In this document: piece after piece, positions 1-37,887 of the stretch
How the letters are laid out: each line of letters starts with the position of its first letter
How positions within the stretch are numbered: the stretch's first letter is position 1
Notes under the pieces: generated by a model
The model's input: only the letters and a program-made list of their open reading frames with translations
The model's database searches: none
What the model was told of the DNA's origin: nothing
From: a virus
Taxonomy: Duplodnaviria > Heunggongvirae > Uroviricota > Caudoviricetes
Direction: 5' to 3' (one strand)
DNA: 37,887 nucleotides
Virus record (IMG/VR): IMGVR_UViG_2875703104_000002
Position numbers and translations under genes: made by a program

Positions 1-498
1 ATGACAGGAAGTCAGGTCATTGATGCTGAAGAGGACAGGCATAAACTGGTTGTAGAGTACAAGGATGCTCTGCAACCTGCCGATTTTTATCACAATTTCA
101 AACAACGGGGTATCCGCTCCGTACAGCTTATTCCCCATCTTGAATTTGATGACCGGGGCGATCTGACGGCCGCTTCGGTGACAGCAGAGCTGTGGGGGAA
201 ATTTTTAATTGCCCTGTTCGAGTGTTGGGTACGGGCAGATATCAGTCGTATTTCGATTGAGCTTTTTGACGCCACCCTACAAAAATGGTGTGGCAGCGAA
301 AACCCGCAACCGCGTCGTGGCTGCCAGGCGTGCGACTGGCATCGCCTGTGCCCGCACGCTCGGGAGGAGACGCCAGACAACGTGCTTTGTGCGGGCTATC
401 AGGCGTTTTATTCTTACTCCGCGCCGCATATGCGGGTGATGCGTGATCTGATAAAGCAGCATCGTTCTCCCATGGAGCTGATGACGATGCTGCGGTGA
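1..498 (+). CDS. yidF: YidF-like truncated anaerobic sulfatase-maturase (radical-SAM family C-terminal part); host gene
   Basis: 165-aa ORF with a Cys-rich C-terminal region (CQACDWHRLC...C). I recognise it as E. coli YidF. It is convergent with emrD across a 7-bp gap, matching my recollection of the K-12 arrangement. Confidence 0.75.
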   Translation: MTGSQVIDAEEDRHKLVVEYKDALQPADFYHNFKQRGIRSVQLIPHLEFDDRGDLTAASVTAELWGKFLIALFECWVRADISRISIELFDATLQKWCGSENPQPRRGCQACDWHRLCPHAREETPDNVLCAGYQAFYSYSAPHMRVMRDLIKQHRSPMELMTMLR

Positions 499-505
499 CG
501 TGAGC

Positions 506-1690
506 TTAAACAGGCTGCCCCTGATGCGACATCCGCGTCGCCAGCGGTAGCCAGCACAGCACGATCAACAATCCCATTAAGGTCATCAACAATCCCAGGC
601 TGCCCTGACCGGTTTGCGGCAACATCGCAGAGAGCGACGCCAGCACGCCGGAACCAATGTTTTGCAGACCGCCGACCAGCGCGCCAGCGGTGCCCGCCAG
701 GAAGGGGAACGGCTCCATCGCGCCGCTGGTAGCCAGTGGAAACAGCATCCCGGCACCGAAAAAGAACAGCGCGGCGGGAATGAGCAGCGTCCAGACATTC
801 ATCACGCCAAACCAGTCGGGGATCCACATCAGCAAGCCAGCCAGCAGGCAACAGATAACCGACTGCCACATCAACGTTGAGAAGCGCTTATTGGGACGTC
901 CGGCAAACCATGCGCCAAAAAATGCCGCCGGAATCGGCAGAATAAACAAAATACTGACCGTCATACTGCTCAGCCCTAACACCGCGCCCATCAGCACGCC
1001 GGAGCAGGCTTCAAATGCGGCAATCCCGGCCAGACCGCCAATCAGCATCAGCAAATAACAGTTAAAACCGCTGTTACCGAAAAGCGTTTTATAACTGGTA
1101 AGCAGGCGCGTGCGCGGTGCGTCGACCGGACGCGTTTCCGGCATCCAGCGGGCCATACTGAAAGTCACACCGGCACAAAGAACCAACAAAAAGAGATAAC
1201 AGGCACGCCAGTTCCACATCGTATCCAGCAGACCGCCGATTAGCGGTGCGAGCAGCGGACTGACAAGAATCCCCATGTTTAACAGGCTGTTAGCGTGGCG
1301 CAACTGTGTCCGTTCATATAAATCGCGCGGCAAAGTACGCGCCATTACGCCGCCAACGCCGGTGCCCATCCCCTGCATCGCGCTGGCGGCAATCAATACC
1401 ATCAAACTGGAGGTCGTGACCGCGACCAGCGTTGCCAGCATAAAAATGGACATTCCGACGAGGATCACCGGTCGGCGACCCACGCGGTCGGAAATCGGGC
1501 CATAAAACAGCTGTGAGACACCGTAAGTCAGCAGATAAGCGCCCATTACGCTCTGCACCGCCCCTTCACGGACATTGAGATCGCGCGCCATATCGGCAAT
1601 AGCTGGAATATAAATGGTTTGCGCCATCTGACCGACGGCCACGAGTAATACCAACATCAATAACAAATTGACGTTTCTATGCCTTTTCAT
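506..1690 (-). CDS. emrD: MFS multidrug efflux transporter EmrD; host gene
   Basis: Highly hydrophobic polytopic ORF. The sequence MKRHRNVNLLLMLVLLVAVGQMAQTIYIPAIADMARDLNV... is recognised as EmrD. The ORF track starts two codons earlier at 1696 (MIMKR); I chose the third codon to give the recalled 394-aa length. Confidence 0.9.
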   Translation of the reverse strand: MKRHRNVNLLLMLVLLVAVGQMAQTIYIPAIADMARDLNVREGAVQSVMGAYLLTYGVSQLFYGPISDRVGRRPVILVGMSIFMLATLVAVTTSSLMVLIAASAMQGMGTGVGGVMARTLPRDLYERTQLRHANSLLNMGILVSPLLAPLIGGLLDTMWNWRACYLFLLVLCAGVTFSMARWMPETRPVDAPRTRLLTSYKTLFGNSGFNCYLLMLIGGLAGIAAFEACSGVLMGAVLGLSSMTVSILFILPIPAAFFGAWFAGRPNKRFSTLMWQSVICCLLAGLLMWIPDWFGVMNVWTLLIPAALFFFGAGMLFPLATSGAMEPFPFLAGTAGALVGGLQNIGSGVLASLSAMLPQTGQGSLGLLMTLMGLLIVLCWLPLATRMSHQGQPV

Positions 1691-1856
1691 TATCACGGAT
1701 GCTTTTATAAAAATAATTAGAATAAGTCACTACGCATTCCCATAAATGCGGGAGAGGAATCTATCACATTGATGAATGTTAGCCAGATATACGCCAGGAA
1801 TGGGGAATTGTTTAGCGGCAGAATATGTAAACAAAAGCGGCAATAAATGTTGCCGG

Positions 1857-1935
1857 TGAAGCGGCGCACGAAAAACGCGAAAGCGTTTCACGATAAATGC
1901 GAAAACTTTAGCTTTCGCGCTTCAAATGAAACAGC
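1857..1935 (-). repeat. Mu right end (attR) with transposase-binding repeats R1-R3
   Basis: TGAAGCGGCGCACGAAAAACGCGAAAGCGTTTCACGATAAATGCGAAAAC is recognised as the Mu R-end. CGAAA-containing repeats occur twice in one orientation, and an inverted copy (GCTTTCGCG) follows. The flanking pentamer GCCGG (1852-1856) fits the Mu target consensus N-Y-(G/C)-R-N. Confidence 0.85.
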
Positions 1936-1951
1936 AGTATTAATTACTGCT
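1933..1951. terminator. Hairpin between mom stop and the Mu right end
   Basis: AGCAGTA-TTAAT-TACTGCT forms a 7-bp stem. On the plus strand it is followed by TTTTATT; on the minus strand it is followed by GTTTCATTT. It could terminate transcription in both directions. Confidence 0.45.
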
Positions 1952-1953
1952 TT

Positions 1954-2697
1954 TTATTCATTACATGGGGATCGCTTAGGGTATGGCTGAACCTTGAATA
2001 GTTTGGTATTTAGCCGCTTCCTTGCTCGCTTGTTCAGGAATCTGATGTAGCGATACTGATTAAATTTGTGCACCACGGCACGCTCTTTATTAGCCCGTAA
2101 ATACACGCCTCGTTGTCCACCTCGCTTAATCGCGTTCATCGTTATCTCGTGATACCACTCACCATCCAGCTCGTAGAATGTACTTTCATGACTGCCAATA
2201 AAATCAAAATTCGACGCCTGATACACAACGCCTGCGCGTCCGCAGCGTTCGTCTGCAAAGGACTGAACCCACTCCACTGACGGATACAGTAACCTGATGG
2301 TTTTCAGTGCATAACTGATGACCCGTGATTCAGAGTTGCGGGGCATGTCATCGTGTAGCCACATGCGGTTCAACTCCATATAGCCCCGGTTATCCGTTTC
2401 AAGCACGACACGACGACCTGAGTTGGGGTTAAGGGCATATCCCCACTGGAGAACGCCAACCAGATCGCGTCCGCTGAATACTCCCAGGTGGAGGTAAGAG
2501 TTATTCACAAAACGGCGGGAATAGTGCTTTGTCTGAATAATTGTGCGGGCCAGCCAACAGGATATGGTTTCAACGCGCAGCTCCTTTGAACCATAGCCAA
2601 CAATCTGGCCTTCATACTCAATAACGCACGGTTTCGTCAGAATGCGTGATTTCTTCTCTTTTCCCACAATGTTTCTCCGTGGGATGCTCGCAGGCAT
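1954..2697 (-). CDS. mom: Mom DNA-modification enzyme (adenine carbamoylmethylation, anti-restriction)
   Basis: The translation is recognised as Mu Mom. Its 5' end overlaps the com 3' end as in Mu. The true start is uncertain because the Mu protein is annotated shorter in my memory. Confidence 0.9.
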
Positions 2698-2806
2698 TCA
2701 GCATTATGATGTGACGTTTGCAACGCGGACACCTGATTTCAATGTGAACAAAGGAATCCGCCTTAAATAACAGTTTGTTGCAGTTTTTACAGCGAATTGA
2801 TTTCAT
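2618..2806 (-). CDS. com: Com zinc-finger translational activator of mom
   Basis: 62 aa beginning [16 protein letters not shown], with CxxC...CxxC. GGAGGTGAG precedes the ATG. Recognised as Mu Com. Confidence 0.92.
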
Positions 2807-2920
2807 CTCACCTCCTTTGCATCAATTCGCCACTATCTTAAAAAACATCATGAGTTGAGTGTGGTTATTGGGGCATAATCGATCTGTATTACCGATCGAT
2901 TCAATTGATTCGATCGTCGT
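2807..2920 (-). promoter_or_regulatory. Pmom late promoter with C-activator dyad and Dam/OxyR control region
   Basis: On the minus strand, GTTTTTTAAGAT gives a -10 TAAGAT (plus-strand 2835-2840). The dyad TTAT-N6-ATAA lies at 2865-2878. Three GATC sites lie at 2881, 2894 and 2912. This matches the recalled organisation of the Mu mom control region. Confidence 0.8.
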
Positions 2921-2933
2921 TTTCTATATGTGT

Positions 2934-3062
2934 TCGCTACGGCTGGGTATCATTTCCGACGAGAATAAACAAAAATTAACCGAGTGGATGCTCTATGCGC
3001 AGAAGGTCGAATATACAGACACCTCCAGCCTGCCAGTAACGTTTCCCGAACAACCAGAATGA
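2934..3062 (+). pseudogene. 3' remnant (about 42 codons) of a second tail-fibre assembly gene (U'-like)
   Basis: SLRLGIISDENKQKLTEWMLYAQKVEYTDTSSLPVTFPEQPE* aligns with the C-terminus of the intact U on the opposite strand ([39 protein letters not shown]). It is convergent with U, as U' is in the Mu G segment. The upstream part of the 67-aa track ORF is merely the mom regulatory DNA. Confidence 0.8.
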
Positions 3063-3090
3063 GAGAAGGCCCGGTATCGGGGCTTAATTT

Positions 3091-3618
3091 TTACTCTGGT
3101 TTTTGTGGCCATTCTGGCTTTGCTGTATCCACACGGCTGACCAGAACGCTGTAGCGTTCCCAGGCTTCCAGTCGTGTGCGCTCCTCATCCGTCGCCATAT
3201 TCAGCCTGACAGCGCGTTCCAGCTGCTGGATGACTGATTCAGCTTCGGAAAGCAATGCGGCCTTTTGTAATTCGGCCTGCTGTTGCTGCTCGTCTGCCGT
3301 ATAAATCCGTTTAACCACAGCTCCGTCCTTAAACAGCCACTTTCCTGAATCGTCGGCGCGACGATTGGCGGTGATATCGGGAACTTCGACAACGCTGTAG
3401 CCTGTAGGGTCCAGTGTTGAAGCGTCTCTGGTTACGGCCACAATAATATTGTTCTCGTCGTAAAGAATTTTTATTGTGTCCGGCTGAAAGTTCTTCACTT
3501 CCTCATACCAGTTTTTTCCGTCTTCTGACCACAGCCAGGCAACATTAAAATTTTTTGTTAGCTGATATTGCTCAACGGTTTTTGGATTGCCGGCGACAAT
3601 GTTTTTTAAATGCTGCAT
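3091..3618 (-). CDS. U: Tail-fibre assembly chaperone (Mu U / Tfa family)
   Basis: 175 aa with the conserved N-terminus MQHLKNI.AGNPKT..QYQLTK and a C-terminal ...WPQKPE. It lies immediately downstream of the fibre gene. Confidence 0.9.
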
Positions 3619-3621
3619 AAA

Positions 3622-6266
3622 TTACACCTGTGACACGTTGTACCACGTTCCGTTAATTAACTTTTGTATTGGTCTGAATACTGCCGGATCGTCGCCATCA
3701 ACTTCGCCGACAATGCCAAGCCCGGTAATTACATGGCCTGATTTCTCATACATCACGCCTTTTTGCATGGTCTGAACAACACGTGTGCCAAGTCGGACAT
3801 CCCTCACGTATCGGCCATCAAAATTGCCGTAATCCGAGGGGTTAACGCGCCCCGTAATATTTACGGTTTTATTACTCTGAATGCTGCCGGAAACAAAGCG
3901 CATAACATGGACGTTATTAGCATAAACATCCAGATTACCATCACCATTTTGTTTAAAGCCCGTGTCATTATCACCCAAAACAATCGAATTACCGCCAAGA
4001 GCACTGGATGTTCCTATACCCAGAGCACCATTCAATTGACCACCAGATAACGGCAGTGCACCGACATCTCCCGCTGTAGGTTTTCGCGTTGTGGTATAAA
4101 ACTCAGACCAGTCAGCCTCGAATCCGTAACCGTCACGAGCAGAACGATAAAAAATACCACCGTTCTTATAATTAACGCGAAACTGGGCGGCGGGACAACT
4201 TCCTTCACCGATATTAAAATGAAGAATTAACGTTGATGCCCCACCAATATTTGCGTTATAGGCTCCGCTACTCCAGTTCCATCCAACGGCTTTATCATTC
4301 GCAACGGTGTCTCCTGTTTTTCCTGAAGCAAATGCACCAATATTTTTCGGCGTCAGGTTAATATCTGATGTTCCATCAAACGAAACGTTATTAATTTTAT
4401 TCCTGAAGCAAATGCACCAATATTTTTCGGCGTCAGGTTAATATCTGATGTTCCATCAAACGAAACGTTATTAATTTTACGGGCTGTTTTCAGCTTTGTT
4501 GCTGTCGCCGCATTGCCGGACAGTTCACCAGAAAGGCCAGCACTGAATGCCTGTTTCGCGCCCCATGTCTGGGCTTCGTCAATGATTGGTACTCGTCTTG
4601 TTGTGATCGTGCGGCTTCCCGGATTTCCTGAAATGCGCACCATAAAAAAGCGGTAGTTGGCTTTACTTACAGTGCTGCGCCATACATGCATTGAGCGCCC
4701 CGTACCGGAATCATCACTCGGACCAACTGCGATGTTTATCAGGTTGCCATCAATGACGCCCCAGTCCATACCGTCGGGAATATTGGTCATATTATCCAGC
4801 CGAACGGTTATCAGACTGCCCGGCACAAAATCGTAGGTCTGCCAGTCCAGACTGGATAGTTTTGCCACTGCGCCACCGATGCCCAGATTCAGGGGAAGTG
4901 AATAAGATGTGTAAACTTCCCGCCATTCGCTCCATGAGCTGCCGGTAAAAACGCGCTCAAACGTGCGACCTTTAAGGGTTGTACCTGTTCCGGCAGTTGT
5001 ATAACGCTGCCATACGTTAACACCATCAAAGCGCCTCAACACTTCCAGAATACCGAGGACTGTCACGCCGTTTCCGTCCAGTATTGGACCGTTGGTTGCT
5101 TTACCTGTAACGCTGTAAATACCTGGTGAAGTCACATCATTCAAATCCCCGTCGTAATAACGACTCTCTGACTGATGACCGACTCTTAACCACGGTTCCC
5201 ACTGTGGGTTCTCTGCATTCCATGTAGCAGAAAGGCAGCGAACATATACGTTCCCACGGCGGGTCGTATAGCGTTGCGTGCGTGAGTACCCACCACCCTC
5301 AAGAACTTCAAGGAGTCCCTGACCATAACTTCCTTCTTCCGGATAGTTGCGGTCAAATGAAGCGATAGAGCCACTACTGTTTCGCCATAAACCAAGATGC
5401 TCTGCGCCTCCTAGCGTGTTCAGGTCAATAGCTGTGCTCAGGGGGCGTGTTGCAGACTGAATCTGACGCCAGTAGCTCCACGGACCGTCTGAGCCATTCC
5501 AGGTGCCAGAAAGATTACGCATATAAACATTGCCAGTTCTGGTGGTATAACGCTGCATTCCGGAAAAATTACCGCCATTGAAGACCTCAAGAACACCGAC
5601 TGCACCGTCTTCAGGGAAATTTTTCTCCAGTGTTGCGTTGGAGGATGTGGATTTATACCAGACACCCACATAAGCCTTAACTGGACCAAATGTATTGATA
5701 TCAGCATCAACCGGCATTTCGCCGTTGTTTTTCATAAACGTCAGGCTGGTAACGCCAACATTGTCCAGAAAAGCTGATTTATCCTGGATATCTGCACCAT
5801 TCTGATTTTTCGCCAGACGTGAATTTGCGTTGTCATTTGCTGCCTTGACCGCTTTTGGCGTTGCGGCGAGTGCTTCGGATGTGCTGTTGGTAGCACTACT
5901 TAGCTGAACCAGCCCCTTTTTGCTCACGCTGGCATCATAAATACCCAGATTTTCACGTGCTGTGCGCTGTGCTGATGCCCCGGCAGTTTTTATTTCGCTG
6001 AGGTTATTTTTTATCAGCAGCGCGTTCTTGTTCATGATGGCTTTAATGGACAGTGCAAGCTGGTTTAATTTTGTTTTATCCGGTTGAATACCGGCTTCTT
6101 CCAGCGTGTTTAATAACTCCGCCTGCACAATATTAAACCAGTCCATGCCGGGCCATGTGATAACATTATTCCCGTCACCTTCTGAAAACCAGCGAACGAT
6201 AGCACTACGCTGGGCGGATACGGGCGGCATGACGGTTACGCCGCTGTCGTTATCAATATAAAACAT
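3622..6266 (-). pseudogene. S: Tail fibre S, mosaic and frameshifted by an 80-bp tandem duplication
   Basis: The first ~165 aa match the recalled Mu S constant part (MFYIDNDSGVTVMPPVSAQRSAIVRWF...). The ORF stops at 4353 after 15 out-of-frame codons. The region 4352-3622 is open in another frame and encodes a typical fibre distal end (...GNFDGRYVRDVRLGTRVVQ...INGTWYNVSQV). Removing one 80-bp copy gives a single 854-codon ORF. Confidence 0.9.
4320..4479. repeat. Perfect 80-bp head-to-tail tandem duplication inside the fibre gene
   Basis: 4320-4399 and 4400-4479 are identical at 80/80 positions by direct comparison of the printed sequence. Confidence 0.97.
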
Positions 6267-6808
6267 TAGTTATCTCCGTCATGGTAAACAAATTTATAAA
6301 TCTGATGCGCGGGTTTATATTTCTCCAGTAAACATTCCAGCGCACCCGATTCATAAACACGTAACGGCGTCAGAACATTATCCAGCACCGTTGCGTTGCG
6401 ATAATTTTTAATACCGTAAATATTGACCTGCGTAACCCACTGGCCTTCTGTGGAATCCGTCAGCCTGACGGTAAAACCGTACTGCGCAGCCAGCCATTCA
6501 TAAAAGCGCCGACTCAGATTGCCGGTCATACGCATTTTATTCGCGGCAGCCCGCTGGCGTTCGGACAGGGTGCCGTTTTCGCTTGTACAGTCCGGCAACC
6601 CCAGAAATGATTCCCACTCCCCCAGATACCAGCGGGATGTGGACGGGAAACGCTCCCGCAGCATTTGCCGCGCATCATCCGCCGCAGTGGCAATCACGTC
6701 GCTGATGGCCTGCGCCAGCGCAGATAATTTGCTGTCGGGGCTTTTATTCCAGGCAAGCCCTGACGGCAGTAATTGCAGAAAGGCCGTCTGATAGGGTGTT
6801 ACAGCCAT
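6266..6808 (-). CDS. R: Baseplate/tail protein gp48
   Basis: 180 aa, overlapping the W stop and the S start. Position and length match Mu R. Confidence 0.8.
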   Translation of the reverse strand: MAVTPYQTAFLQLLPSGLAWNKSPDSKLSALAQAISDVIATAADDARQMLRERFPSTSRWYLGEWESFLGLPDCTSENGTLSERQRAAANKMRMTGNLSRRFYEWLAAQYGFTVRLTDSTEGQWVTQVNIYGIKNYRNATVLDNVLTPLRVYESGALECLLEKYKPAHQIYKFVYHDGDN

Positions 6809-7881
6809 TCAATTGTCCCCGGTGTTAACAGTTCCGTATTCTCCGAACGCTGGATCTCTGTCGGGAAACGCACTTCAAAATCATCCAGACCGGTAACACC
6901 TGCCACCGCACGGATAATACGGGAGGGGGCAAGTGCGCCGCCCGGCGTCACCTCATTAAAAAACATGGTATTAATGGCGTGGGTAATAGCCTGTTTCAGT
7001 TCGGCTGTCTTCGGTGATATATAAATCCGTGGATTTACCGGCTTTGCCTTTGGCGCAAATACCGTGACATTTACACCGTCAGGCTGCCCGACAATCAGGC
7101 CGGTTATCGGGTCAGTATGACCGGCGATATAATCCGCCACACGTTCCACGTCTGCCGGTTGTGGAAAAATATTGCTCCGGTTATCCATAACAAACGTCAC
7201 CCCGACTGTGCCACCGCCTTTCCATGTCGGAAAACACCAGGCACGGGTAACGCCGCTGACTTCACGCGCCCAGCGGACGTAATCAAACTGATTACCGCCG
7301 AACGGAGGATACTGGACACGATATTCCAGCCGTGACAGCAGCTCCGCTGCACTCTCAATATCAGCCCCACCGGAAAACCCTTTTACAGTGATGGCATCGG
7401 AAACAACACAGGCAACCGGGGTGATCAACGTTAAAAGGGTATTCTCACCGGTATTTCCTGCCTCACCGGCAGCCAGTGCGGTAACGGTAATTTCCGTCGT
7501 TCCTGCACGGTCAATCACAATGGCATCAGCCAGGCTGTAAACCACACCATCAGCACGCTGCCAGCGTGTACCGGCAGGAATGGTGGTCGCTGCCGATGTG
7601 GTGACAGTCAGCGGGCCGCTGGCGGCTGTCGCCTGTTTGCGGCGCACGCCCCAGAACCGGCAGTGCTCCAGCAACTCATCTTCATCTGCTGTCGACGGGA
7701 TAATCTGCCGTCCAACCCATGAAATATGCTCGTGACAACCGGCAGCAAGGCCCGCCTGAGCATAAGCAATGGCACTCAGCGTTTTTTCACGGGCCTGAGG
7801 CCAGCTACCCGGCAGGCGCTGTTCAATATTCTGTTCTGTACGGGCAATCAGCGATGATAATGTCGGTGGTGAATAAGCCAT
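6799..7881 (-). CDS. W: Baseplate J-like wedge protein gp47
   Basis: 360 aa. Position and sequence match Mu W. Confidence 0.85.
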   Translation of the reverse strand: MAYSPPTLSSLIARTEQNIEQRLPGSWPQAREKTLSAIAYAQAGLAAGCHEHISWVGRQIIPSTADEDELLEHCRFWGVRRKQATAASGPLTVTTSAATTIPAGTRWQRADGVVYSLADAIVIDRAGTTEITVTALAAGEAGNTGENTLLTLITPVACVVSDAITVKGFSGGADIESAAELLSRLEYRVQYPPFGGNQFDYVRWAREVSGVTRAWCFPTWKGGGTVGVTFVMDNRSNIFPQPADVERVADYIAGHTDPITGLIVGQPDGVNVTVFAPKAKPVNPRIYISPKTAELKQAITHAINTMFFNEVTPGGALAPSRIIRAVAGVTGLDDFEVRFPTEIQRSENTELLTPGTIEWL

Positions 7882-8319
7882 TTAAACCCCGTTAAATGCT
7901 GCTTTAAACTCATAAGGAATAACGGAACCATCCGGTAATGTCAGTGCAATGTAGAGGTATAACCAGCCCTGATGTAACTGTTCCGCTCTGACGTTAATCG
8001 CACTTACCCGGCCCGCTGTTTTCAGCCATTCCAGCGCCTCTTCGGCATACCCTCTGGCGCGTTCCAGCGTATCCGGTGTGGCTTTTTCACGTGATAACAG
8101 CCACAACCGCGAACCGATGGGGCGGTCGCGGTAACTGTCCCCCCACCATCCACGGCGATCATCTGAACCATCCGGCAGCGTGTCAGAATCCAGCGCGCGC
8201 CGGTCGGTAAACAGGGAGATTGTCACATCGGTTGTCAGGCTGTCGTCGGTCAGCATATCAATGCCATCCTGTGCAATATCGCCGCGTCCGTTCGTCCAGA
8301 TAATGGCTAAATCGGTCAT
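7882..8319 (-). CDS. V: Baseplate protein gp46 (GP46 family)
   Basis: 145 aa. Position matches Mu V. Confidence 0.85.
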   Translation of the reverse strand: MTDLAIIWTNGRGDIAQDGIDMLTDDSLTTDVTISLFTDRRALDSDTLPDGSDDRRGWWGDSYRDRPIGSRLWLLSREKATPDTLERARGYAEEALEWLKTAGRVSAINVRAEQLHQGWLYLYIALTLPDGSVIPYEFKAAFNGV

Positions 8320-8909
8320 TGCATTGGCCCCGTGGTTCCGCCGCTGTCGCCACGGTGGATATGCTTATCCGTCGATTTGCCATTGATGATGGCATCCGGG
8401 GCAGTAATATTGCTGTCGAACTGGCTTTTACCTTTAACGCCCAGACCTTTCTGGATCTCAACGTCGCCGGTAAACGTGGTTCTGGGTGTGTCAACGGTCA
8501 TACTTTCATCAGCGTAAACCTCGACCGTTTTACAGGTAATGATGCAGCGTCCGTCCTTTGTCAGCCTGATACGATGCCCCTCATGGTGGTAAATGCCTGC
8601 ATCACCCGGTTCAAGATTTGTCGGGCGGTAGCGGCGGTCTTCCACCACAACGGCGATCCCCTGATCACGTTGTGCACCCACACAGGCAATCAGCGCCTCT
8701 GCGCCCGGCAGGGGAACGCTGAAATGTCCGTAATTTTGCAGGCGCTCCACTTCATCGGATTCCTCATCATCCAGCAGACCGACCTGCAGGTTCTGAACCT
8801 TTCGCCCGTCGTTAATCACGTTAACAACAGCGCGCGCAAGCATCAGGCGCACACGACGCATCAGCGGCGTCAGCAGGCGGTTCAGGGCGGAATCATTTAC
8901 TCTTTCCAC
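8316..8909 (-). CDS. Q: Baseplate central spike/assembly protein gp45
   Basis: 197 aa. Position matches Mu Q. Confidence 0.85.
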   Translation of the reverse strand: MERVNDSALNRLLTPLMRRVRLMLARAVVNVINDGRKVQNLQVGLLDDEESDEVERLQNYGHFSVPLPGAEALIACVGAQRDQGIAVVVEDRRYRPTNLEPGDAGIYHHEGHRIRLTKDGRCIITCKTVEVYADESMTVDTPRTTFTGDVEIQKGLGVKGKSQFDSNITAPDAIINGKSTDKHIHRGDSGGTTGPMQ

Positions 8910-10036
8910 GGCGGTGTTTTCTCCGGGTGTCTGCGATAATAATCTTCAACCAGCGCATCAATACCGCCGTTACTGTCGCCGCCTTTCCTGTTTTTACGGT
9001 CGCTTTCAACCGGCACCAGAAAGCCTTCGCGTGGTGCAAGGCTGACGCGGGTTTTCAGCCCGTCCTGGTCATTCAGTATCAGGGTGACTTTGCTGACCAG
9101 TAATTCCGTGGTTTTGATGGCATATTTCGAGGCATCAATAGTGACCAGCAGGTTCGGCATCCAGAGTTGCCCGTCCTTGCGAGTCCATCCGTCAATTTCA
9201 GCCTCAAAGGTGATGGATTTTGCCAGTCTGCGGCGTTGCTCACGCAGGGCGCGGGCCTGTGCATCCTTCGCCGTAATTTTGCTGTCGGCAATGATGATCA
9301 TCGGTCTGTAACGGGTCACATCACTGTCAGTGGCGGTCCCTTTCCGGGAGACGATACTTTTCGCATCAATATCATCACCCTCAGCACCGTTTGCGCGGGC
9401 ATACCCCTTGACGGTGTATTCGCTGAACCGGTCGCGGAAGTCTTCCTCAAAATCCAGTGTCAGCAGATTTTCTCCGAGAACCAGCTCATCAGTGGCTGTG
9501 CTGGCAGCCCGGCTGAATACCAGCTCTCCGGCGGCATTGCTGGTCATCAGTACACCGCGTGCGCGGGAGGCACGCACCAGCGCCTCATAAACGGTTTCTG
9601 AATGGTCCAGCGTGAAGCCGGGAAAAGCTGCCGAACTTTCCTTATCGGAAAGCTCCCAGCGAACGGTAACGCCATAAGGGGTGCACAGGTCACGCGCAAT
9701 CTGCTCCAGTGTGCGGTTTTTCCACTGTCCGCCACTGTAAACGGCAGCACAGTCAATCAGGTCAGCCGTTTTGTCACGTCCGGCGATAGTGATTTTCATG
9801 CTGTCAGCGGTCATCTGGCGTCGCCGCGAATCGATATAACCGGTGCAGACAATCTGCCCGTCGATTTCCAGCGTGAACGCCTTCCCCGGTGCCAGCCCGG
9901 ATAAATCCGTGCCCGGTGGCACGTTCACCCCCAGCTCAAAATATCCGGCTACGGATTCAATGGAGCGGGTGACAGAAACTGACGACCAGCCGGTAAACAG
10001 CCTGCCATCCGCTCGCAGTGTGACGGTATTACTCAT
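8897..10036 (-). CDS. P: Baseplate hub protein gp44
   Basis: 379 aa beginning [17 protein letters not shown]..., recognised as Mu P. Confidence 0.88.
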
Positions 10037-11516
10037 TAATCACCTCAATACTGACACCACCGGGAACAAATAACGGGTTGCTGCTGCCATTCCTGCGGGC
10101 CAGCCGTTGCCAGTTCCGGCCGTTTCCTGTGTAACGGTACAGGGCCACCACTGCGGGCATCGTCTCCGGCAGGCTGTGCATTTCACTGCCCGCCAGTTGC
10201 AGTCCGCGTTTTTCCAGGTCAGCAACAACCAGCAGGCGCAGTTGCGTAAGCTGAACGCTGTCTGTCGAAAAACCCTGCTCAGATGCCGTCAGAATGACAC
10301 TGTCCAGTGCGGCCCCCAGCATGGCTGTGGTTTTTTCGATATCGGACACACTTTCAAATACCGGGGGCGTGGCTGTACCACTGTCTGAAAAGGATACCGG
10401 TGAAAAACCGCCGTCCGGGGTTATGGCAGTTAACTGTAACTGTCCCTGTGTGACGGTAGCGGATGTGCTGCTGGCCCCGCTGGCTGTGCCGGTTGTGGTG
10501 GACAGGGCATCCAGTACAGGTGCACGGGCGGCATTATCCATCCGGCGACTGAAATCCAGTGCCGCAGTCAGTGCCTGGCTGGCAGCTTCTGCCCGGTATG
10601 TCTGCGCCGCTGCCAGCATGACGTAGTTCAGTGTGGCAATATTTTTTTCTGCAACCGGACTGTTGTACGAGGTTGTGATTGCCCCCTGTCTGCCTGCGGT
10701 GGCGGCATGGCGACGTTCGAATCGCTGCGCCAGACGGTTCCAGGTGGAAAATGCTGTCCGGGTATCGCATAACGATGAAACGCCGGACAGCGCCCCCATC
10801 AGCGAGGAGGCCAGCATGGCAGGCTGGTTAATCAGGCTGGTCACAGAGCCTTTCATCGCAGAAAGCGATCCCATCAGACCGCTGACAGTCTGCGTAACCC
10901 CCAGATTGTCCACCGCATCACTGATATCATCGATGACACCGGTTACAGCTTCCATCACGGCGGTTGCCGCCGCAGTGCCATCTTTTACGGTCTGCCAGAC
11001 AGAGGACAGCGTATCCCCCAGAGAACCGGTTACAGCAACGGCCTGTGCCGGTACGGCTGCACTGGTGTCTGTCTCTGCGTCCGGGGCAGTATCCTGCAAC
11101 GACGGATAAACGGTAACGGTGAACGCGTAATAATTCAGTTCATCCGCTTTAGTGCGACATTCCCATGAATCCACCATGACGTCCACAGTGCCGAAATCAG
11201 GATGTACCAGTTCACCGCTACCCGGAGCATCAAGAGCATCCATCAGCGCACCCGCTTCATCTCTGGCTGTTTCTGCGTTGCTGTTCAGAATGCAGGCGCT
11301 GAATGTACGGGAGCGAAGCTTTTTCCCCAGGTCATTGACGCCGCCGGTATCACGTAACGGGTACTCGCGTTTAACCAGGCGACGTCCGCCAGCCTGTTTT
11401 TGCTCCTCGATGACGAGAAACGGCACGTTACGGAACGTGCCTTTGCCGGTTGTTTTCTTACCACCGCTGATTTTATCCCGGACAGCATTAACGGCATTTA
11501 AAGCATCTTCAAACAT
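10029..11516 (-). CDS. N: DNA circularisation protein N (gp43)
   Basis: 495 aa beginning [19 protein letters not shown]..., recognised as Mu N. Confidence 0.88.
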
Positions 11517-11520
11517 GGTT

Positions 11521-14007
11521 TTACCAACCTGTAATGTAGTTATCGCCCGCGTAAATATTCAGCCCCATACCATCCTCGGTGACGCGGGAACTGGTCAGAC
11601 GTAACCCCTCGCCGAGTTCGACGCGCAACGAGGCTTCCGCATTGACTTTTTGTTCCTGCGGTTCCTTATCCGTGGCCGTCCATTTCTGATACAGGTCGGT
11701 TACAAAACCGCCCAGATACTCCCCGGCGACACTGCCCAGCGTGGCACCGGCAACCGTACCCAGCGGTCCGGCAAGGCTGCCAACGGCACCGCCGAGCCAT
11801 GCACCGGCTGTACTGCCAATTGCGCCTGCTTTTTCATGGGTTGACGCCTGTTCATCCATCAGGACGGGGGCAAGCTGGAGTGCCCCCATTACCGGGCCAC
11901 CCAGACGTGACAGGGCACGACCGGCACCTTTCCCCATCCAGCCCAGCGCCCCGGCACCTTTTGTCACAACCCGACCGATCGCACTGCCTGCAAGTTTGTT
12001 TCCGATACCGGAAAACCACCCGCCAACGGCACGCCCGGCATCAGCCAGCTTTCCGACCGTTCCCGTAACCAGTTGCCCGGCAGCACTGCCTGCAAGCCTG
12101 CTCAGAAGACCGGATTTACCGGGCAAAGGCTGTGGCGCAGGGCGTGGTATTACCGGCACGCCCGGAGATGGCACGGGCTGCCTGTTTCCGGCACCGGAAA
12201 GCAGTCTGCTGACAGTACGCCCGGCATCCGCCAGCGTTCCTGCCGCTCCCGTAACCTGCTGCGCGGCAGCGCTGCCTGCCAGCTTGCCCGGAAGACCGGA
12301 TTTAGCGGGCAAAGGGCGTGGCGCGGGGCGTGGTATTACCGGCACGCCCGGAGATGGCGCGGGCTGCCTGTTTCCGGCACCGGAAAGCAGTCTGCTGACA
12401 GTACGCCCGGCATGCGCCAGCGTTCCTGCCGCTCCCGTCACCTGCTGCATGGCAGCGCTGCCTGCAAGCCTGCCCGGAAGACCGGATTTACCGGGTAAAG
12501 GTCGTGGCGCGGGGCGTGCTGCTGCCGGAACGCTGGGTGGGGGTAATGGTGCAGGCCGTGCTGTTACCGGTACGCCGGGTGGGGGTAATGCCAGTACAGG
12601 GCGTGGTGCAGGTAATGCCAGCGGCTGTGGCCCGGACAGCAATAACGGCTGGCGGGGTAACAGCGTGGGCATTCTTCCGCCGCTCCGTACGCGACGACCG
12701 CCGCCACTCCCGTAGCCACCAAATCCACGGGGCCAGTTGATGACAAACACACGCTGAATGCCGATACCCTGCAACAGCGTCTCAGACGTCATGGCATCCG
12801 GGACCGGCAGGCCTGCCTGCCCACGTTTGCGGTTTCGCATCCAGCGCCACATACGACGCCCGGTTTTAAACGGATAACTGGCAACCTGCCATGAGGGTTT
12901 TGCCACGGCCCAGCCTGCTCTCAGGGCTTTATTGGCAAGCCAGACAGACACCAGAACAGCAGCCAGTTTTTTCAGGCTGACAATATTCTGGTCAACCCAT
13001 GCCAGCGCATCTTTACCCGGTTTCAGCCAGCGCCATAATTCCTGCGCCGCGATTTTTACCGTTCTGAACGTGGTCAGAAATTTCTGACCAATGTTTTCTG
13101 CCAGTGCGTCAAGTTCCCCGGATTTATCCGCCATGTCGTGCCAGTTAAGCACCCGGCGCATCTCGTTCTTGATTTCTTCAAAGGGGCCGCTGTTTGCCAC
13201 CTTTATGCGAAATTCAAGCAGGTTGGCTTCCATCTGTGCGAACATCCCGTCCCAGGAGTTCATCGCACTGGCTTGTGCACCTTTTGACTGTTCTGACAGC
13301 GTTCTGAATACCGTCAGAATGGATTTCATGCCCAGCTTGCCCTTTGTACCCAGATCACGGATTTTTTTAACGTCCGTTCCCGTTGCATCCGCCAGCGCCT
13401 GATAAACATTGATACCGTAACCGGTCAGCAGGTTGGCATCCGCCGCCGTGATTTGCTGGCGGGCAAACATCTGTTTCAGTTGCAGTGAGGCACCCTGTGC
13501 AGTGGGTAAATCCCAGCCGTGCATGGCCCCCTGATCCTGCAACATGGTGATGAACTGTTTCGTCTGTTCATCCGTCATGCCGAAGCCTTTCGACGAACGG
13601 ATCTCATCCAGAACACCACTCAGCCCCCACGTGGTGTCCTTCGCGTTCTGCTTCGCCCAGGCCATCATAGCCTGCGCTCTGACCTTATCGCCGTGATACA
13701 GCGAGTTCATAGCGATGATCTGCTGCTCACGCTGGGCGGCTGCACCAATAAACAGTTTATTGGCGGTGTAACCCACGCCAGCGATACCCAGCGCCCCGGC
13801 TGACAGCATTCGGAATGTACGGGTTGACAGAGAACCCATTCTGTCAATTGCACCAGAAACGCGCACAACCTCCATACGCAGGGCTCGCAGGGAACTCTGC
13901 CCACTACGGGACAGGGCGTTTATCTGGCTCGAATACTGGCGGGAACGCCGGGAAAGATTGCCATTAAGATCAATAATGACAGACGCCTTTAAGCGTTTCC
14001 CGGTCAT
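11521..14007 (-). CDS. Tail tape-measure protein (gp42) with internal tandem repeats
   Basis: 828 aa located between the tail chaperone and N. It has a helical N-terminal half, a central hydrophobic segment, and a Gly/Ala/Pro-rich repetitive C-terminal half. Confidence 0.9.
11930..12481. repeat. In-frame 186-bp (62-codon) tandem repeat in the tape-measure gene
   Basis: Copies at 12110-12295 and 12296-12481 differ at about 11 positions by eye. A diverged third copy extends to about 11930. The protein unit is [58 protein letters not shown]. Confidence 0.9.
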
Positions 14008-14021
14008 AGAGATTTCCTGAT

Positions 14022-14586
14022 TTAACGGTGGTATTGAGAGAGGTTTTTAGCCAGCTGGCAGTGCCGGAAAAAGCGGGACAGCGGGAGAGACAGAACCCAT
14101 TCAGGGCCACTTTTCAGAATAACACCCGTCGCTGTCACCGCTTTCTCAATATCATTCCGGCACCGCAGCCACTCGCCCCCGTTCTTGTGTCAGCGATGCT
14201 GCAACCGCCATGTCGTACATTTCTGTGGCCAGCGACAGACGCTGGAAGTCATCGGCGGACAGCTTACGGATCAGCGCCATTGACAACGGGCCTTTGATGC
14301 AGCCCACGCTGGCAATCTGTCGGCGCAGCATTTCCAGCCCCATCCGGGACGGGGAACTGACCAGCACCGGGCCTTCCTTGCTCATTACCAGCTTTTCAGC
14401 AGCCGCCTGGGCATCAATCAGATCGCCTGCGGTCAGTTCACGCAGCGTCACGTCATACTGCATTTCAGTTTCGTCATCAGTGCCGAACGGCAGGCCGTCT
14501 TTCAGTTTCAGCACGCCGGACTGGATTTCTGCCACAATGCTGTCATGCAGCTCCTGCGCTTCAGGCCCCAGATTCATTTCTTCCAT
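14022..14586 (-). CDS. Predicted frameshift-extended tail chaperone (gp41 plus a ~51-aa extension, +1/-2 frame)
   Basis: The 144-bp gap after the gp41 stop is open in the +1 frame from inside gp41 (an upstream stop in that frame leaves only a ~40-nt shift window) down to a TAA 14 nt before the tape-measure ATG. A G5 run (plus-strand CCCCC at 14176-14180) lies within the overlap window. Confidence 0.5.
14152..14586 (-). CDS. Y: Tail assembly chaperone gp41
   Basis: 144 aa, acidic, lying between the tube and tape-measure genes as in Mu. Confidence 0.85.
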   Translation of the reverse strand: MEEMNLGPEAQELHDSIVAEIQSGVLKLKDGLPFGTDDETEMQYDVTLRELTAGDLIDAQAAAEKLVMSKEGPVLVSSPSRMGLEMLRRQIASVGCIKGPLSMALIRKLSADDFQRLSLATEMYDMAVAASLTQERGRVAAVPE

Positions 14587-14595
14587 CGTTTCCCC

Positions 14596-14952
14596 TTATG
14601 CAATGCGTTTGCTTTGTTTTGCCATCAGTACCAGCGAAATTTCGCCGCCGTCGTTTTTCGGTTCATCTGCCTGCCAGGCATTCGCCATCATCCAGGTTTC
14701 ACCGGTGTCTGCCTGAAACTCTGCCGTGATGTTTTCCCAGCTGATAATTTCATCCAGACCGATATCACCACCGCCCGGAATTTTGCATTCCAGCTTTGCG
14801 GCACGTGGTTTACCTTTCCAGCCATAAACCCGCGAGCCGGTCACTTCTTCACGGGTGATGCCGGAAGGCGTGAAGGAGGCACCTTCCATCGTTTCAAGCT
14901 CCATGCCATTGACACGGATGAACGCCACCCCCTGGCGCTGAGTTCCAGCCAT
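14596..14952 (-). CDS. M: Tail tube protein gp40
   Basis: 118 aa, directly after the sheath gene. Confidence 0.85.
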   Translation of the reverse strand: MAGTQRQGVAFIRVNGMELETMEGASFTPSGITREEVTGSRVYGWKGKPRAAKLECKIPGGGDIGLDEIISWENITAEFQADTGETWMMANAWQADEPKNDGGEISLVLMAKQSKRIA

Positions 14953-14961
14953 AAATACTCC

Positions 14962-16449
14962 TTACAGAATGAACTGAATTTGCGCCGCAAAAATGCGGAA
15001 CTGGTTGATCAGATTCGGGCCGCACAGCACATCAAGACGGTCTTTGTCATCGCTGTTACGTGCAACGTACAGCTCCTCTTTGAACGTGTCGAAATCCTCA
15101 ACCAGCCCGGAGCTTTCCCACTCTTCAAACAGTGCCAGCAGCTCCGTTTTGATCACGGATGGCGTCACCACGGGCTGACCGGTGGCAAAGCGGGTGCCGT
15201 CATTTGCCAGCTTGTAGTTCGGGAATTTCTGCGTGATGCGGGTTCGCAGCGAATAACGCAGATAACTCAGCGTGGCGATGGTATTCACGTTCAGATAAGA
15301 CGGATCACTGTCACCGTACTTGTTTGTGCGGTACATCGTGATCATGCGTTCAATCTGCATTTCACCACCATCATTCACGTTAAACGTGGAGATGCCGTCA
15401 AACAGCAGCGCATTACGTTCTGACCAGGTGAAACGCTCCCCCACCGCAGGCGGCATTCTTCCGGGTAACGTCAGCGTCTGGAGAGGACGCGCCGGGTCGA
15501 TGGAAAGCGCCTGGCTGGCAACGGCACACAGTGTGGCGGCGTACAGATATGACGGTTCCGGTGCACCGGCAATCCCCATACAGGAGATCAGATGGTCATT
15601 ACGACTGACACCAAACGTGGAAATATCCCCATACGTGCCGGACAGCACTGTCACGGCAAAGCCATCAGCCTGATTGACCGGTCCCCAGCGTTCCTGTAAT
15701 TCCGTGCGCAACAGATTCAGGTTCGCTTCATCGGTATAGGGCATCACAATATATTTGTATTGCAGATCGCCCATTCCCGCGATACTTGCGCTGATATCCG
15801 GGTTGCCATTTTTCCCGGAGGCGGCTTTGAATGCCGTGATAATCCCGTAAGGGGTGGTTTCACCCGCGTAATAGTTCCAGCGCACGTCCACGGCAGATAA
15901 TGCACCCGTAAATTTTGCACTCAGAACCACATCTGCATGGGTGTCATCATCTCCGCTGTCTGCGCGAACTTCTGCCGTCACCGGTAAATCAGGCTGGCCT
16001 TTGATTCGGGCAACCAGCAGGTCAGCCAGCGCAGCCCCTGTAGCACCTGCTGCGACAGATACCGTCAGTCGCTGACCGGCAATGTAAGTCACAAGCGAGC
16101 CGTTTTCGCCAGCCGTTCCTGACAGTGAAATTTCACCGACAGCAGCATTACCGGTGCCGTTCCCCTGCGGAATACACCACAGCTCCGCCACGCGGTTAGC
16201 GTTCAGGAATGCAGCTGCCATCAGTGCCAGCATGGAACCCTGACCAAACGCCGCACTGGCCTGTGAGCCGGAACGGATACGGACAGGCACGTTTGGTGCC
16301 GCACTGGCTTTACTTCCGCTTTGCCCGAACATCAGCACGCGCTGACGGGGTGCTGGTGTTCCGCTGACGGCATTACTGTTATCAAATTCGATATACGTCA
16401 GAGGAACGCGAACATCTGACGGGATCGCGTTAAATGAAATATCGCTCAT
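14962..16449 (-). CDS. L: Contractile tail sheath protein gp39
   Basis: 495 aa beginning [25 protein letters not shown]..., a typical sheath N-terminus. Position matches Mu L. Confidence 0.9.
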
Positions 16450-16652
16450 TTCGATTTACTCCGTTTTTTCGGCGCAGCGTCGGTATCATCCGCCGTGTTT
16501 TCGGTGCTCCCGACTTCAACCACATCACCGGCTGCAAGGCGACGTATCCAGAAACTGTTACGGGGCTTTTCTTCTCCCTCCGGAGCCAGTAATTTCATCG
16601 TGAGCGGGTCACGGATGGCTTTTCCCGCTGCGGGTTTAATTTTCAGCATCAT
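16446..16652 (-). CDS. Small structural-region protein gp38
   Basis: 68 aa, with start and stop overlapping its neighbours. Position matches Mu gp38. Confidence 0.7.
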
Positions 16653-17184
16653 GATCCTTTTCCTGATTCACATTGATATGTGCGGCAAATTCCGGGGTTT
16701 CGTCCGGGAATTTCCAGGTCTGCCAGTGACGCTCGTAATCATCCAGCGAATCCATGTCCACCACGGACGGCAGCGGGGTAGTGCCACTGAACAGAACGCC
16801 GTAAAGCACCACACCGGCATTGATACGGTTGTCGTCACAAAGATTTCTGACCTGCGTCAGTCTCATCCCGGTGGTCGGGCCAAACGTCTGACCGTTAACA
16901 CCGGCAATCAGTCGCTCCACAATCTGATAAATACCGGGCCGGTTTACCGGTTCCCCGTTCAGCAACTCCGCCACGACAAAAAATGCCCAGCGACTTTCAA
17001 CTTCCCGACGCGTACGCCCCTCACCACAGCCCATCCATGCCAGGAATACCGATGGCGGGGTCAGAAAGAGACGGTGCACATCCTCGTTAGTCCATGTGCC
17101 GGTAAGGGGTTCCACCTGCCGCAGGGTTGCCCCAAACAACTCACGAACGCGCGCCAGCAGTGCGGCTTCGGTTTCTTCCAGCAT
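16636..17184 (-). CDS. K: Tail completion/terminator-like protein gp37
   Basis: 182 aa. Position matches Mu K. Confidence 0.75.
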   Translation of the reverse strand: MLEETEAALLARVRELFGATLRQVEPLTGTWTNEDVHRLFLTPPSVFLAWMGCGEGRTRREVESRWAFFVVAELLNGEPVNRPGIYQIVERLIAGVNGQTFGPTTGMRLTQVRNLCDDNRINAGVVLYGVLFSGTTPLPSVVDMDSLDDYERHWQTWKFPDETPEFAAHINVNQEKDHDAEN

Positions 17185-17609
17185 CAGATAAACCCCTTCT
17201 GTTTTCGTGAGAAGACCGGCGCGTCAGACTGCACCTGCACAAGGTTTTCACCATCCGGCGAGGCTGCCGTCCTGCTTTCCACGCCGGGATCTGTTTTGCC
17301 ATCGCGCACCTGTTCCAGCCAGCGCACCGTGTCCCTGTAAGTTGCGGTGATCTGCTCGGTGGGTTGTGATTCATTCAGATAAAACCAGGCCACCACGCAA
17401 CACTGCCGTTTCAGCAGTGAGGGGACGACGGTAAGCGGCAGAACAAAGCGCGCGGCGAGATAGCCATCAATAAAGGCCGAAGCATCTGCCAGTGCCTGTT
17501 CTGCCACGGCATCATCCGGCTGCCCGTCCGCTGTTTTAGGGCGGGTGAGAATATCCAGCCGCGTACGTGTATAGCGGGCGCACAGGTCATTTACCGTCGC
17601 GTAATTCAT
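17184..17609 (-). CDS. J: Head-tail connector/head completion protein gp36
   Basis: 141 aa. Position matches Mu J. Confidence 0.75.
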   Translation of the reverse strand: MNYATVNDLCARYTRTRLDILTRPKTADGQPDDAVAEQALADASAFIDGYLAARFVLPLTVVPSLLKRQCCVVAWFYLNESQPTEQITATYRDTVRWLEQVRDGKTDPGVESRTAASPDGENLVQVQSDAPVFSRKQKGFI

Positions 17610-18016
17610 GCATCCGCCTCAGCCAGCGCCGCTTTGATTTGCGCACTGCTCACCGGTTCCCCCAGCGCCGCACTGACGGCTTTCACTTTGGGTTCTCCCC
17701 CTGCGGTAAAGTGCTCCGGGTTTGCCTTATCCAGACCGGCAACGGTCGCACGGATACGGGTATTCAGATCGCCCACACCCAGAACGTCCAGCCCCCCAGC
17801 CTCAGCGAGCGTTTCTGCTGACGATGCAGATACCACAGACAGCACGCTGTCGGCACGAATGATCGCCAGTTGTTCTTCGGTGACTTCCACGGTGTTTTCG
17901 CCACGTGTAAAGGCGATTCCGGCGCGGCGGTAGACCGGACGAAGGCATTTAATAATCGCCGTGCAAGTGATGCGAGAAGTGTCCAGCCGTTGTGAATTAA
18001 GCGAAGTGCCTGACAT
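17606..18016 (-). CDS. Head-associated protein gp35
   Basis: 136 aa, following the major head gene. GGAGGAG precedes the ATG. Confidence 0.7.
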   Translation of the reverse strand: MSGTSLNSQRLDTSRITCTAIIKCLRPVYRRAGIAFTRGENTVEVTEEQLAIIRADSVLSVVSASSAETLAEAGGLDVLGVGDLNTRIRATVAGLDKANPEHFTAGGEPKVKAVSAALGEPVSSAQIKAALAEADA

Positions 18017-18050
18017 AACACATGCTCCTCCTTTTCCTTTAAATCAGGTT

Positions 18051-18074
18051 AAAAGGCGGTCTGAACCGCCTTTT
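18051..18074 (-). terminator. Hairpin after the major head gene
   Basis: AAAAGGCGGT-CTGA-ACCGCCTTTT forms a perfect stem flanked by A and T runs, immediately after the T stop. Confidence 0.6.
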
Positions 18075-18082
18075 AATGACGG

Positions 18083-19000
18083 TTACAGGTAGTCAGCGAC
18101 AACCAGTTGCAGCTTGCCCTTCATCTCGTTGGAGACGGTGGTATTGCCATCCGCGAACAGTTCACGGTTAAGCAGTTGCTCTGCGGCTTTTTCCAGCCCG
18201 ACCGGTACAACGATATGCGTCGGCTTCAGGCCCAGTTTCTTACCGCCATCACCTTCAAACGCACGCATCAGTTGCCAGCCTTTCCAGAGGTTATCCAGCG
18301 TCAGATCACCTTTTACCGCGACAGCCATCTGCCAGAAGCCGTAACCGGCAGCACGGCGGGCGCTGGCACCAAACAGGAACTCGTTATCCATAAAAACGTG
18401 GTCGTCATCGATACGGGTACGTGCGACCAGTTCCGGTTTGCGGCGCTCCTGGAAAATCAGCGGTTTGACTGCGCGGGAGCAGTCCAGCAGATAGAATGGC
18501 AGACCGCTGAAGCTGTCCTGCTCAACGATGTTGGAGGTATTAACCGCGCTGCCCGTGCCATCCACATTCGGATATACCGGATGCTCCTTGTCGAAGAAGT
18601 TCTGACCGTCATAGCAGGGCTGGGTAAAGCCATCTTTCAGAAGTTTAAAAATCAGTTCATCCGGCTGAACTGCCGCAGAACGGCCCATCTCCTGAAAAAT
18701 CGGCGCATAAATACCCAGATTGTCATCCTCGAAGTCATCACGGGAAATACCCACGGTGCCTTCAAACGTTTTATTGGCGATGGAGTAGCCATGCGCTTCC
18801 ATTTGCTGAATGGTTCGCTTACCCACCCATTCTTTCAGGGTCGGGAATTTACCCAGCCAGCCATAGGTATTACTGCGGGTGGAAGAGTTCACCACCATTG
18901 CAATTTTGCTGTACTGCGACGGGGCGTCTTCAAGACCGCCCTGAAAATCCTTACGGAAGGAGGTCATCAGGGCTTTAATGGATGCCGGGGTGACAATCAT
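18083..19000 (-). CDS. T: Major head (capsid) protein gp34
   Basis: 305 aa beginning MIVTPASIKALMTSFRKDFQGG..., recognised as Mu T. Confidence 0.9.
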   Translation of the reverse strand: MIVTPASIKALMTSFRKDFQGGLEDAPSQYSKIAMVVNSSTRSNTYGWLGKFPTLKEWVGKRTIQQMEAHGYSIANKTFEGTVGISRDDFEDDNLGIYAPIFQEMGRSAAVQPDELIFKLLKDGFTQPCYDGQNFFDKEHPVYPNVDGTGSAVNTSNIVEQDSFSGLPFYLLDCSRAVKPLIFQERRKPELVARTRIDDDHVFMDNEFLFGASARRAAGYGFWQMAVAVKGDLTLDNLWKGWQLMRAFEGDGGKKLGLKPTHIVVPVGLEKAAEQLLNRELFADGNTTVSNEMKGKLQLVVADYL

Positions 19001-20082
19001 TTTTCTTGTTCCTGTTTCATTTTCAGATACTCAGCCTCTGTAATGCCGAGCGCCTTCACTGCTGCCTGTTCATCAGCAGACAGCACCGCCACCGCCGTTT
19101 TTTCCTGCGACGGGATTTTCGCCGTGGTGGTCTGCATGGCAGATAACGCAGCGATGGGCTGTTTTTTCTCAAGCTGTGCCGACAGTGCCGCCACGCCAAT
19201 CTGACCGCCAAGCTGTTCCAGATAGGTACGTTCGCTTTTGAAAATGCGGCCTTCCTGCTCCGCCTTGTCCAGAACGGCGCTCAGGCTGGCAGTGGCGCTT
19301 TGTGCTTTGGCCTGTGCCAGTTCATCAAGCACGGCGTTGTAGCTTTCCACCGGGACGTATTTCGTCAGGTCAACGGCGGCGTTCTGTGCCTTTTCCAGTT
19401 CGGCGGATAACGACGCCACTTTTCCGGCATCTGTTTCGAGCGCATCAAACGCACTCAGGGCCGCGCTGGCCTGTTCATCGGTGATGTCTGCATTTTCGGG
19501 GACCGTCACCCCAAGACGCGCAAGCAGCTTGCGCAGCGTTTCATTCATGGGTTTGTTCTCCTGTTGAAGGATGTCGGGAAGGTCTGCCGCCAGTGCGGTC
19601 AGCTTTTTCATGCCGGTGGCACCGGGGTCATTGGTCAGCGCAGCAAGGCGGATTTGCAGCACCGCACCGGTGGCGGTGTCATACGGAAAAACCGCAGAGA
19701 GATAACCAAATTCGCCGTCATCGATGCGCTGCTGTGCCGCCGCCGTCCAGCGTGGGTGGATAAATAATCCTTCACCTTCACGCCACTGCATTTCATCGGC
19801 GTTAAACCAGCCAGCCGCGACGAGTTGTTCCGGGGGTAATCCTTTGTCCTTACGTAGCTGGTTATGCTCGTAATCAATCAGCACGTCCTGGTTGAGCGCG
19901 CGAACGCCTTCAACCAGACGCCCGGCAATCTCACCGTCAATGAACCACCCCTGACCGCCTGTCACATCAAACGGACGACCATCACGGGCACTGAAATGAC
20001 CGGCAGGCAATAGCTGGCACCAGCCGTCATCGTCAATGGACAGCGCACTCAGTGCGGCAATGCCAATCGCGTGTTTTTTCAT
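18997..20082 (-). CDS. I: Head maturation protease / scaffold gp32 (the scaffold Z is expected from an internal start)
   Basis: 361 aa with an N-terminal protease-like part and an Ala/Gln/Glu-rich helical C-terminal half. Recognised as Mu I. Confidence 0.88.
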   Translation of the reverse strand: MKKHAIGIAALSALSIDDDGWCQLLPAGHFSARDGRPFDVTGGQGWFIDGEIAGRLVEGVRALNQDVLIDYEHNQLRKDKGLPPEQLVAAGWFNADEMQWREGEGLFIHPRWTAAAQQRIDDGEFGYLSAVFPYDTATGAVLQIRLAALTNDPGATGMKKLTALAADLPDILQQENKPMNETLRKLLARLGVTVPENADITDEQASAALSAFDALETDAGKVASLSAELEKAQNAAVDLTKYVPVESYNAVLDELAQAKAQSATASLSAVLDKAEQEGRIFKSERTYLEQLGGQIGVAALSAQLEKKQPIAALSAMQTTTAKIPSQEKTAVAVLSADEQAAVKALGITEAEYLKMKQEQEK

Positions 20083-20279
20083 GTCCTGCTGCTCATCATG
20101 GTTTGTGAGCAGTCAGTTTGCGGGAGGTGCGGGAAAATCTGGGGTTATGCTATTTGAGTAATGGAGAAAGAAAGTGAAAGGAAGATAAAACGGGATTCAT
20201 ACACCGTTAAATACCGGTTTAAAAATCCCGTGGCGCGTTTTAAAAAATCTGTGCGGCTGATTTTATTACCTGATTCTGT
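20083..20279 (-). promoter_or_regulatory. G-I intergenic region: expected late promoter PI and the central strong gyrase site (SGS); contains a compound hairpin
   Basis: This is the only sizeable non-coding gap in the late region, and it lies near the centre of the prophage. ACGGGATT (20190-20197) pairs with AATCCCGT (20224-20231), with an inner ACCG/CGGT stem. On the minus strand it is followed by TTTTAT. The SGS and PI assignments are from recalled Mu literature and are not pinned to exact bases. Confidence 0.5.
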
Positions 20280-20750
20280 TTATTGCCTCAGAGCGGCGCT
20301 GACGCGTTTTCTGATGGCATCAAAAATTTCCTGTTCCCCGGTCTTATCCAGCCCCATATAAGGACGCGCAGGAACGCCTGCCGGGCGGGGTGCCATATCG
20401 GGTGTACCGCCCCACTGATGAATGGCAGCATAAATTTTTGGCGAACCAATCAGGGCATAATCCTGTCCATAATCGGTGGTAATGCTGCGTGCCAGATCGC
20501 CATGCAGGGTAAGGATACTGCCCGGAACAAAACCATGATCCTGACGCCATGCCAGCCACGAATCGCTCCACGCTTCCCAGCCTTTCCCTGTATCCGGGTC
20601 TGCCTGCCGTTCAAATGCCTGTTCCGTGGATGACAGCAGCGCCGCAGCTATCACACGGGGAATGACGCGGTCACGTGTGGCGGTTCCCAGTTCATCCAGC
20701 GCAAGCTGAATACGTCGCACATCCACGGCAACGTTCATATCAAGACTCAC
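20280..20750 (-). CDS. G: Virion morphogenesis protein gp31
   Basis: 156 aa. Position matches Mu G. Confidence 0.85.
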   Translation of the reverse strand: MSLDMNVAVDVRRIQLALDELGTATRDRVIPRVIAAALLSSTEQAFERQADPDTGKGWEAWSDSWLAWRQDHGFVPGSILTLHGDLARSITTDYGQDYALIGSPKIYAAIHQWGGTPDMAPRPAGVPARPYMGLDKTGEQEIFDAIRKRVSAALRQ

Positions 20751-22066
20751 TTATTCACCTCCACATGCCCCTCCAGTATGTCAATCATCCCGTCAGCAAT
20801 CGCGGCTTCAAGCGACTGTGCAGATACGCGGCTGATACTGACCAGCACATCCGCCCGGTCATTCTGTTTGCTGACAGCCTGCGATGTTCTGACCACAACT
20901 TTTGCAGTGCCGTCGCGGGTTGCCACAACATACAGCAACTGGTGGTTCTCCCTGTCCCACAATACCGCCTGTGGTTTTGCCATCAGTGACGGCAGACGCT
21001 GTAAATCCTCCGGTTTCAGGGCGGCATCAGCAGTGGTCGCCAGACTTTTTCCGTTCATCACAAGCAGACGGGCTGGCATATTCCCGGTGCACTGATATAC
21101 GGCCTCCGCCACGGCTTCCGTCATAAACCCCAGCGCACGGACCTCATGTCCGGCCCGGCGTGATTTCGCCAGACGTTTAAGCCAGAGGGAAAAAGCAAGC
21201 TGACGCTCCCGGCTGTTATTCAGCGTCTGAACAACCTGCTCACGCAGCTGCGCGTCACGAACTTCCACCAGTTTTCGAATCAGTGCCTGATCCGTACCAA
21301 ATGCCGCCGAACCGGGGTTATATGACCAGCCCACATCCGGCGTCATTTTTACCCGACCGTTGTCAAACGTGGTTGACGATGTGCGGAAAATCTCTCCAGT
21401 GCTTTCATCCGTACCGGCATCCACTTCGCGGGTATTCATGAATGACGCACCATAACTGACCTGTAGCCCCAGTTCTTTCATGCGGGCCGCAGACAGCGCC
21501 CGGACGCGACAGCGGCAGTTCCAGCCATTGGGCGGGTAATGCGTTTGCCAGAAAATGTCGTCATACCGGAAAACCATATTATGCAGCCGCGCATGTTCCG
21601 GGCGTGTTCTGCCATCCATAACGGCAACGTACTGCCAGTACGGGTACAAATCGGCGGTATTCATCATCTGCGCATAACGTCCCGCCCCGTACGCCGTACG
21701 GGTATTGACGTTATAAATGGTTGCCAGACGACGCGGACTGCCCAGCTCGATTACCTTTGCGTTTCCGTCTGCATCCACGATGATTTGTTTTCCCCACCAT
21801 CCGAGTTTTTGCAGCCGTGGGGCCAGTGTGCGGGTAAATTCCTCACGGGTGATGCCTTCACTGACAGCCCGCTCCACTTCCTCACGGATAGTGGTCAGTA
21901 CATCCATCCGGGTGGCTTTGGCAACGGTAAAGGCGCGGGCGTGCGCGTCTGCCAGTTGTTCGTACCAGTTCCAGGTGATGTTGTAGCCTTTGGCGCGGAA
22001 ATACGCGACAGCCTCCTTTGGCGGGAGGCGTGCGGCATACGCCAGATCAATGGTCTGCTGCGGCAT
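20747..22066 (-). CDS. F: Head morphogenesis protein gp30 (SPP1 gp7-like)
   Basis: The track ORF starts at 22102. I prefer the ATG at 22066 (MPQQTIDLAYA...), which is preceded by GGGGG and overlaps the portal 3' end. Confidence 0.85.
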   Translation of the reverse strand: MPQQTIDLAYAARLPPKEAVAYFRAKGYNITWNWYEQLADAHARAFTVAKATRMDVLTTIREEVERAVSEGITREEFTRTLAPRLQKLGWWGKQIIVDADGNAKVIELGSPRRLATIYNVNTRTAYGAGRYAQMMNTADLYPYWQYVAVMDGRTRPEHARLHNMVFRYDDIFWQTHYPPNGWNCRCRVRALSAARMKELGLQVSYGASFMNTREVDAGTDESTGEIFRTSSTTFDNGRVKMTPDVGWSYNPGSAAFGTDQALIRKLVEVRDAQLREQVVQTLNNSRERQLAFSLWLKRLAKSRRAGHEVRALGFMTEAVAEAVYQCTGNMPARLLVMNGKSLATTADAALKPEDLQRLPSLMAKPQAVLWDRENHQLLYVVATRDGTAKVVVRTSQAVSKQNDRADVLVSISRVSAQSLEAAIADGMIDILEGHVEVNK

Positions 22067-23585
22067 CCAGACGCCCCCATATATCGGCAACAAAAATGGC
22101 ACGGGTCAGCATGTCGATAAGTTCTGCATCATCCATCTGCGGATATAATGAAGCGGCTTTGTTCATGGCGGCTTCCGGGCCATCTTTCAGCACAGAAAAA
22201 ATGACGGGTTTCAGCAGGGGATCAACCGAACGCTGCCAGTCTTCCGGTGAGACGCCCATCCGGTCGATATCATCCTCCTGCGGGATATCTTCAGCGGATA
22301 ATGCAGCCTCTTTCTGCGGACCGTTATCCATGACGACCGGTTGAGCAGTAAACACGGCTTCATCACCGACCGGCTGCGGAATATGGAGTTTTTCCTGTAT
22401 CCAGGAGACGGGAATACGCATTCCCGCCGCCAGTTTCGGAATGGCGTCAGACAGTGCCGTAATATCACCCGCTTCGCTGGTATCAAATACAATGCCCGGC
22501 AGGCGGTTAATATCAATGGTGCTGTCACTGTTCAGTGCCAGCAGGGGATAAATCAGGTCACGGTTAATACTGCGGGCAAGCTGGCCCACATCCGCGTTAC
22601 GGATTTCCCGGCGAACCTCATCATGCACTTCACCCAGCGACCGTGCACCTTTATCGCCAGCCTCTGTGGTCAGGGTGCCGCCCAGAATGGCTTTTGAAAT
22701 CGCTTTTTCTGCCCAGCCAATCATCGCCATAAAGGGGTCTGACTGACCATCTGCAGCGCTCTGAAAATCCAGCGTCATCCCCATCGGAATAATGCCACCG
22801 GCACGTCGCCCGATATCCATCACAGCCTGCATCAGCGTGGCTTTCTCACGGTTCGTGGAGCCGGTCGGATATTTACCGACGCGCATGGGAAGTCCGTAAA
22901 TTTCCAGGAACTCTGCAAAATCACGCACGGAATAGTTTTTAAAAATAAAAGGCCAGATAAGCGTGCGCACAAGGCCATTGGTGCCGACATATCCGGTGCG
23001 GGATTTGGCCCGGTGCATAAACCAGCCGAACGGTTGCAGCTCCAGCCCGTGATAAGACGCATCACGCAGGCGTAATTCGTTCAGATTGTCGGGGTTCGCG
23101 CAGAACAGCGCCGGATCGCGATGATGCAGCGCCACCGGCACGCGCATTTTCCCCAGCCACCCCCATTCAATCTCCTGCATGGAATAGCCCTTGAGAATGG
23201 CATCACCGGCATCAAACAGGGCATCTTCAAACCACGCCGCATCATGCAGATATTCATTCAGCATGTCGGCGTCTTTTTTCTCCTGTGCGCTGGCATCACG
23301 TGCCGGAGCGATGCGCCATTCCAGCGCCTGAATGGCAAGGCGGCGCTTGCTCAGTTCGGAAAAAAGGTGGGTGTCCTTTTCTTCCATATCAAAGGCCAGG
23401 TCAGCCTGTGCGGTCAAATCACCGCGTTCGGCATCACGCAGCATCTGCGCGGCCCGGTTCGGCGTCACACCACTGGAAGGATGCTCCTGCGTGCGCTTCA
23501 TGACCATTGCCAGCTCATCGCTGCGGGTCTGCATTTCATCGTCAAAATCAAACGGCTGCCCGGAAATATCCAGAATACGGCCCAT
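22047..23585 (-). CDS. H: Portal protein gp29
   Basis: 512 aa. Its start abuts the terminase stop. Recognised as the Mu portal. Confidence 0.9.
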   Translation of the reverse strand: MGRILDISGQPFDFDDEMQTRSDELAMVMKRTQEHPSSGVTPNRAAQMLRDAERGDLTAQADLAFDMEEKDTHLFSELSKRRLAIQALEWRIAPARDASAQEKKDADMLNEYLHDAAWFEDALFDAGDAILKGYSMQEIEWGWLGKMRVPVALHHRDPALFCANPDNLNELRLRDASYHGLELQPFGWFMHRAKSRTGYVGTNGLVRTLIWPFIFKNYSVRDFAEFLEIYGLPMRVGKYPTGSTNREKATLMQAVMDIGRRAGGIIPMGMTLDFQSAADGQSDPFMAMIGWAEKAISKAILGGTLTTEAGDKGARSLGEVHDEVRREIRNADVGQLARSINRDLIYPLLALNSDSTIDINRLPGIVFDTSEAGDITALSDAIPKLAAGMRIPVSWIQEKLHIPQPVGDEAVFTAQPVVMDNGPQKEAALSAEDIPQEDDIDRMGVSPEDWQRSVDPLLKPVIFSVLKDGPEAAMNKAASLYPQMDDAELIDMLTRAIFVADIWGRLDAAADH

Positions 23586-25306
23586 TACCAGCCCCCTCGT
23601 TCAAACTGGTGATAATCATCAAAATCATCGTTATCAACATCATCACCACGGTGGCGTGGTGGCAGCGCCTGTATGCTGTCCTCGTCGATAACAAAACCAT
23701 TCATATAAGACGCCCTGACAGCCATACAGAGCGCCACGGCAAAGTCGCCATGTCGTCGGCCTTTACCGCCTTCATCTTTTGTGCGCCCCTTATCAATCTG
23801 CGGAATACCTTTGTCCACCTTGATGTGGAGCAGGTCATCAAGTGTGGTCTGGTGCCGGGCAATCGTGATGTTCTGCGCTTCAAACTCGCCTTTCAGTTTC
23901 GGCATCCACTCCTGATACCAGGATGCGGTCAGATTCACACAGTCGATCATCTCCGGGCCATAAATCAGACGGGCGGCTTCTGCCAGATAACCGCCGTTAC
24001 CGGTGGCATCAAATGCAGCGCCGGTAAAACGGGGCAAACGGGACAGAATGAATAAAAGGATTTGTCGCTGCTGGTCATAGGTCACATTACGCAGCTCCAC
24101 GCGGAAACATTCGCGTTTGCGTAAGTCAGGAGTGATGGCAAGCGGAACAAACACCGTAAGGTCACCACGGCGTGCAAAGTCTTCGCCCAGTACGTGTTTA
24201 TTGAGCGGCGACAGCGCATCGAGCAACGGGAGCAGCTCCTGTTCACACCAGTCCTGAACGATGCCGTGGCGCATTTGTGGTGTCAGCGATTCAAAATCGT
24301 CCGGGGCTTCAAAACGCAGAATCGGGATATCCCGCGCTGGCGTCATGGCGGCTTCAATCAGCACGCGTGACAGATAAGCGCCCCCGGATTTTTTAGGAAT
24401 GCAGCCGTATTCCTCGTCGGCACTCTCTTTATTCGGCGCATTCCGGTACAGGCCATCACGCCAGGCTTTTTCCGCTTCCGGCGACCACGGCTGATTCGTG
24501 ACGTAACAGATACGTCGGTACAACCCGTCAGCGATGGCATCATCCAGCGTGATGCGGTGAACGCTGTAATCCTTGCGCCCCTCGCGCGCATCCTGAATGT
24601 ACTGGTTAAACAGGTTATCGACGCCGTTATGTGTCGATATGATCCGCACGCGGGCACCCCACATGGTGAGAGCAAAAGCCGCTTTCAGCAGTTCGTCCAG
24701 GGCTTCATGAAATGCCGCCTCATCAATCACCACGTCCCCCTGCAAACCACGCAGGTTAGACGGACGGCTTGACAGCGCCTGCACCTTAAATCCGCTGTTA
24801 GGGAAACGGATCATATAAGTGAGGATTTCTTCTTTTTTGTCGCTGTCCCAGAAGGTCTGCTCCCATACGTCAGCCTTTGCCAGTTGGTTAAAGGCGCGGG
24901 CAAACAGGGCACAGGCGGCAATGTATTCCAGCGCCATTTCCTGACGGGAACCCACATAAAAAACGTTGCGACCGCCACGGCGACGCGGCTTTGCTGCCGT
25001 CATGACATTGCGGCCCGCTTCGGCCCATGTCAGACCGGTACGACGGGATTTTTCAGCAATACAAATCTGGCTTTCATCCTCAAACCAGCGGCGCTGATAG
25101 CCCAGAAAAACCGGTTCATTAGATGGCTGGGCGTTAGTGATGTCTGTAACGATCTCGACACCAAGTTTGGTTGCTTCTTCCTGAAGATCAATCTGACGGG
25201 GTTCACTTGACGGAATCAGTTTTTTGCCCCGGCTATTTTTTTCATACCCCATTATTTTTTCAGCCATAATACTTCGGTTTTCTTTAAATACCTGAGGGAA
25301 CGTCAT
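23585..25306 (-). CDS. Terminase large subunit gp28
   Basis: 573-aa ORF. The Walker-like/nuclease organisation and the position upstream of the portal fit TerL. The start is ambiguous (ATG at 25306 or at 25267, MAEKIMGYEK...), and neither has a strong SD. Confidence 0.88.
   Translation of the reverse strand: MTFPQVFKENRSIMAEKIMGYEKNSRGKKLIPSSEPRQIDLQEEATKLGVEIVTDITNAQPSNEPVFLGYQRRWFEDESQICIAEKSRRTGLTWAEAGRNVMTAAKPRRRGGRNVFYVGSRQEMALEYIAACALFARAFNQLAKADVWEQTFWDSDKKEEILTYMIRFPNSGFKVQALSSRPSNLRGLQGDVVIDEAAFHEALDELLKAAFALTMWGARVRIISTHNGVDNLFNQYIQDAREGRKDYSVHRITLDDAIADGLYRRICYVTNQPWSPEAEKAWRDGLYRNAPNKESADEEYGCIPKKSGGAYLSRVLIEAAMTPARDIPILRFEAPDDFESLTPQMRHGIVQDWCEQELLPLLDALSPLNKHVLGEDFARRGDLTVFVPLAITPDLRKRECFRVELRNVTYDQQRQILLFILSRLPRFTGAAFDATGNGGYLAEAARLIYGPEMIDCVNLTASWYQEWMPKLKGEFEAQNITIARHQTTLDDLLHIKVDKGIPQIDKGRTKDEGGKGRRHGDFAVALCMAVRASYMNGFVIDEDSIQALPPRHRGDDVDNDDFDDYHQFERGGW
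25241..25299 (+). promoter_or_regulatory. Candidate sigma70 promoter and SD for the opposite-strand orphan ORF
   Basis: TTCATA (25241-25246), an 18-nt spacer, then CATAAT (25265-25270). GAGGGA (25294-25299) lies 5 nt before the ATG at 25305. These signals sit inside the 5' end of the terminase ORF. Confidence 0.4.
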
Positions 25307-25793
25307 GTCACCAAAAGCAATAAAACTACTTGAAATATTTTGTGAAACAGAATTAAAGCAATCTATGGATACTGTTCAATTTGTCTCAATAAACGGATGG
25401 GAAACACTTCAGCGCCTTTGGCCCCTGAATGAACGATTCACACCACGCATAGAGCAAATCAGAACGATTAGCTACAGAAAGCAATTTGAAAAAGCCGCAG
25501 ATAACGCCATTGAGGATTTTCTGATGAAGGATGATGACTGGTCAGAAATTCCATTAGTTGTCTGGCGTGTTCTTCTGGAACGCCATAATCAAGCAACGAT
25601 TCTCTGCGTAACTAATGCACTCGCCAATAACACCGAACTTATGCACATCCCTGTCGGACTTTCTCAGTCGGCACAAACAAAATTTGCAGTAGCTTATTTG
25701 TATTACGCAATGAAGCTCCCATATAAAGTGCTCGGTGAATCACAGCTTGACATTGAATCACCGTTTGAGTATCTGAACACCCGGCTACAGTAA
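25305..25793 (+). CDS. Orphan 162-aa hypothetical protein on the opposite strand (moron between the terminase genes)
   Basis: A 489-nt ORF fills an AT-rich insert. Its first 60 nt are 27% GC, against 57% for 25861-25920. It has an SD and a downstream hairpin with a T-run. I see no TM segment and recognise no motif. Confidence 0.65.
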   Translation: MSPKAIKLLEIFCETELKQSMDTVQFVSINGWETLQRLWPLNERFTPRIEQIRTISYRKQFEKAADNAIEDFLMKDDDWSEIPLVVWRVLLERHNQATILCVTNALANNTELMHIPVGLSQSAQTKFAVAYLYYAMKLPYKVLGESQLDIESPFEYLNTRLQ

Positions 25794-25806
25794 AAGCCTT
25801 TCGATG

Positions 25807-25839
25807 GGCGCTGATTAGCAGCGCCTTGTAATCATTTTT
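25807..25839 (+). terminator. Orientation-specific terminator after the orphan ORF
   Basis: GGCGCTG-ATTAG-CAGCGCC is followed by TTGTAATCATTTTT on the plus strand. No T-run follows it on the minus (late-operon) strand. Confidence 0.5.
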
Positions 25840-25852
25840 CATAACGTAACTC

Positions 25853-26443
25853 CTACGCTTTACCCAGCAACACATCACGGATACGCTGCTCCAGTTCTTC
25901 GCTGATACCATCCTGCCCGCGCAGTTCTTCACTGACGGCGTTTGCCGCTTCTTCTGCGAATGCCTGGCGGATTTCTTTCTCGCGCCGGTGGCTGGACATT
26001 GCCGTGGATTCCAGACGCTGTGCCGCCAGCATGGCATTTTTCAGCAGGTCAATATCCACGTCAGATTCCGGGTTTTCGATTTGCCGCATCATGGCCTTAA
26101 AAAGCTGGCTGCGGGCCATTTCCAGAATCAGCTTTGTGGTTTCTCCCATTGGCTTGTCGCCAAGTTCTGCGGTCAGTGCTGACGTCATTTCACGCATCTG
26201 TCGCAGGTTATGGCCTACCTGTTCGACGTTCGTCGCGTAACGGTTCAGACCGGAACGGGAGAGTTTCATCTCATCCGGCAGGCCAGCGTCTTCAATCAGT
26301 GCGTTAATTTCTTCCAGAATGCGGGCCTGTGGGATCGCTTTATCACGCAGCATTTCATGCAGCGTTTTACGTACGTTTTCTGGCAGTAAATCCACTTTTG
26401 AAGCCCGGCCCCGTGTTTTCCTGTCCATCACGCCTCCTGTCAT
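25853..26443 (-). CDS. Terminase small subunit-like protein gp27
   Basis: 196 aa with a basic N-terminus (DRKTRGRASKVDLLPENVRK). Position matches Mu gp27. Confidence 0.8.
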   Translation of the reverse strand: MTGGVMDRKTRGRASKVDLLPENVRKTLHEMLRDKAIPQARILEEINALIEDAGLPDEMKLSRSGLNRYATNVEQVGHNLRQMREMTSALTAELGDKPMGETTKLILEMARSQLFKAMMRQIENPESDVDIDLLKNAMLAAQRLESTAMSSHRREKEIRQAFAEEAANAVSEELRGQDGISEELEQRIRDVLLGKA

Positions 26444-26730
26444 GCACGGGGACGAGGACGCTTGACACCGGTAACGCGGGCACGACCTTCTGCCACATCC
26501 TGACCACGGGAGGTCAGCGTTACGACATAAAAGCCGCGCAGGTTTTCCACGGTGACCAGTTGCTGCTCTGCCAGCCAGTCAATCTGGCCGCGAACCACAT
26601 CGCGGGAAACGTTGTGTCCGTATGCATCCAGACAGTCCTGAAGGATGGACTCGTTTGCTTCGTTATTGCAGTCCATCAGGGAACGCAGGATGACCAGACG
26701 ACGGTCTTCGGTCAGAATATCGTTAATCAT
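26440..26730 (-). CDS. gp26-like protein
   Basis: 96 aa, with start and stop overlapping its neighbours. Position matches Mu gp26. Confidence 0.7.
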   Translation of the reverse strand: MINDILTEDRRLVILRSLMDCNNEANESILQDCLDAYGHNVSRDVVRGQIDWLAEQQLVTVENLRGFYVVTLTSRGQDVAEGRARVTGVKRPRPRA

Positions 26731-27044
26731 GAATTACTCCGGTTTACTGCGTTTTCAAGCAGCAGCTCCAGTTGATGGGAAAATGACTGCACCCGCTGGG
26801 ACAGCACCCGGATATCGCCGGACAGCTCTGCAATTCGCAGGCGCATTTCGTGTACATCTTCTGTGCCAGGGATGCTGGCGTAGCGGGTTTCCATTTCGGT
26901 CATCCGGTTTTCAAGACGCTCCACACGCTCAGTGCTGGCAAAACTACGACGCATTGCCCAGACGGCCCCACCGGCCACAACAGGCAACAGGTAAGGCCAT
27001 AACGCTAAAACTGAAATCAAATCCATTATTCTGCTCCACGGCAC
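26727..27044 (-). CDS. gp25-like membrane-anchored coiled-coil protein (lysis accessory; reported for Mu as a 'releasin', from memory)
   Basis: 105 aa with one N-terminal TM (LISVLALWPYLLPVVAGGAVWAM) followed by a heptad-like helical region. Confidence 0.7.
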   Translation of the reverse strand: MPWSRIMDLISVLALWPYLLPVVAGGAVWAMRRSFASTERVERLENRMTEMETRYASIPGTEDVHEMRLRIAELSGDIRVLSQRVQSFSHQLELLLENAVNRSNS

Positions 27045-27220
27045 CAGTGGCAGTAGTTCGCCATCGGCTGCTGTCTCAGCACATCAGGCCGCAGCTCACG
27101 ACCGCAACTGGCACACAATACAGGCAGGTCATACGCCGCCGGGCGGGGAATATCACGGGTATCCCCCTGCCAGAGTTCAGCGAGCAGCAGCGCCACCGCC
27201 CGGTTCTGGTCTTCGTTCAT
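27026..27220 (-). CDS. TraR/DksA-type C4 zinc-finger protein gp24
   Basis: 64 aa with CASCGRE...(17 residues)...CHWC. Confidence 0.7.
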   Translation of the reverse strand: MNEDQNRAVALLLAELWQGDTRDIPRPAAYDLPVLCASCGRELRPDVLRQQPMANYCHWCRGAE

Positions 27221-27518
27221 AAATTTCTTTCCTTCGGGTCTCCTGTTCCCGGACTGATGCCTTGTCGCGGTTGCACTGCCCGAGCGCCATCAACAGGTCA
27301 GCATTCCAGAGAAGGGATGCTCCCCACGTCAGGGGCTGTGGCATGGGCGGAACGGGCGTTGCTTCCGTCAGTTCTGCATCAGTTTCGGGCAGGATCACCA
27401 CCGATGGCACGGGTGCGTTTTTCGAGTTCCCGCAACCTGTCAGCAGCAACGGCAGGCACAGGACGAGTGCTGCAATTGTCACCGGTAATGGCGGTTGTAA
27501 TTTTTTCTTTTGCATCAT
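27177..27518 (-). CDS. Outer-membrane spanin lipoprotein (o-spanin, gp23.1-like), overlapped architecture
   Basis: It begins MMQKKKLQPPLPVTIAALVLCLPLLLTGC, with a lipobox LTGC and a Pro-rich mature part. It starts inside gp23 in the +1 frame. The 3' extent is uncertain because it overlaps the gp24 start by 44 nt. Confidence 0.55.
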   Translation of the reverse strand: MMQKKKLQPPLPVTIAALVLCLPLLLTGCGNSKNAPVPSVVILPETDAELTEATPVPPMPQPLTWGASLLWNADLLMALGQCNRDKASVREQETRRKEIYERRPEPGGGAAAR

Positions 27519-27765
27519 GATGTTCTGTCTCATCTGCCAGCCGTGCGGCACGATTTGCGGCACGGATAGCGGAAAATACCTGCATCGTCTGTTCCTGACC
27601 GTGTAACAACCATTCAGCCGTGTTGCGGGCCTGTTGCGCCGTCTGTAATTCACGGCGCAGCGTCTGGTTATCGTGGCGGGTGCTGTCCAGCCTGTGCCAC
27701 AACACCCCGGACAGAACGGCGGCAAACACGGCTGCCAGCAGTAAACTTTTACTGGCGAAGGTCAT
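27379..27765 (-). CDS. Inner-membrane spanin (i-spanin, Rz-like) gp23
   Basis: 128 aa with an N-terminal TM followed by a charged coiled-coil. It lies directly after the endolysin. Confidence 0.8.
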   Translation of the reverse strand: MTFASKSLLLAAVFAAVLSGVLWHRLDSTRHDNQTLRRELQTAQQARNTAEWLLHGQEQTMQVFSAIRAANRAARLADETEHHDAKEKITTAITGDNCSTRPVPAVAADRLRELEKRTRAIGGDPARN

Positions 27766-28267
27766 CCGCCCCCCTGATATTCCAGATAGCCATTTCCACT
27801 TCGCGACGGTTCATCAGTCCTTTCCATTTATGGCCTGCGGCAAACACCCAGCGGGCCATCTGGTCACGCGCTCCGGCATAATCACCGGCATTGAGTTTTT
27901 TCAGCAGCGTTGATTTACTGAATGCGGTAACACCGGTGTTGAAAATAAACGTTGCCAGCGCTGTTTTCTGATATGGCGTCAGCGGCACCCTGACAAGACG
28001 ATCGATTGCCGCATAAACCGGTTTTAAATCACTGTCGAGGAGAGCCATACACTCCGCATGGCTGTAACGGCGCATTTCGATATCCGGCCCGGTATGTCCC
28101 ACACAGACCGTAAGCACACCGGCAATATCGCGGTAAGGCATATAAGCGATATTTTCCAGATGGATCAGAGACTGACGGGTCATTTCCTGATAACCACCCA
28201 CACCGCCACCGGCAATCGTTGCCGCCAGCAGTGCGGCTTTCAGTTTTTTTGGTATCCCCGCCATCAT
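27749..28267 (-). CDS. lys: SAR endolysin (GH24 lysozyme) gp22
   Basis: 172 aa. A weakly hydrophobic Gly/Ala-rich N-terminal signal-anchor (LKAALLAATIAGGGVGG) is followed by an E...D...T lysozyme-type core. Confidence 0.9.
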   Translation of the reverse strand: MMAGIPKKLKAALLAATIAGGGVGGYQEMTRQSLIHLENIAYMPYRDIAGVLTVCVGHTGPDIEMRRYSHAECMALLDSDLKPVYAAIDRLVRVPLTPYQKTALATFIFNTGVTAFSKSTLLKKLNAGDYAGARDQMARWVFAAGHKWKGLMNRREVEMAIWNIRGADDLRQ

Positions 28268-28337
28268 GCTTCCCTGAAAAAATGCTCTGATGGCAGTCTA
28301 AAAAATCAGATGGCAGGTGCGGGATTATGGTGACAGG
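28268..28337 (-). promoter_or_regulatory. Candidate C-dependent late promoter Plys
   Basis: The minus strand reads GATTTTTTAGACT (-10 at plus-strand 28296-28301), closely resembling the Pmom GTTTTTTAAGAT. It lies about 30 nt upstream of the lys ATG. Confidence 0.55.
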
Positions 28338-28364
28338 AAATAACCGGCAGGATGCCGGTTATTT
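28338..28364 (-). terminator. Hairpin overlapping the C stop codon (end of the middle operon)
   Basis: AAATAACCGGCA-TCC-TGCCGGTTATTT. Confidence 0.55.
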
Positions 28365-28781
28365 CTGGCTTTCAGGTGAGAACAGATCAGGCTGATGACG
28401 TCGTGTATGCAGCTTTCTCTGGCGGGCAATAATCTGGTAGATCTGCGGCTGGGACAGGCGATACTGGCGACGCAGTTCTTCCATGTTACGACCATTGAAC
28501 TGGCAGTAAAGCAAATCGTCGCGTAACGCGGTCAGGATCGTATCGCCGCAGGGGATGTAAAACTGCCGTCCGCCCAGAAAACAGGACAGGGCAACGGCCT
28601 GTTTACGGGCAAGCTCACGGGGATTGCTGACGTTCTGGCGTTTCAGTTCGTTTTCCAGAACATCAATCAGATCAACCACCGAACGGGGCCAGCGTGATTC
28701 CAGTTCCGGGGCCGGAATGTTATCAATATGTCCGATTAACTGGCGAATTGCCGGATCGTGTTCAAATAAATCATGCTGCAT
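28359..28781 (-). CDS. C: Late transcription activator C
   Basis: 140 aa. It is visibly paralogous to Mor in this window (shared ...GG.Q.YIP.G...L.RD..I...FNGRN..EL...Y). Confidence 0.92.
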   Translation of the reverse strand: MQHDLFEHDPAIRQLIGHIDNIPAPELESRWPRSVVDLIDVLENELKRQNVSNPRELARKQAVALSCFLGGRQFYIPCGDTILTALRDDLLYCQFNGRNMEELRRQYRLSQPQIYQIIARQRKLHTRRHQPDLFSPESQK

Positions 28782-28793
28782 ATTTTCCCCCGG

Positions 28794-28913
28794 TTAACAG
28801 ACAGAAAGATACACCACGGCACTGATGGTTATCAGAACCACAAGGGCAATCACTTTTATCGCACTCATCAGCGTGGACGGCCCGAAACATTCATCACTGA
28901 ATTTTCTGTACAT
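28794..28913 (-). CDS. Small single-TM protein gp20-like (39 aa)
   Basis: Not in the ORF track because it is under 60 aa. AAAGGGG precedes the ATG at 28913. My translation is MYRKFSDECFGPSTLMSAIKVIALVVLITISAVVYLSVC*. Confidence 0.6.
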   Translation of the reverse strand: MYRKFSDECFGPSTLMSAIKVIALVVLITISAVVYLSVC

Positions 28914-28922
28914 GGTGCCCCT

Positions 28923-29285
28923 TTACCCGAACAGACGAGCGCGAAAACGAAAGGAGAGCCAGAACGTCAGCAATCCGGCCATCGCCCAGATGACATGCTC
29001 AGGACCCGTTTTCAGTTGAGACGTTGCCATCACGGCTAATCCCAGCCCGGACAGACTCCCCAGCCAGGTCAGCGGCCAGACGAACCGGGCAAAATGTTCA
29101 GGCACCCGGCAGCTCATTATCAGCGCATCCAGACAATCACCGGCAACACATAAAGCAACACTGAAAACCGAGGCACAGCAAAACATCAGCGCGCGCCAGC
29201 CACAAAACAGACTTATCCACAATAACAGCGCCAGTAACACCACCGATAAAAAATCAGGCCACTGACGAGCAGAACGCTCAGACAT
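28923..29285 (-). CDS. Multi-TM membrane protein gp19-like
   Basis: I prefer the ATG at 29285 (MSERSARQWPDF...). It is preceded by GGGAGAA and overlaps the gp18 stop (ATGTCTGA), giving 120 aa. The protein has several hydrophobic helices. Confidence 0.75.
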   Translation of the reverse strand: MSERSARQWPDFLSVVLLALLLWISLFCGWRALMFCCASVFSVALCVAGDCLDALIMSCRVPEHFARFVWPLTWLGSLSGLGLAVMATSQLKTGPEHVIWAMAGLLTFWLSFRFRARLFG

Positions 29286-29496
29286 AATGTTTCTCCCTGT
29301 AAAGCAGGCAATGATGAAGAATTTCCGGCATATCAACTGACTGCCAGCCTTTCATGTAATAACTGCCGTGGGTGCCATCATGACCGGTATAGTCGCGGGG
29401 CGCAGGCCGTGGCCCACCGGCGACACGGTGCAAAACCTCCTGACGCAGCCGCTCACGTCTGCCAAGATGAAAGGATGCATTCCAGCCTTTACCCAT
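29278..29496 (-). CDS. gp18-like hypothetical protein
   Basis: 72 aa, the first ORF after the mor-distal promoter region. GGGGGAAATCATT precedes the ATG. Confidence 0.65.
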   Translation of the reverse strand: MGKGWNASFHLGRRERLRQEVLHRVAGGPRPAPRDYTGHDGTHGSYYMKGWQSVDMPEILHHCLLYREKHYV

Positions 29497-29573
29497 AATG
29501 ATTTCCCCCGGTACGGTTATTCATCACAGGATATTGAGGACGTAAAAAAAGCCGGATTAACCGGCTTTACTGT
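29497..29573 (-). promoter_or_regulatory. Early-operon terminator hairpin plus middle promoter Pm (Mor-dependent) region
   Basis: The minus strand reads AAAGCCGGTTAATCCGGCTTTTTTT (plus-strand 29544-29568) immediately after the mor stop. This dyad is also where I recall Mor binding upstream of Pm. Confidence 0.6.
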
Positions 29574-29963
29574 TTACAGAAGTGAGGGCTGGTACTGGCG
29601 GTATTTCAGCCGTCGCATCCGGCGAATGGCCTTGTAAACCGTATTGAAAGTGACACCATAACGGGTGGTCAGTTCGCTGACGTTGCGACCGTTAAAATCA
29701 TTCCAGATACGCAAATCCCGAATCAGCGAGTCCAGAACCTGACCGCGTGGAATGTAGACCTGACCGCCGCCCAGATGCTTACAGATAGCCACAACAATCT
29801 CCAGTGAATGGGCAGGATCAACACCCAGCCGGGACAATTCCCCGCGTAGTAAATCGTTCAGCTCCGCCAGCAGTGCCGGAAAGCGTGACGTATCCTCTGC
29901 GGGATTGTCAAGATGTGCCAGGATGGTGTCATCCTGCAAATCACCAAATAAATCTTCCGTCAT
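29574..29963 (-). CDS. mor: Middle transcription activator Mor
   Basis: 129 aa beginning MTEDLFGDLQDDTILAHLDN..., recognised as Mu Mor. Confidence 0.92.
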   Translation of the reverse strand: MTEDLFGDLQDDTILAHLDNPAEDTSRFPALLAELNDLLRGELSRLGVDPAHSLEIVVAICKHLGGGQVYIPRGQVLDSLIRDLRIWNDFNGRNVSELTTRYGVTFNTVYKAIRRMRRLKYRQYQPSLL

Positions 29964-30511
29964 TGTGCCATCCTCCGTGTCTTTCTGGCATGGGCATAAG
30001 CCGCCATCATGGCATCATAGCCGCGCAGTTCACGACCGGACGGACTGACCGGCAATGGAAGCCCGTGACGGGAAAAGGCTTCACGAATACAGCGGATGTG
30101 CCACTGTTTGAGTGTTTCGAGGACTGTCAGCAGCGTGTCGCCATGACACCACGCCAGTGTGGAAACACCCTGTCCACCGTTGCGTTTCGCCGTCAGGCGT
30201 TGAACGTATCTGTCCAGCGCCACATCACTGCCGTCGGTAATAAACCCGTCTTCTGCCATCTGCTGCCAGACTTTGTACACCTTCTCGCGGGGCGTGACAT
30301 GTTCCTTAAAGCGTCGGCGTGGGTGTTTATTCTGCTTCTTAAAGCCGCGTTCTTTCATGGCATCGAGCACCTGTTCCAGTTGCGTGACCGTCAGCTCGCG
30401 GCAACTGATTTTGCCCGTTTTCTGCATCAGAAAAGCGCGGTAAGTGTCGTCGTCGAGTTGTAGCTCCCGACGGGCGACATGGATTAATTTAATCAGGGAT
30501 GTGCGACTCAT
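29960..30511 (-). CDS. gemA: GemA (host gene-expression modulation protein)
   Basis: 183 aa beginning MSRTSLIKLIHVARRELQLDDDTYRAFL..., recognised as Mu GemA. Confidence 0.9.
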   Translation of the reverse strand: MSRTSLIKLIHVARRELQLDDDTYRAFLMQKTGKISCRELTVTQLEQVLDAMKERGFKKQNKHPRRRFKEHVTPREKVYKVWQQMAEDGFITDGSDVALDRYVQRLTAKRNGGQGVSTLAWCHGDTLLTVLETLKQWHIRCIREAFSRHGLPLPVSPSGRELRGYDAMMAAYAHARKTRRMAQ

Positions 30512-30613
30512 GATCGTACCTCCGGAAAGAGGCGGTGCTGCAACACCGCCTGAATTTACACATCAATCAGAGTGGATTTTATGGAAAATAATGTTTTAGT
30601 TTCATTATTCATA

Positions 30614-30796
30614 TTATTCACCTTCACAATTCATGCACGCCGTGTCATCGCCCATATCGCAGTGGTTGCATTTCTGCCCACCACAATGAGGGCACTCTTT
30701 CAGATATTCAGGGTTTTCATTACCGCAGGTCGGACATTCCTGCTTCACAGTGGTAAATGTCCCCAGCCACGAATACGATGTTTCATTGTTTTCCAT
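30614..30796 (-). CDS. Small Cys-rich zinc-ribbon protein (early region)
   Basis: 60 aa containing CPTC...CPHC...CNHC...CMNC. Its start overlaps the upstream ORF stop. Confidence 0.65.
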   Translation of the reverse strand: MENNETSYSWLGTFTTVKQECPTCGNENPEYLKECPHCGGQKCNHCDMGDDTACMNCEGE

Positions 30797-31313
30797 TGTT
30801 TACCTCCGCCTGTTTTTGCGCCCGGATAAATTCGTCAGAAAGGATTTCAGTCATGCGGCCTTGTGCGGGCGTCATCCCCGTCATGACGTAAATCACATCA
30901 CCAACACGGAACCACTGGAGAGGTCCGAATATTGTTGCGCTGAAATCCAGTCCCAGTGCGGGTAAGAGAGCATCTGTGCGGGCATAAGTGACCGGAATAT
31001 TCTCCTGCCATATTTTCGCCAGCTCTTTTGCCTGCTCCCTGAGATGAACAGGTATCCGCGAAGTTCTGGGCCTGCAACTATTACCTGATGCGGGCCGTTG
31101 TACGGTCCACAGCTCCCGCGAGAAAGGGCGCTCATTCCCCGGAAAGTTCACACCATGAAAATAACGCCCACCAATACCTGTGCTGAATACTGACCGGCAA
31201 CCACAACCCAGAACCTTATCAAGATGGCGGGCTTCTTCGCGTAGTTTCAGACAGTCCGCCATAAACTGGTCCCACGCCAGCAGTGCTGCGGGATTTGACG
31301 TTTTAAAAAACAT
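30783..31313 (-). CDS. Early-region hypothetical protein (176 aa)
   Basis: I prefer the ATG at 31313 (MFFKTSNPAALL...). It is preceded by CAGGAGGTGG and overlaps the upstream stop (TGATG). The track ORF extends to 31352. Confidence 0.7.
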   Translation of the reverse strand: MFFKTSNPAALLAWDQFMADCLKLREEARHLDKVLGCGCRSVFSTGIGGRYFHGVNFPGNERPFSRELWTVQRPASGNSCRPRTSRIPVHLREQAKELAKIWQENIPVTYARTDALLPALGLDFSATIFGPLQWFRVGDVIYVMTGMTPAQGRMTEILSDEFIRAQKQAEVNNGKQ

Positions 31314-31843
31314 CACGCCACCTCCTGCACCGCTGCGGGAGCCGGAGAACAATCAAGAATGAGATAACGCAGTACATGGTCGGTGATATTCCAGGCGCTT
31401 GAACTGCAAATAAAACGCCCCAGCCGGATATCGATATAAGCCATCACAAAACGGGGCATTCCCTGTTCGCACATTCTGTTATCCACCTCAGCAACAATGT
31501 GGACTGACTCACAGGTCAGCACGCCCGTCGCAAACTCTTTTGCCAGCGCGGGGATGGTATTACCTTCCACCCAGGGTAATGAGCGACGCCAGTTGCACCA
31601 CACCGCATCATCAACAGCAGGCTGCTCAGTTGCGTTTCGTCTTACAGGCGGCGTCGGACGCGGGCGCGGAACGTCATAAAATCCGTTGCATTCGGTGAGC
31701 ACTCCGGCATCAACCGCATCACGCAGGAAATACACCATTGACGAGGGCAGCATATTCATTTTTTCAGCCAGAACTCCGCAGGTCAGGCGTCCGTAAGTCC
31801 GTAATAATGTGCTGACACCATTCAGAATTTTTGCATCAACCAT
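31313..31843 (-). CDS. Early-region hypothetical protein (176 aa, N-terminal wHTH-like)
   Basis: ORF with GAGGAATAAAAC before the ATG. It follows gam, as in the Mu early operon. Confidence 0.7.
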   Translation of the reverse strand: MVDAKILNGVSTLLRTYGRLTCGVLAEKMNMLPSSMVYFLRDAVDAGVLTECNGFYDVPRPRPTPPVRRNATEQPAVDDAVWCNWRRSLPWVEGNTIPALAKEFATGVLTCESVHIVAEVDNRMCEQGMPRFVMAYIDIRLGRFICSSSAWNITDHVLRYLILDCSPAPAAVQEVA

Positions 31844-31941
31844 GTTTTATTCCTCAGTAATCTGTTTCAGGCGCGAGCAATCCCCTGACGTATCGCGCCA
31901 TAATTAAAAGAATGTGAATTAATTAAATATTAATGGTGGTA

Positions 31942-32466
31942 TTAAATACCGGCTTCCTGTTCAAATGGAATAATAGAAAAATCCTCAATGCCTGATTTAA
32001 CTGTAATTCCGGCAACGCCTGCGACCGCTTTCGGTTCCAGTAAAATCGCTTCCTTGTTGATTTCCTGCTTCGTGCGAATAAAGCGTTGCAGGCCAAGACG
32101 CTCCAGCGTTTCCATCACTGCATCCATACCACGAATACTTACTGATGGCGGACGGACCCGCCACGATACATCACCGGTGACAAGATTCGCCGTCTTCACT
32201 TTGCCGCCGTTCGTCAGTTCGTCGCGGTTCGCTTCACACCATCCCTGAACGCCTTTTGAAAGGGTTTCAATATCGGTTTTAATCGGTGCAATCCGGGCTG
32301 CAAATTTTTCCGTAATTTCCGCGATGGCATCATTCATTTCCGTTTCCAGACGTGATGCTTCGCGCTGTAAATCCCCGATGCGTTTAATATCGGTAATCAC
32401 CGCATCGCGGTTTTGTGGCACATAAGCCGCTGCGGCACTTTTGATACGTTTTGCTGGTTTAGCCAT
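31942..32466 (-). CDS. gam: Gam host-nuclease inhibitor (Ku-like DNA-end binding protein)
   Basis: 174 aa beginning MAKPAKRIKSAAAAYVPQNRDAVITDIKRIGDLQRE..., recognised as Mu Gam. Confidence 0.92.
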   Translation of the reverse strand: MAKPAKRIKSAAAAYVPQNRDAVITDIKRIGDLQREASRLETEMNDAIAEITEKFAARIAPIKTDIETLSKGVQGWCEANRDELTNGGKVKTANLVTGDVSWRVRPPSVSIRGMDAVMETLERLGLQRFIRTKQEINKEAILLEPKAVAGVAGITVKSGIEDFSIIPFEQEAGI

Positions 32467-32485
32467 AAATTAAAGCTCCTGTTAA

Positions 32486-32785
32486 TTAATATCCGCTGTA
32501 TACAATGCTGGATACAGCTCGATTGCTTAATTCCATCTTTCGGGCAATGACATGAATATCCAGTCCTTCTTTATAAAGTTCACGACATAAATATTTGTCG
32601 TGTTCACTGATTCGGTATACACACAATGATATTCCGTGCCTTCTGGCATGTGCCCGGAGGGCGGTTGTGGCGACTTTCAGTTTTTCCGCCATTTCTTCAA
32701 TGGTCATTTTCCCGACGTTGGCTTCGATAAATTCCCGGTCTTCGCGTGACCAGCGCTTACGATTACACTTCATGTCAGTCACCAT
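32486..32785 (-). CDS. Early-region small HTH-like protein (99 aa)
   Basis: ORF abutting the upstream gene. It has two HTH-like segments (MTIEEMAEKLKV...; LDIHVIARKMELSNRAV). Confidence 0.65.
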   Translation of the reverse strand: MVTDMKCNRKRWSREDREFIEANVGKMTIEEMAEKLKVATTALRAHARRHGISLCVYRISEHDKYLCRELYKEGLDIHVIARKMELSNRAVSSIVYSGY

Positions 32786-33205
32786 TCAGTACAGCAGAGG
32801 CTCGCGCAGTGATGCCGGAATATGCCGCAGCGATAACTGAACCGCTTTCAGGGCAAGCGAGGAATAACAGCAGCGCGCCCAGCCTTTTGCCATTAACCGG
32901 TAATCGCGCCAGATACGCTGCCACATTTCACGGGCTTCAGGGTCTGATGCGCAGATGTATTCCCGGTCCATGACGTACTCCCATAAATCCACGTTGAACG
33001 CACCGCCAAATGCAATGGCGCGGGATATGCTTTCGCCGCAATAACGCGCACAGATGCTGTAATGGTCGAAAGCAATCAGGTAAGTCTTTTCACCACAATC
33101 ATCAACTTTTCGGGCGCAAATAAACTCGCGTAATTCACCACCGTTGTTATTGCGTTCCTGAATTCGGATTAATGCCTGAATTTCATTTCGGATTTTGACG
33201 TTCAT
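32786..33205 (-). CDS. Early-region hypothetical protein (139 aa)
   Basis: ORF in series with the early operon. No motif recognised. Confidence 0.65.
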   Translation of the reverse strand: MNVKIRNEIQALIRIQERNNNGGELREFICARKVDDCGEKTYLIAFDHYSICARYCGESISRAIAFGGAFNVDLWEYVMDREYICASDPEAREMWQRIWRDYRLMAKGWARCCYSSLALKAVQLSLRHIPASLREPLLY

Positions 33206-33225
33206 TGTCAGCGTTCCTTTGCGAA

Positions 33226-33495
33226 TTAATGTTTAACCGCATTCACCGGATGTGGTACTAAATCACATTCAGCCTCCATACCCACTTTCTTCATAGTGGT
33301 CAGCATCTCATCTTTGGCCTTTTTAATAATTTCAGGAGCCATAGTCAGGACGATATTTGCCAGTAAATCATGAGGCCCGGTATTTTCCGTTGGCGAGATA
33401 TCTGCAAGACATGCTTTTGCATCCAGAACTTCTCTGCGCCCATTGCAACCTTCACTACTTTCCAGCCATGTAAACTCAAAGATAACTTTTGCCAT
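33226..33495 (-). CDS. Early-region hypothetical protein (89 aa)
   Basis: ORF with AAGGAGACGC before the ATG. Confidence 0.65.
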   Translation of the reverse strand: MAKVIFEFTWLESSEGCNGRREVLDAKACLADISPTENTGPHDLLANIVLTMAPEIIKKAKDEMLTTMKKVGMEAECDLVPHPVNAVKH

Positions 33496-33506
33496 TTTGC
33501 GTCTCC

Positions 33507-33761
33507 TTATTGATTCTGAATAACTGCGCTGGCTTTTACCTTCGCGCCTTTTACCTGCTTAAAGAAAACCGCGCTGCACCACGGACAACATGCAAAGGAG
33601 TCCCATACTTCATTTTCTGGTGAGCATTGCGTCATAATTTGCTCTTTGCATTTGGGGCAATTAAATGCAGTCAGAGCCACATTGTTATTCTGTACCCGTT
33701 TAACCCATTCAATATATTTTTCAGCTTTAGTACACATCGTTATCTCCAGATAATCTGGCAA
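33507..33761 (-). CDS. Early-region zinc-ribbon-like protein (84 aa)
   Basis: Contains CPKC...(19 residues)...CCPWC. It overlaps the kil 3' end. Confidence 0.6.
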
Positions 33762-33967
33762 CCATTAAGACGGGCCGTCCATACAGAACGGGCCACCCCG
33801 GACTTATGCTCCATAATTCTGACCGCGTTTTTTACCAGTTCCACCGGTGGGTAAGTGATTTCAAGAATCGGACGCGCCACGCCGAGATATGATTCATTTA
33901 CATGACTCCCGCGCGCCTGTAACCAGTTCTGCGCATCCGTTGCCATTTTTATGTTTCGGGCTATCAT
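33740..33967 (-). CDS. kil: Kil (host cell-division/killing protein), first ORF after B
   Basis: 75 aa. The position immediately downstream of B matches Mu kil. Confidence 0.75.
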
Positions 33968-33982
33968 AATTTCTTCTCCTTC

Positions 33983-34921
33983 TTAATTACGCAGCAGCGT
34001 TGAAATATCAACGTCCAGGTCTAATTCACGGAAAGCCTGACGCAGATAATCTTCGTTAACACGCTCACCTTTACCGTGAGCCGTCATGGCGGCAAGGCGA
34101 AGTGAATGATTCAGAATGCGAAGCGCACCTGGTTTCTGCGCAATCTGCTGTAATAACTCCAGTTCATTTTCGCCGTTAATCTGCCAGGCATCCGCAATAG
34201 CTTTTACATCGGCTTTTTTGGTTTTATTAATTGCAGTGCGCTTTGCAATACGGGAAAACAGACGGGCAAATTCAACCGTTCTGTTACCCCCCGTCATATT
34301 TGAATAAACCCGGTGATTTCCCATCAGCACAAGGCCAGTGCGGGTTGATTCCTGTAACAGGCGGAGTTCTTCCAGAACTTCGGCACCAAGATGATCAGCT
34401 TCGTCGATGATAACCAGCCCCTGTGTACCTTCAAGGCGACGTCGCAGGGCGCGGGAGAGCGGCCCTTTACGGCGTGGTGCGTCATTCATTCCCAGCTCAA
34501 ACGCCAGTTCAGTAAGACATTCCAGAACGCTGGCACAGGATGGCGTAATGGTGATCATCCAGACATTGTTATTGGTGCGGCGATATTCACGGGCCGCTTC
34601 GGTTTTGCCCACACCAGGATTGCCACATACAACAGCAATACTTTCAGTCAGGCTGGCAAAACGCATACTTGTCCAGATTTGTTTTACCGTCTGCGTTTCC
34701 ACAAAGCGGGGCGGTTCAGGTAGTTCTGCAACTGCATGATATTTTTCCAGCCAGCGTTGCAGAATTTGTGAAACACGCTCGTTATCCCCGTTGTACTTAT
34801 CATTGATAAAACTACTGATAGTTCCGGTAGAAAGTCCGCTCTCAAGAGCAATTTGTTTAAAGGTGGTTTCTTCATTTTCTACAAGCGTGCGCAGTCCTGC
34901 GCGAATATCGGAAATATTCAT
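33983..34921 (-). CDS. B: MuB ATP-dependent target DNA activator
   Basis: 312 aa with Walker A GNPGVGKT and Walker B LVIIDEADHL. Recognised as MuB. Confidence 0.95.
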   Translation of the reverse strand: MNISDIRAGLRTLVENEETTFKQIALESGLSTGTISSFINDKYNGDNERVSQILQRWLEKYHAVAELPEPPRFVETQTVKQIWTSMRFASLTESIAVVCGNPGVGKTEAAREYRRTNNNVWMITITPSCASVLECLTELAFELGMNDAPRRKGPLSRALRRRLEGTQGLVIIDEADHLGAEVLEELRLLQESTRTGLVLMGNHRVYSNMTGGNRTVEFARLFSRIAKRTAINKTKKADVKAIADAWQINGENELELLQQIAQKPGALRILNHSLRLAAMTAHGKGERVNEDYLRQAFRELDLDVDISTLLRN

Positions 34922-34959
34922 CTGAATAACCTCGTAATTAAATTTTGTTTAAACGTTAA

Positions 34960-36948
34960 TTAAATGGCTTTTTTACGTCTGTTCTGTTCCAGAATATCCA
35001 GCGAATGATTCAGATATTCATCACGCTCAGTTTCGTATTCATCATCACGCTCCTGATTCTTCACCCGTTCCATATTACCGGAAGGCCGGAAAATGCCGAC
35101 AATTCGTGATTCTGGTGCTTCAGGTTCGGCTATCTGCGGCAGCAGCTCTGCCACTTCCAGTGCATCCATTTGTTTCTGTGCCTTAATCGCTGCTTTCGTC
35201 GCAGATTTCAGTTGTTTCTGGCGGCGACGATATTCACGGCCTGCCGCAGCATCATTAAACGCAACAGGTGCCAGACATTCCGCTTCACAGATAAACCGAC
35301 CGTCCAGGGTGTAGCAATAAACCGTGCTGTGTAACTGCTGTGGATCAAATCTGACCACAACTTTTTTCACTCCGGCATTCATTAACGCCATGTTGTAATA
35401 AACGTTTTTCGCACCTTTAAGGGAGCCGCCAACTTTAAGCGCGAACTCGCCTTTACGTGAAACGTTCACCGCCTCGGCAGGCAGTAACAGCATCCGTTTT
35501 TGCTCTTCGGTAGGCTTACGCACAATCGTTCTGGCGTATTCACGCTCAAAAACGTCATCAAACGAAAGTTTGCCTCCGCACATTTCTGTTTCACGGCCTG
35601 TTCTGGCATTGAACATCGCCACACCTTCGGCAAGGGTTTTCAGAAACAGCTCTGCATCAACAGCGCGGTCGCCATAGTTATCAGGTTTTGCCTGCGGATT
35701 AGGCCCCGTATATGCGCCAGCCAGTGCCGGATGCTTATCAACGTATTCCTCAAGCCCACCAACACCGAAAGCACGTTCAACAGGTTTTGCCTGGCCCCAG
35801 CCTTTACCAGCAACAACGCTTGTCCAGTGCATTTTCGCCCCCATCAGTAAAAACAGTCCCTTTGGGTCGTCCTCTTTTACCTTAAAGCGGTAGCGATTGG
35901 GCGCGCCTCCCGTCAGCCATTTATTCGCAGCACCACGGGTGTTATCAATGGTGATGTGAAAATCCTCCGGGATACCGTAGCGAGTCACAACATCCATGAA
36001 CGAGAGGCGAATTGAATCAATGTTCTCGCTCACATCGCAGCGCCAGCCCAGAATTTTTCGGGTTTTCACATCCTGCCAGAACCATGTTTTCGGGCGGATC
36101 ACATCACCGTTAAACCAGCGTACAAAGACGTTATGCAGATAACCGTCGCCGTTGATCCACTGCATGGCGTCCAGGTGTTCCACAGTTCGCTGCTGTGCCG
36201 GTATCAGATGCATCAGTGCATGTTCACCTTCACGGCAGGCAACAACCATTGCCTCGTCCAGTTGCTGAATCCGGCGAAAGGCCGTGGCACGGGAGGGAAT
36301 ACTCCAGCCATGCTCGCGGGCTGCCAGTTCCAGACGCTCATAACATTTGCGGAAGGCGGGTTTTTCCGGTCGCAGATAATCTGCAATCAGAAACTGCCAG
36401 GCATCCTCGTCAAATTCACTTTTGTGAACATTGCGACGGGATGCTCCACGTCCATCAACAAGTGCAGCCGCCCAGTCAGGCTTCGCAAGCTTCTGTACCT
36501 GGTAATACTTGTCCCGCAAAGTGGATGCGCTGACCTGGTAATGCCCTGCAACGGTCGCAAAAGCCGTTTTCGTTGAAATCCCCTGGTTCAGCATTTCGTC
36601 TGCAGCCTGAACAGCAGGCAACCATTTTTCAGCAAGTCTGCGCTGGGAATCGCTGGCGTTATCCCATTTGCTCCACAGTGCCTCACGATCATAATCATGG
36701 GCTTCCAGCGTGGGGCGGGCGATTTCAAAATACCCCTGACTTGTTTCAATTCTCCCTTGTTGCAACAGAATTTCAGCACGTAATGCGACAGGGAATGATT
36801 TGATATTGAATTCAAATGATACACCTTTAGTCCCTGCAACCTGCCTGAACTCCCAGCCTTCTCTTTGTGCCTTACGTGTAATGTTAGTGGCTTGCTTTGG
36901 TAAACCTGCCAAACCGAGCAACTCTTTTGCTGTATACCATTCTTTCAT
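34960..36948 (-). CDS. A: DDE transposase MuA (D108-type N-terminal enhancer-binding domain)
   Basis: 662 aa. From about residue 65 onward it is recognised as near-identical to MuA. The first ~60 aa differ from Mu and resemble the N-terminus of the repressor in this window. Confidence 0.95.
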
Positions 36949-36955
36949 AGCGCAC

Positions 36956-37177
36956 CTAGTATCGAGACGGCCAAATATCTTGCGGTGTCATTCCCAGTGC
37001 ATCTGCAATGATTTTCTCCGCTTTCGGATATCTCTTATCCAAAGCATTTTTTAATGTTGAAGACGAAAGATGATTAGATCTTCCCAATTCAGCTAGTGAC
37101 ATATTGCGTTTTCGTAGCTCTGCAACGATGTCAGCTCTGTGCCAATCTTGGCGGTTAGTTCTTTTATTCATATGCAT
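36956..37177 (-). CDS. ner: Ner (Cro-like early repressor), D108 type
   Basis: 73 aa with the core ...[23 protein letters not shown]...IWPSRY. The length and the adjacent operator match recalled D108 Ner rather than Mu Ner. Confidence 0.9.
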
Positions 37178-37201
37178 TTCATGTAATCCTTTCAGATTCC
37201 C

Positions 37202-37243
37202 CCGTGAGCTACGCTATAAAGTAGCTCACGGCATATCGTGCAA
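37202..37243 (-). promoter_or_regulatory. Ner operator (perfect 11-bp inverted repeat, 8-bp spacer) overlapping the candidate early promoter Pe
   Basis: CCGTGAGCTAC (37202-37212), GCTATAAA, GTAGCTCACGG (37221-37231). On the minus strand, TTGCAC (37238-37243), a 17-nt spacer, then TTTATA (37215-37220). Confidence 0.75.
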
Positions 37244-37362
37244 TGTAGTGTGGAATCATTTTTAAATCAATAGTGATTTGAAAGGATTTATCATGATTTC
37301 ATATAACAGCATGATTTTTATATGAATTTATTTTGTCTCTATTGAAATCACTAGGATTTTAA
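37244..37362. promoter_or_regulatory. Repressor operator / transposition-enhancer region and the c promoter
   Basis: An AT-rich divergent control region carries six TGATT/AATCA motifs between 37254 and 37352. AGGA lies 7 nt before the c ATG. Individual operators and the IHF site are not resolved. Confidence 0.6.
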
Positions 37363-37887
37363 ATGATGTCTTTTGAAATCAAAGAATGGTTTAATGCGAA
37401 AGAGCTGGAAGGGATGCCTGGTGTACCAAAGTTGGCGACTAACATTACCAGGAAAGCTGTGGCGGAAGATTGGGTAAAACGTCAGCGTCACGGTGGGAAA
37501 GGTGTCGCTTATGAGTATCACATCAACAGTCTGCCAGAAGAAACACGCAGGGCCATTAAAGGAGCCTCACTTTCTGATAAACCAGTGCATACATCAATCG
37601 TCCATACAGTTGATGAGAGGCTAATTTATGCAATGAGTTTCTTAACACCAGATGAGCAGGCCGCAGCAGTGGAGATCATTCGTGTAGCAGGGATTAAAGG
37701 ACTTATGCCTACAATTGTCAGTAAAGATAAGGCATTAGAGGCATTAGGGATTACTGTGGAGCAACAGAAAACCCTGCAAACTCTTCAGGCATTACCACCG
37801 GAAAAAGTGAGAGAGATTTTGTCTCAGTATGAAGGCAAAGAACATAATTTCCCTGTAAGAGAAAACGATGTAAAGAAAGCTGTATAA
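37363..37887 (+). CDS. c: Lysogenic repressor c (D108 type)
   Basis: 174 aa, divergent from ner. Its N-terminal DNA-binding domain is paralogous to the A N-terminus. The C-terminal ...VKKAV resembles the recalled Mu/D108 repressor tail. Confidence 0.9.
   Translation: MMSFEIKEWFNAKELEGMPGVPKLATNITRKAVAEDWVKRQRHGGKGVAYEYHINSLPEETRRAIKGASLSDKPVHTSIVHTVDERLIYAMSFLTPDEQAAAVEIIRVAGIKGLMPTIVSKDKALEALGITVEQQKTLQTLQALPPEKVREILSQYEGKEHNFPVRENDVKKAV

Follow-up and report, generated by a model that had tools for sequence, protein, structure and literature searches.

Stumps of gin and U' beside the mom control region suggest loss of the inversion switch in a Mu-type prophage of Escherichia coli

INTRODUCTION

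In the bacteriophages Mu and D108, the tail-fibre region has the canonical order Sc-[gixL Sv U / U' Sv' gixR]-gin-com-mom. The parts of this system are well known: the G/gin switch, the com-mom operon with its regulation, the U and U' chaperones, and the mosaicism that arises as Mu, P1 and P2 exchange fibre modules. Plaque-forming deletion mutants of Mu that lacked gin and part of G, and were consequently frozen in G(+), were reportedly described by Chow, Kahmann and Kamp in the 1970s.

Here, we analyzed a stretch of viral DNA of 37,887 nt (IMG/VR record IMGVR_UViG_2875703104_000002; the whole stretch is hereafter called the window), in which only 284 bp (2807–3090) separate the stop codon of U (3091–3093) from the start of com (2806). 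An earlier note on this DNA, made from the sequence alone, had given the coordinates of this spacer correctly. The locus raises the question of what became of the invertase and of the G(–) half of the segment, and whether the short spacer goes back to a deletion, an import, an assembly error or an ancestral lack.

RESULTS

Identity of the prophage and its insertion site

We aligned the window to the genome of Mu and listed the features of the region in Table 1. Positions 1–1856 were E. coli chromosome (the yidF-emrD-ysdE side), 100% identical to many complete genomes, and Mu homology began exactly at position 1857, which corresponds to Mu 36717, the right end of Mu. Colinear blocks of 97–98% identity covered Mu 1519–36717 except for a few indels, and mom, com, the mom promoter (Pmom), Sc and the remainder of the late region shared 97–100% nucleotide identity with Mu, D108 and SfMu. 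The window has a Mu-type genome end, colinear late and early genes including the transposition genes A and B, and a predicted com-mom operon with promoter motifs (–10, dyad and three GATC sites) as in Mu. These features indicate that the window contains a Mu-type transposable prophage (Muvirus) in E. coli.

Several differences from Mu were observed elsewhere in the window. The tape-measure gene contains a 186-bp tandem repeat (12031–12518; 2.6 copies, 91% match), about one unit more than in Mu. A 162-aa ORF that is absent from Mu (25305–25793, + strand) lies on the opposite strand between the small and large terminase genes; it has no Pfam match and only a weak PADLOC match to Csx15 (E 0.008), and may be a moron gene. 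Mu 7673–8148 is missing at window 30594/30595, the early region contains a short non-Mu patch (33220–33476), and the last 1.1 kb (36760–37887, the immunity/ner side) is without Mu homology, the window stopping before the left end of the prophage. An Rfam scan of the whole window yielded no family reaching the gathering threshold.

Table 1. Features of the region between the prophage right end and the tail-fibre gene (window coordinates; a dot marks features without strand)
Feature	Position	Strand	Basis
attR / right end of Mu-like prophage	1857..1881	.	start of Mu alignment; host DNA to the left
mom (DNA modification)	1954..2697	-	ORF; Pfam Mom PF25680, E 3e-75; 91–100% identical to Mu
com (translational activator of mom)	2618..2806	-	ORF; Pfam Zn_ribbon_Com; 99% identical to Mu
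mom promoter/control region	2815..2935	-	motif positions; 4 substitutions relative to Mu; reaches ~–107 if +1 is near 2828
gin 3' stump, RTHIENDDRIN + stop	2901..2936	-	tblastn with Mu Gin 183–194, 11/12 identical
Deletion junction, TGTGTTCG/CTACGG	2936..2937	.	Mu 35638 joined to Mu 33657; also in S6 and 1290
U' stump, last 42 codons of G(–) tail-fibre assembly gene, pseudogene	2937..3062	+	tblastn, Pfam, polymorphisms
Hairpin between convergent U and U' stops	3067..3085	.	terminator scan; homologous D108 site annotated as bidirectional terminator
U, tail-fibre assembly chaperone	3091..3618	-	ORF; Caudo_TAP; 3201–3618 100% identical to P88-like prophage BCE049
Tail-fibre gene S	3622..6266	-	Mu Sc-type 5' part (6266 to ~5900), rest P2-H-type; Pfam fibre repeats
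Perfect 80-bp tandem duplication	4320..4479	.	TRF: period 80, 2.0 copies, 100% match; frameshifts S
gixL-homologous position	5737..5770	-	11/34 to Mu repeat in register; P2-H-type sequence, not gix

Stumps of gin and U' and the deletion junction

The earlier note had described the last ~42 codons of a U'-type chaperone gene in the spacer (2934–3062), and this was borne out with a slightly shifted start: residues 137–178 of Mu U' aligned to 2937–3062 (tblastn, E 3e-22), and the 42-residue peptide matched positions 90–131 of the 131 positions of the Pfam profile Caudo_TAP (E 1e-11). The U protein matched positions 2–131 of the same profile (PF02413; E 8e-36) and is full-length, whereas the stump is only a fragment and does not count as a member gene. 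The equivalents of the stump in two complete E. coli genomes, S6 and 1290, are annotated in RefSeq as incomplete tail fiber assembly protein.

Most of U', together with Sv', gixR and gin, had been reported missing. This holds except for gin, whose last 11 codons and stop codon remain; the gap of 15–20 bp that had been placed between the GATC sites and the U' stump is in fact a stretch of 36 bp that constitutes this gin 3' end, overlooked at first reading. The gin stump is colinear with the 3' end of Mu gin (positions 1045–1080 of the Mu-region record L002), with the stop codon at Gin position 194, and the third GATC site lies inside it, as it lies inside gin in Mu.

The alignment with Mu located one breakpoint. 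Window 1857–2936 corresponded to Mu 36717–35638 (97.7% identity), window 2936–3620 corresponded to Mu 33657–32973, and the 1,980 bp of Mu in between (33658–35637) were absent; this interval comprises gin codons 1–182 with the enhancer, gixR, Sv' and U' codons 1–136. The deletion ends ~20 bp past the third GATC site, and the microhomology at the junction is at most 1 nt. Since the single breakpoint is flanked by sequence colinear with Mu on both sides, the difference amounts to one internal deletion of 1,980 bp, and the loss is best read as a single illegitimate event. A homology-driven deletion was considered and rejected: the gin 3' end and U' share no extended homology, their best local alignments lie elsewhere, and the breakpoints show 6–7-nt matches only. 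The earlier proposal of a deletion or replacement in an ancestor that carried the G segment, as opposed to an ancestral lack, is supported by these results, and more strongly than by the U' stump alone, since the gin stump abuts the U' stump and both flanks are colinear with Mu.

We also considered and rejected the possibility that the U' stump is a functional small ORF. Because the corresponding stumps of P88-like prophages contain an in-frame stop codon and those of Mu-like prophages gather non-synonymous changes, the stump was treated as a pseudogene.

Absence of the inversion system

In a tblastn search of the whole window with Gin, no homologue was detected besides the 11 C-terminal gin codons, as had been claimed for the invertase. 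The best gix-like site anywhere in the window matched the 34-bp repeat of Mu at 21 of 34 positions, which is the level expected by chance, and a scan of the window found no inverted-repeat pair flanking the distal fibre part (3091–5780); both results fit the loss that had been proposed. The Fis-dependent recombinational enhancer sis, which lies in the 5' part of gin, is absent, being inside the deleted Mu interval (Fis sites in gin placed according to PMC3378877). Instead of two alternative Sv/U sets in opposite orientation, the window contains one set and 42 codons of U'.

The peptide AFLDNVGVT had been named as marking the position of gixL and as matching gix poorly. The poor match was confirmed, and the place was 9 nt off, the peptide being encoded at 5774–5748. 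The sequence at the gixL position is identical to that of non-invertible P2-like H genes, and within S, similarity to Mu is regained only from 5788 (Mu 31936), a point 18 bp short of the gixL repeat. The gixL site thus appears to have been overwritten by P2-H-type sequence rather than deleted. The element lacks every defining feature of an inversion system (invertase, gix pair, enhancer and second gene set), yet it stays a Muvirus. The suggested loss of host-range switching by DNA inversion is supported by the lack of a Gin homologue, a gix site or a flanking repeat in the window.

The mom control region

The spacer had also been said to contain an intact mom control region, and all its motifs were found unchanged relative to Mu: the –10 hexamer TAAGAT at 2840–2835 (minus strand), the C-protein dyad TTATTGGGGCATAA (TTAT-N6-ATAA) at 2865–2878, and GATC sites at 2881, 2894 and 2912. 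Only four substitutions distinguish 2807–2936 from Mu, none of them in these motifs, and the annotated Mu late promoter (Mu 35693–35759) corresponds to window 2815–2881.

When the mom transcription start (+1) is placed near 2828 on the basis of the –10 hexamer, the deletion junction falls at ~–108. Five Fis sites have been mapped at Pmom, with centres at –123, –98, –49, –38 and +3 (Karambelkar et al., PMC3378877). The gin 3' stump overlaps the third GATC site and the Fis site at –98. The most distal Fis site (–123) would lie beyond the junction, within the U' stump, and would accordingly be lost, with the other four kept. Pmom itself is intact, as are its C site and its Dam/OxyR region. A C-dependent, Dam/OxyR-controlled mom promoter would hence have been kept essentially whole, and mom regulation would probably be normal.

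The hairpin that follows U now lies ~150 bp upstream of the mom control region. On the + strand, a 67-codon ORF with a GTG start (2859–3062) begins in the C-site/GATC region, crosses the gin stump in antisense and continues into the U' stump, stopping at the hairpin. Transcription from the divergent momP2 promoter would read this strand; the ORF is probably meaningless.

Tail-fibre genes and a private duplication

From ~5900 down to 3107, the fibre region was of the P2-H type, with 90–100% identity to the Peduovirus vB_EcoM-569R9. The boundary of this exchange lies within a conserved fibre motif (Pfam Phage_fiber_2, residues 113–154; ~5790–5910).

In the window, S is split into ORFs of 637 aa and 137 aa. 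The perfect 80-bp tandem duplication shifts the frame after residue ~623, and removal of one copy restores an ORF of 854 aa, the length of the S6 orthologue, which is intact (2,565 nt, 854 aa). The duplication was absent from the 5,426 complete E. coli genomes searched and is private to the window. Unless the duplication collapses, the prophage of the window is probably unable to produce a whole fibre, and it may be adsorption-defective; the duplication could be undone if one of its copies were lost, or might stem from faulty assembly. The phage had been described as locked on one enlarged fibre. This fits S6 and 1290, which have an intact fibre of 854 aa, but it does not fit the window copy, which is frameshifted by the duplication.

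The junction in other genomes

We surveyed 5,426 complete E. coli genomes and found that 46 of them had a close relative of the Mu com/Pmom region. This region was followed by a recombinase gene in 44 of the 46, and by the junction seen in the window in the remaining two, S6 and 1290 (99.2% identity). These two complete genomes, from Sweden and the USA, respectively, were sequenced independently. Each of the three prophages with the junction is inserted at a different chromosomal site: emrD/yidG (window), ydcV-patD (S6) and the inside of ydcO (1290). The S6 prophage is full-length, and its annotated genes, including that for the fibre, are intact.

In the prophages of S6 (540–36650 of the extracted locus, L122) and 1290, neither the right end nor the early region is that of Mu, so that the junction, or the gin-less late module, occurs on more than one Mu-like transposition backbone. 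The junction may have been spread by recombination between Mu-like phages rather than by descent of one phage. Near the left end of both prophages (L122 and L010), repeated AGTAGTATCAAAT motifs were observed. A 5-bp target duplication was not found for the S6 prophage, whose ends are not of the Mu type. An exact search with the junction sequence TTTTCTATATGYGTTCGCTACGGCTGGG gave no match in IMG/VR, the JGI metagenomes or the GTDB representative genomes, and the junction was spanned by none of 50,697 phage records, which suggests that the lineage is rare.

In U and the fibre tip (~3150–3750), the window was 100% identical to the P88-like prophage BCE049, but only 80–87% identical to S6 and 1290. 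Since these genomes have the junction in common with the window and differ from it in their U and fibre alleles, cassette exchange seems to have continued after the deletion. The junction would then be older than the present U and fibre alleles, with the right-hand crossover near 3060–3200. The different insertion sites and the different U and fibre alleles point to a small gin-less lineage and not to a private lesion.

Within the stump itself, the identity of the window was 97.6% to S6 and 1290, 96.9% to the full-length U' of D108, SfMu and P88, and 93.7% to BCE049. A two-base change (S to Y) is common to the window, S6 and 1290, and the in-frame TAG that marks the P88-like stumps is not present in the window. 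Import of the stump together with a P88-like cassette was rejected on account of these identities, the S to Y change, the missing TAG and the U alleles of S6 and 1290. These comparisons support the view that the stump belongs to the Mu-like lineage.

A parallel deletion in P88-like phages

In P88 and a prophage of IHE3034, the full arrangement invertase-Sv'-U'/U-H is present, which represents the parental state. In PhiR44_2, prophage BCE049 and seven IMG/VR contigs, by contrast, the last 18–19 codons of the invertase gene are joined to codon 132 of U', leaving U' 3' stumps of 47–48 codons, and the junction contains a microhomology of 3 nt (CTA). Loci of this P88-like (Xuanwuvirus) deletion include L003 4911–5130, L007 2411–2630 and L012 3221–5132. 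Like the window, these P88-like elements carry both an invertase 3' stump and a U' 3' stump; they differ from it in belonging to another family, in lacking an adjoining com/mom, in the sequence of the junction and in the TAG within the stump.

In homologous coordinates, the P88-like endpoints lie within ~15 nt (U') and ~2 codons (invertase) of the Mu-like ones, with the BCE049 stump starting 14–17 nt further upstream than that of the window. Each of the two U' breakpoints is at one copy of an 11-nt repeat, CACAGCTAYGG. A third type of junction was found in an IMG/VR contig (L093), in which the end of a P88-like gpU is joined to codon ~108 of U' and the whole invertase gene is removed; the agreement of the invertase-side endpoints is therefore not universal. 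Of the 109 IMG/VR loci that contain the 3' motif of U', 98 were full-length and 8 were stumps. The near-coincidence of the Mu-like and P88-like endpoints may reflect a hotspot, selection or chance.

DISCUSSION

The results are very probably explained by a Mu-type ancestor that carried a canonical G segment, lost its inversion switch by a deletion of ~2 kb and later took part in cassette exchange. The ancestor would have had the order Sc-[gixL Sv U / U' Sv' gixR]-gin-com-mom, and one illegitimate deletion, with G in the (+) orientation, would have removed U' codons 1–136, Sv', gixR and gin codons 1–182 with sis. Without an invertase, an enhancer and gix sites, a single type of fibre would be made, and a Gin, Pin or Cin protein acting in trans would have no substrate. 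Host-range variation would now proceed by homologous exchange of Sv-U cassettes with resident P2-like and P88-like prophages, bounded on one side by the fibre N-terminal motif (~5790–5910) and on the other by the U 3' end, the hairpin and the U' stump, and gixL would have been overwritten by that same exchange. The layout of the locus, the deletion endpoints, the lack of gin and gix, the junction common to other genomes and the mosaic identities come directly from the sequences; we infer the order of events, as well as the viability of the lineage, from comparison of the genomes. An alternative order, in which a single event replaced Sv-U and deleted gin, is possible.

The explanation that competes most directly is a one-step import, in which recombination took place between a Mu-like phage whose G segment was still intact and a P88- or P2-like prophage already without an invertase and with only a stump of U', so that the stump would be donor DNA. 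The left crossover would have been homologous, in the fibre motif, and the right one illegitimate, just inside the donor stump and 36 bp inside gin. In favour of this reading, from 2936 to ~3830 the window is overall 97–100% identical to the stump-bearing BCE049, the BCE049 stump begins only 14–17 nt upstream of that of the window, and gixL has been replaced by P2-H-type sequence. However, the stump is closer to S6 and 1290, and even to the full-length U' of D108, SfMu and P88, than to BCE049; it lacks the TAG of the P88-like stumps and carries the S to Y change seen in S6 and 1290. Moreover, these two genomes have the same junction with another U allele, which indicates that the junction predates the BCE049-like block (100% identity from ~3150–3200). 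We consider a one-step import unlikely.

An assembly or sequencing artefact, in which the junction or the missing 2 kb would come from a collapse of repeated tail-fibre sequences, deserves mention in view of the odd perfect 80-bp duplication in the window and of the trouble that invertible segments and convergent, partly homologous U and U' genes are known to give short-read assemblers. The identical junction in the two independently sequenced genomes from Sweden and the USA, and breakpoints that are not in repeats, with no extended homology between the gin 3' end and U', make this reading highly improbable. There is hardly more room for an ancestral absence of the invertible segment. A distant group of Mu-like prophages, the Sp18-like ones (com 79% identical), does have com at a distance of 119 bp from a DUF4376 gene and lacks both an invertase and any remnant of U', so a native arrangement of this kind exists; in the window, the fragments of gin and U' are kept in their Mu positions and orientations, and the two stumps facing each other already refute it. 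A deletion in a Mu-type ancestor, followed by cassette exchange, remains the reading that we prefer.

Comparison with known systems places the window close to Mu, D108 and SfMu, with which it has in common the gene order and the right end as well as the motifs of Pmom (–10, C dyad and three GATC sites); it differs from Mu in lacking Mu 33658–35637, in the overwritten gixL and in the predicted loss of the distal Fis site of Pmom. The Mu fibre has 504 aa, whereas that of the window lineage has 854 aa with a distal part of the P2-H type. The P2-type H-G module (Peduovirus, vB_EcoM-569R9) is 90–100% identical to the window in the distal fibre (~5900–3860), is natively non-invertible and contains no gix; P2-type phages nevertheless differ from the window in their baseplate and fibre N-terminus, and 569R9 has no U' stump downstream of G. 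In Sp18-like Mu-like prophages (E. coli RM11911), com-mom lies directly downstream of the fibre chaperone gene, with a short spacer (the 119 bp given above; locus L011 4999–5870) and no invertase, as in the window. In contrast, their chaperone is of the DUF4376 type and remnants of gin or U' are missing, so that the absence looks native and not like a recent deletion. The fibre region of RM11911 also contains pseudogene fragments. The laboratory mutants of Mu are said to resemble the window in lacking the invertase and the right part of G and in having one fibre state; those mutants were reportedly selected in the laboratory, whereas the window lineage is natural, occurs at three chromosomal sites, has kept mom control and has since undergone fibre-cassette exchange.

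The parallel deletion in P88-like phages, an independent event in a myophage lineage unrelated to the Mu-like one, raises the idea that loss of the invertase and the G(–) half is a recurrent, site-preferred event and not random decay. The host range would then be locked by a specific mechanism, be it cryptic sites for a recombinase, a hotspot prone to forming structure or strong selection for the exact product. We regard this idea as rather unlikely. If it were true, the U' stump and the hairpin would form a conserved homology arm by which fibre cassettes are swapped between phage families.

The novelty lies in a naturally occurring close relative of Mu whose deletion of gin and the G(–) half is precisely defined and present in several genomes. 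The gin-less Mu-type prophage is genuine, yet it is a rather ordinary variant of a system that is well understood. Its practical consequences are modest; how each of the parts works is known already, and the lineage is rare. The natural deletion endpoints and the marker junction can be used for genome screening, and annotators may take a 'partial tail fiber assembly protein' beside com as the mark of a lost invertible segment. Mu serves as the textbook example of a host-range switch that works by inversion, and our results suggest that its close natural relatives (97–98% identity) can discard the switch cleanly. Such switch-less relatives would keep mom control, persist at several chromosomal sites and rely on cassette exchange of the P2/P88 type for variation of the fibre.

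Follow-up and report, generated by a model that had tools for sequence, protein, structure and literature searches.

The window, meaning the whole 37.9-kb stretch of DNA that was analysed, holds a Mu-like prophage of an Escherichia coli ST1193 isolate (GenBank CP035330.1), the left end of which falls outside the window. The genes for the MuA transposase, MuB, Ner and the c repressor, the Mor/C activators, the Mu-type head and tail proteins and Com/Mom are full-length, with 96-100% protein identity to the comparison sequence L003. On the right, the element meets the host chromosome through a Mu-type end sequence (Table 1). The assembly CP035330.1 is named as a Brazilian ST1193 isolate in one paper, which lacks sequencing details; a literature search on the accession CP035330 returned nothing.

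The tail fibre gene of this prophage and its chaperone gene form a P2-type module, which is carried on the constant N-terminus of the Mu fibre protein S. An earlier, sequence-only reading of this DNA had called the affected gene a tail fibre and had stated that Gin switching was lost, and both statements are upheld. In the PDB alignment, the constant N-terminus corresponds to residues 1-173 of Mu S; it is at least 86% identical in protein to related Mu-type S genes and stops where Mu has its gix crossover, at 'IQNLGLQE'. As in the G-segment/Gin switch of phage Mu, S is the gene affected; unlike in Mu, gin, an alternative S'v arm and inverted crossover sites are all absent. A tblastn search of the window with the L003 Gin protein gave no match to a serine invertase gene beside the fibre genes. 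Of the old system, S'v, most of U' and all of gin except about 48 nt at its 3' end have been deleted. Two inverted alternative fibre C-terminal arms were not found either, the opposite strand having only a 46-codon U' remnant, which indicates descent from a G-segment-bearing ancestor.

Table 1. Features around the duplicated fibre locus, in window coordinates.
Feature	Position	Strand	Description
Mu-type right end	1857..1906	.	TGAAGCGGCGCACGAAAAACGCGAAAGCG...; abuts host DNA beside emrD
gin 3' end remnant	2889-2936		about 48 nt, just upstream of the U' remnant; from alignment to L003
U' remnant (alternative chaperone)	2922..3059	+	C-terminal 46 codons
Tail fibre assembly chaperone	3091..3618	-	Caudo_TAP, Mu U / P2 GpG type; intact
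Stranded distal coding part	3622..4320	-	codons 623-854 plus stop of the collapsed gene; Mu S/S' distal-domain homologue
Copy 2 (reading direction)	4320..4399	-	out-of-frame entry; junk peptide IKLITFRLMEHQILT; premature TGA at 4353-4355
Copy 1 (reading direction)	4400..4479	-	native frame; encodes (R)KINNVSFDGTSDINLTPKNIGAFASG, residues 597-622
Truncated fibre ORF	4353..6266	-	637 aa (622 native + 15 junk); RefSeq WP_250188905.1
Mu gp48-type baseplate/tail protein	6266..6808	-	directly upstream of the fibre gene; intact, 100% identical to L003

Within the fibre gene, two adjacent and perfect 80-bp copies had been reported at 4320-4399 and 4400-4479, and this observation is confirmed in every detail. 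Direct comparison and a script check give matches at 80 of 80 positions, head to tail and with no spacer, and TRF returns a score of 320, 2.0 copies, a period of 80 and 100% matches. The edges of the repeat are sharp (4319 T vs 4399 A; 4400 T vs 4480 C), and a boundary-independent form of the two-copy pattern matches once in the window and in none of 100 shuffles. The public record of CP035330.1 (L004), identical to the window across 12,266 nt, also holds both copies, at 530,219-530,378 (window coordinate + 525,899). The nucleotides at the copy-copy junction are ...ATTAATTTTA / TTCCTGAAGC... or, in a further rendering, ...ACGTTATTAATTTTA / TTCCTGAAGCAAATG....

Microhomology is absent at both duplication boundaries, the nearest similarity being an offset 'TT', and microhomology-guided slippage was therefore dropped as the origin; the short direct repeats that are usual, if not obligatory, at the endpoints of slippage-made E. 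coli duplications are lacking here. As for inverted repeats or hairpins able to promote duplication, just weak imperfect pairs of 9-13 nt were found. The two 80-bp copies are the sole TRF array in the gene, with no simple-sequence array of many 1-7-nt units, and an Rfam gathering scan of the whole window gave zero matches to known RNA elements. An origin at the old Gin crossover was also discarded: the homology to Mu S ends at about aa 173 (gix), whereas the duplication spans aa 597-622. The two are unrelated, since one has to go about 425 codons downstream from the old gix position to reach the duplication.

The consequence for the reading frame is simple. An 80-bp unit falls one base short of 27 codons (80 = 27x3 - 1), so a ribosome that has read copy 1 continues in the -1 frame and meets a stop after 15 codons. 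Translation agrees with the frameshift, the 15 junk codons and the stop at 4353-4355 that the sequence-only reading had described for the ORF starting at 6266: on the minus strand, this ORF runs to 4353 and its 637-aa product ends in ...NIGAFASG-IKLITFRLMEHQILT. Removing one copy in silico yields an uninterrupted 2565-nt ORF (854 codons and a stop) in which the junction reads ...GAFASGKTGDTVANDKAVGWNW...; this reproduces exactly the collapsed ORF and junction quoted before. The junction peptide reads ...FASGIKINNVSFDG....

The truncated fibre retains the constant Mu S N-terminus (aa 1-173), a Phage_fiber_2 repeat (aa 113-154) and a central 'pyocin knob' region. The part removed aligns with the distal domain of Mu S/S' in PDB entries 8ju3 and 5yvq, and by homology it would be receptor-binding and chaperone-dependent. 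The product is thus predicted to keep its baseplate-proximal part and to lose a 232-residue distal domain that would bind the receptor and need the downstream chaperone. With this domain missing, induced particles would probably be fibre-defective and non-infectious. Independent translation of the distal domain was considered and dropped: no in-frame ATG, GTG or TTG lies ahead of the TTG at 4035, and a start there would give the last 137 aa only. In RefSeq, WP_250188905.1 is annotated as an ordinary 'pyocin knob domain-containing protein', though it is a truncated fibre.

Intact relatives show what the gene looks like with a single copy. The collapsed gene and the intact genes of Mu-like prophages in E. 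coli 1290 and S6 (L001 and L005) are all 2565 nt long and colinear. In the latter two, the 80-bp unit occurs once, at nt 1788-1867, between identical flanks; the unit is also single in L006. Residues 111-854 of the collapsed protein are 95.7% identical to GpH of the isolated Peduovirus (P2-like) vB_EcoM-569R9, which agrees with the window at every position of the 80-bp unit and of the +/-30 nt flanking it, and in whose GpH/GpG module the chaperone gene comes directly after the fibre gene. The two differ in that the phage has a single unit and an intact GpH of 911 aa, whereas here the module is grafted on the Mu S N-terminus and frameshifted. By its length and colinearity, the collapsed allele is a genuine full-length gene. 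Sister prophages with an intact fibre gene occupy two other chromosomal sites, which indicates that the lineage spreads with the one-copy gene. A P2-like prophage with a fibre gene at least 98% identical occurs in EcPF40; were such a gene present in CP035330.1 as well, it could mend the lesion through gene conversion or furnish fibres in trans.

The duplication had further been described as the only evident lesion of the prophage, and a gene-by-gene comparison supports this, all remaining genes of a related prophage being represented here by full-length versions without stops. One small gene, hyp9, at first seemed to be missing, but it is replaced by a different cassette with intact ORFs and was dropped as a second lesion. 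Likewise set aside were 620 additional bp that lie between terS and terL; they are an inserted orphan gene, and nothing is disrupted.

The two-copy allele is, as far as sequence comparison can tell, private to this strain and derived with respect to its single-copy relatives. The contiguous junction was found in none of 5,426 complete E. coli genomes, 190 of which hold the unit once. The junction 30-mer is absent from GTDB species representatives, IMG/VR and JGI metagenomes (other than this element), and so is the boundary-independent two-copy pattern, the core being present once in 33 IMG/VR contigs. A junction-centred megablast for the same allele elsewhere was negative, and an exact-protein look-up placed the truncated protein on a single contig. 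The homologous loci inspected (the best 40 and a 60-row spread sample of the E. coli matches) are all single-copy, and so are the phage matches, each lacking 80 bp relative to the query. In more than 220 homologous loci, no recurrent duplication of independent origin was encountered, and no duplication of the unit core with any period of 65-95 bp occurs in any of the 190 genomes of E. coli or the 33 viral contigs carrying the unit. The comparison with related prophages that had been proposed as a check thus yields none with this or a similar duplication. Three short products (P0001, P0002 and P0004) were examined as possible instances of the same lesion and dropped; they come from frameshifts at the two A5 runs of the box in other assemblies and are probably error-driven. 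These searches covered complete genomes, species representatives and assembled contigs, so that the allele may also occur in close clonal relatives known only from draft E. coli genomes or raw reads. The prophage–host junction, in an ST1193 host, is likewise private among the 5,426 complete genomes, which points to a recent acquisition of the element and to a young lesion.

An ordinary recent knock-out mutation, rather than a genetic switch, is the most likely explanation of these data; an assembly error is less likely. The sequence-only reading had offered a recent inactivating mutation or an assembly artefact as its alternative, and it is this alternative that the evidence favours. Specifically, there is good reason to believe that a real, recent, strain-private and spontaneous 80-bp tandem duplication, known from one consensus assembly, struck the late fibre gene of a gin-less Mu-like prophage. 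The locus resembles ordinary tandem-duplication frameshifts and prophage decay: a perfect head-to-tail copy within an ORF, of a length that is not a multiple of 3, causes a premature stop, is derived and is seen in one genome only. It also has the features of a pseudogenising lesion, with adjacent direct copies against single-copy relatives and a stop that removes the distal domain, and presumably the function with it. The duplication may have formed by illegitimate, microhomology-independent joining, either after lysogenisation of the strain or in a burst just before. The blunt junction without microhomology speaks against this explanation, as it is atypical of slippage-generated E. coli duplications.

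That same blunt junction could be read as the mark of an artefact, with a genome that truly has a single copy and an extra one introduced by long-read consensus, hybrid assembly or polishing. The restriction of the allele to a single assembly would fit such an error, and a paper on the assembly method was not found in the literature. Several observations nevertheless make it rather unlikely. The approximately 50 other genes of the window are free of frameshifts against relatives, which suggests an assembly that is locally well polished and of good base-level quality; poorer assemblies show homopolymer frameshifts in the same box, unlike this one. Assemblers do not typically err by making a new junction in DNA that is otherwise unique, since short-read graphs cannot yield a junction k-mer that is missing from the reads. 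The genome has also passed RefSeq annotation, as the WP_ accession of the product indicates.

If the duplication is real, it can be lost again through precise collapse by replication slippage or sister-strand exchange. Plasmid-borne 101-bp repeats probably collapse at about 1e-5 to 1e-4 per cell; no numeric rate for repeats of about 100 bp was found in the literature texts searched. Deletion of tandem 101-bp repeats in E. coli is frequent and RecA-independent (PMC8378479). Those engineered tetA repeats of the Lovett laboratory (PMC8378479) are, like the present one, perfect tandem repeats of about 100 bp in E. coli, and they are deleted precisely by template switching; they differ in being plasmid-borne and under selection, whereas here an 80-bp repeat lies in a chromosomal prophage. 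Their behaviour predicts one-copy revertants for the 80-bp repeat as well, and because a perfect repeat of this kind can collapse precisely, rare wild-type revertants would be expected in cultures and lysates. Reversibility is, however, a generic by-product of the repeat, and nothing points to a selected or evolved switch.

A selected switch had nevertheless been the speculation of the sequence-only reading, which saw in the locus a reversible OFF state of the fibre. According to this idea, gain and loss of the duplication would turn the fibre OFF and ON by phase variation of the cap3A type and so stand in for the former Gin inversion. In its favour, Gin is in fact gone from this phage, and perfect tandem repeats about this long undergo precise collapse at an appreciable rate (PMC8378479). 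A precedent for duplication-based ON/OFF switching exists in the type 3 capsule of pneumococci, where, in the summary of Waite et al. 2001 given in PMC11163986, a tandem duplication in cap3A causes OFF and precise loss of a copy restores ON. The physical logic is the one that had been proposed for the fibre, but in cap3A, as summarised there, duplications are recurrent and reversion was seen experimentally, whereas here there is one allele in one genome, with no recurrence in the more than 220 loci and no plausible benefit of the OFF state. The speculation is not borne out: no relative has the duplication, neither among the 190 E. coli genomes nor among the 33 viral contigs with the unit, and sister prophages of the same gin-less lineage have the one-copy gene. 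The OFF step would need a rare illegitimate event with no guiding microhomology, so that forward switching would be far slower than reversion. In the Mu G-segment, both orientations are functional. The fibre is the product of a late gene and hence without phenotype in a lysogen, and turning it OFF brings the phage nothing but a cost. A selected switch is consequently very improbable. Just as improbable is a bet-hedging variant in host range or infectivity after Gin loss, whereby the two-copy allele would be a heritable unstable OFF state, with most cells non-infectious and a small infectious fraction freed by collapse or by low-level -1 slippage at A_AAA.

Such slippage on its own, finally, would leave the phage attenuated rather than dead. 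A -1 slip of tRNA-Lys on the A_AAA_U created by the junction (GGA AUA AAA UUA, within GCUUCAGGAAUAAAAUUAAUAACG) would restore the frame and give a full-length fibre with a 27-residue insertion (I + second KINNVSFDGTSDINLTPKNIGAFASG). The required shift is indeed -1, a slip back by one base leaves perfect pairing at the AAA two codons past the junction, and the resulting protein would contain an exact repeat of a conserved fibre box. Against this, the site is an A_AAA quadruplet only and not a canonical X_XXY_YYZ heptamer, and the downstream structure is not significant (MFE -16.6 kcal/mol, z = -0.76); on these two counts, programmed -1 ribosomal frameshifting was dropped. The nearby AGGA stands just 2-3 nt upstream, a spacing that, as known from prfB and dnaX, favours +1 and not -1 shifting, and single-site slips usually amount to about 1% or less. 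Of all the readings weighed here, leaky frameshifting is the least credible.

The significance of a recent spontaneous knock-out is mostly practical, given that the truncated fibre carries an ordinary RefSeq annotation. No new mechanism is revealed, but the locus offers a clean natural case of a young lesion that is perfectly reversible, in a transposable prophage of the pandemic ST1193 clone that is intact in all other respects, and the lesion bears on the remaining ability of this prophage to spread. If reads confirm the duplication, the strain could become a natural reporter in which the formation of plaques reveals the precise collapse of a tandem repeat.

Two segments of the tail-fibre gene (4320-4399 and 4400-4479) lie head to tail without a spacer and are identical at 80 of 80 positions, as confirmed by script and by TRF (period 80, 2.0 copies, 100% matches, score 320). 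The two-copy pattern matched once in the window and in 0 of 100 shuffles. On the minus strand, the fibre ORF from 6266 to 4353 encodes 637 aa and closes with ...NIGAFASG followed by IKLITFRLMEHQILT* (stop 4353-4355); removal of one copy gives a 2565-nt ORF (854 codons plus stop) with the junction ...GAFASGKTGDTVANDKAVGWNW... The repeat changes the frame by -1, introduces a premature stop, and removes the distal domain from the product. All sequence-level statements of the sequence-only reading proved correct. Across 12,266 nt, both copies included, the window has the same sequence as GenBank CP035330.1 (GCA_004116855.1), an assembly that one paper attributes to a clinical ST1193 isolate from Brazil. 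The duplication is therefore present in the deposited assembly and was not created by window extraction.

In the collapsed protein, i.e., after conceptual removal of one copy, residues 1-173 align with the Mu S constant region (PDB 5yvq, 8ju3), up to the Mu Sc/Sv boundary at the gix crossover position ('IQNLGLQE'). Everything from residue 111 onward shares 95.7% identity with GpH from the Peduovirus isolate vB_EcoM-569R9. The distal domain of Mu S'/S is matched by residues 615-711 and 779-852, and the downstream gene encodes a Caudo_TAP chaperone. The 80-bp unit codes residues 597-622 (KINNVSFDGTSDINLTPKNIGAFASG), a conserved fibre box directly before the distal domain. Truncation spares the baseplate-proximal two-thirds of the fibre but costs it the entire receptor-binding, chaperone-dependent tip. 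Since the distal frame holds no ATG, GTG or TTG ahead of the TTG at 4035, the tip cannot be made separately. Tip loss and the lack of separate translation suggest a loss of infectivity, and particles of this prophage would be fibre-defective. In megablast, two other classes of E. coli prophage fibre genes lose their homology at the box edges: one class matches nothing but 4121-4340, and the match of the other begins only at 4470-4486. This places the box at a mosaic boundary, where the proximal and distal fibre modules meet.

The window holds a Mu-like prophage and itself stops within the c repressor gene. A Mu-type right end (TGAAGCGGCGCACGAAAAACGC...) lies at 1857, adjoining host emrD. With L003, the related prophage of E. 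coli FDAARGOS_1058, taken as reference, all of its annotated genes recur in the window at full length and stop-free (96-100% protein identity), apart from three cases that can be accounted for: a missing Gin, a mosaic fibre, and one small early gene swapped for another cassette. The duplication thus stands as the only obvious lesion, as originally claimed. The loss of Gin switching was likewise borne out, since the alignment shows S'v gone, along with the greater part of gin and of U'. Prophages in E. coli 1290 and S6 show the same scar architecture, which makes the G-segment deletion older than this strain.

Coordinates of secondary features in the window
Feature	Position	Strand	Description
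G-segment scar	2889-3059	U' on plus	~48 nt of gin 3' end, then 46-codon C-terminal U' remnant at 2922-3059
A5 runs, frameshifted in other assemblies	~4315-4350 equivalent		CCGAAAAATATT and GGAAAAACAGG, inside or beside the 80-bp box
Tape measure gene	11521-14007	minus	in-frame 186-bp tandem repeat at 12031-12518, 2.6 copies, 91% matches
~620-bp insert	25238-25855		GC 35-45% vs ~55% around
162-aa ORF in insert	25305-25793	opposite	
Lysozyme gene	27749-28267		intact 172-aa ORF
Early cassette	33221-33475		intact ORFs of ~76 and ~89 aa, one with CxxC...CxxC spacing

Several other differences from relatives were observed. The early cassette replaces 'hyp9' of L003 with unrelated sequence and is a module swap, not a lesion. 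The ~620-bp insert separates terS/DUF3486 from the gene for the terminase large subunit, two neighbours in L003; it has no megablast match among 5,426 complete E. coli genomes, and its ORF has no Pfam or PHROGs match and only a non-significant PADLOC match. It resembles an orphan accessory ('moron') gene. The tape measure protein has 828 aa, versus 690 in L003 and 814 in the related loci L001 and L005; because tape measure length sets tail length, the latter may vary within the lineage. In L003, the annotation gives a frameshifted lysozyme gene (27390-27906), which indicates that relatives have private lesions of their own.

The comparison with related prophages, suggested in the sequence-only reading, revealed two gin-less, P2-fibre Mu-like prophages, one within ydcO of E. 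coli 1290 and one adjoining ydcV in S6, whose fibre genes are intact and measure exactly 2565 nt. The L001 gene aligns colinearly with the collapsed allele (91% nucleotide identity); it holds the unit a single time, at nt 1788-1867, and the flanks are identical. In complete E. coli genomes, all repeat-spanning matches in the best 40 and in a 60-row spread sample were exactly 80 bp shorter than the query, as were phage matches. None of 5,426 genomes gave a contiguous match to a query centred on the junction, although 190 of them hold the unit itself. In exact-match DNA scans, which covered complete or representative genomes and assembled contigs, neither the junction 30-mer nor any box-core duplication with a 65-95 bp period occurred in GTDB species representatives, IMG/VR or JGI metagenomes; all 33 IMG/VR contigs with the box core carry it singly. 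Exact look-up placed the truncated protein in one contig only, a search that is weak for short-k assemblies because these would break at an 80-bp repeat, and no other protein found in protein searches carries the junk tail. The two-copy allele is private, with no sign among the collections searched that the box is prone to duplication. The fibre fragments P0001, P0002 and P0004 from Logan/ENA assemblies were rejected as instances of this lesion: they break at two A5 runs instead, probably through homopolymer sequencing errors unrelated to the duplication.

An assembly artefact would be compatible with the blunt junction and the uniqueness of the allele. It is nevertheless unlikely, given that the surrounding 37.9 kb are without frameshifts, in contrast to other assemblies with homopolymer frameshifts in this very box, and that a new junction within unique sequence is an atypical assembler error. 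Leaky -1 slippage at the junction-created A_AAA_U would insert 27 residues into the fibre. It is conceivable in principle, but the site lacks both a heptamer and a stimulatory structure (z = -0.76), making this extremely improbable.

The speculation that the locus is a reversible OFF state, here taken as a selected ON/OFF switch, has a precedent in pneumococcal cap3A, as described in PMC11163986. The likeness holds only in a trivial physical sense: recurrence, a mark of cap3A-type phase variation, was not found in the collections searched, and the forward event lacked guiding homology. Moreover, the fibre gene is silent in the lysogen, and the OFF state brings the phage nothing but cost, whereas both G-segment states are functional. 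A selected switch is thus highly improbable. Gin inversion, simple-sequence contingency loci and programmed frameshifting are unrelated to this duplication.

The lesion instead fits the ordinary tandem-duplication frameshift mutations of prophage genes, a known kind, of which the sole typical feature missing here is endpoint microhomology. At both edges, identity breaks off sharply, with T at 4319 against A at 4399 and T at 4400 against C at 4480; the boundaries hold no microhomology, just an offset TT. The duplication may have formed by illegitimate joining, e.g., misjoining between sister duplexes. Because entry by infection needs a working fibre, it presumably arose after lysogenisation or in the burst yielding the infecting particle; in the latter case, fibres from sibling genomes could have complemented the mutant particle. 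The prophage-host junction is absent from all other complete E. coli genomes, though ST1193 is a recent clone, and sister prophages occupy other chromosomal sites. The perfect identity of the copies fits a young event, and the allele would not persist long at plausible neutral collapse rates, whose range we assumed.

One-copy revertants should arise via replication slippage or sister-strand exchange, as PMC8378479 describes frequent, RecA-independent deletion of 101-bp tandem repeats in E. coli. Such reversibility is generic to any such tandem repeat. In L007, the E. coli EcPF40 locus (NZ_CP054214.1 16693-19422), a resident P2-like prophage has a fibre gene that shares 98.6% identity with the window over the repeat region, and many UPEC genomes carry such a gene at a distance of ~18.4 kb from the start of the record. 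A prophage of this type, if present in the source strain, could provide fibres in trans or mend the lesion through gene conversion. The finding corrects the annotation of WP_250188905.1, and the locus may serve as a natural reporter of precise repeat collapse.

Follow-up and report, generated by a model that had tools for sequence, protein, structure and literature searches.

A convergent pair of antisense-overlapping genes in a mosaic cassette between the terminase genes of a Mu-type prophage

The junction between the small-terminase-like gene gp27 and the large terminase gene of a Mu-type prophage (IMG/VR record IMGVR_UViG_2875703104_000002; the whole stretch of 37,887 nucleotides analysed here is called the window) carries two genes, ORF162 and sORF67, which are convergent and overlap at their 3′ ends. 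Because the final 50 codons of ORF162 double as coding sequence of sORF67 on the other strand, the insert forms a two-gene module with an antisense overlap. We give about an even chance to a model in which this is an accessory module, with ORF162 as an exclusion-type protein expressed in the lysogen and sORF67 as its off-switch or antidote. The features of the junction are collected in Table 1.

Table 1. Features at the gp27-terminase junction of the window
Feature	Coordinates	Strand	Basis or remark
Large terminase, Mu gp28 homologue	23585..25267	-	95% identical from residue 24
Mosaic cassette	25166..25837	.	blastn against the Mu genome, identity profile
Putative sigma70 promoter of ORF162, TTCATA-18-CATAAT	25241..25270	+	scan, conservation
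GAGGGA Shine-Dalgarno of ORF162	25294..25299	+	5 nt before ATG
ORF162 ('FAM'), 162 aa	25305..25793	+	ORF call, homologues, substitution pattern, family search
Dual-coding stretch, 155 nt	25639..25793	both strands	ORF162 codons 112-162, sORF67 codons 18-67
sORF67, 67 aa, unannotated late-strand gene	25639..25842	-	open frame, start, Shine-Dalgarno, homologues
Conserved hairpin	25807..25825	.	7-8 bp stem, 5-nt loop, covariation
GGAG Shine-Dalgarno of sORF67	25850..25853	-	7 nt before ATG
gp27, small-terminase-like, DUF3486 / PF11985, upstream late-operon neighbour	25853..26443	-	PF11985 E = 1e-52

A mosaic cassette in place of a 7-bp junction

On both sides of a 672-bp non-Mu segment, the window matches Mu at 97-98% identity; this segment is the sole internal one of the late region without a blastn match to Mu. 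This cassette stands in place of Mu 12904-12973 and occupies the gp27/gp28 junction, a gap of 7 bp in Mu itself; the identity to Mu, 0.93-1.0 up to ~25150-25165, falls to 0.5-0.6 beyond. Its GC content is 41%, with 26.7% in the first 60 nt of ORF162 and 41.1% over the whole gene, compared to 53.8% in gp27, 53-54% in the flanks and 52.7% in the window, and GC3 is 35% versus 58% in the flanks. A mosaic origin of the cassette is shown by these data, and the base composition and the 7-bp Mu junction agree with the initial annotation of an AT-rich foreign cassette between the terminase genes. Mu, D108, and SfMu all lack ORF162. The suggested comparison of the junction among Mu-like phages revealed different cargo in E. 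coli A21, E. coli RM8082, and Yersinia phage Tongde, as would be expected of an insertion hotspot.

The cassette shares with phage morons its insertion between genes that are adjacent in Mu, a base composition that differs from (and a GC content lower than) that of the surrounding genome, a putative promoter of its own, and alternative cargo at the same junction in related phages. It differs from them in that it is not a single gene with promoter and terminator; it holds two genes that share 155 nt of coding sequence, one of which is wired into the late operon.

Two genes and their shared coding stretch

The plus-strand reading frame of 162 codons is present between gp27 and the large terminase gene exactly as first described. 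Its predicted product is a soluble, mostly helical protein of 18.9 kDa with a pI of 5.3, for which AlphaFold returned a confident model (pLDDT 83, pTM 0.78); together with the lack of matches in family libraries, this accords with the earlier description of a soluble helical protein without an assignable motif. Close homologues (n = 16, 99-51% identity) are nearly all 162-163 aa long, and substitutions at the three codon positions (p1/p2/p3) amount to 0.32/0.21/0.57. A search of 1.84 billion representatives placed at least 167 clusters at 50% identity in the ORF162 family, all of them in Mu-like (transposable) phages and prophages, and the label of orphan is therefore no longer appropriate. 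Full length and the p3 >> p1 > p2 pattern are retained down to ~25-30% identity in dozens of lineages. On its homologues and substitution pattern, ORF162 truly encodes a protein, as had been proposed, and is subject to purifying selection; its family is unannotated and restricted to transposable phages. None of 44 Mu-like prophages of complete E. coli genomes contains ORF162, and it was detected neither by megablast and blastn in 5,426 complete E. coli genomes nor, using tblastn with two family members, in 50,697 phage genomes.

The initial annotation counted a single gene between the terminase genes and cited the minus-strand frame of 67 codons only as a way to refute it. This has to be revised, since a conserved 67-aa frame on the late strand overlaps the last 50 codons of ORF162 in antisense. 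Its ATG (25842-25840) lies 10 nt past the gp27 stop, the first G of its GGAG Shine-Dalgarno sequence also belongs to the gp27 stop codon TAG (25855-25853), and its own stop is at 25641-25639. The product is predicted to be a basic three-helix bundle (7.4 kDa, pI 9.7, pLDDT 78) with a GRAVY of 0.05, a maximum Kyte-Doolittle value of 0.89, and no membrane-spanning segment. The small ORF is open, with a length of 63-69 aa, wherever a close locus has an intact ORF162, and it is open too in relatives from Sulfitobacter, Azospirillum, Thiobacillus, and Rhodocyclaceae. Over the last 48 codons of ORF162, the frame is open in 51 of 68 distinct genes, compared to 5-9 of 68 in control regions and 20.6 expected from synonymous resampling. 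An open frame with a start and an SD-like motif is found in 46 of 67 divergent loci; the other two phases give 1 and 0. The N-terminus, which is outside ORF162, carries a conserved H..AF(S/T)VA motif. In addition, homologues of 56-63 aa follow gp27 in Mu-like prophages and in phage Tongde, all without ORF162; junctions with the small ORF alone are found in Tongde and in 10 complete E. coli genomes. In one relative (L019) the small ORF is open next to a frameshifted ORF162. Of the 10 E. coli genomes that carry sORF67, 9 have it unannotated, and gene callers hardly ever predict it (12 proteins among 5.8 billion). Collectively, this conservation shows sORF67 to be a real gene of the late operon. 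The possibility raised earlier, that the 67-aa minus-strand frame might be conserved instead of ORF162, thus held for the conservation of the small frame and failed for the replacement, as ORF162 is conserved as well.

In the overlap, the third codon positions of ORF162 are the second positions of sORF67, and the variation of the former is about halved there in two independent sequence sets. In the first set, third-position variability differs between overlap and non-overlap at p = 5e-9, and synonymous codon differences at identical residues fall from 54% outside the overlap to 27% inside (Fisher p = 2e-6). The result was replicated in 46 other family members, in which third-position entropy is 1.71 outside versus 1.35 inside (p = 2.5e-8), with p1 and p2 unchanged across the overlap. 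These codon-position statistics show that the dual-coding overlap is under selection. Each start codon lies outside the other gene, so that either gene could be knocked out separately.

The suppression of synonymous change spans ~40 codons, far past the 19-nt hairpin, which is itself wholly outside ORF162. The latter structure (8-bp centroid stem, -14.4 kcal/mol) lies 13 nt past the ORF162 stop, within codons 6-12 of sORF67. The hairpin and its T-run were originally taken to be a private terminator of ORF162. The hairpin is indeed present and is conserved with covariation, but the terminator role is not supported: it is located inside sORF67 and kept in loci without ORF162, the T-run starts 8 nt past the stem and is not conserved, and a scan calls no terminator. 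No Rfam family matched 25000-26000.

Searches for a known function returned little. ORF162 and sORF67 gave nothing past threshold in Pfam, PHROGs, NCBIfam, and PADLOC, nor did 57 diverse family members in Pfam and PHROGs or 16 small ORFs in Pfam, and no toxin or antitoxin family was matched in Pfam, PADLOC, and NCBIfam. PADLOC 2.0 gave no significant defence match, its only hit being Csx15 (E = 0.008, 14 bits, 36 residues), and Foldseek against BFVD found nothing with E < 0.4. No relative of the ORF162 family with a solved structure was found in the PDB, where ORF162 has a weak fold match to HI1480 (PDB 1mw5), a hypothetical protein of an H. influenzae Mu-like prophage.

Expression signals and genomic positions

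The proposed sigma70-like promoter and the GAGGGA sequence are both found at the sites first reported. Terminase codons 1 to ~35 (25166-25267) are within the cassette and contain the putative promoter, the -10 hexamer of which includes the reverse complement of the terminase start codon. A scan of 1.3 kb gave 2 promoter-like sites versus 2.1 expected by chance, and the -35 element is weak; a match alone is thus not evidence for a promoter. However, CATAAT is retained in 12 of 14 related loci, some with an unrelated adjoining gene, and this conservation makes a promoter for ORF162 plausible. Loci of the ner/A type have a conserved leader in common. The antisense overlap of the ORF162 and terminase ATGs, also claimed at first, needs a terminase start at 25306, which is not conserved. 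We rejected this start, as relatives and gene callers use the ATG at 25267-25265 with a conserved Shine-Dalgarno sequence; the divergent starts are then ~37 nt apart. A 68-aa ORF beside the cassette in another relative (L014) was considered as a terminase N-terminus and ruled out by BLASTP.

The two-gene module occupies at least three genome positions, moving as a unit. The family gene is antisense between a small-terminase-like gene and TerL in ~16 loci, even where DUF1804 and an unrelated TerL replace gp27 and TerL, and it is antisense between ner and the transposase gene in ~29. In ~20 related loci it is apparently co-directional with the late genes, as in F -> FAM -> I. The small ORF is apparently oppositely oriented in these, which led us to reject the idea that it always runs with the lytic operon. 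An orientation antisense to the lytic operon is thus not universal for the family, and a lysogen-only model may fail for the family as a whole. The ner gene of the window (36956-37177) has the transposase gene as its immediate neighbour, and ORF162 does not follow ner.

Proposed role, alternatives and related systems

Our best guess is that ORF162 would be an accessory or exclusion-type protein that the lysogen expresses and that late read-through silences and perhaps also neutralises. Its direction is opposite to that of the late operon, and its transcription most likely starts at a weak sigma70 promoter of its own inside the terminase 5′ codons; with such a promoter, it could be made while the late operon is silent, i.e., in the lysogen. 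Being on the opposite strand to the late operon, ORF162 would have lytic transcripts antisense to it, and the late operon presumably reads through the cassette region, as we assume from the Mu Plys operon. At the onset of late transcription, polymerase and late mRNA would run antisense through ORF162, and sORF67 would be translated from the late, Plys-type mRNA immediately after gp27. The antisense read-through and the output of sORF67 would thereby make the expression of the two proteins mutually exclusive. This would suit an ORF162 that is useful to the lysogen and harmful or pointless in the lytic growth of the phage itself. Its likeliest activity may be of the exclusion or abortive-infection type against superinfecting phages, and sORF67 would then be the phage's own off-switch or antidote. 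Promoter activity, lysogen expression, antagonism of the two proteins, and the exclusion role are the parts of this model that we infer.

Two simpler readings of the locus retain only one selected gene. If the cassette were a one-gene moron, the 67-aa frame would be a shadow ORF kept open by ORF162 codon choice and the hairpin. The antisense frame of any conserved gene is automatically conserved, the hairpin adds nucleotide-level constraint on part of the region, and gene callers almost never call the small ORF, all of which fit this reading. However, codon choice predicts 20.6 open frames rather than the 51 seen, the start and SD are concentrated in one phase (46 of 67 loci versus 0-1), the ~40 codons of synonymous suppression exceed the hairpin, and the small ORF is intact where ORF162 is absent or frameshifted, making a shadow ORF very improbable. 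The reverse reading, in which sORF67 is the selected gene and ORF162 a decaying passenger, could draw on the sORF-only junctions and on the frameshifted ORF162 of L019, but it was already disfavoured and is barely credible given the full-length ORF162 family members and their codon-position pattern across dozens of lineages.

The remaining alternatives accept both genes and assign them another purpose. A toxin-antitoxin or addiction-like pair, in which one protein would neutralise the toxicity of the other under reciprocal antisense control, would serve abortive infection or stabilisation rather than entry exclusion. A compact module that travels as a unit, the pairing, in the enteric clade, of an acidic 19-kDa protein and a basic one of 7 kDa, and a 3′-3′ antisense overlap, which resembles type I toxin-antitoxin loci, are compatible with it. 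Such a pair is nevertheless improbable, as no toxin or antitoxin model is matched, sORF67 is unlike a hydrophobic type I toxin in its maximum Kyte-Doolittle value, the convergent genes do not allow type II-style co-transcription, and sORF-only loci indicate that the small protein is tolerated alone. Moreover, Mu-type prophages are not known to excise and would gain little from stabilisation. Somewhat less improbable, though still unlikely, is a role in phage development, with the pair assisting or regulating transposition, packaging, or the lysis-lysogeny decision rather than acting on competitors. The restriction of the family to transposable phages and its adjacency to terminase genes or ner/transposase could equally fit such a role, to which the ~20 apparently co-directional loci and the weak fold match to HI1480, a protein of a Mu-like prophage, may be added. 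In contrast, ORF162 is dispensable, as its absence from Mu, D108, SfMu, and all 44 E. coli prophages attests, and its variable position and foreign composition are those expected of accessory cargo.

The exclusion-type model has parallels in two known systems. In Fc02, a B3-like transposable Pseudomonas phage, the antisense-overlapping genes olg1 and gene 10 both exclude superinfecting phages, one strand being read in the lysogen and the other in the lytic operon from ner to gene 10 (PMC9936078). Common to both systems are opposite-strand overlapping coding genes in a transposable phage, and many ORF162 relatives are found in the equivalent ner-to-transposase position. In Fc02 (olg1/olg2-gene 10), however, it is the lytic strand that carries the long gene, and the overlap is complete, whereas in the present pair the long gene is on the anti-lytic strand and overlaps its partner only at the 3′ ends; furthermore, a location directly after ner is seen only in ~29 distant ORF162 relatives. 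Homology was compared through B3ORF16 (163 aa, after ner in B3), assumed to be the gene 10 equivalent, and was rejected at an hhalign probability of 0.2% against the family profile; the tblastn search of phage genomes with family members likewise gave no match.

In the sieB/esc/sas system of P22, a lytic operon contains a prophage-expressed gene in antisense orientation; an antisense RNA results from lytic transcription, and through a second product the phage evades its own exclusion (PMC12197685). ORF162 is likewise antisense within the lytic operon, on the strand opposite to gp27, sORF67, and TerL. Esc, however, is made in frame from within sieB, and the antisense RNA there is non-coding, whereas the antisense partner of ORF162 is a separate conserved protein; an exclusion role of ORF162 is a proposal. 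No SieB homology of ORF162 was found in Pfam, PHROG, NCBIfam, PDB, and BFVD. Ranade and Poteete reportedly treated sieB-esc and the sas antisense RNA of P22 and lambda in 1993.

A broader proposal, which we hold tentatively at somewhat less than even chances, is that ORF162 and sORF67 are an ancient, obligately coupled pair, extending from enterobacterial to alpha- and beta-proteobacterial transposable phages, that would form a hitherto unrecognised bistable lysogeny/lysis switch, or a system of exclusion plus antidote, particular to Mu-like phages. Coding genes that overlap in antisense, in bacteria as in phages, tend to be young, confined to a lineage, and contested. A pair conserved in dozens of very divergent phages, with selection signatures in both frames, offers a testable model of how such overlaps originate and are maintained, and, if it is indeed ancient and coupled, would rank with the best-supported examples of purifying selection acting over the long term on both strands of a gene in a bacterial virus. 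The analysis defines two protein families, both unannotated and confined to transposable phages, one of them invisible to gene callers (12 database entries), and annotation pipelines overlook sORF67 in nearly all genomes. The arrangement points to a built-in mutual exclusion of a prophage function and a lytic-cycle function, and, if the exclusion and antidote idea is true, the pair would constitute a new prophage-encoded defence together with its own escape factor.

The non-Mu segment between the terminase genes

The prophage matches phage Mu at 97-98% identity over nearly its full length and is inverted relative to the Mu reference, the Mu plus strand corresponding to the window minus strand. 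The Mu right end (Mu 36717) is found at window 1857, so that 1-1856 can be assigned to host flank. In the late region, only one internal segment, 25166-25837 (672 bp), is without a Mu match; it stands in place of Mu 12904-12973, which comprises the 7-bp gp27/gp28 junction and the first gp28 codons. This cassette separates the small-terminase-like gene gp27 from the large terminase gene (TerL, the homologue of Mu gp28) and carries a 162-aa opposite-strand frame, ORF162, whose GC content is 26.7% over the first 60 nt and 41.1% overall, compared to 53.8% for gp27 and 52.7% for the whole window. The initial annotation had described this AT-rich ORF together with a sigma70-like TTCATA-18-CATAAT, a GAGGGA ribosome site, and a hairpin at 25807-25825. 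The ORF with its coordinates and low GC, and all three further elements, were found in the window, which confirms that observation.

Features of the cassette and the immunity region
Feature	Coordinates	Strand	Description
ORF162	25305-25793	+	162 aa; between gp27 and large terminase
sORF67	25842-25639	-	67 codons; ATG at 25842, directly after gp27 stop
gp27	25853-26443	-	PF11985, E = 1e-52
ner-like gene	36956-37177	-	immunity region; differs from Mu ner
repressor-like ORF	37363-37887	+	174 aa; runs to window edge

Other departures from Mu lie elsewhere in the window. The immunity region (36761-37887) has no match to Mu 1-1518, suggesting that the prophage is probably heteroimmune to Mu. At 30594/30595, the Mu coordinates skip from 8149 to 7672, and the absent ~476 bp correspond to the 3′ part of gp14 and to gp15, Mu's own opposite-strand early gene. 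Short non-Mu segments are present at 33221-33475, in the early region around Mu gp6/gp7, and at 3676-4056 and 4337-5787, in the invertible G-segment/tail-fibre region. A 186-bp tandem repeat (2.6 copies, 91% matches) occupies 12031-12518 within the tape-measure gene region (Mu gp42), where the Mu 25559-25727 unit occurs more than once by BLAST.

The ORF162 family and its genomic positions

ORF162 is a real gene. Its substitutions show a coding pattern (p1/p2/p3 = 0.32/0.21/0.57), and the description as an orphan does not hold: among 5.8 billion proteins, a word-indexed search returned 16 homologues of 99-51% identity, nearly all of 162-163 aa, from Escherichia, Salmonella, Aeromonas, and one Caudoviricetes MAG, and among 1.84 billion cluster representatives, a profile search gave at least 167 matches, mostly of about 160 aa. 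The product is acidic (pI 5.3) and without a membrane segment, and its AlphaFold model is confident and mainly helical (pLDDT 83, pTM 0.78), the tail being disordered past about residue 137. That it has no assignable motif was borne out, since neither ORF162 nor 57 diverse family members matched Pfam, PHROG, NCBIfam, or PADLOC, and ORF162 has no sequence relative in the PDB and no structural relative in BFVD. The gene is absent from 50,697 deposited phage genomes (tblastn with two family members) and from 5,426 complete E. coli genomes.

About 110 family loci were fetched, and Mu-like genes were marked in them by tblastn. In about 16, the family gene lies antisense between a small-terminase-like gene and TerL as in the window, a position it also holds in phages that have DUF1804 and an unrelated TerL in their place (L014, L018-L024); about 29 loci have it, again antisense, flanked by ner and the transposase gene. 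A further 20 or so seem, by crude ORF calling, to carry it co-directionally with the late genes, such as at a site bounded by F and protease I or, elsewhere, a few kb ahead of gp25-gp28. These several positions make the family mobile cargo of transposable phages and not a terminase-specific feature. The gp27/gp28 junction itself is a hotspot, and the comparison of this junction proposed in the initial annotation did show different cargo in Mu-like relatives: Mu, D108, and SfMu carry no insert, whereas inserts of 274 bp, 613 bp (three small ORFs), and 416 bp are present in E. coli A21 and eight similar strains, E. coli RM8082, and Yersinia phage Tongde, respectively. In RM8082 (L004, 2435-3039), one 83-aa opposite-strand ORF has an ATG overlapping the terminase ATG. 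The RM8082 and Tongde (L002, 2658-2852) inserts also contain a 64-65 aa late-strand ORF (MAEKTKHKTSTELAM...) after the small ORF; in A21, the 64-aa ORF is shrunk to a stub.

From residue 24 on, the window terminase shares 95% identity with Mu gp28, and its diverged N-terminal stretch is part of the cassette. Relatives and gene callers place the terminase start at the ATG equivalent to 25267. This ATG has a conserved Shine-Dalgarno upstream and lies about 37 nt from the ORF162 ATG; the proposed antisense overlap of the ORF162 ATG with a terminase ATG at 25306 is not conserved. A promoter scan found 2 sites, compared to 2.1 in shuffled sequence, so the match by itself says little; however, CATAAT is kept in 12 of 14 related loci, including loci whose adjoining gene is unrelated to the Mu terminase, which argues for a DNA-level function of this putative -10 hexamer. 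In the DUF1804/alternative-TerL lineage, L014 has a separate 68-aa ORF (5757-5963) that starts at a conserved TCAGCCATAAT element next to the family gene, the TerL start lying further on; this ORF was considered as a counterpart of the window terminase N-terminus and rejected, the two being unrelated. In the ner/transposase-type loci L030, L037, L041, L051, L060, and L088, the family gene is preceded at about 15-45 nt by a conserved leader similar to CCAAACAAACCGA. The leader comes after a TAnnnT hexamer and points to a transcript start or regulatory site that these loci share.

A second gene and a dual-coding overlap

The cassette had been read as containing one ORF, the 67-aa minus-strand frame being named only as a possible refutation; that frame is a second, conserved gene on the late strand, sORF67. 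There the gp27 stop (TAG, 25855-25853) is followed by GGAG, 7 nt, and the sORF67 ATG. All close relatives whose ORF162 is intact have the frame open, at 63-69 aa. Relatives from Sulfitobacter, Azospirillum, Thiobacillus, and Rhodocyclaceae likewise keep this phase open, with an upstream ATG and a clearly recognisable version of the protein, the common pattern being ...H..AF(S/T)VA...P...L.E.R..ID.LLETGASF.EAK.AL..L..... Across the last 48 ORF162 codons, this phase is open in 51 of 68 distinct full-length family genes, compared to 20.6 expected from resampling synonymous ORF162 codons and 5-9 for three control stretches within the same genes. In 46 of 67 loci, the frame is open and is accompanied by a start codon and an SD-like motif lying 25-85 nt past the ORF162 stop (other phases, 1 and 0). 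The product is a predicted three-helix bundle (pLDDT 78), with a basic pI (9.7) in the enteric clade. Its family has 12 entries in the protein collection and is almost never annotated; 9 of 10 complete E. coli genomes carrying the gene list no feature there. The small gene has an existence of its own: homologous 56-63 aa copies follow gp27 directly in Mu-like prophages and phage Tongde, all without ORF162, and in the viral contig L019 (3001-3485), an 84-aa small ORF is still open although the ORF162 homologue is frameshifted (135 aa, then out of frame).

ORF162 and sORF67 are convergent and have 155 nt in common, with ORF162 third positions falling on sORF67 second positions; accordingly, third-position divergence of ORF162 is 0.57 in codons 1-105 but 0.29 in codons 124-162. 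At identical residues, the share of synonymous codon differences is 54% outside the overlap and 27% inside it (Fisher p = 2e-6, four roughly independent pairs), and third-position variability differs between the overlap and the rest (Mann-Whitney p = 5e-9). A set of 46 family members that occupy other genome positions replicated this: third-position entropy is 1.71 outside and 1.35 inside (p = 2.5e-8), and the first and second positions show no change. The overlapped ORF162 residues are also kept in the wider family, including M136, L138, and the MKLP motif, which together with the constrained third positions indicates constraint on both frames. Long-term selection on both strands is well supported.

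The hairpin lies 13 nt past the ORF162 stop, within sORF67 codons 6-12. Across 14 loci, 94% of cells in the stem are paired, compensatory double changes occur in 4 of 7 pairs (one at the cost of a small-ORF amino-acid change), and the covariation score is 0.375 compared to 0.226 for shuffles (0/500 reach 0.375); it is a genuine conserved structure. The T-run on the ORF162 strand attributed to it is, however, not conserved, and the hairpin is retained in loci without ORF162. It may terminate the plus-strand transcript, modulate how the late-strand message is translated or how stable it is, or serve both purposes.

Proposed antisense coupling and candidate functions

sORF67 is wired into the late operon, which ORF162 faces, and the conserved -10 hexamer of ORF162 sits within the first codons of the neighbouring gene. 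ORF162 could thus be expressed while the late operon is off, i.e., in the lysogen. Upon induction, late transcription would collide with the ORF162 message and be antisense to it while giving rise to sORF67, and the two products would be mutually exclusive in time. The P22 sieB/esc/sas system is an analogue supporting such antisense coupling (PMC12197685). In the transposable Pseudomonas phage Fc02, antisense-overlapping genes adjoin ner, with olg1 on the lysogenic and gene 10 on the lytic strand, and both exclude superinfecting phages (PMC9936078). The likeness of these systems to ORF162/sORF67 is one of analogy, not homology. By this analogy, an exclusion- or abortive-type prophage function of ORF162 with a self-encoded off-switch or antidote is favoured. 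B3ORF16, a 163-aa gene after ner in B3 that we take to be the gene 10 equivalent, was considered as a family relative and rejected as unrelated.

Of the other explanations, a function in the development of the phage itself is the least unlikely, favoured by the co-directional loci and by the confinement of the family to transposable phages, and a toxin-antitoxin-like pair is slightly less probable again. A single-gene moron with sORF67 as a shadow ORF is improbable beside the conserved start and SD-like motif of the small gene. That only the small gene matters is very improbable, ORF162 itself evolving as a coding gene.

The initial reading of a real and interesting cassette holds, but described only half of it. 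The segment is a prophage accessory cassette, putatively regulated by antisense coupling, and its unusual, well-supported trait is long-term two-strand selection on a common 155-nt coding stretch.
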